Shown in pieces: positions 1-24,000 of a stretch of DNA of 24,000 nucleotides (positions are counted from its first letter, which is position 1; every line of letters begins with the position of its first letter). The translations under genes and the position numbers were made by a program. This stretch comes from Promethearchaeota archaeon (GTDB lineage: Archaea; Asgardarchaeota; Lokiarchaeia; Sigyniarchaeales; SOKP01). The notes under the pieces were generated by a model. That model worked only from the letters and a program-made list of their open reading frames with translations, was not told the origin of the DNA and searched no databases. The DNA lies in the NCBI GenBank assembly GCA_029838195.1, contig JALGVJ010000020.1, positions 22,240 to 46,239 of the forward strand, in the 5' to 3' direction.

Positions 1-116
1 ATGTATAAAGAAATAAGCTCCGTATGAAATCCTTTCTTATCCTTCAAATATTCAAGTAATTTCTTGGTCTTGTAAATCTTTAATTTATTTTGTTTCGCTT
101 TTTCCGTTATACTCAT
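1..116 (-). CDS. prf1: Peptide chain release factor aRF1/eRF1 family, N-terminal 38 codons only (gene continues past the left edge)
   Basis: Reverse-strand ATG at 116..114 opens a frame reading MSITEKAKQNKLKIYKTKKLLEYLKDKKGFHTELISLY(I). The G-x-x-TELISLYI segment is the conserved N-terminal signature of class-I release factors as I recall it. Only a fragment is visible. Confidence 0.55.
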   Translation of the reverse strand, partial: MSITEKAKQNKLKIYKTKKLLEYLKDKKGFHTELISLY

Positions 117-210
117 TTCCATCTACAAGTTCAAAAAAAATCCAAAAGATTAATAGTTTTTCATTATTTTTTCTAAATAATCATTTACAACCGGTTTGGG
201 ATAGCATCTC

Positions 211-1008
211 ATGTCTCAAGAAAACGGAAATAACAGTACCATTCCGCGCTCTCATCCACGCTATCTTAGCCTTAAATATCGACATAAAATCATTGAAGGG
301 ATGAAAAATCTCGTGGTTGCCGAAGCCGGACTCATCGCTCATGGCCGGGGGGAGGCATTTGATTATATTCTGGGCGAGAGGACCAACGAAATTGCCAGGG
401 AAGCCATTAAAGCCGCCTCAGCATTATTGCTATTGGCCAAAAAGCCCGTTATTAGCGTGAATGGAAATACTGCCGCACTTGTTCCTAAAGAAATTGTTGA
501 GCTTTCCAAGATTTTGAAAGCACCCTTGGAAATTAACTTATTTTACAAGAAAAAAGGTAGGATAGAAGCCATTAAAAAAGTCTTAGAAGAGGCAGGAGCC
601 CTTGACATTCGCGGAATCCACGAGGAAAAACTCGTGGAAATTGAAGGATTAGACAGCAACAGGAGATTAGTAGAATCCATCAAGGATGCGGATGTTGTCA
701 TGGTCCCCTTAGAAGACGGTGATAGAACGGAAGCGTTAAAAAAATTAGGGAAAAAAATCATAGCCATCGATTTAAATCCCTTGAGCAGAACCGCTTTATG
801 GGCAGATATTACCATCGTGGATAATATTGTAAGAGCCATTCCACTCATGAATACTCTGATTCAAAAGTTAAAAAATAGCACTAAAAGCGAATTGGAAGAA
901 ATTGTTCGCCGGTTTGACAACAAAAAATGCATTCAAGCCTCCTTAGAACTCATTAAGAACTACTTGGATGTCCAAAAAGAAAAAGCTTTTAAAAACGTGA
1001 AAATTTAA
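211..1008 (+). CDS. 4-phosphopantoate--beta-alanine ligase (archaeal phosphopantothenate synthetase, COG1701/DUF137 family)
   Basis: 265-aa ORF with HPRY-x-SL, AEAGLIAHGRGEAFDYILGE, PVISVNGNTAALVP, VPLEDGDRTEALKKLGK and IAIDLNPLSRTA blocks. These match my recollection of the archaeal PPS family. It sits next to ketopantoate reductase. Confidence 0.85.
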   Translation: MSQENGNNSTIPRSHPRYLSLKYRHKIIEGMKNLVVAEAGLIAHGRGEAFDYILGERTNEIAREAIKAASALLLLAKKPVISVNGNTAALVPKEIVELSKILKAPLEINLFYKKKGRIEAIKKVLEEAGALDIRGIHEEKLVEIEGLDSNRRLVESIKDADVVMVPLEDGDRTEALKKLGKKIIAIDLNPLSRTALWADITIVDNIVRAIPLMNTLIQKLKNSTKSELEEIVRRFDNKKCIQASLELIKNYLDVQKEKAFKNVKI

Positions 1009-1086
1009 ATCACTTTGTATTTAAAAAACCTTAAAAGGTCTATCTTTATATCTTATATATTCAAGACGAGTAAAAAACACCTTTTA

Positions 1087-1626
1087 ATGAATAAAAAAAT
1101 AGGAATTGATAAAAACGTGGTAAACAATTCTCAGCCCCTTGCCCATCTCAATAACCTCTATTCCATAAGAAGATGCACGGTTCATGATTTGGAGGGGGTC
1201 ATTGCTGTCAATGAAAGGGAACTGCCCGAAGATTATCCCTATTTCTTTTATAAGAACATCTTGGATAACTTCGGCGATGCCTTCCTTGTCGCCGTTTCAC
1301 CCTCTAATGAAATAATTGGTTATATCATGTGGCGAGTGGAAAAAACGCCTTCTTTAAATAGCTTGCGCCTAATTCACAAGGGACACTTGGTCTCCATCGC
1401 CGTAGATTCCCATCATAGAAGAAAAGGAATCGCCACGGCTTTATTGACTTATTCCATGCCCATCATTAAAAAATATAATATATGCGAGTATGTTCTGGAA
1501 GTGCGCGTTTCTAATCAACCCGCCATAAATCTCTATAAAAAATTTAATTTCCAAGTACACTCCATAAAAAAGTGTTATTATCGCGATGGAGAAAACGCCT
1601 ATTACATGATCAAAAAGGTCAGTTGA
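1087..1626 (+). CDS. GNAT-family N-alpha-acetyltransferase (RimI / Ard1-Naa10-like)
   Basis: Acetyl-CoA binding motif A is present (HLVSIAVDSHHRRKGIATALL), followed by NQPAINLYKKFNF and YYRDGENAYYM. The ORF track starts at TTG 1015, but that 24-aa extension is low-complexity, so I prefer ATG 1087 (MNKKIG...). The stop is TGA at 1624-1626. Confidence 0.8.
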   Translation: MNKKIGIDKNVVNNSQPLAHLNNLYSIRRCTVHDLEGVIAVNERELPEDYPYFFYKNILDNFGDAFLVAVSPSNEIIGYIMWRVEKTPSLNSLRLIHKGHLVSIAVDSHHRRKGIATALLTYSMPIIKKYNICEYVLEVRVSNQPAINLYKKFNFQVHSIKKCYYRDGENAYYMIKKVS

Positions 1627-1628
1627 GC

Positions 1629-2615
1629 CTACACGCTCATAGAACGCTCTAAACCTTTAATTAATGCCGTTAACATCGCATTTATCGGGGCATTCATTCC
1701 CAACTTTTCTGCAATCTCCACGATTTTCCCATTAATGAAATCGATCTCAGTTTTCTTCCCCTTTAACACGTCTTGTAACATGGAATTTTGATTTCTTGCC
1801 GTTTTTCTTGCCACTTCTATCATGGCTGCCACGTGATCTTTATCTTCCACGGAAAATCCTCCCTTTTTCGCCATCATCACGGCTTCTTTCACGCTTTCTT
1901 CCATTAAACGCCTCACGGGAATCACCTCCAACATCTCTCCATTTCGCAACCGCGTTAATGCCCCAATCGCATTAATCCCAATATTCACGAATATCTTTTC
2001 CCAGCACTCTTTTTGAATATCCTCCACTATAATGGTCTCAAATTCCGCCGATTCAAAAATCTCTTTTAACGTCCTCAATTGTTCCCTCTCTTTATTGCCA
2101 CGGCTCTGAAAAGGAAATCCAATTTTCGTGATCCCCCTGCCAGTATGGACTACGGTCCCCCATTTTATCAAATTTGCACCCTCCGTCGTTAGAGCTCTAA
2201 TTATTTTACCCTCATCACAATACGTTTTCACCCGCTCCTCATTCCCAACTCCATTCTGCAAGATGACCAAAGCTTCACATGATTTAACCAATTCCTTGTA
2301 TTCCCTCATGGCTGCATCTATCGCATGAGCTTTCGTCGTGAGAAAAAGAAAATCAAAAGTACTTGGAATTTCCCCGCTCCTCGCTTTCTCAAAATATTCC
2401 ATTGACGTGAATGCTTTTACCTCAGGACAAATTAATCTCTCATCCCCTTTTACCACGATTAATCCCTCTCGTGAAATCGCCTCCACGTGCCCCTCTCGAC
2501 CAAATAACACCACACGTGTCCGATATTTCTCCGAAGAAATCAAGGACAGGCAACCCCCAAATAAGCTTCCAATGCTCCCGGCACCAATGAATCCAAATGT
2601 AAGTGCTCGCACCAT
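1629..2615 (-). CDS. panE: 2-dehydropantoate 2-reductase (ketopantoate reductase, ApbA/PanE family)
   Basis: N-terminal Rossmann motif GFIGAGSIGSLFGG, LQNGVGNEE, and the C-terminal SMLQDVLKGKKTEIDFINGKIV signature typical of PanE/ApbA. Confidence 0.85.
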   Translation of the reverse strand: MVRALTFGFIGAGSIGSLFGGCLSLISSEKYRTRVVLFGREGHVEAISREGLIVVKGDERLICPEVKAFTSMEYFEKARSGEIPSTFDFLFLTTKAHAIDAAMREYKELVKSCEALVILQNGVGNEERVKTYCDEGKIIRALTTEGANLIKWGTVVHTGRGITKIGFPFQSRGNKEREQLRTLKEIFESAEFETIIVEDIQKECWEKIFVNIGINAIGALTRLRNGEMLEVIPVRRLMEESVKEAVMMAKKGGFSVEDKDHVAAMIEVARKTARNQNSMLQDVLKGKKTEIDFINGKIVEIAEKLGMNAPINAMLTALIKGLERSMSV

Positions 2616-2679
2616 TTAATTGCCTTCCATTCTTCTTTTCTTACTTTTTTTCAATAATTTTTAAATGAATATTAATTCC

Positions 2680-3555
2680 TTAAAAAAATTTATCTAAGGT
2701 TGTTTGCCCTTGAGCTACCTCTCCCGACTTTTTCCTCAAATCCAAAATTGAAACCTTTTCCGGCTCCTTTCTCGGCTGAATATTTAGCTCCCTCATCATC
2801 ATAAGGGCATTTTTCGCCGCATATCCAGAAAAATGGTTGTTAAAATATATTCCCACGTTCTCCACCTTTTCAATAACATTCTTCAATTCCCCCGCCCAAT
2901 GTTTTATCTCTTCTTCCTTAAATAAGTAATCAAACCAAATCCGCTTCCCATAGCCGTGAAATCGAATGTAAAAAAATTCAGGCGTGGTAACGTCCATGCA
3001 TGGAGGCAATAACGGCTCTACCACGTTACAATATGTCACCTCCACATCTCTTAGATAATTGAATACTTCCTCTTCCATCCATGACTCATGCCGAAATTCC
3101 ACCACCAAATGATACCCTTTCTCCTTCCACTCTTCCGGCCATGCCTCTATAAACTCCTTTAAATTCGAAAAATGCTCTTCCCTCTTAAAAGAAGGCGGCA
3201 ACTGTATTAAAAAAGCCCAAATCTTCCTCGCCTCGATCATGGGCGACATCACCTCCAAAAACCGATCTAATTCAAATTGACACCCCGCATGCTCCAATTT
3301 CTGCTCGTGCGTGATGACACGAGGAAGCTTCGCAGAAAACATGAAATCCAGCGGCGTCTTTCTCACCCAATTCTCCACGACACGACGCAAGGGCACGTGA
3401 TAAAACGTGGTATTGATCTCGCTCGTATGAAAAATCTCGGAATAATACAACAAAAATTGCTCCTTTTTTATCACGCGCGGATAAAATGGCCCCACCCACT
3501 CATCATACCCCCATCCCGATGTACCTATAAGTATCCTTCTCGCCATTTTCCTCAC
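2680..3555 (-). CDS. DUF72 (YecE/UPF0759) family protein
   Basis: N-terminal IGTSGWGYDEWVGPFYP and EINTTFYHVP are the hallmark DUF72 motifs. The length (291 aa) is typical for the family. Confidence 0.85.
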   Translation of the reverse strand: MRKMARRILIGTSGWGYDEWVGPFYPRVIKKEQFLLYYSEIFHTSEINTTFYHVPLRRVVENWVRKTPLDFMFSAKLPRVITHEQKLEHAGCQFELDRFLEVMSPMIEARKIWAFLIQLPPSFKREEHFSNLKEFIEAWPEEWKEKGYHLVVEFRHESWMEEEVFNYLRDVEVTYCNVVEPLLPPCMDVTTPEFFYIRFHGYGKRIWFDYLFKEEEIKHWAGELKNVIEKVENVGIYFNNHFSGYAAKNALMMMRELNIQPRKEPEKVSILDLRKKSGEVAQGQTTLDKFF

Positions 3556-3646
3556 CTTCTCACACCCCTTAATGCTTCTTCCCTTAAAAAACTTTGATTA
3601 AAAAACTAAAATTTTGAGAAATAAAACCATCCCTCTAAAAAAAATA

Positions 3647-3742
3647 AAAAATATTTATTCCTTCCCAGTCTCCTCCATGACCCCCCCTTTTTCCTTTTTC
3701 CGCCTTCACCCCTCCCTTTCATGTCACCGAAAAATATTTATT
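3647..3742 (+). promoter_or_regulatory. Two direct copies of AAAAATATTTATT (3647-3659 and 3730-3742) bracketing a ~70-nt C/T-rich block; candidate upstream tandem promoters of the 23S unit
   Basis: The 13-nt repeat is read directly from the sequence, and each copy is TATA-like. Function is not demonstrated. Confidence 0.25.
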
Positions 3743-3797
3743 TCTCTAATGATTTATTTGTCTTGTCGATGATATTTAATTCATTCCTAAAAATGAC

Positions 3798-3805
3798 TTT
3801 TATAT
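3798..3805 (+). promoter_or_regulatory. Candidate TATA box (TTTTATAT) of the 23S rRNA transcription unit
   Basis: Archaeal box-A-like octamer. About 25-30 nt downstream (near 3830) the composition switches abruptly from AT-rich spacer to GC-rich structured RNA, which is consistent with a transcription start there. Confidence 0.4.
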
Positions 3806-3829
3806 CATCGCAAATTATTGGTAAGAAAA

Positions 3830-4106
3830 ATGCCTCATCCCACGGATGATGCAGTGCCAATAATTGGTACGGGCCTCGTGGAAGTACATCGGACCGGAAC
3901 CTATAAAATACCTCCGCCCGATGCTACGGGAAACGAGTGCTTGAAACGACTGCCGTACCGCTCCTCATTAGTCGCTTCAAGAACTCCCGTGCCAAGCACG
4001 ACCACCGTGCTCATAGGAACTCCTTCCCCACGCAAGCGTGATTCTCAATCATATCACCACGTTGCAACCCCTTGCAACTCAACACGATACCCTTACACGT
4101 AATGCG
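3830..4106 (+). other. Structured GC-rich 5' leader (external transcribed spacer) of pre-23S rRNA
   Basis: GC-rich with several strong hairpins: 3936-3951/3970-3985 (14 of 16 bp), AGCACG/CGTGCT near 3996-4012, and GTTGCAA-CCCC-TTGCAAC at 4061-4078. No tRNA or 5S signature is present. The track ORF 3818..4102 here is spurious. Confidence 0.6.
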
Positions 4107-4129
4107 CCCTCAAACGAGCACTCTGAACC
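4107..4129 (+). other. 5' strand of the bulge-helix-bulge (BHB) processing stem flanking 23S rRNA
   Basis: 4107-4115 pairs with 7494-7502 (9 bp). 4116-4119 (GAGC) pairs with 7487-7490 (GCUU), giving 4 bp. 4120-4122 (ACU) is a 3-nt bulge. 4123-4129 pairs with 7480-7486 (7 bp). Confidence 0.8.
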
Positions 4130-4139
4130 TTTCCCTGAG

Positions 4140-7470
<3,331 letters not shown>

Positions 7471-7479
7471 GGGCTTGTT

Positions 7480-7502
7480 GGTTCAGGCTTAGGGTTTGAG
7501 GG
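7480..7502 (+). other. 3' strand of the BHB processing stem flanking 23S rRNA
   Basis: 7480-7486 pairs with 4123-4129. 7487-7490 pairs with 4116-4119. 7491-7493 (AGG) is a 3-nt bulge. 7494-7502 pairs with 4107-4115. A further 9-bp leader/trailer helix joins 4091-4099 with 7523-7531. Confidence 0.8.
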
Positions 7503-7907
7503 ATTAGAGAGGCAAGAAGAGGCGTGTAAGGAAAAAGCATGAGGTGTAAGAAGAGTGAGGTGTGAGGTGGTTAGAGGGGTTGAGAATGGGAGCGGAGGCG
7601 TGTGGTGTATAAGGAGGAGTTCCGATGGGCATGATGGAGTTTTATTTTTTTCATTTATTGTTATTTTTAAGATATTGAGAGATAAGGCGATTCGGGGAAG
7701 GCAAATTCAAATTTATTTTAAATGGATTGAAATGACCAGATTCATGACGTTAGAGGAGAATATAGTTTAGTTGTTCTTTCTATTATTGGAGAGGAGAATA
7801 AGGGAAATTGTTAAGAGTAGAAGATAAAAAAAAAAAAAGGAAGATTGTATCATGCGATGAGCTTGAAGTCTAACAAGAGATTGGTGAGAAAATTAGCCAA
7901 ATTTCTG

Positions 7908-8843
7908 TTAATCTTCCAGTAATCCGAATTGTACAAATATATCATTTTTTGCTTTATCTATTGATGCGATTGTTTTTCTAATGTTATTAAGTGAATCTGT
8001 ATTTTGTTTTTCAGCTTTTCTCAGGAGTTGGATAATGGCATTAAAATTATTTTCTACGGTATTTTTGATATCTTCCAGCTGGTCAACGACTTTACTAATC
8101 TTGACGGAGGCGTGTTGTCGTTCTATCAAGAATAAAGTGCTCAAGAGACCGCTGGTATTGACAGGGATGACCTTGCTTGTTTGAAGGGATTTAATGATCT
8201 CATTGTTCAGGGAAAGATAAATATAGTCGGGTATGAACATCAAGGCAAAATTCATTGTTCCCGCGCTAGGATTGATATATCGGGCAACTTCAGGGATTCT
8301 ATTGAGAACGCGTTGGTTAATTTTCTTTCTTTCTTCTTTGGATAAAAACAATAATTCTCCTTCCTCCACATTTTTTTCAGGTAATAGTTCTTCACTGATT
8401 GAAAATTTTGAATCTAAAGGAAGAATCAAGTTATCTGGGGGCATGAAAATAGCGAAATCGACTCTTCCCATGCCTCCCGGAAGGGGATATTGTTCTTTCC
8501 ATAATTCTTCTGGAAAATTAGTGAGGATTGTTCTTACGATTCCTTCACCTAGCGTTCCTTTTGCGCTGGGTTTCATTAATAAGGTATCATAGAATTTTTG
8601 AAACCCTTCTCTTAAATTTTCACCAATGGACCTAATAGAATCGATTTGATTAAACAAGCTATTACTTAAGGTTTGGATGGTGGAAACAGTTCCATCGAGG
8701 CGATTAGAGGTGTCTGAGATTTTATTAACGTGTTGGAATTTCTTTTGTAAAAGAATATAAATGATAAAAGCGAGTACTATGATTATCACGATGGAACTCA
8801 GAAAAAATCCTGCAATCAATTCTCCCATTTTAAATTCACTCAT
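7908..8843 (-). CDS. rmuC: RmuC-family DNA recombination/nuclease protein with N-terminal transmembrane helix
   Basis: N-terminal hydrophobic helix (LIAGFFLSSIVIIIVLAFIIYILL) and a coiled-coil region. These are followed by KGTLGEGIVRTIL...GRVDFAIFMPPDNLILPLDSKFSI, which resembles the RmuC core (GxWGE ... D ... D-x-K nuclease-like block). Confidence 0.75.
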   Translation of the reverse strand: MSEFKMGELIAGFFLSSIVIIIVLAFIIYILLQKKFQHVNKISDTSNRLDGTVSTIQTLSNSLFNQIDSIRSIGENLREGFQKFYDTLLMKPSAKGTLGEGIVRTILTNFPEELWKEQYPLPGGMGRVDFAIFMPPDNLILPLDSKFSISEELLPEKNVEEGELLFLSKEERKKINQRVLNRIPEVARYINPSAGTMNFALMFIPDYIYLSLNNEIIKSLQTSKVIPVNTSGLLSTLFLIERQHASVKISKVVDQLEDIKNTVENNFNAIIQLLRKAEKQNTDSLNNIRKTIASIDKAKNDIFVQFGLLED

Positions 8844-9585
8844 TAACTTGATTTTTTGAATAAAGAATTTTATCTCTTTTTTTAAAATAAAAGGATCTAA
8901 TTAATGATTACATTTTTATTCTTTTTAAATTTTAATTTTTAAATCATACTAAAGGAACTATTATTTATATAAGCAAGGAATCTAATAAATCCCCGAGATG
9001 TGATCATCATTCCCACGGGGTTGAGGCCATGATCGCATTAGATCTCCCATAATCAAGAACTTTTTTAAAAAATCACTCTTCTCAGATCATTTATTCCAAT
9101 TTAAGGGGAAAAATTGAAACCTTTCTCAAAAAACAATAATTACCCCAAAATATTTGCAATCATTAAATTATTACTCATCGGTTTTTATTATTATTTTCAT
9201 TGTAAGGCGAGTGCACGTACATTTCCTCTTTAGTGATACCAAAATAGACTGCACCCCTTGTTCTCTTTCCCAAAACGTGAAAAAAGAGTTATTTTTGTCC
9301 ATTATATATATTAAAACCTTTATCATAATTAAATGATGTAAACAATAAACCCACATGATAGTGTAATGATAAAGGCGTGTAATCCTTTTTTTACTTATTA
9401 CATTCCCGTCTCTACCCCTCCTTGAAAAATAAAGTTCGATATTAATATAAAAGGAAAAACCTTTAGTTTTTATGAATTTCAAAACTCATCAAAAGAAGAT
9501 TTTGAGAATTTGTGTAGGAAACTGAAAATGTGGATAGGAAAAAAAATATGATACAGAACTTTTTCCTATTTCCGTCAGTTTCCCA

Positions 9586-9852
9586 ATGCTAAAAAGCCTT
9601 TACGAGGTGGAAGAACTCCTCGCAAAGGAAGTTTTTAAGAAAAAAATCGTGAGAAGATTCTTAAGCTGCGATTCCGCCTCTATTAATTATATCCTCTCCA
9701 GGGAATACATGAGGTACTTAGAGGAGGAAAATTTAGCTCCTCTCTATGATAAAAACGCTTTGGAAACCATTCCTTGGGAAGAAATTAACTTCAATTTTAT
9801 CGTACAATCATTTTCGGATGATTCAAGAAGAATACCAATTTATAAAGAATAA
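9586..9852 (+). CDS. Hypothetical protein (88 aa)
   Basis: ATG-initiated ORF with non-repetitive composition and no recognisable family. It is immediately preceded by a 67-nt imperfect inverted repeat. Confidence 0.3.
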   Translation: MLKSLYEVEELLAKEVFKKKIVRRFLSCDSASINYILSREYMRYLEEENLAPLYDKNALETIPWEEINFNFIVQSFSDDSRRIPIYKE

Positions 9853-9943
9853 AAAAATTTTAATCTTGTTTAAAAAACCCCCCAAGCATTTCATTTTAAA
9901 GTTCTTGAAAATGCTGGGGATTTAAGAGTGAAAAACTCATGAT

Positions 9944-10630
9944 TCACGTTCCAATTTCATTCAAGATTTGACGTAGCACGAGATTAAAATTAAGGGTTTC
10001 GGGGAGACCTTGATAAAATTCGCTTACTTTCACGATATTCAAGATGGCAATATTTCCTCCATTGAAATAGACTTTCCTAACGTCGCTGGCTTGTAATCCC
10101 CCCGCAACGCCGATGAGCGTGTCGAATTTGGAGCGGATTTTATTAATATCCTTGTAACGGATGATGATGCGTGGATTAGCTTCTTCATCTCGTCCTTTAT
10201 GAATGATGACGACGTTAGGGGGTTGTTTTAAACGCATTAATTTCTTGAGGGGATTATCGACGCCCAGCATATCAATCATGGAATACAACCCGTACCGCAT
10301 GCAAGAGGAAATGAATTGGTCTAAGGTTTCCGTGGGGGCGGTCCCGAGAGCTGTTACTCCATTTGCCCTTGCGTGATATGCAAAAGAAACTTCTTCTTTA
10401 GCTCCATCCATTATCTTGAGGTCTGCTACGAGGAATCCACTCCAATAACGCCGTAAATAGTGTAAGCCTTGAATGCCTTCTCTTTTTATGAAAGGGGTGC
10501 CTGCTTCTATAATGATGCGAACATCCCTCGGCAACTGAGGAAGGATTCGTGAGGCTTCCATGAGGGTGTGATTAAAGGCTAATTGAACATATCGTCGCGA
10601 GAAGGTTAACGTGCTAGGCATCATCATCAC
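9944..10630 (-). CDS. 3-hexulose-6-phosphate synthase-like protein (OMP-decarboxylase/HUMPS superfamily)
   Basis: The motif order matches HPS/KGPDC enzymes: VQLAFN (for LQxAxD), IIEAGTPFIKREG, VADLKIMDGAKEE, ANGVTALGTAPTET, IDMLG, HKGRDEE, GVAGGL. It lies 5 nt downstream of the stomatin gene on the same strand. Confidence 0.55.
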   Translation of the reverse strand: MMMMPSTLTFSRRYVQLAFNHTLMEASRILPQLPRDVRIIIEAGTPFIKREGIQGLHYLRRYWSGFLVADLKIMDGAKEEVSFAYHARANGVTALGTAPTETLDQFISSCMRYGLYSMIDMLGVDNPLKKLMRLKQPPNVVIIHKGRDEEANPRIIIRYKDINKIRSKFDTLIGVAGGLQASDVRKVYFNGGNIAILNIVKVSEFYQGLPETLNFNLVLRQILNEIGT

Positions 10631-10635
10631 TCAAT

Positions 10636-11403
10636 TTATCGTTTTTCAAAAATCTTTTCCAAGTTAGAGGGCAATAGAATGACGATTTTTTCGGAAGGAT
10701 CTTGGGAAATATCTCGTATGGTCTGGAGAGTTCGAAGCAATAACGCCCCCGGGTCTTTCGAGAGCGTTGCTGCTGCATTGTAGAGATTTTCTGCTGCGTT
10801 CAATTCTCCTTCGGAAGCAATGATTGCAGCCCTCTTTTCTCGCTCTGCTTCAGCCTGTTTAGCCATGGCTCGTTTCATTTCTGCTGGTAATTCTATCTCT
10901 TGTATCTTTATGCTGATAATGTCAATTCCCCATTCATTGGTTTCCGAATCCACGATTTCTCGAATGGAAGAGGCAATACGTTCTCGTTCGGTCAAAACAC
11001 TATCTAATTCCATGTTTCCGATGACATCTCGCAAGGCCGCTTGAGTATATTGTCTCACGGCGTAGGTATAATTTTCAATTTTTATGACAGCATCTTCCGG
11101 TCTTACGACTTTAAAATATACCACGGTATTGGCGATTACAGGAATATTATCTTTTGTAATGACCTCTTGGCGCGGAATATCTTCCGTCATGATTCTTAAA
11201 TCTACTTTTTTAGCGGATTCGACCCAAGGAAGGATGAACACCACGCCGGGGCCAATAGTTCTATGATATTTTCCTAATCGAAAAATGATCAATCGTTCGT
11301 ATTCCACTACGATTTTGAGACCCGATAAAATCCAAATGAGCAAAATAAAGCCCATGATTCCTCCAAAAATTAAACTAATAAACACTCCTATTTGATAGAT
11401 CAT
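10636..11403 (-). CDS. SPFH/band-7 (stomatin/prohibitin-like) membrane protein
   Basis: N-terminal TM helix, then a typical stomatin core: VVEYERLIIFRLGKY, GPGVVFILPWVE, DLRIMTEDIPRQEVITKDN, ALRDVIGNMELDSVLTERE, IELPAEMKRAMAKQAEAEREKRA. Confidence 0.9.
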   Translation of the reverse strand: MIYQIGVFISLIFGGIMGFILLIWILSGLKIVVEYERLIIFRLGKYHRTIGPGVVFILPWVESAKKVDLRIMTEDIPRQEVITKDNIPVIANTVVYFKVVRPEDAVIKIENYTYAVRQYTQAALRDVIGNMELDSVLTERERIASSIREIVDSETNEWGIDIISIKIQEIELPAEMKRAMAKQAEAEREKRAAIIASEGELNAAENLYNAAATLSKDPGALLLRTLQTIRDISQDPSEKIVILLPSNLEKIFEKR

Positions 11404-11778
11404 CTTTTTATCCCATTTATTTTATTTTAATTATTTTAATTTATTTTTTGGATGCTCCAAAAAATTTTACGTGTTTAGAATTTATTATATAAAAGGAAAG
11501 ATATATTCTTATTTTTAATTCTTCATTTCATCTCGATCGAGCAAAGACCCATGGAGCTCATTCCCGATAGTTTAGGCTCATGAATATTAGGAACTCTTCA
11601 ATTAGGTTCCAAATTTTTTAAGTACAATTCATTACATCGCACCTTCTAAATAGCATCCTATTGGCATGCCCATTCATGGTACCCTAAGCTAGCGTGAAAG
11701 AAGGAAGGAATTACGTGGATTTTTTAATCTTTTTCTCGAATGCATTCATTGACCAAGCATTTTTAATGGTGATATAAA

Positions 11779-11997
11779 ATGTTAGAATCTTCCTCGTTAA
11801 ACAAAAAAAGGAAAAAAAGAATGATTAAAAATGCCCGATGGATTGAATATGATGATGATTATACGAAAGAGCTTTGTCCTAATTGCTTTCAAGCTCTACA
11901 AGAGAACCATAATGTTCTTTTTTCAAAAGGATGGTTGAACAAAAAGGAATTCATCCAATGCGAAAATTGCGGGTATGTCATGTGTAGAAAACCATGA
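11779..11997 (+). CDS. Small zinc-ribbon protein (72 aa; alternative start ATG 11821)
   Basis: CPNC ... CENCG cysteine pairs. No family was recognised. The stop is TGA at 11995-11997. Confidence 0.4.
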   Translation: MLESSSLNKKRKKRMIKNARWIEYDDDYTKELCPNCFQALQENHNVLFSKGWLNKKEFIQCENCGYVMCRKP

Positions 11998-12072
11998 AAT
12001 TTTGCGTGGAACCGGCTATAAAGGTGCATCTAGTCCCTCATCTCCACATCATGGATCAAGATGCCATGATAT

Positions 12073-12594
12073 TCATTTTCTATGAAAGTATTTAATTTCC
12101 GCATGAATGGTGGTACCAATCGTTAAAAGGGCGTAAGAAGTTGGCTCTCCAAACGTTCCCTCCTCCACGTATCCTTTTCCCGGATTTACTATTAAGATTC
12201 CATTTTTCGTTGTTATTTTAGCTTCATGAGTGTGTCCATAAAGGATTATATCAGGATTCATTTTCTTCAATTTGAACAATACTCTTTTTTCCGTAGATTT
12301 CAAATCTCCTCCCTCAACTGGATGCGTGAAGCAGATCTTTTTTCTACGGATGGTTAGTTCATTTATAGGAGGAAGACGCTCTCGAATGCTGAGCGGATCA
12401 GCATTTCCATGTACTCCTAAAAAATGATTTTTTTTCTCATTAGAAAGGAGAGAGACCAAGAACGGAGAGATATAATCTCCCACGTGAACCACCCAATCGG
12501 CCCTTTTTATTGCTCTCATCATTTCCAAGGGCAAGGGTTCACATGCTCGCAAGTGAGTATCTCCCATGACGATGATATTTATTTCAGGAGACAT
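12073..12594 (-). CDS. YfcE/MJ0936-type metallophosphoesterase
   Basis: Calcineurin-like phosphoesterase motifs occur in canonical order: GDTH, HVGD, GNAD, GHTH. The protein is 173 aa. Confidence 0.85.
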   Translation of the reverse strand: MSPEINIIVMGDTHLRACEPLPLEMMRAIKRADWVVHVGDYISPFLVSLLSNEKKNHFLGVHGNADPLSIRERLPPINELTIRRKKICFTHPVEGGDLKSTEKRVLFKLKKMNPDIILYGHTHEAKITTKNGILIVNPGKGYVEEGTFGEPTSYALLTIGTTIHAEIKYFHRK

Positions 12595-12735
12595 GACGTT
12601 AAAACGGCTCTTTGAGTTTAATACAATGTTGCTTGAATTGCAACAAAATTCTATAAGAATAAAATAACGTGAAAAAATTAAAATAAAGCGGTAAAAGTTT
12701 TTGGAATTGGAAAGTGGAGTTAAAAAAAAGCCTCA

Positions 12736-13764
12736 TTATTCGACCTTAACCACCCAACCATATTTATCTTCTTTTTCTAATCTTTGGATGCCCGTGAGGA
12801 GATCATATAATTTCACCGTGATTTCTCCCGGTTCTCTGTTATTAAACACGCGTTTTTTCTCATTAAGCGTGATGGATGCAATAGGCGTGATGACCGCAGC
12901 AGTTCCCGTACAGAACGCCTCCGTACATCGATCCTCAAACACCTCTTCGTAAGAAATATCGCGCTCTTCGATGTCCATGCCAAGTTCTCTGGACGCCAAT
13001 TCTAAAACAGATTTTCTCGTTATACCCGGCAGAATCGTGCCCGTTAACTTAGGTGTGGCTAACTTCCCATCAATCACGGCAAAAAAATTTGCCGTGCCCA
13101 CTTCATCAATGTATCTTTTATGAACTGCATCTAAATAAATGATTTGAGCAAACCCTTTCTCCTTTGTCTCCTTGGCAGGCTTCATCGTGCCCGCATAATT
13201 ACAACACGTTTTAGCATATCCCGTGCCACCGGGGGCAGCTCTCGTATATTTTAAAGAGATCTCTAAATCAATGCCTTTAAATCCTTCGGGAAAATAGGGT
13301 CCCACCGGAACTGTAAAAATAATTAATTTATACTCCTTAGCGGGTGCCACCCCCAAAATGGGACCATTTCCAATAATGATCGGACGGATGTATAATGCAC
13401 CCCCACTATCAGCTGGCGGCACGTATTGCTTATTCGCTTTTACCACTTGTTTAACGGCCTCTATGAACGTCTCCTCATCATATGATGGAATTAACATTCG
13501 CTCTGCACTTTCATTTAATCTCTTCGCATTCTCTCCGGGTCGAAATAAAACAATTTCCCCATCCTTAGTTTTTAAGGCTTTCATGCCTTCAAAAATCCCT
13601 TGCCCATAATTTAATATGCAAGCCCCAGGAGAAATCTCAAAAGAACCAAAAGGAACTAATTTCCCTTCACTCCACGTCCCTTCTTTATAATCCACCACGT
13701 ACATGGTCTCCGTTTCAATGAACTCAAACCCCAGATTATAAAAGTCAATATCTTCTGCTTTCAT
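12736..13764 (-). CDS. ilvE: Branched-chain amino acid aminotransferase (fold-type IV)
   Basis: Long-form BCAT pattern: GQGIFEGMKA, YIRPIIIG, GGTGYAKTCCNYAG (the AK-x-x-x-NY lysine motif), GTANFF, ILPGITR. Confidence 0.9.
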   Translation of the reverse strand: MKAEDIDFYNLGFEFIETETMYVVDYKEGTWSEGKLVPFGSFEISPGACILNYGQGIFEGMKALKTKDGEIVLFRPGENAKRLNESAERMLIPSYDEETFIEAVKQVVKANKQYVPPADSGGALYIRPIIIGNGPILGVAPAKEYKLIIFTVPVGPYFPEGFKGIDLEISLKYTRAAPGGTGYAKTCCNYAGTMKPAKETKEKGFAQIIYLDAVHKRYIDEVGTANFFAVIDGKLATPKLTGTILPGITRKSVLELASRELGMDIEERDISYEEVFEDRCTEAFCTGTAAVITPIASITLNEKKRVFNNREPGEITVKLYDLLTGIQRLEKEDKYGWVVKVE

Positions 13765-14085
13765 TTTTCATGCTTTCCTTTTCTTTTTTAAAATGAAAAT
13801 GAAACGATTGTAAAAAAATTTTTTTTAATTCAGGGAATTATTCTTAGCTTCTCCCATTTCTGAAAACCAAATTCTCCCACGACTCGCCTCTTAAAATGTC
13901 CAAAAACACCCTTCAAATAAAGCGTGACTTTCATTTTCATAAAATCATAAACTTATTATGAAATAACATGTATAATTACCATGATTCTCATGATTCACCA
14001 TGACCCCTCAATGCCCATTGATAATATCTGGCCTTTCGATAATACCCATCAATTCACCAGCACGAAAATGGAAAGGAACCAGAAC

Positions 14086-14093
14086 TTTAAATA
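14086..14093 (+). promoter_or_regulatory. TATA box (TTTAAATA) for tRNA-Cys
   Basis: Matches the archaeal box-A consensus and lies 28-35 nt upstream of tRNA position 1 (14121), preceded by a purine-rich BRE-like stretch. Confidence 0.45.
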
Positions 14094-14120
14094 TTGCACT
14101 GAATTGGCATTAAAAACCGA

Positions 14121-14196
14121 GCCAGAGTAGCTTAGCCTGGTTGAGCGTCAGCCTGCAGAGTTGATGACGGGAGTTCGAATCTCTCCTCTGGCTCCA
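14121..14196 (+). tRNA. tRNA-Cys (GCA), no intron, CCA encoded
   Basis: Folded by hand. Acceptor stem is GCCAGAG/CTCTGGC (7 bp). D arm is GCTT-AGCCTGGTT-GAGC. Anticodon stem is TCAGC/GTTGA with loop CT-GCA-GA. Variable region is TGAC. T arm is GGGAG-TTCGAAT-CTCTC. The discriminator is U73 (the Cys identity element), followed by CCA at 14194-14196. Confidence 0.92.
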
Positions 14197-14435
14197 CTAA
14201 TTATTCTATAAAAAATCTCACCCACCTCTAGATTATCTCACGGTAGATCAATTTTTAAGGCGATATAAATAGGATAGTGATTAATGATTTTTTTTACCGA
14301 TTCTCCAAAAATGAATCTTCGATGCGATATAAATAAAATTAAATTACATAAATATTATTATAATATTAAAAACGTACCATGAAATGATTGAATGGTGCTT
14401 TTGGATATAAAAAATAATTAATTCGAGAACATATC

Positions 14436-16178
14436 ATGGTTGAGGAATACGATTTTCTCTTTAAATGCATAGTCGTGGGCGATGGAGGCGTCGGAAAGAC
14501 TGCACTAACAATAAGATTTTCCCAAGGATTTTTTGCTGAAGATTATAAAATGACTATTGGTGTTGATTTTAAGGTTAAAACAATTTCGGTATACGATCCA
14601 AATGGAAATCCGATTCGAGCTAAATTACAAATATGGGATACCGGCGGTCAAGAACGATTTGCGTCTATTCGTCCGATGTATTACCGAGGGGCATTAGGGG
14701 CCTTATTAATTTTTGATTTGACGTCCTATGAAAGTTTTGAGCACTTGCCAAGATGGATCGAAGAAATTCGGGCAAATACGAGTACTGAGATTCCTTTATT
14801 ATTAGTAGGAAATAAAAGTGATTTGGAGGAATCAAGAGCGGTAAGTCCGGAAGAAATTAATGAATTTACCCAAAAATTTAACTTGTTTTACATGGAAACT
14901 TCTGCAAAAACAGGAGCTGGGGTTGGAGATTGTTTTTATATCTTAGCATGCCTCATGATTGGTCAAGGCGTTCCCGAAAAATTAATTGCAGATAATACCG
15001 TCTTCAAACCGGGAGAAATTACAACCGTAGCGGCACCAAGAATACCGGAAGCCGACCTTTCCTACGCAGAGCCTTCTTTTGAGGAAGAATTTCAAGAAGA
15101 ATCTCTTGTTCCAACTCCCGAAAAATTTGATGAATCTCCCTCTCTTGAGAACGAATCATTAGTTCCAGAACCTTTTCAAGAAATACCTTCTGAACCCCCC
15201 CTTTCTAACATGGAGGCAGAACCAAGCAATTCCCCGCCTGCTCCTCCTTCTATGGACGAATCTACCCCGACTTTTACTAAAGCTCCTACTGAATCAATAA
15301 TGCCTACTTCTTCACTTACACCTCCCCCTACCCTTCCATCTCCGGAATCAAAGATTGAACCCTATAAGGAAAGTCTTGCTCCAGCAGCATCTGGCTTAAA
15401 AGAAACAAGTGATTTTACACCCCTTCCTACTCTTCCAAAAACTTCAGAAGGAGAAAAATATAAACCAAAAGTCATTCCATTTTCCCCTAAAACACCTACT
15501 CCCGTACCACCTCCTAAAGATTTCGTGAGACCCGTGGTAGAAGAGTCTCCGATGGAGGAATCCAAAGAAAGGACTCCTTTTATTATACCTCCTTCTAAAA
15601 AAACAGAAGAAACACCTTCTTCCTCGTTGCCATTCATGAACAGGTCCGTACCTGTCGCAGAAGCTCCTTCTGAATCGAAAGAGAGAGAATCTCCCTTAGA
15701 ATTCGCTTCATCAAAAGAAATTTCAAAAAAAGAAAAGAAAAAAAAGGCCAAGAAGAAAAAGAAAGAAGGAAAGGAGAAAAAAATGAAAGAAGAAATCCCA
15801 GAAAAGCCAGTGTTCTTTGATGCTATTGAAAGCACCATCAAACAAAAAGAAGTCCGAAAACCTGATCTTTCAAAACCAAAAAGCTCACTATTCGAAACCT
15901 TGACTCAAAAATCCGAAAGCCCCATTCCAGAAAAACCATCCTTCTTTCAGGAAATTTCACGACAAGCCACTACTCCGAAAAAAGAATTTAAATTAGAAGT
16001 CATACCTTCTCCGGAAGAACCGGGATTAACTCCTCCCCCAAGCCCGGCATCATCCTTTCCTTCCATGCAAGAAAGAAGAGAAAAACAACCGGAGGATATA
16101 GTAATTTGTAGCAATTGCGGTGCTATTCTATCAAGAGATTACATGTATTGCAATAAGTGTGGAAGTAAGTTAGGGTAA
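14436..16178 (+). CDS. Rab-like small GTPase (aa 1-178) fused to a ~380-aa Pro/Glu/Ser/Lys-rich disordered region and a C-terminal zinc ribbon
   Basis: G1 is GDGGVGKT (aa 15-22). Switch-I is TIGVDF (RabF1-like). KLQIWDTGGQERF covers G3 plus a RabF2-like block. YYRGA is present. G4 is GNKSDL and G5 is ETSAK. There is no CAAX/CC prenylation end. The protein ends instead with C558-x2-C-x10-C-x2-C575-GSKLG. Confidence 0.9.
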   Translation: MVEEYDFLFKCIVVGDGGVGKTALTIRFSQGFFAEDYKMTIGVDFKVKTISVYDPNGNPIRAKLQIWDTGGQERFASIRPMYYRGALGALLIFDLTSYESFEHLPRWIEEIRANTSTEIPLLLVGNKSDLEESRAVSPEEINEFTQKFNLFYMETSAKTGAGVGDCFYILACLMIGQGVPEKLIADNTVFKPGEITTVAAPRIPEADLSYAEPSFEEEFQEESLVPTPEKFDESPSLENESLVPEPFQEIPSEPPLSNMEAEPSNSPPAPPSMDESTPTFTKAPTESIMPTSSLTPPPTLPSPESKIEPYKESLAPAASGLKETSDFTPLPTLPKTSEGEKYKPKVIPFSPKTPTPVPPPKDFVRPVVEESPMEESKERTPFIIPPSKKTEETPSSSLPFMNRSVPVAEAPSESKERESPLEFASSKEISKKEKKKKAKKKKKEGKEKKMKEEIPEKPVFFDAIESTIKQKEVRKPDLSKPKSSLFETLTQKSESPIPEKPSFFQEISRQATTPKKEFKLEVIPSPEEPGLTPPPSPASSFPSMQERREKQPEDIVICSNCGAILSRDYMYCNKCGSKLG

Positions 16179-16372
16179 TTTCTTCTTTAAAAGCATTAGT
16201 TTTTTCTAACTAAACCAAGTCTACCATTGTAATTATTAATATTTTCTTTTTTCAATAGCTTCTTTTCAATAGGAAGAAAAACATTCTTTTTTATTAAAAT
16301 AAATTTATTTTTAGAACACGTGAATAAGGAGATCATGAATTAAAGTTTCTATTTAACAAAATTTCAAAAAGA

Positions 16373-17050
16373 TTAGCCTTGTTTAAATCCGCAAATGGGG
16401 CATATGGACAACATTTTATTAATTTTTGAATTGCAATTCGGGCAGATTTTTAGCCCCAACTCTCCTTTTACTTTTGGTTTTGGAAATGATGAGTCCTCGC
16501 TCTCTGGTTTTTGAAAAAAAAGATCTCCTCGTAGAATGTCATTTTTGGCAAGTGTTGCCGGTGGTGATGCCGTAGTGGAGAATGGGGGAGATGGGGCTGA
16601 TTTGCTGTCTGCTTCTCCTACCGTGTAGTAAAAATATTTATTATCGTTATTCTCGATTATTTTTTCTCCCGTTGATAGATGTACTTCAATGTAATAAATA
16701 ATTACGGCTCCTAAGGGAACATCGGGTATCTCAGCGAGGTAATAATCTTCTTTGTTCAGCATGACTACTTGGTACCACGACTTTCCTTGATCCACGCTGA
16801 AAATTAATTGTACTTTTTCAATAGAGGGCTCAAACTCTTCTTCCGAAATTTTTGCGATGATTTTAATGTTCTTTTTAGGGATTTGTTTTTTCTTTTTCTC
16901 CTCTTCTAACAATGCCTCATCCCAAGGAGTATGGCAATAGGGGCAGCTAGTAAACCAATTAGGATATTCTTTTTGACACTTTGAACAGGTTTTGGTATAA
17001 TAGCGAGCTGTTTTGATGCCCAAATCTCTCTTTTTCTTCTCTTTTACCAT
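16373..17050 (-). CDS. Double zinc-ribbon protein with central beta-rich domain and Pro/Ser linker (hypothetical)
   Basis: N-terminal C22-x2-C-x10-C-x2-C39 and C-terminal C203-x2-C-x10-C-x2-C220. The central segment (VQLIFSVDQGKSWYQVVML...VIIYYIEVHLSTGEKI) looks like a beta-sandwich. No family was recognised. Confidence 0.5.
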   Translation of the reverse strand: MVKEKKKRDLGIKTARYYTKTCSKCQKEYPNWFTSCPYCHTPWDEALLEEEKKKKQIPKKNIKIIAKISEEEFEPSIEKVQLIFSVDQGKSWYQVVMLNKEDYYLAEIPDVPLGAVIIYYIEVHLSTGEKIIENNDNKYFYYTVGEADSKSAPSPPFSTTASPPATLAKNDILRGDLFFQKPESEDSSFPKPKVKGELGLKICPNCNSKINKMLSICPICGFKQG

Positions 17051-17151
17051 GAATGATTCGGTGGCTTTACGATAAATAGTTATAAAATATTTAAGAAACT
17101 TAACTCTTAAATATTTATTAGTCCATGAGAAATTAAAGTTTTTGGAACATC

Positions 17152-17760
17152 ATGAAGGTCGATCGAGAACACGTGAAAGCGATTTTAGAAGCCATTCATC
17201 TATTATTGGAACTCAAGGTGCTCATCAGGAATAATGTACCCAATTATGAATTTGATGATAAAGAGGCAAGAACCTTTTCCAAATTAATTTCTTCTCTACA
17301 AGAACTTCTTGAACCGCTTTTTCTGGCATATGGACGATTTGAAAATATGGAAAAAGAAAGAGAGGAAGCAAAGAAGGAGATTATCTTGAATCTGGAGGAT
17401 TTCAAAACCACCCCAAATCTCATTCTCATCTCTTCAAACGCCGTGAAAAAAAAATTGAAGAAAATGGGGGTGGATCCCCGAAAATTAATTGCAACCGGAG
17501 GACCTTTCTTTTTTGAGGATTATAAAAAGATTAATCCGTCACTCACTCCTCAAGCGATCAAGAGCATTGAAAAAAAATGTCAAAACTTGATTAATCAACT
17601 AAAAAGGGAAAAATGGAAAAATAAAGATTTGATTTTCATTCAAGAAGAAAACAATCCCACGGACGCCTTAATTTTGGAAAGAATTCACGATATTTCTACT
17701 CTCATTGGAAAGGAAGTAAAAGTAATCAAGATAAAATCTTGGTCCTTACTTGATCAATGA
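17152..17760 (+). CDS. Hypothetical protein (202 aa)
   Basis: ATG start and normal composition. It is divergent from 16373..17050 across a palindromic AT-rich promoter region. No motif was recognised. Confidence 0.45.
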   Translation: MKVDREHVKAILEAIHLLLELKVLIRNNVPNYEFDDKEARTFSKLISSLQELLEPLFLAYGRFENMEKEREEAKKEIILNLEDFKTTPNLILISSNAVKKKLKKMGVDPRKLIATGGPFFFEDYKKINPSLTPQAIKSIEKKCQNLINQLKREKWKNKDLIFIQEENNPTDALILERIHDISTLIGKEVKVIKIKSWSLLDQ

Positions 17761-17900
17761 ATAATAGAAAGATATCTTCTCATTCCTCTAAAAATTCTCT
17801 TTTATAAAATATTATTTAGATTCAAATGTTTTATTGATCCCTAATCTTTCCTAAAGTTATTATAAAAAATGGTATTTGTTGAAAAAGCCGTAGATTTCGT

Positions 17901-18215
17901 TCAAATGAATCGATTTTTGTCTCTTTTATCATATTTTTTAATCACGTTGTTTAAATATGCCGTTAAATCGATTTTATAATGGTTAGCAAGACATATAATG
18001 GAAAACATTAAATCCGCTAATTCCTCTCCCAAAGAAGATGGGACTTCCGAGGCTTTTTTTGGCTTGAAACCTTCTAGATGATTAATTTCCCGAGCAATCT
18101 CTCCTAGTTCCTCCATGATTGACACAACCATGGAGAGAGGCGGCCAATATCCTCCATGGGACGCGATCCACTCATCAATTTTCGCTTGAAATTCTTTTAG
18201 GGTTTTACAATTCAT
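17901..18215 (-). CDS. MazG-like nucleoside triphosphate pyrophosphohydrolase (all-alpha NTP-PPase)
   Basis: EELGEIAREI and GEELADLMFSIICLAN supply the EExxE...ExxD metal-binding motifs. The 104-aa size is typical of the single-domain MazG/YpjD type. Confidence 0.75.
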   Translation of the reverse strand: MNCKTLKEFQAKIDEWIASHGGYWPPLSMVVSIMEELGEIAREINHLEGFKPKKASEVPSSLGEELADLMFSIICLANHYKIDLTAYLNNVIKKYDKRDKNRFI

Positions 18216-18409
18216 TACATGTTAGTAAAAGGGTAAAATAAAATTATACCTAATGATTTTTGCTCCTCAAGAGGAGAGAGCCACTCAAGGACACCAATCT
18301 CCATGAAATTATTAATTCTCGTTTAATCATGATGATATTCTCAATATATTTATTGTAAAAATGCCGACTTAAAAATGAAAAATCTTGGGAGAAATACATC
18401 GACTAAAGA

Positions 18410-18766
18410 TTAAAATTGATACACGGCCACCGTAAAAATCGCGAAAAGGCAAAAAATAAATTCTCCTAGGATCCAATCTAAAAATAATTGACGGATAGCG
18501 AAAATATTGTTTTTCATTTTTGTTTCCAATCCAAAACATAAAGCACTGGACGTGCCCGTGAAAATGATGAATGAAAAAGAGATGGCATCCAATTTAAGTT
18601 CAATGAGCTCTAAAGCTGCATCAAAAAGCCCCCATGTGCCTAAAATGACTCCTACAATAATTAAAAAAAACCATCCTGCAATCCGGACAATTTTTATTAA
18701 AGGAGGCTCCTCTTCTTCCACGTGTTTTTTTCGTGGTCTAAGTTTTTTTTTCTTTACTTTTGACAT
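18410..18766 (-). CDS. Small membrane protein, lysine-rich N-terminus and about 3 TM helices (hypothetical)
   Basis: Hydrophobic stretches: IAGWFFLIIVGVILGTWGLF, FSFIIFTGTSSALCFGL and FIFCLFAIFTVAVY. No family was recognised. Confidence 0.45.
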   Translation of the reverse strand: MSKVKKKKLRPRKKHVEEEEPPLIKIVRIAGWFFLIIVGVILGTWGLFDAALELIELKLDAISFSFIIFTGTSSALCFGLETKMKNNIFAIRQLFLDWILGEFIFCLFAIFTVAVYQF

Positions 18767-19019
18767 TTTTACAGCAATCTCCCATGTGAGTAATTAGAAT
18801 ATAAAAATTGAGCAGAAAACCGCTTGAATTTTTAACTTTTAACGCGAATTAATGTTATAAAATATAACCTATAAATTTTTTTGATTTTACGAGTTTCTAA
18901 TAAATAATGGGATACTTTTTATTTATATATCAGCGTGTTTATTAAATTTAAATATCTGAAAGTTTATTATATTATTAAAGAAGAATCTCAAAAAAAAGTT
19001 AGGAAAAGGTTAAACCTAG

Positions 19020-20228
19020 TTGACAACCATAAAAGATAAGAAAAAAAAAGAGGAAAGTAAAGACGAGGAATACTTGATCACCTATACTCGACACTTGGAA
19101 AAGCGATTAAGAAACTTGGAAACGGAAAAACAATTATTAGATGCTGAACGCCTACGATTAGAACAAGAATTGCATAGCTTGAGAAATGAAATAGATAGAT
19201 TAAGAGAGCCCCCCTTAGTAACTGCCACGGTAATCGATGTTCTCGATGATGATGGAAGAGCCATCGTTAAAAGTTCCACCGGACCTAGTTTTGTGGTAAA
19301 TACTAGCAGGAAAGTGAGAAATGAAAAACTTGACCCCGGCATGAGGGTGGCTTTAAATCAAAGAACCTTTGCCATCATGGAAGTGCTGCCCATGAAATTA
19401 GATCCCTTAGTAAAAGGAATGGAGCTCATCGATTCCGTACCAAATGTTTCTTACAATGATGTCGGAGGACTGGATGAACAATTACAAGAAGTCAGGGAAA
19501 CTGTCGAACTACCCTTGAAACGACCTGATTTGTTTAAAAATATTGGAATTGAGCCTCCGAAAGGTGTTCTCTTACATGGTCCACCTGGTACGGGAAAAAC
19601 CTTAGTCGCTAAAGCGGTTGCTCATGAAACCGATGCAACCTTCATTAGAATCATTGGCTCCGAATTAGTGCAAAAGTTCATCGGAGAAGGCGCACGTTTG
19701 GTTCGTGAAGTGTTTAATTTAGCAAAACAAAAAGCACCGACCATCCTTTTCATTGATGAATTGGATGCCATCGGTTCTCAGCGGTTGCAAATTGCAACTT
19801 CGGGAGATCGAGAGGTTCAAAGAACCCTCATGCAACTGCTAAGTGAATTAGACGGCTTTGAACAGCGGGGAGATGTAAAAATTATTGGCGCCACTAACCG
19901 AATTGATATTTTAGATCCTGCTTTATTAAGGCCTGGAAGATTTGACCGCATCATCGAATTTCCCATTCCTTCTGAAGAAGGACGAGAAGCGATCTTTAAA
20001 ATTCATATGAGAAACTTGCGCATTGATGAGCGTGTAGATGTTAAAAAATTAGTAAGTCTTACGGAAGGGGCAACGGGAGCCGATATTAAAGCTATCTGCG
20101 TCGAAGCGGGAATGTTTGCGATTCGAAAAGAAGCACAAGTTATTACTTTTGAAGACTTTGTTGACGCAGTGAATAAAGTCATGAAAAAAGCACGAGAAAC
20201 ACCTTTAGATTCAAAATTATATTCCTAA
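19020..20228 (+). CDS. pan: Proteasome-activating nucleotidase PAN (Rpt-like AAA+ ATPase)
   Basis: N-terminal coiled coil ([26 protein letters not shown]...), an OB segment, Walker A GPPGTGKT, Walker [10 protein letters not shown], second region of homology, and a C-terminal HbYX-type end (..KLYS). TTG is the only available start upstream of the coiled coil. Confidence 0.95.
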
Positions 20229-20302
20229 ATATTCTTTTTCTTGTTGGTTTTTTTCCAAATCTTTTATATTATCACTAACTACTCCATGTAAGAGGGTATA
20301 TC

Positions 20303-20788
20303 ATGGATTCCAATCATGTCCTTAATCTACGCAAGATTAAAGCAATTGCCGATTATCAATTTGGCCCCGTAATATCTAATCTCTTGTTGGATGATATGAA
20401 AAAGATTGAAATTGAACTATCAAAAAACACCAATAAAATTCGACATGTATTTTATGATGGAGAATTGTTTTTAAATTTACGCCCTCGAAATGGACTTTTT
20501 ACCCTAACATTCCTTGCGGCCCAAAAAATAATCTATAATGTTCCTCCTCCTCGATTAAGAGTAGTCGTTCAAAACAATATCTCGAAATTCATTCAAAAAG
20601 GAAGAAACGTGTTTTGCAAGCATGTTGTCAATTTAGATACCACCTTGAGACCTCGTGATGAAACCATCGTGGTGAACGAAAATGATGAATTATTAGCTCT
20701 TGGAAGACTCAAACTGCCTATAACACACGTACTCTGGTTTAAACGAGGCATTGCCGTAGATGTAAGAAAAGGAATTCTTTCAAGCTAA
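20303..20788 (+). CDS. PUA-domain RNA-binding protein (ArcTGT C-terminal-like, COG1370-type)
   Basis: The N-terminal LRKIKAIADYQFG...LNLRPRNGLFTLT and the C-terminal GRNVFCKHVV..D..LRPRDETIVVNENDELLALGRLKL...GIAVDVRKG match the PUA pattern as I recall it. Confidence 0.6.
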   Translation: MDSNHVLNLRKIKAIADYQFGPVISNLLLDDMKKIEIELSKNTNKIRHVFYDGELFLNLRPRNGLFTLTFLAAQKIIYNVPPPRLRVVVQNNISKFIQKGRNVFCKHVVNLDTTLRPRDETIVVNENDELLALGRLKLPITHVLWFKRGIAVDVRKGILSS

Positions 20789-20849
20789 AAAAATTATATT
20801 CTTTAATTACTTTTATTCATTCAAGAATAATTATAAAATGGTGTAGATA

Positions 20850-21335
20850 ATGGTTAAATTACCAAAAGAAATGCAAAAAAAAGAAAAAGCCCGACCAAGA
20901 AGACCTCAAAAAGTAGTGAAAAGAGAGGGTACCTCACAATTTAGTTCCAGACAAATGAGGCGTAAAATGAAACAACAAGGCATCGATCTGGAACAAATTG
21001 AAGCAGAACGAGTGATTATTGAACAACCGCATCAAACCTTAGTAATTGAAGAACCCGAAATTGTATTGATGAAACAAGGGGGACAAGAAATTTATCAAAT
21101 TATTGGGAATGCTGAACCAATGGAACCCGAGCAGGTCATTCCCTTACAAAAGGAAGAAGGGCTGGAAAGCAAGGGATCCCCAGAAGAAACCGAACTCAAA
21201 CCCACCATTACAGAAGAAGATATCATGCTGGTAGCAGCTCAATCCAAGGTAGATAAAAAAGAAGCGGAAGCGGCTTTAATTGAAACGAATGGCGATATTG
21301 CAAAAGCGATTCTTCTTTTAAAAAATAGAATCTAA
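20850..21335 (+). CDS. nac: Nascent polypeptide-associated complex protein (NAC domain plus C-terminal UBA)
   Basis: NAC domain: RQMRRKMKQQGIDLEQIEAERVIIEQPHQTLVIEEPEIVLMKQGGQEIYQIIG. UBA domain: EEDIMLVAAQSKVDKKEAEAALIETNGDIAKAILLLK. It has an extra basic N-terminal extension and an acidic linker. Confidence 0.85.
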   Translation: MVKLPKEMQKKEKARPRRPQKVVKREGTSQFSSRQMRRKMKQQGIDLEQIEAERVIIEQPHQTLVIEEPEIVLMKQGGQEIYQIIGNAEPMEPEQVIPLQKEEGLESKGSPEETELKPTITEEDIMLVAAQSKVDKKEAEAALIETNGDIAKAILLLKNRI

Positions 21336-21408
21336 CTATAATAATAATTTATAATAAGAATATCTTTATTTAGTTTAATTCAAAAAAATAATTCCGATAT
21401 TAATATTA

Positions 21409-21939
21409 ATGCCTTCAAAAAAATCATCTTACCATGAGGAATGTCCTGTCTGTGGTGGCTTGATTTGGGGAAAAGGTCAAAAAGTATTGGTAGAAGGAAT
21501 AAAAATCACTATATGCCAAAATTGTGCTGAGAAAGCTAAGAAAATCATAAATACTCCCCGAACAGTGCCATCAAGACCTCCTGTCAAGCCCAAAACAATC
21601 GTTAAAACAAAACCTCGATCCCGTAGCAGTCCACCTCCTGATGAACCCTCTATTGAAATCGTTTCGGATTTTGCCAAGAAAATCCATCACGCTCGCATGA
21701 AAAAAAATCTCAGTCAAGACAAGCTCGCTCAACAAATTCAAGAAAAAGTTTCTTTAATCCGTAGAATCGAAGCAGGAAAAATAGAGCCACCTCTAAAGAT
21801 CGCAGGAAAATTAGAAAAAGTCTTGGGTATCAAGTTAATGAGAGAAACCACGGAAACGCCCGTTGATTATCGAAAATTCTTGAAAAAATCTAAAGGCACT
21901 AGCTTGGGAGATATCGCATTTATTAAGAAAAAAAAATAA
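21409..21939 (+). CDS. mbf1: Archaeal multiprotein bridging factor 1 (zinc ribbon plus Cro/C1-type HTH)
   Basis: N-terminal CPVCGG...CQNC ribbon, a Pro/basic linker, and the HTH IHHARMKKNLSQDKLAQQIQEKVSLIRRIEAGK. Confidence 0.85.
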   Translation: MPSKKSSYHEECPVCGGLIWGKGQKVLVEGIKITICQNCAEKAKKIINTPRTVPSRPPVKPKTIVKTKPRSRSSPPPDEPSIEIVSDFAKKIHHARMKKNLSQDKLAQQIQEKVSLIRRIEAGKIEPPLKIAGKLEKVLGIKLMRETTETPVDYRKFLKKSKGTSLGDIAFIKKKK

Positions 21940-21941
21940 AC

Positions 21942-22529
21942 TCATGACTCATTAATTTTTATTTCCGTTTTCTCACAGACTAGAATGCGTTTCTTTAAAA
22001 ATTCTATGATATCTTTATTATCTTGCGCTTCTAAAATACCGCCGCATTCGGGACATCTAAAATTGAGCTCATATGCATCATCAAAATTATATTTGATGGT
22101 TTTATCTTCGCATTGATTGCAAATGAAAAAATAATTGTTTTCCTCAAAATAAAGCCTATCCCGTAATTTCATTTCCATTAATTTCTTTTTTTCTTCCAAA
22201 ATTTCTTCTAATCGGTCAAATTCGTGCCACCAAAAATAGATAAACCACTCCGGAACTCACGCGAAACACGCAAGCTTTCCCGTAGATTTATCACGAATTC
22301 GCCGAAATTGAGCCAATTTTTCTCCGTATAAAGTATATAACGTTTTTCGAACGGTATTTAACTTAAGAATCTCATCTTCTTCTTCCGGTTCGAATTTCAC
22401 TTCTTTCCCGCTTTTTAAAATTCGTTCCTTGATATTTTCCGTGATGTCCTCGTCGGTAATGTCTTTCCCTTCCGAATTAATCAATTCTAAACCCACTTCA
22501 ATGGCCACATCTCCACCAATTATGTACAA
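21942..22529 (-). CDS. tfe: Transcription factor E (TFE, TFIIE-alpha homologue) interrupted by one in-frame TGA at 22259..22257
   Basis: The two track ORFs (22257..22529 and 21942..22199) are in the same phase. Read through, the frame gives a winged helix (...NTVRKTLYTLYGEKLAQFRRIRDKSTG[KLACFA*VPE]WFIYFWW...) and then a zinc ribbon (FFICNQC...FRCPECGGIL), matching TFE end to end. The N-terminus is uncertain: the frame stays open upstream to 22589 with no ATG or GTG. Confidence 0.8.
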
Positions 22530-22678
22530 AAAAGATTCTAAATATTTGTTTAATTGTTTAATTGCAATAAACCCCTTTTTTATCTTCTTTTATTAACCTA
22601 ATATAAGGTAGCAAACAAAAATTAAGTTTACTTTTTCTAAAAAAAATAAAGCATGAGGCTAATTTTAAAAATAAAAAT

Positions 22679-23455
22679 CTATACAATGATAGAATATTGT
22701 TTTTTCAAGGTGGTTCCATTTACCTCGAGAACTCTCTCCAATGTTCCTTTTCTTATAGCCCTAATCCGCAAGAATCTGGAATTTTTCACGTTTTTAGGAA
22801 TCTCTATTTCGGTAATGGAATAATTATTGGAAAGAAGAATTGTTTTCCATTTTTCTGGTAAATCCGATGCAAAATCTGACAAGGCCAATTTAATGATTGT
22901 TGCCATGTTCTCCGTGGTATTGGCAAGAACTCCCGTGCAAAAATCTACCTTTGAATTCACGTCCTCCTCCATTGGTTGTTTTCTCGACGGTTGAGGAAGT
23001 CTTTTTTTCGTGATAACTCGATGATTTGAATCATGTTTAAAACTCAATAGTAAATAGCCATGCGTTCTTAATTGCTCAATGATTTCTAATAATTTTTGTT
23101 TCTCCAACTCATCGGAAATCTCTGCTTTATAATTTTCTGCTTTTCCCTTGGATTTCTTTAGAGCCCAATTTAACCCTAATTCTTTTAGCAAGGGATTGAT
23201 ATCTTGACCCGTGTATAATACCCCTGTTATCTTGATGGACCCCGCAGGAATGGAAGATACCACGATTTCTTGAATGAGATCTTCATAATCAAAACTCCCT
23301 TTCAAGGTTATCTTTGACCTCGTTTGAGTGATTTTCAACGCTGGACCTGAAAATTTACCCCGCGAATATCGATAAAAATGCCGATGAACATTCATGTGGT
23401 TCTTTGCTGGCTCCTCCAACTGAGGTGTTCTAATTATTTGTTCTAAAAAATGCAT
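22679..23455 (-). CDS. Hypothetical protein (258 aa)
   Basis: Long ATG-initiated ORF with balanced composition. No family was recognised from memory. Confidence 0.5.
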   Translation of the reverse strand: MHFLEQIIRTPQLEEPAKNHMNVHRHFYRYSRGKFSGPALKITQTRSKITLKGSFDYEDLIQEIVVSSIPAGSIKITGVLYTGQDINPLLKELGLNWALKKSKGKAENYKAEISDELEKQKLLEIIEQLRTHGYLLLSFKHDSNHRVITKKRLPQPSRKQPMEEDVNSKVDFCTGVLANTTENMATIIKLALSDFASDLPEKWKTILLSNNYSITEIEIPKNVKNSRFLRIRAIRKGTLERVLEVNGTTLKKQYSIIV

Positions 23456-23568
23456 CTTTTTCCAGCCTCAAAGTCTATTATGTTGGTAAGATCATGGATT
23501 CAATAAGGAATCATTTCTAATAATATTAATGAAAAAATTAAATATGAGTTCTTAATTTTTATTATTCA

Positions 23569-23850
23569 GTGAATATGGAAAGTATAACGTCCCTTTTTTA
23601 CGTAGATTTGCTCCTAAGCCTTATGCAACAAGAACACAAATTCAAGAAATTAGCAGAATTACCCTCTCTCGTCTTATGGATATTAGCGTGGATTTTTCTC
23701 GCCTTAGGCGTTTTTTTCTTCATCATATTAGCATTATATACTAAATACGGCAGAGAAACCTCAATAAAATTATCTATCATTACCATCTCAATTGGCTCAA
23801 TTTTTCTAGGCTTTTCCTTGCATTTCTTGTTATTGAATTTTGGCATTTAA
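23569..23850 (+). CDS. Small membrane protein (hypothetical, GTG/ATG start uncertain)
   Basis: Two to three hydrophobic helices (LVLWILAWIFLALGVFFFIILALY, IITISIGSIFLGFSLHFLLL). There is no homology evidence. Confidence 0.3.
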   Translation: MNMESITSLFYVDLLLSLMQQEHKFKKLAELPSLVLWILAWIFLALGVFFFIILALYTKYGRETSIKLSIITISIGSIFLGFSLHFLLLNFGI

Positions 23851-24000
23851 AGCAAAAATTATTAAGCTCTTGACAAGGATTAATCATTAGGACATTGGTA
23901 TCCTTTCGCTCTTGTTTATTGGATGGATTTTACGTTTCCTTTTATCGTTGACGTATTATTATCTCCGCGTTATAATTCATGAAAACAAACGAGTAATAAA

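Follow-up and report, generated by a model that had tools for sequence, protein, structure and literature searches.

A gene in the Promethearchaeota genome fragment considered here (contig JALGVJ010000020.1; the window is the whole analysed stretch of 24,000 nucleotides, which also contains an archaeal 23S rRNA gene) encodes a GTPase that carries a long, mostly disordered tail of ~360-380 residues in place of the short, prenylated and hypervariable one of eukaryotic Rabs. The gene is a real and conserved Lokiarchaeial gene, and its product is predicted to be a Rab-like GTP switch of the type termed RasL in Asgard archaea. From its N- to its C-terminal end the tail is composed of an acidic Pro-rich spacer with (D/E)(F/Y)xAPPVPEP repeats, several short linear motifs, a Lys/Glu-rich helix of variable length, a segment of about 70 residues with fixed length and an invariant C4 zinc ribbon that closes the protein (Table 1). 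Judged from the alignment of its homologues, this arrangement is conserved and includes about ten putative short linear motifs in addition to the charged helix and the pre-ribbon segment of fixed length. The reading frame starts with ATG and contains no internal stops.

Table 1. Features of the GTPase gene and of its convergent neighbour (nucleotide positions in the window; aa, residues of the encoded protein)
Feature	Position	Strand	Description
Whole gene	14436..16178	+	580-aa Rab-like GTPase with long tail and terminal zinc ribbon; stop codon within span
G domain with conserved C-terminal extension	14436..15029	+	aa 1-198; Pfam Ras
Acidic Pro-rich spacer	15030..15455	+	aa 199-340; 28 D/E vs 7 K/R; 29 Pro
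Motif Y-K-P-K-x-x-P-F-S-x-x-x-P-x-P-x-P-x-P-x-x-F	15459..15524	+	aa 342-363; in 114/119 members
Lys/Glu-rich basic helix with poly-Lys patch	15720..15791	+	aa 429-452; net charge +11
Motif SLF(E/Q)TLTQK	15885..15911	+	aa 484-492; in 112/119 members; F486 and L489 invariant
Fixed-length pre-ribbon segment	15939..16019	+	SxxFxPF-equivalent SFFQEIS, aa 502-508; SKLRIIPNV-equivalent FKLEVIPSPEE, aa 518-528
C4 zinc ribbon (predicted)	16098..16175	+	aa 555-580: IVICSNCGAILSRDYMYCNKCGSKLG
Candidate partner gene	16373..17050	-	225 aa; directly downstream, convergent

The G domain belongs to the Ras superfamily both by its motifs and by its domain profile. Pfam Ras (PF00071) matches aa 10-171 with an E-value of 5.7e-53 and 179 bits (cut-off 21.6), and TIGR00231 scores 96.5 bits (cut-off 42.5). 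The G1-G5 boxes, which an initial annotation made from the sequence had already listed, are all intact: GDGGVGKT (aa 15-22, the P-loop), T40 in switch I, DTGGQ (68-72), NKSD (126-129) and SAK (156-158). Their residues are invariant in 119 aligned sequences, and the GTPase keeps every catalytic and switch residue, with almost no variation at these sites throughout the family. The Rab motifs of the same annotation are likewise found, with IGVDF at 41-45, KLQIWDTGGQE at 63-73, YYRGA at 82-86 and LIFDLT at 91-96; RFASIR is also present, and all five RabF-type motifs are recognisable (RabF1-F5 of Pereira-Leal and Seabra 2000, as used in PMC4915359). The domain continues into a conserved extension (...CLMIGxGVPxxLI..TVFxPGxI), and across aa 1-198 over 100 columns of the family alignment are invariant or nearly so. 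The AF2 model is confident in the extension (pLDDT 94 at aa 181-190 and 80 at aa 191-200) and weak over the N-terminal 80 residues (pLDDT 44-72), possibly due to a shallow and closely related alignment. With these first 80 residues modelled at low confidence, the model gives no information on whether the tail docks there.

Every one of the best 60 PDB matches is either a eukaryotic Rab or Thor-Rab, the latter (7EZB) with an E-value of 2.7e-43. The G domain is 44-50% identical to eukaryotic Rabs (Rab1, Rab8, Rab11, Rab30 and Ypt1), with 44-45% for Rab1 and Rab11. Bit scores against reference sequences, which are indicative only, amount to 153 for Rab11, 151 for Rab1, 102 for Ran, 95 for HRas, 93 for RhoA, 38 for MglA (24% identity) and 35 for Arf1. 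By similarity alone the G domain is closer to Rab than to Ras, Rho, Ran, Arf or MglA, and both the PDB matches and the higher Rab scores bear out the earlier designation as an Asgard Rab-like small GTPase. The initial annotation had named a grouping with generic prokaryotic Ras-like/MglA families as an outcome that would refute it; an MglA-like identity is rejected on the indicative 38 bits for MglA versus approximately 150 for the Rabs and on the absence of any MglA among the best 60 PDB matches. An Arf identity, for which an N-terminal amphipathic helix and the interswitch toggle would be characteristic, is rejected as well, since Pfam Arf reaches only 4e-9 compared with 6e-53 for Ras and the N-terminus MVEEYDFLFK leads straight into β1. 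Like other Asgard RasL proteins the GTPase is of Asgard origin and nearer to Rab/Ras/Rho/Ran than to Arf, Rag or MglA. In a published phylogeny the Asgard RasL proteins cluster with Rab/Ras/Rho/Ran and are not specifically sister to Rab, and another published analysis leaves their position unresolved.

The tail differs sharply from the G domain in composition. Pro (18%), Glu (15.7%), Ser (13.5%), Lys (12.1%) and Thr (6.5%) are abundant in aa 199-554, where these five residues make up 66% of the sequence compared with 30% of the G domain. AF2 assigns a pLDDT below 50 to 273 residues, with higher values for the Lys/Glu helix (77) and the ribbon (83-89). The initial annotation had described a long disordered region of low complexity rich in Pro, Glu, Ser, Thr and Lys. 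Length, predominant disorder and composition are as described, but the tail is not generic low-complexity sequence, as it carries conserved motif islands with invariant residues. These islands are kept in 112-118 of the 119 members amid otherwise divergent sequence, and the mean pairwise identity within the family is 84% for the G domain, 76% for the zinc ribbon and 45% for the remaining tail. Because invariant Pro, Phe and Leu residues lie inside divergent sequence, the motif islands are widespread and the ribbon retains 76% identity, the alignment argues that selection acts on the tail.

In most family members the acidic spacer contains two to three copies of (D/E)(F/Y)xAPPVPEP; the copies in the protein encoded in the window are degenerate (SLVPTPE, SLVPEP and PPAPP), and its equivalent of the motif EFKTP(E/D)EIL reads EPYKESLA (aa 308-315). 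PP[VI]PE occurs in 114 of 119 members, the median net charge of the acidic block is -18 across the family, and the pLDDT of the spacer stays below 50. The motif that follows the spacer contains five residues, P344, P348, F349, P360 and F363, that are invariant in the 119 sequences, and AF2 confidence is raised here (pLDDT 58-69) as in no other non-helical stretch of the tail. PFxV and SLxDYMPE are further conserved tail motifs, and the RIIP-type motif of the pre-ribbon segment is found in 118 of 119 members. Family-wide, F486 and C558 lie 64-80 residues apart (sd 3.2), whereas the other tail blocks differ widely in length; the acidic and the Lys/Glu blocks change length through tandem duplication in the manner of spacers. 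In an informal comparison, none of the eukaryotic motif classes considered (PTAP, YPxL, EVH1 FPPPP, WW PPxY, MIM2 and the clathrin box) provides a convincing match to the tail motifs. The tail contains neither a transmembrane segment (Kyte-Doolittle maximum 0.69 in a 19-residue window) nor a strong amphipathic helix (highest hydrophobic moment 0.55).

The poly-Lys patch reported in the initial annotation is located where it was described, at aa 431-450 (KKEKKKKAKKKKKEGKEKKM, nt 15726-15785), but some members lack it or carry it elsewhere. In the AF2 model aa 431-452 form a helix (pLDDT 77), and K435 and K439 are invariant among close homologues. Across the family the basic block ranges from 33 to 149 residues as a result of tandem duplications and has a median charge of +11. 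It is absent in homologue P0189, reduced in P0152 and relocated in P0155, all of which keep all other motifs.

The terminal C-x2-C-x10-C-x2-C reported earlier is formed by C558, C561, C572 and C575. With two CxxC knuckles and a profile match the module has the hallmarks of a zinc ribbon: Pfam Zn_Ribbon_1 (PF13240) matches aa 558-579 with an E-value of 2.4e-5 and 24.4 bits, slightly under the 25-bit cut-off, and is present in the precomputed Pfam lists of many homologues, where it is weak whenever its strength is stated. AF2 models aa 551-580 with a pLDDT of 83-89 and strands at 555-557 and 564-566. The ribbon is found in 119 of 119 members and the distance from its first Cys to the end of the protein is always 21-22 residues. 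Besides the four Cys, G562, L565, S566, Y569, N573, K574 and G576 are invariant, and the invariance of these non-Cys residues points to a specific binding surface on the predicted ribbon. To our knowledge ribbons of the PF13240 type are generic and have no known ligand. The RanBP2/NZF pattern (W-x-C-x2-C-x3-N-x6-C-x2-C with a TF/phi dipeptide) does not fit even though the Cys spacing is equal, as the Trp is absent, Leu occupies the Asn position, GA follows the second Cys and zf-RanBP yields no match at E<=0.01. A FYVE domain is rejected too, given that eight Zn ligands and R(R/K)HHCR are expected of it while the module has only four Cys and no Pfam FYVE match. The C-terminus (...CNKCGSKLG) contains no CC, CXC, CCXX or CAAX site after a short hypervariable region, and its Cys residues are part of the invariant ribbon, which confirms that a prenylation motif is absent. 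That the predicted ribbon takes the place of the membrane anchor is plausible.

The same architecture recurs in independent assemblies. With one exception the best 120 homologues, which derive from independent Lokiarchaeota/Promethearchaeota assemblies, are of equal length and share the terminal ribbon. The GTPase family comprises about 200 database clusters, looks single-copy and has syntenic orthologues. A profile of the tail alone, run against 1.84 billion representatives, matches solely the GTPase family; past E ~1e-28 it retrieves mostly generic multi-zinc-ribbon proteins and a few divergent members (P0152, P0155 and P0189). A scan of the genome collection with the tail alignment returned five loci and was dominated by the poly-Lys pattern. 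The initial annotation had raised the concern that a frameshift or an assembly join fused a small GTPase to an unrelated ORF. This is vanishingly improbable: the frame is continuous, the order of parts is the same in 119 full-length homologues, the exact protein is found on at least two independent assemblies, and the tail is only ever attached to a Ras domain, which every full-length tail-bearing protein possesses.

The gene immediately downstream encodes a protein with an N-terminal zinc ribbon, a β-sandwich, a disordered linker with a TIFGKPQ-type motif and a C-terminal zinc ribbon. It adjoins the GTPase gene in convergent orientation in 13 of 13 loci; at one of them (L012) the flanking synteny differs, and the neighbour is still adjacent across a gap of only 13 bp. 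The neighbour family has 175 members with the same taxon labels as the GTPase family, and the two often share contigs. The AF2 model of the neighbour has a mean pLDDT of 78 with values above 90 in the sandwich, and Foldseek searches with it retrieve only generic Ig/CBM-like sandwich matches (best E 3.8e-4). No transmembrane or amphipathic-helix anchor is found in the neighbour protein, and NCBIfam holds no specific family model for either protein. The convergent orientation makes co-transcription impossible, which counts against a partnership of the two products. Moreover, the adjacency may reflect co-inheritance without a functional link, because it lies in a larger syntenic block that includes class IV aminotransferase, MazG, NrdD and DUF2100 genes.

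It is tentatively proposed, at somewhat less than even confidence, that the protein works both as a Rab-like switch on a tether and as a hub, with protein contacts of its zinc-ribbon end determining where it is localised. The ribbon and the fixed-length segment preceding it would dock the GTPase onto a defined partner or site, for which the double-zinc-ribbon, β-sandwich protein next door is the best candidate, and the basic helix may assist on acidic surfaces. The long flexible spacer would allow the G domain to explore a space with a diameter of tens of nanometres, while the linear motifs would recruit further factors or fold back onto the G domain. Effector binding would be gated by the GTP/GDP state, and localisation would arise from protein contacts and not from lipidation. 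A direct membrane anchor is unlikely. In this reading the polybasic patch, alone or together with the ribbon, would attach to the anionic membrane of the archaeon, and the tail would be a very long hypervariable linker, comparable to polybasic targeting of the K-Ras4B type. Such an anchor would agree with the net charge of +11 at aa 429-452, matched by the family median, with the location of the ribbon at the exact position of the Rab prenyl-Cys residues and with published work that expects some non-lipid localisation signal in archaeal Rab-like proteins. However, the basic block is a mixed Lys/Glu helix and not purely polybasic, and about ten conserved non-basic motifs and the invariant polar ribbon surface would be left unexplained. 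Direct membrane binding by the poly-Lys patch is thus a weaker reading than localisation by protein contacts, because some members are without the patch and no transmembrane or amphipathic helix has been found in the tail.

A nucleic-acid- or ribosome-associated GTPase, whose ribbon and Lys-rich helix would attach to RNA or DNA under the control of the G domain, is very unlikely. A zinc ribbon beside a Lys-rich segment is a common nucleic-acid-binding pairing, fragments consisting of the ribbon only are automatically annotated as 'ribosomal protein L40E' or 'RPABC4/Spt4', and tRNA-Cys, NAC and PUA genes are present at the locus. Nevertheless, such labels reflect generic ribbon similarity in truncated sequences, the genes nearby have unrelated housekeeping functions, some members do without the Lys block, and no precedent is known for a Rab-like G domain with RabF-type effector motifs in such a role. 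Little probability is also given to a condensate or entropic scaffold, in which the acidic (~-18) and basic (~+11) blocks would drive electrostatic association within or between molecules (coacervation, for example), the G domain being the regulator and the motifs secondary. The tail is long and disordered and its charge-block patterning is strong and conserved family-wide, but members that lack the basic block exist, and the position-specific invariant Pro and Phe residues together with the invariant ribbon favour stereospecific contacts over bulk electrostatics.

The GTPase shares the catalytic Gln and all nucleotide-binding boxes with eukaryotic Rabs, and reads DTGGQ and GDGGVGKT where the reference sequences of Rab1 and Rab11 have DTAGQ and GDSGVGKS. 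Its tail of about 380 residues contrasts with about 30-40 in Rabs, and in place of a CC/CXC site its last Cys residues lie in the C4 zinc knuckle, 6-9 residues from the end. Rab-like proteins of the RABL6/RBEL1 type also possess long non-prenylated C-terminal regions. K-Ras4B, Rit/Rin and some Rho proteins are Ras-superfamily GTPases with a Lys-rich stretch close to the C-terminus. The GTPase is likewise Lys-rich, but its Lys/Glu helix is situated about 100 residues from the end, has no paired lipid and is dispensable in some orthologues. In eukaryotic trafficking the tether EEA1 has a C-terminal zinc-binding FYVE domain, and proteins of the epsin/Eps15 type have motif-rich disordered tails. 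By analogy, a long extended or disordered element with many embedded conserved motifs would connect an end that depends on a GTPase with one that anchors or bears a zinc module; there is no sequence homology, the GTPase is here built into the tether, and the ribbon has four Cys as opposed to the eight Zn ligands and basic PI3P motif of FYVE. TonB employs (Glu-Pro)n/(Lys-Pro)n repeats as rigid spacers, and the EPEPE and KPKP runs in several members of the GTPase family suggest by analogy an extended polyproline-II spacer. Unlike TonB, the GTPase tail is cytoplasmic, has no TonB C-terminal domain and has its repeats broken by conserved motifs.

Among Asgard proteins, Thor-Rab (PDB 7EZB) is a RasL of the same G-domain class and phylum-level origin, also without lipidation machinery. 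Described Asgard Rab-like proteins are single-domain or fused to roadblock/longin domains, and archaeal Rab-like proteins have been reported to be without C-terminal extensions, prenylatable Cys, polybasic regions or a membrane signal (PMC4915359, PMC10933270). In contrast, the present family has a C-terminal extension, terminal Cys residues, a polybasic region and a conserved candidate partner gene. The GTPase-tail-ribbon architecture is not described in the literature searched, and the family is an undescribed exception to this published generalisation.

How the many Asgard Rab/Ras-like GTPases are localised has been a standing question since 2015. The family offers a testable answer as to how Asgard Rab-like proteins could be localised without lipid anchors: it is apparently single-copy and syntenic, it has a near-invariant G domain and an obvious candidate partner gene, and its defined tail peptide motifs can be used as synthetic baits, so that a broad puzzle becomes accessible to specific experiments. 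As a prokaryotic example of a long disordered region under what appears to be motif-level selection, it is also unusually clear. Should the tail prove to be a spacer and no more, the family would extend the known range of Asgard GTPase architectures only modestly. A bolder and rather doubtful reading is that the GTPase and its ever-adjacent double-zinc-ribbon partner constitute a lipid-independent localisation system with a ribbon anchor and a motif-rich tether, a prokaryotic forerunner or analogue of the logic of Rab tails and motif-hub adaptors. If so, it would reveal the way in which Rab-like switches were placed in Asgard archaea at a time before prenylation.

The Rab-like GTPase is encoded by an unbroken reading frame and joins a Ras domain to a long tail that terminates in a zinc ribbon. 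The nucleotide-binding boxes are all intact (GDGGVGKT, T40, DTGGQ, NKSD and SAK), and the G-domain motifs quoted in the initial annotation all lie where it had placed them. The P/E/S/T/K content is 66% in the tail (aa 199–554) versus 30% in the G domain, the tail has no cysteines other than C558, C561, C572 and C575, and a prenylation motif is absent from the protein. The exact protein has been deposited as 'GTP-binding protein' from Promethearchaeota (Lokiarchaeota) MAGs, which together with the archaeal 23S rRNA identifies the window as archaeal. Residue 51 (codon 51, 14586–14588) is Ser in the window and Thr in the cluster representative P0001, and the exact window sequence is also found on GCA_054387035.1, indicating that closely related strains exist. 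A Phe/Ser-rich ORF of 159 aa that runs antisense within the tail-coding region mirrors the Lys/Glu codons and was rejected as a gene.

Features of the GTPase, the window and related loci (coordinates in window nucleotides unless a residue range or a locus is named)
Feature	Location	Strand	Remarks
23S rRNA, archaeal, complete	4142–7465	+	3324 nt; model 2987 positions
SPFH/Band-7 protein	10636–11403	-	
tRNA-Cys(GCA)	14121–14196	+	240 nt upstream of GTPase
GTPase	14436–16178	+	ATG start, 580 codons
Ras domain	aa 10–171		Pfam, E 5.7e-53
G-domain extension	to ~aa 198		AF2 pLDDT 94 (aa 181–190), 80 (aa 191–200)
(D/E)(F/Y)xAPPVPEP			2–3 copies, acidic spacer; 114/119 members; degenerate in window protein
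EFKTP(E/D)EIL			after acidic-spacer repeats
YKPKxxPFSxxxPxPxPxPxxF			after EFKTP(E/D)EIL; P344, P348, F349, P360, F363 invariant
PFxV			after preceding island
SLxDYMPE			after PFxV
Lys/Glu-rich helix	aa 431–452		after SLxDYMPE; AF2 pLDDT 77
Lys patch	aa 431–450; 15726–15785		KKEKKKKAKKKKKEGKEKKM
SLFQTLTQK			after Lys/Glu-rich helix; F486, L489 invariant
FxPF			after SLFQTLTQK
SKLRIIPNV			after FxPF, before ribbon; 118/119 members
Zn_Ribbon_1	aa 558–579		Pfam, E 2.4e-5; 24.4 bits (cut-off 25)
Antisense ORF, 159 aa	15362–15841	-	rejected as gene
Neighbour, 225 aa	16373–17050	-	directly downstream, convergent
DUF2100 protein (PF09873)	17152–17760	+	just past neighbour; 'SepCysE' in precomputed Pfam table
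Proteasome-activating nucleotidase (PAN)	19020–20228	+	
NAC/UBA protein	20850–21335	+	
Short upstream GTPase	L003 4114–4623		
Short upstream GTPase	L005 3335–4273		
Short upstream GTPase	L007 ~2142–2642		
Short upstream GTPase	L008 ~1727–2179		
Short upstream GTPase	L010 ~2186–2650		
Short upstream GTPase	L012 3183–4139		
Short upstream GTPase	L013 973–1533		
PEMT/ICMT-like gene, 213 aa	L003 9596–10237	+	weak Pfam matches

The architecture is that of a family. All but one (119) of the 120 best database matches are 531–660 aa long and carry CxxC-x(8-14)-CxxC ending at most eight residues from the C-terminus; the odd one out is a rotifer multi-Rab protein. A profile of the tail only (aa 338–580), built from 20 sequences, was run against 1.84 billion representatives and matched 27 clusters below 1e-30, all of them full-length proteins (560–606 aa) or contig-end fragments; a further search with the tail profile added about 80 clusters with a Ras domain in every full-length one. 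Weaker matches were mostly generic multi-zinc-ribbon proteins aligned over the ribbon only, and also included the divergent family members P0152, P0155 and P0189. The tail is thus confined to the GTPase family, and a frameshift or assembly join, which the initial annotation had raised as a possible origin of the architecture, is excluded. Most source labels read Promethearchaeota or Lokiarchaeota; stray Hermod-, Thor-, Hod- and Odin- labels and one Zixibacteria label are suspected to reflect inconsistent MAG naming or mis-binning. The last belongs to P0119 (HUU77178.1, on a 2.6-kb contig labelled 'candidate division Zixibacteria'), whose 46% full-length identity to the window GTPase means that its contig is almost certainly mis-binned. 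Each of the 13 loci examined holds one GTPase copy at a constant syntenic position, which is unusual among the highly paralogous Asgard small GTPases. NCBIfam has no model covering the family except the generic small-GTPase domain.

All 60 of the best PDB sequence matches to the G domain are eukaryotic Rabs or the Thorarchaeota Rab 7EZB (2.7e-43), with Rab30 ranked first (7e-48), followed by Rab8A, Rab1, Rab2, Rab11, Ypt1 and Sec4. BLASTP against reference sequences gave bit scores, to be taken as indicative only, of 153 for Rab11A, 151 for Rab1A, 137 for Rab5A, 111 for Rab7A, 102 for Ran, 95 for HRas, 93 for RhoA, 38 for MglA and 35 for Arf1. Therefore, at the level of similarity the G domain lies near Rab, as initially annotated, and does not group with MglA or generic prokaryotic families. 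Published phylogenies place the Asgard 'RasL' proteins with Rab/Ras/Rho/Ran rather than with Rab specifically, and another does not resolve their position. As judged from sequence, the name 'Rab-like' is justified but 'a Rab' is not. Within the family the G domain is extremely conserved, at 84% mean pairwise identity and with over 100 columns that are invariant or nearly so.

In the alignment of 119 full-length members the tail consists of conserved islands separated by divergent sequence, and carries structured information rather than being filler. Its description as low-complexity holds for the P/E/S/T/K richness but not for featurelessness, given these islands. Mean pairwise identity is 45% outside the ribbon. 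The acidic block spans 100–216 aa and the Lys/Glu block 33–149 aa, the latter varying via visible tandem duplications, whereas F486 is 64–80 aa (sd 3.2) away from the first ribbon Cys. AF2 predicts 273 disordered residues in the GTPase, and the most divergent members (P0189, P0152 and P0155) keep all motifs and the ribbon. The alignment shows motif-level purifying selection on the predicted disordered tail, an intact and strongly constrained Rab-like switch, and a pre-ribbon module of fixed length alongside spacers of variable length. The ribbon, which is always terminal, has 76% mean pairwise identity, with G562, L565, S566, Y569, N573, K574 and G576 invariant in addition to the four cysteines; this pattern shows that a non-structural surface of the predicted zinc ribbon is conserved. 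P0233 (1208 aa) and P0266 (1249 aa) contain many tandem ribbons of the GTPase type (CxxCGAFxSxDAxxCxxCG) within disordered, acidic sequence, after which come transmembrane helices and TPR repeats; these two look like a separate family of ribbon-array membrane proteins.

In the AF2 model of the neighbour (mean pLDDT 78), C4 ribbons lie at the N- and C-terminal ends. Between them come, in order, a short helix, a beta-sandwich (pLDDT above 90) and a disordered linker that bears the conserved motif TIFGKPQTxIDP. Both ribbons are C-x2-C-x10-C-x2-C, the spacing of the GTPase ribbon, and Foldseek with this model found nothing beyond generic Ig/CBM-like sandwiches. The neighbour family numbers only about 175 proteins, every one annotated as hypothetical, with the same taxon labels as the GTPase family and many shared contigs. 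The double-ribbon protein is shown to be co-inherited with the GTPase: a homologue is convergent with it at the same place in 13 of 13 loci, including L012, which has other flanking genes and a gap of 13 bp between the two stop codons. Wider synteny (aminotransferase IV, MazG, NrdD, DUF2100/SepCysE-like) is also conserved, and therefore adjacency alone is no proof of a functional link.

In most related loci the long GTPase gene is preceded by another small-GTPase gene, a short one (169–318 aa) whose product is Ras- or Gtr1/RagA-like and, in the four measured (L003, L007, L008 and L010), 31–34% identical to the G domain. The window is devoid of such a gene and has tRNA-Cys in that interval. The PEMT/ICMT-like gene of L003 (ICMT, isoprenylcysteine carboxyl methyltransferase family) is two genes away from the GTPase pair, probably by coincidence. 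The ~340 extra nt of the window 23S rRNA represent expansion segments or an insertion, and neither 16S nor 5S rRNA occurs within the 24 kb, so the 23S appears unlinked. The tRNA-Cys and SepCysE-like genes lie close together in this Lokiarchaeon, which may be relevant to tRNA-dependent cysteine synthesis. The window genes not tabulated are pantothenate/CoA and nucleotide housekeeping genes, and none in the window except the neighbour has an obvious link to the GTPase.

It is tentatively proposed that the GTPase is a tethered switch and hub. The ribbon end would dock onto another protein, for which the neighbour is the most plausible candidate; the spacers would extend the reach of the G domain, and the tail motifs would bring in other factors or fold back onto the G domain. 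The initial annotation had read the ribbon in place of a membrane anchor as a different targeting or tethering logic; its observation is confirmed and its interpretation supported in part. Direct membrane binding by the tail, suggested by the Lys patch, is unlikely, as some family members lack the patch (the Lys block is missing in P0189, smaller in P0152 and moved in P0155) and no hydrophobic membrane element, be it a transmembrane segment or a strong amphipathic helix, was found in the GTPase. Charge is segregated along the tail (family medians of -18 for the acidic and +11 for the basic block); a charge-driven condensate is improbable, and nucleic-acid binding by the GTPase equally so.

None of the archaeal Rab-like sequences analysed by Surkont and Pereira-Leal (PMC4915359) has C-terminal cysteines, an extended C-terminus, a polybasic region or any membrane signal, and protein-protein interactions were proposed for their localisation. 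Tran et al. (PMC10933270) reported the same absence for Thorarchaeota and MK-D1, and their GTPase architectures include just unnamed '?' domains. No Rab-like GTPase combining a disordered tail with a zinc ribbon is described in the literature that was searched. The family sequences are already public as 'GTP-binding protein', and the G domain belongs to a recognised Asgard Rab-like class; within the same literature, neither the conserved tail, the ribbon nor the gene pair has been described. The family is a clean, conserved exception to the published generalisation rather than a new kind of system, and its candidate partner and well-defined peptide motifs open the localisation of Asgard Rab-like GTPases to experiment.

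Follow-up and report, generated by a model that had tools for sequence, protein, structure and literature searches.

The 30 nt at 22277..22248 on the minus strand of the window (the whole 24-kb stretch of DNA analysed), which place an in-frame stop in tfe, are probably a BHB intron that would be removed from the mRNA by tRNA-splicing endonuclease and ligase, as in crenarchaeal cbf5. This reading draws on the insert and its homologues, on insert lengths that are not all multiples of three, on selection on the sequence beyond the stop, on covariation, on the match with an intron-less relative and on a further BHB in the same genome. The original prediction had listed removal of the insert among its options, and this part stood; an archaeal BHB intron removed at the RNA level had not been named there.

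The interrupted tfe gene and its homologues

tfe is the gene for transcription factor E, the homologue of TFIIE-alpha. On translation, its minus-strand frame (22562..21942) contained a single stop, TGA 22259..22257. Translating 21942-22529 of the window on this strand bore out the one continuous frame with one stop that had been claimed, and reproduced the reading ...RRIRDKSTG-KLACFA(stop)VPE-WFIYFWWHEFD. The 30 extra nucleotides sit between the invariant RRIRDKSTG and WFIY.WWHEFD, and alignment with 11 Asgard TFE orthologues gave exactly 10 extra codons between G and W, a position that corresponds to the tip of the wing in the TFE winged helix. The insert is missing from most orthologues and is lineage-specific, as had been proposed. 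Once the 10 insert codons were taken out, the Pfam TFIIE_alpha score rose from 33.5 to 47.2 bits, and the predicted spliced protein aligned with the solved TFE structures 6pln, 6kf4 and 1q1h with no gap across the junction. The contrast in GC content also held, with the figures adjusted to 57% for the insert and 33% for the gene, from ~53% and ~30%. As had been pointed out, the stretch from the stop to TTG 22199 contains no start codon, and the codons after the stop can be expressed only if the insert is decoded, bypassed or removed. Gene callers reported the gene as two ORFs of 83-90 aa and 78-85 aa, the N-terminal piece is named 'hypothetical protein' in GenBank, and an exact-protein look-up with the 90-aa fragment returned no match. 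All other ORFs of the window were intact according to Pfam annotation and therefore none of them is a split gene.

A sequencing or assembly artefact, which had been left as an alternative, has a practically negligible probability. The sequences come from metagenomes, with low coverage in some contigs, but the insert region was identical in two further independent assemblies that elsewhere are 99.87% and 99.94% identical to the window, and because all three differ at other positions the insert is not an assembly error. Furthermore, nine other variants from independent projects carry an insert at the same site. We also considered a dispersed repeat or mobile element, which was rejected as no further copies of the insert were found.

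Altogether, 10 sequence variants of the insert were collected from independent NCBI MAGs and from JGI, ENA and Logan assemblies, with a search pattern that limited how far the flanks could diverge; GCA_054387035.1 is one of the MAGs that carry the insert. All 10 interrupt tfe of Asgard archaea (Promethearchaeota) at exactly the same codon boundary. Six are 30 nt long and four (L004, L005, L008 and L014) 31 nt. At the equivalent codon, two variants have TGA as the stop and the other eight TAA or TAG; in one variant (L014) the stop comes straight after the Gly codon (GGA UAG). The other variants' inserts have 23-39% GC and mostly TAA/TAG, so the high GC content and the C-x-x-TGA context, taken as telling traits in the original prediction, are peculiar to the window's variant. 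None of the insert-encoded residues, Cys included, is conserved among the variants; the sequences A(A/U)(A/G)G at the 5' end and YYCYGG at the 3' end are. A 93.5% identical relative (L017) lacks the insert and reads ...ACG GGA↓TGG TTT..., the same junction as predicted for spliced tfe. Presence of the insert is patchy, with one lineage carrying it and this close relative not. A further candidate variant, L016 (P0135), was set aside because its tfe is truncated or rearranged and uninformative.

These comparative data effectively refute decoding of the TGA, whether by programmed read-through or as the selenocysteine of a CxxU motif, which would have left 10 additional residues in TFE at the tip of the wing, and we regard it as extremely improbable. 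It would suit the window's own variant, which is in frame and has a single TGA after Cys-Phe-Ala, and most Lokiarchaeia do use selenocysteine (PMC11227280). However, the prevalence of TAA/TAG at this codon, the lack of conservation of the Cys and the other insert residues, and the absence of the insert from most orthologues all stand against it, and the 31-nt inserts cannot be decoded through. Moreover, TFE is outside the seven Asgard selenoprotein families, and Asgard SECIS elements lie in the 3'-UTR with an AUGA...GA core (PMC11227280); there is no 3'-UTR space for one here because mbf1 is convergent and only 2 nt away. No SECIS-like element was found within 1.1 kb, and an Rfam search around tfe with E-values up to 10 gave only a chance IS009 match. 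The reasons already given for doubting selenocysteine, including TGA as a genuine stop of ORFs ending at 1626, 11997 and 17760 in the window, were sound, and the recoding framing itself fails.

RNA structure and the predicted splice junction

The transcript around the insert would fold into nested exon-exon helices, a central helix flanked by two bulges and a hairpin inside the intron (Table 1). Across the 10 variants, 90-93% of cells were paired in this structure versus 22-44% when the partners were slid, and in 500 shuffles neither the covariation score nor the pairing percentage was ever as high. Pairs 20-49, 25-47, 31-41, 32-40 and 33-39 showed compensatory double changes, although these counts are not independent events since the variants are related. 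Pair 20-49, in the central helix, joins the third base of the Thr codon to an intron base and covaries as GC/GU/AU. In the inner hairpin ~92-93% of cells were paired and four of nine pairs had double compensatory changes, such as 25-47 (AU to GC), and in the exon-exon helices H1 and H0 the paired cells amounted to 86-100%. RNAalifold independently found the outer helix and the hairpin including 25-47, and favoured pairing of CCACGG with a downstream UGGUGG over the central helix. The hairpin drawn in the original prediction was correct in outline, its register differing from the one backed by comparison.

Table 1. Coordinates of the tfe exons, the proposed intron and the predicted RNA elements in the window (↓ marks a proposed cut or junction).
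Feature	Position	Strand	Remarks
tfe exon 1	22278..22562	-	ends ...ACG GGA (Thr-Gly); orthologue alignment
tfe exon 1, 5' limit (uncertain)	ATT 22562-22560		aligns with orthologues' ATG; first canonical start TTG 22529
Proposed 30-nt BHB intron AAGCUUGCGUGUUUCGCGUGAGUUCCGGAG	22248..22277	-	absent from orthologues; 10 variants share the site
In-frame TGA in intron	22257..22259	-	3' strand of inner hairpin; U-R-A stop in 10/10 variants
tfe exon 2	21942..22247	-	starts UGG UUU AUC; ends TGA 21944-21942
5' bulge GA↓A	22277..22279	-	proposed 5' cut 22278↓22277; cut rule of PMC2738675
3' bulge AG↓U	22247..22249	-	proposed 3' cut 22248↓22247
Central helix, 5' strand ACGG	22280..22283	-	Thr codon and first G of Gly; pairs with CCGG 22253-22250
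Central helix, 3' strand CCGG	22250..22253	-	intron
Inner intron hairpin AGCUUGCGUG-UUU-CGCGUGAGUU	22254..22276	-	pairing and compensatory changes
Exon-exon helix H1, 5' arm GAUAAAUCU	22284..22292	-	Asp-Lys-Ser codons; pairs with 22246-22239
Exon-exon helix H1, 3' arm GGUUUAUC	22239..22246	-	Trp-Phe-Ile codons
Outer exon-exon helix H0, 5' arm GAAUUCGUG	22292..22300	-	Arg-Ile-Arg codons; 100% paired in all variants
Outer exon-exon helix H0, 3' arm CACGAAUUU	22218..22226	-	His-Glu-Phe codons
Predicted spliced junction ...AUCUACGGGA↓UGGUUUAUC...	22278↓22247	-	inferred
Predicted junction-spanning peptide of spliced TFE ...DKSTGWFIYFWWHEFDR...

Several features of this fold are those of a BHB. Structure rather than sequence is kept among the homologues, and an exon-exon helix and an intron-internal helix both flank the bulges. 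In the window, the bulges GAA (22279-22277) and AGU (22249-22247) flank ACGG/CCGG, with three standard pairs and an A·G. In the in-frame register this mismatch is present in nine of the 10 variants, the remaining one (L012) having A-U at that position and a perfect 3-4-3 motif, and the 3' bulge has 4 nt in four variants. Since 3-4-3 is strict in one variant only, the motif is a relaxed BHB, as for cbf5. A BHB is the minimum-free-energy fold for the window's sequence only. A canonical 3-4-3 BHB is also present in the same window at the 23S rRNA processing stem (4107-4129 with 7480-7502), which is indirect support for a suitable endonuclease in the host.

BHBs are cleaved between bulge nucleotides 2 and 3 (PMC2738675), and such cuts in the in-frame register would take out exactly 30 nt and restore TGW. 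All six 30-nt variants would then give ...GGA↓UGG..., as in intron-less L017 and all orthologues, and the four 31-nt variants would reach the same junction only if their 4-nt bulge were cut 3↓1, which is non-canonical; no single helix-anchored cut rule can serve all variants, since it is in the 3' bulge that the 31-nt group has its additional nucleotide. The proposed boundaries are the only ones that keep all 10 genes in frame, and they match those of L017. The in-frame register is 1.6-2.2 kcal/mol less stable than the neighbouring register R0 (central helix CGGG/UCCG, bulge AAA, 28-nt intron), which is the minimum-free-energy fold for the window. R0 was rejected: it breaks the frame in six variants, and L014 excludes it because GGA UAA UGG would arise, creating a stop. 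Removal of 28 nt from a 31-nt variant would give TGKW in place of TGW.

The relaxed geometry is what speaks for removal of the insert by some other endonuclease and ligase pair, or by another RNA-processing activity that recognises the conserved hairpin and the exon-exon helices. The A·G mismatch, the 4-nt bulge of four variants, the failure of RNAalifold to predict the central helix, and the conserved sequences at the two ends of the insert, which could signal something else, all lend themselves to this explanation. We nevertheless consider it unlikely, as BHB geometry with the 2↓1 cut rule gives the exact junction, central-helix pair 20-49 covaries, the region has no match to an Rfam ribozyme or other family, and in the literature searched BHB splicing is the sole described archaeal route for so short an intron. 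The further archaeal introns named in that literature (PMC6125680) are of group I and group II.

Another alternative is programmed translational bypassing, with take-off of the ribosome at the Gly (or Lys) codon and translation resumed at UGG, beyond the hairpin-forming insert. A short, hairpin-forming, stop-containing insert whose length need not be a multiple of three would agree with it, and so would the position of the stop directly after the Gly codon in L014. However, the landing triplet does not match: the nucleotides before UGG are GAG, GAA, CAA or UAA, never GGN as the take-off codon GGA would call for, the closest GGN triplet is 1-2 nt off the frame at its end, and L012 lacks one altogether. 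Bypassing would also leave the exon-intron covariation at 20-49 and the conserved long-range exon-exon helices unexplained, and it appears very unlikely. To our knowledge, translational bypassing is undescribed in archaea.

A generic scan yielded 367 minimal BHB motifs in the window versus ~330 in shuffled sequence, and being equally frequent in shuffles the motif alone proves nothing. When BHB detection was combined with ORF joining, the tfe intron boundaries were recovered at a loose setting in the window and larger loci. Two such scans found no second mRNA intron in ~94 kb, the remaining ORF-joining matches being ordinary gene junctions, rRNA or antisense ORFs only. tRNA introns were of no use as controls for the lineage: the relatives' loci contain no tRNA genes, and the window's tRNA-Cys has no intron.

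Selection on the exons and a proposed splicing route

Exon 2, the coding sequence for the wing strand, a helix and the zinc ribbon, had pN/pS values of 0.10-0.26 in its own frame in all pairwise comparisons, which indicates purifying selection. The value was 0.20 for the window versus L006. L004 versus L005, a pair with exon 2 out of frame with exon 1, gave 0.105 for exon 2 and 0.23 for exon 1. Every variant has a complete exon 2 that runs to the conserved stop, and all of them keep the 11 residues with which it begins, WFIY(F/Y)WWHEFD, while the codons for these vary synonymously. Judging from pN/pS and from the lack of a start codon between the stop and Trp, exon 2 is translated. Synonymous sites flanking the insert are also constrained, with a codon identity of 0.73 vs 0.51 elsewhere (p=0.0005), and those of H0 are fixed among the insert-bearing variants. 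In L017, nine of 38 differences fall within the 54 nt of the flanking zone (p=0.005), all of them synonymous; the exon-exon fold goes from -19.2 to -6.0 kcal/mol and H0 is disrupted there.

These results make it highly improbable that tfe is broken or split, that is, a pseudogene, or a gene for a winged-helix polypeptide and a separate zinc-ribbon polypeptide made from TTG 22199, even though gene callers give two ORFs and the first piece is a 'hypothetical protein'. The pseudogene alternative of the original prediction is contradicted by the purifying selection on exon 2. The roughly 19 codons between Trp and TTG 22199, which include those for its conserved first residues, have no upstream start codon, the flanking synonymous sites are constrained, and an insert structure that is conserved and covaries across 10 variants is unlike a decaying lesion.

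For the BHB intron, the following route would account for full-length TFE. The Arg-Ile-Arg-Asp-Lys-Ser codons of exon 1 would pair with the Trp-Phe-Ile...His-Glu-Phe codons of exon 2 to form H0 and H1, the Thr/Gly codons (ACGG) would form the four-position central helix with intron CCGG, and the intron interior would fold into the hairpin, leaving two 3-nt bulges, GA↓A and AG↓U, on opposite strands. [quoted passage not shown] On unspliced mRNA, translation would end at the stop codon of the intron. Asgard archaea are reported to carry an (alpha-beta)2 splicing endonuclease with an L1 loop and broad specificity (PMC5829648), and this type has been linked to relaxed BHBs and to cbf5 mRNA splicing (PMC5829648; PMC10485636; PMC12397907), which makes the Asgard enzyme a plausible one for the tfe intron. 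ORF annotation placed neither endA nor rtcB in the 24-kb window.

The conservation of the stop at the same codon in all 10 variants, together with flanking exon codons kept competent for pairing, could mean that the intron acts as a switch and is not simply carried along, making production of full-length TFE, a basal transcription initiation factor, dependent on the activity of the tRNA/rRNA-splicing machinery (EndA and ligase). We put this forward only as a tentative and rather doubtful idea. If true, archaea would have their own counterpart of XBP1/HAC1-type unconventional splicing, and the capacity for transcription would be tied to that for RNA maturation. As part of the same idea, the tfe intron may belong to a larger group of BHB introns that has escaped annotation in protein-coding genes of Asgard archaea.

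Significance and comparison with known systems

In the literature searched, a BHB intron within archaeal coding sequence is described for a single gene, cbf5 of Crenarchaeota. That limited literature yielded no work describing an intron in tfe or BHB introns in Asgard mRNAs, which is absence of evidence only, and a 2023 review expects more archaeal mRNA BHB introns (PMC10485636). If our reading is true, tfe would bring the number of coding-sequence cases to two and place one for the first time in Asgard archaea, which are more closely related to eukaryotes than any other known organisms. It would also mean that an essential information-processing gene can stay interrupted by way of the tRNA-splicing system, with a measurable selection on exon synonymous sites that keeps the intron removable, and the pattern of presence and absence would be useful for studying gain and loss of such introns. 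In addition, the annotation of these tfe genes would be corrected: they now appear as two hypothetical fragments, or would count as pseudogenes, which skews the completeness estimated for Asgard MAGs and what is inferred about their gene content. More cases can be sought by combining three criteria: a conserved gene that is interrupted, a BHB motif and a test for restoration of the frame.

The nearest known system is the cbf5 pre-mRNA intron of Crenarchaeota, described in Aeropyrum, Sulfolobus and Desulfurococcales (Watanabe 2002; Yoshinari 2006; Yokobori 2009, PMC2738675). Both are short introns within protein-coding sequence, the tfe inserts (30-31 nt) falling within the 16-44 nt range of cbf5 introns (PMC2738675), and in both a relaxed BHB is partly made of exon sequence, the cuts fall between bulge nucleotides 2 and 3 (in tfe, by inference), the host has an (alpha-beta)2 endonuclease with an L1 loop (for Asgard, according to the literature) and presence is patchy among close relatives. 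They differ in the gene and in the superphylum, Asgard instead of TACK, in that splicing of tfe is a prediction from sequence, in the 4-nt 3' bulge of four tfe variants, in the in-frame stop that tfe conserves at the same codon in every variant and in the measurable synonymous constraint on its flanking exon codons.

A BHB motif in an mRNA is also found in HVO_1309 of Haloferax volcanii, where it is cut by the splicing endonuclease in vitro and a circular 46-nt intron is seen in vivo (PMC7714728). That intron lies in the 5'-UTR and so leaves the reading frame uninterrupted, and the host is a euryarchaeon with a homodimeric (alpha2-type) endonuclease. Pre-tRNA introns and pre-rRNA processing stems share the BHB motif and its strand geometry with tfe, but their substrates are non-coding and there is no frame to restore.

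Beyond archaea, XBP1/HAC1 splicing in eukaryotes uses the Ire1 endonuclease with RtcB or Trl1 as ligase, the XBP1 intron being 26 nt long. It resembles the tfe case as a short intron in a transcription-factor mRNA, handled by a non-spliceosomal endonuclease and a tRNA-type ligase, with the frame changed or restored. The endonuclease is a different one, however, the substrate is a pair of twin stem-loops and not a BHB, and splicing there is stress-regulated, whereas for tfe no regulation is known, so the relationship is one of analogy and not of membership. Lastly, the bypass elements of phage T4 gene 60 and the 'byp' elements of Magnusiomyces mitochondria are likewise short inserts in coding sequence that form hairpins, contain stops and need not be a multiple of three nucleotides long. 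tfe differs from them in having no matching take-off and landing codons, and its exon-intron covariation points to recognition at the RNA level.

An insert in tfe shared by related archaea

Translation of the window's tfe frame, whose sole stop is a TGA, reads ...RRIRDKSTG-KLACFA*VPE-WFIYFWWHEFD.... In 11 Asgard TFE orthologues (<=74% identity, ~196 aa) RRIRDKSTG abuts WFIY(Y/F)WWHEFD without an insert, and compared with them the window gene has exactly 10 additional codons at this point. The match to Pfam TFIIE_alpha scored 33.5 bits with these codons and 47.2 bits once they were removed, and the spliced protein aligned without gaps to the solved TFE structures 6pln, 6kf4 and 1q1h. Furthermore, the insert region was identical in JGI Ga0366835_1001443 and GCA_054387035.1, which differ from the window outside it (11 and 4 differences, respectively), ruling out an assembly artefact. 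All these data indicate that the insert is real, and confirm the single in-frame TGA described in the original prediction.

At the 5' end of the gene, ATT stands where the orthologues have the start ATG (M-K/S-E-L-N...), with the conserved KQLNKYLESF next, and the same ATT was found in loci L001 and L002. Use of the first canonical start, a TTG, would drop 11 conserved residues. The sequence suggests either a non-canonical ATT start or a protein shortened at its N-terminus.

A degenerate DNA pattern, in which the DKSTG and WFIY(Y/F)WW codons had to be separated by 10-40 nt, yielded hits in three further species of the genome collection and in a single contig of the metagenome collection. Additionally, a search with tfe exon 1 plus the intron-encoded tail, followed by retrieval of the DNA of matching fragments, returned many N-terminal fragments stopping just past RDKSTG with differing tails. 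In all, ten distinct insert variants were found at the identical tfe site and, given the spacing between the Thr codon and TGG (Table), the inserts are 30 or 31 nt long. Two variants have TGA as the in-frame stop, the other eight TAA or TAG. Only the window copy is GC-rich (57% versus 23-39% in the others), and no residue encoded by the insert is conserved across variants. At every complete locus among these relatives, neither exon is disrupted or shortened.

For L004 against L005, two genes in which exons 1 and 2 lie in different frames, exon 2 gave a pN/pS of 0.105; the ratio was 0.20 for the window against L006 and ranged from 0.20 to 0.26 over the remaining pairs. The 11 residues directly past the insert, WFIY(F/Y)WWHEFD, are kept in all variants with synonymous variation, which together with these ratios argues against a plain pseudogene. 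The earliest start codon past the stop in the window is a TTG located 19 codons beyond the Trp. Translation cannot proceed in frame through an insert that is 31 nt long and contains TAA; removal or skipping of the insert is therefore required, which excludes selenocysteine, translational read-through and a plain pseudogene. The selenocysteine framing initially given to the TGA was also not borne out by the TAA/TAG stops of most homologous inserts, nor by a search near the window tfe, which found no SECIS-like RNA; the convergent mbf1 gene, 2 nt away, leaves no room for a 3'-UTR, and TFE is not included in the seven Asgard selenoprotein families (PMC11227280). A dispersed element was ruled out because no further copies were present in ~94 kb.

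The in-frame stop, U-R-A, is the eighth codon past Gly in all ten variants, and the upper part of the hairpin that bears it covaries freely; it may be a selected 'safety stop' ending translation of unspliced mRNA. Other tfe genes are altered at this site: P0143 is frame-shifted exactly there (RDKARAGSFIIGGTNL), which may reflect imprecise loss of an intron, in P0137 an in-frame deletion runs from RDK to LQFE, and the L016 gene is cut off after RDKT by unrelated sequence.

RNA fold and predicted splice junction

In the folded tfe region, exon-exon helices are formed by GAAUUCGUG with CACGAAUUU and by GAUAAA.CU with GGUUUAUC, and the Thr/Gly codons pair with the intron YYGG in a central helix of four positions. 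With the addition of an inner hairpin and of unpaired nucleotides located on opposite strands, the modelled fold has the layout of the archaeal bulge-helix-bulge (BHB) motif. The generic motif by itself was not significant; the case rests on comparative and frame evidence. When nine sequences were aligned, 90-93% of the cells paired, versus 22-44% with the partners slid, and none of 500 shuffles reached the observed covariation score or pairing percentage. Compensatory double changes affected three upper-hairpin pairs, pair 25-47 (A-U to G-C in L010 and L011) and pair 20-49 (G-C, G-U and A-U), in the latter of which the third, synonymous position of the Thr codon pairs with a base of the intron. 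Translational bypassing, by which the ribosome would skip the insert, leaves this exon-intron covariation unexplained and has no matching landing codon.

RNAalifold, run on all ten variants, independently arrived at the outer helix and at the hairpin with its pair 25-47; over the central helix, it favoured a pairing of CCACGG (Ser-Thr-Gly codons) with the downstream UGGUGG (Trp-Trp codons). These positions give no covariation signal because they are invariant coding bases; the pairing would compete with the BHB central helix and may represent an alternative pre-mRNA conformer.

Cuts in BHB motifs fall between bulge nucleotides 2 and 3 (PMC2738675), and two adjacent registers fit the tfe fold. 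The stabler one (central helix CGGG with UCCG, bulge AAA) would remove 28 nt and was rejected, because the six 30-nt variants would lose their reading frame and L014 would read GGA UAA UGG. The one-shifted register (central helix A*G plus CGG with CCG, bulges GA/A and AG/U, hairpin from 25-47) removes exactly 30 nt to give ...ACG GGA/UGG... (TGW), and is supported because 25-47 covaries and L012 has A-U at the A*G position, producing a perfect 3-4-3 motif. The four 31-nt variants have an additional base within the 3' bulge, where the same junction needs a 4-nt bulge cut 3/1. All ten genes stay in frame only under the rule that exon 1 ends GGA and exon 2 begins UGG, which therefore sets the position of the window intron (Table). 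The intron-less gene L017 (protein P0093), 93.5% identical to the L004 gene, reads ...ACG GGA TGG TTT..., which is the predicted spliced sequence.

The flanking exon codons were compared among nine intron-bearing genes at positions with an invariant amino acid. Mean pairwise codon identity was 0.73 in the helix-forming flanks versus 0.51 elsewhere (Mann-Whitney p=0.0005), with Ile ATT, six-fold Arg CGT, Gly GGA and Glu GAA fixed in the flanks. Between L017 and L004, 9 of 38 differences fell within a 54-nt zone around the junction (Fisher p=0.005), all nine synonymous and including the multi-step switches Ser TCC to AGC and Arg CGT to AGG, while the remaining gene showed ~5% differences. The L017 changes weaken the exon-exon fold from -19.2 to -6.0 kcal/mol; thus, flanking codons are pairing-competent in intron-bearing alleles and not in the intron-less one. 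From the sequences, this cluster looks like either a gene-conversion patch or constraint relaxed after intron loss.

The 23S-stem BHB and gene neighbourhood in the window

The processing stem of the window's 23S rRNA contains a canonical BHB, in which CCCUCAAAC-GAGC-[ACU]-CUGAACC pairs with GGUUCAG-GCUU-[AGG]-GUUUGAGGG, with strand geometry identical to that of the tfe motif. The 23S rRNA has 3324 nt against 2987 nt in the Rfam model, a surplus that may be due to the enlarged expansion segments known from Asgard LSU rRNA, and no 16S or 5S gene neighbours it in the window. [quoted passage not shown]

No other interrupted gene was found within the window. The window's tRNA-Cys(GCA) gene has no intron and lies ~3 kb from SepCysE/DUF2100, a gene for tRNA-dependent cysteine synthesis. 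Also encoded is a small GTPase of the Ras/Roc family, 580 aa long, that carries a zinc ribbon at its C-terminus; such proteins are typical of Asgard archaea. The neighbourhood of tfe is partially conserved: tfe and an ORF of the 258-aa size were found again in L013, the convergent HTH_3 (mbf1-like) gene in L013 and L014, and L013 also has the PAN-type ATPase and TGT_C2/PUA genes, oriented differently. No Pfam match was obtained for the window's 258-aa protein.

Table. Positions of features in the window, in the insert alignment (A5) and at compared loci
Feature	Position	Strand	Carriers or basis
tfe frame	22529 to 21942	minus	window
ATT at start position	22560-22562	minus	window
First canonical start, TTG	22529	minus	window
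In-frame stop	22259..22257; A5 columns 42-44	minus	TGA in window
First start past stop, TTG	22199	minus	window
Predicted tfe intron	22277..22248	minus	frame rule across ten genes
CCACGG/UGGUGG pairing	A5 columns 16-22 with 69-75; window ~22285-22279 with 22233-22227	minus	RNAalifold
33 nt from Thr codon to TGG			window, L006, L010, L011, L012, L013 (6/10)
34 nt from Thr codon to TGG			L004, L005, L008, L014 (4/10)
Intron-less tfe	691-1272		L017
54-nt zone around ACGGGA/TGG	964-1017		L017
Cut-off tfe	115-420		L016
23S rRNA	4142-7465	plus	window
23S-stem BHB	4107-4129 with 7480-7502	plus	window
23S-stem bulges (3-4-3)	ACU 4120-4122; AGG 7491-7493	plus	window
tRNA-Cys(GCA)	14121-14196	plus	window
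Ras/Roc-family GTPase	14436-16178	plus	window
SepCysE/DUF2100	17152-17760	plus	window
PAN ATPase, TGT_C2/PUA protein, NAC, MBF1, tfe, unannotated 258-aa protein	19020-23455		window

Comparison with known archaeal mRNA introns

On comparative sequence grounds, the tfe insert is a conserved, structured intervening sequence, and we consider it quite likely that it is a BHB intron, cut out by the tRNA-splicing endonuclease with a ligase joining the exons. In a neighbour-joining tree of spliced and intron-less TFEs, which is weak because the protein is short, intron-bearing and intron-less genes were interspersed; L004 and L017 are a robust case of intron presence and absence among close relatives. 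A literature search, limited in coverage, returned no report on a tfe intron or on BHB introns in Asgard protein-coding genes. Among known cases, the cbf5 pre-mRNA intron of Crenarchaeota comes nearest, and the sole other archaeal mRNA reported to be spliced by the endonuclease is HVO_1309, where the intron lies in the 5'-UTR. The cbf5 introns are 16-44 nt long, have a relaxed BHB and are patchily distributed, and their hosts possess the (alpha-beta)2 enzyme; the central helix of the proposed tfe BHB is relaxed, with A*G in the shifted register in all variants but L012.
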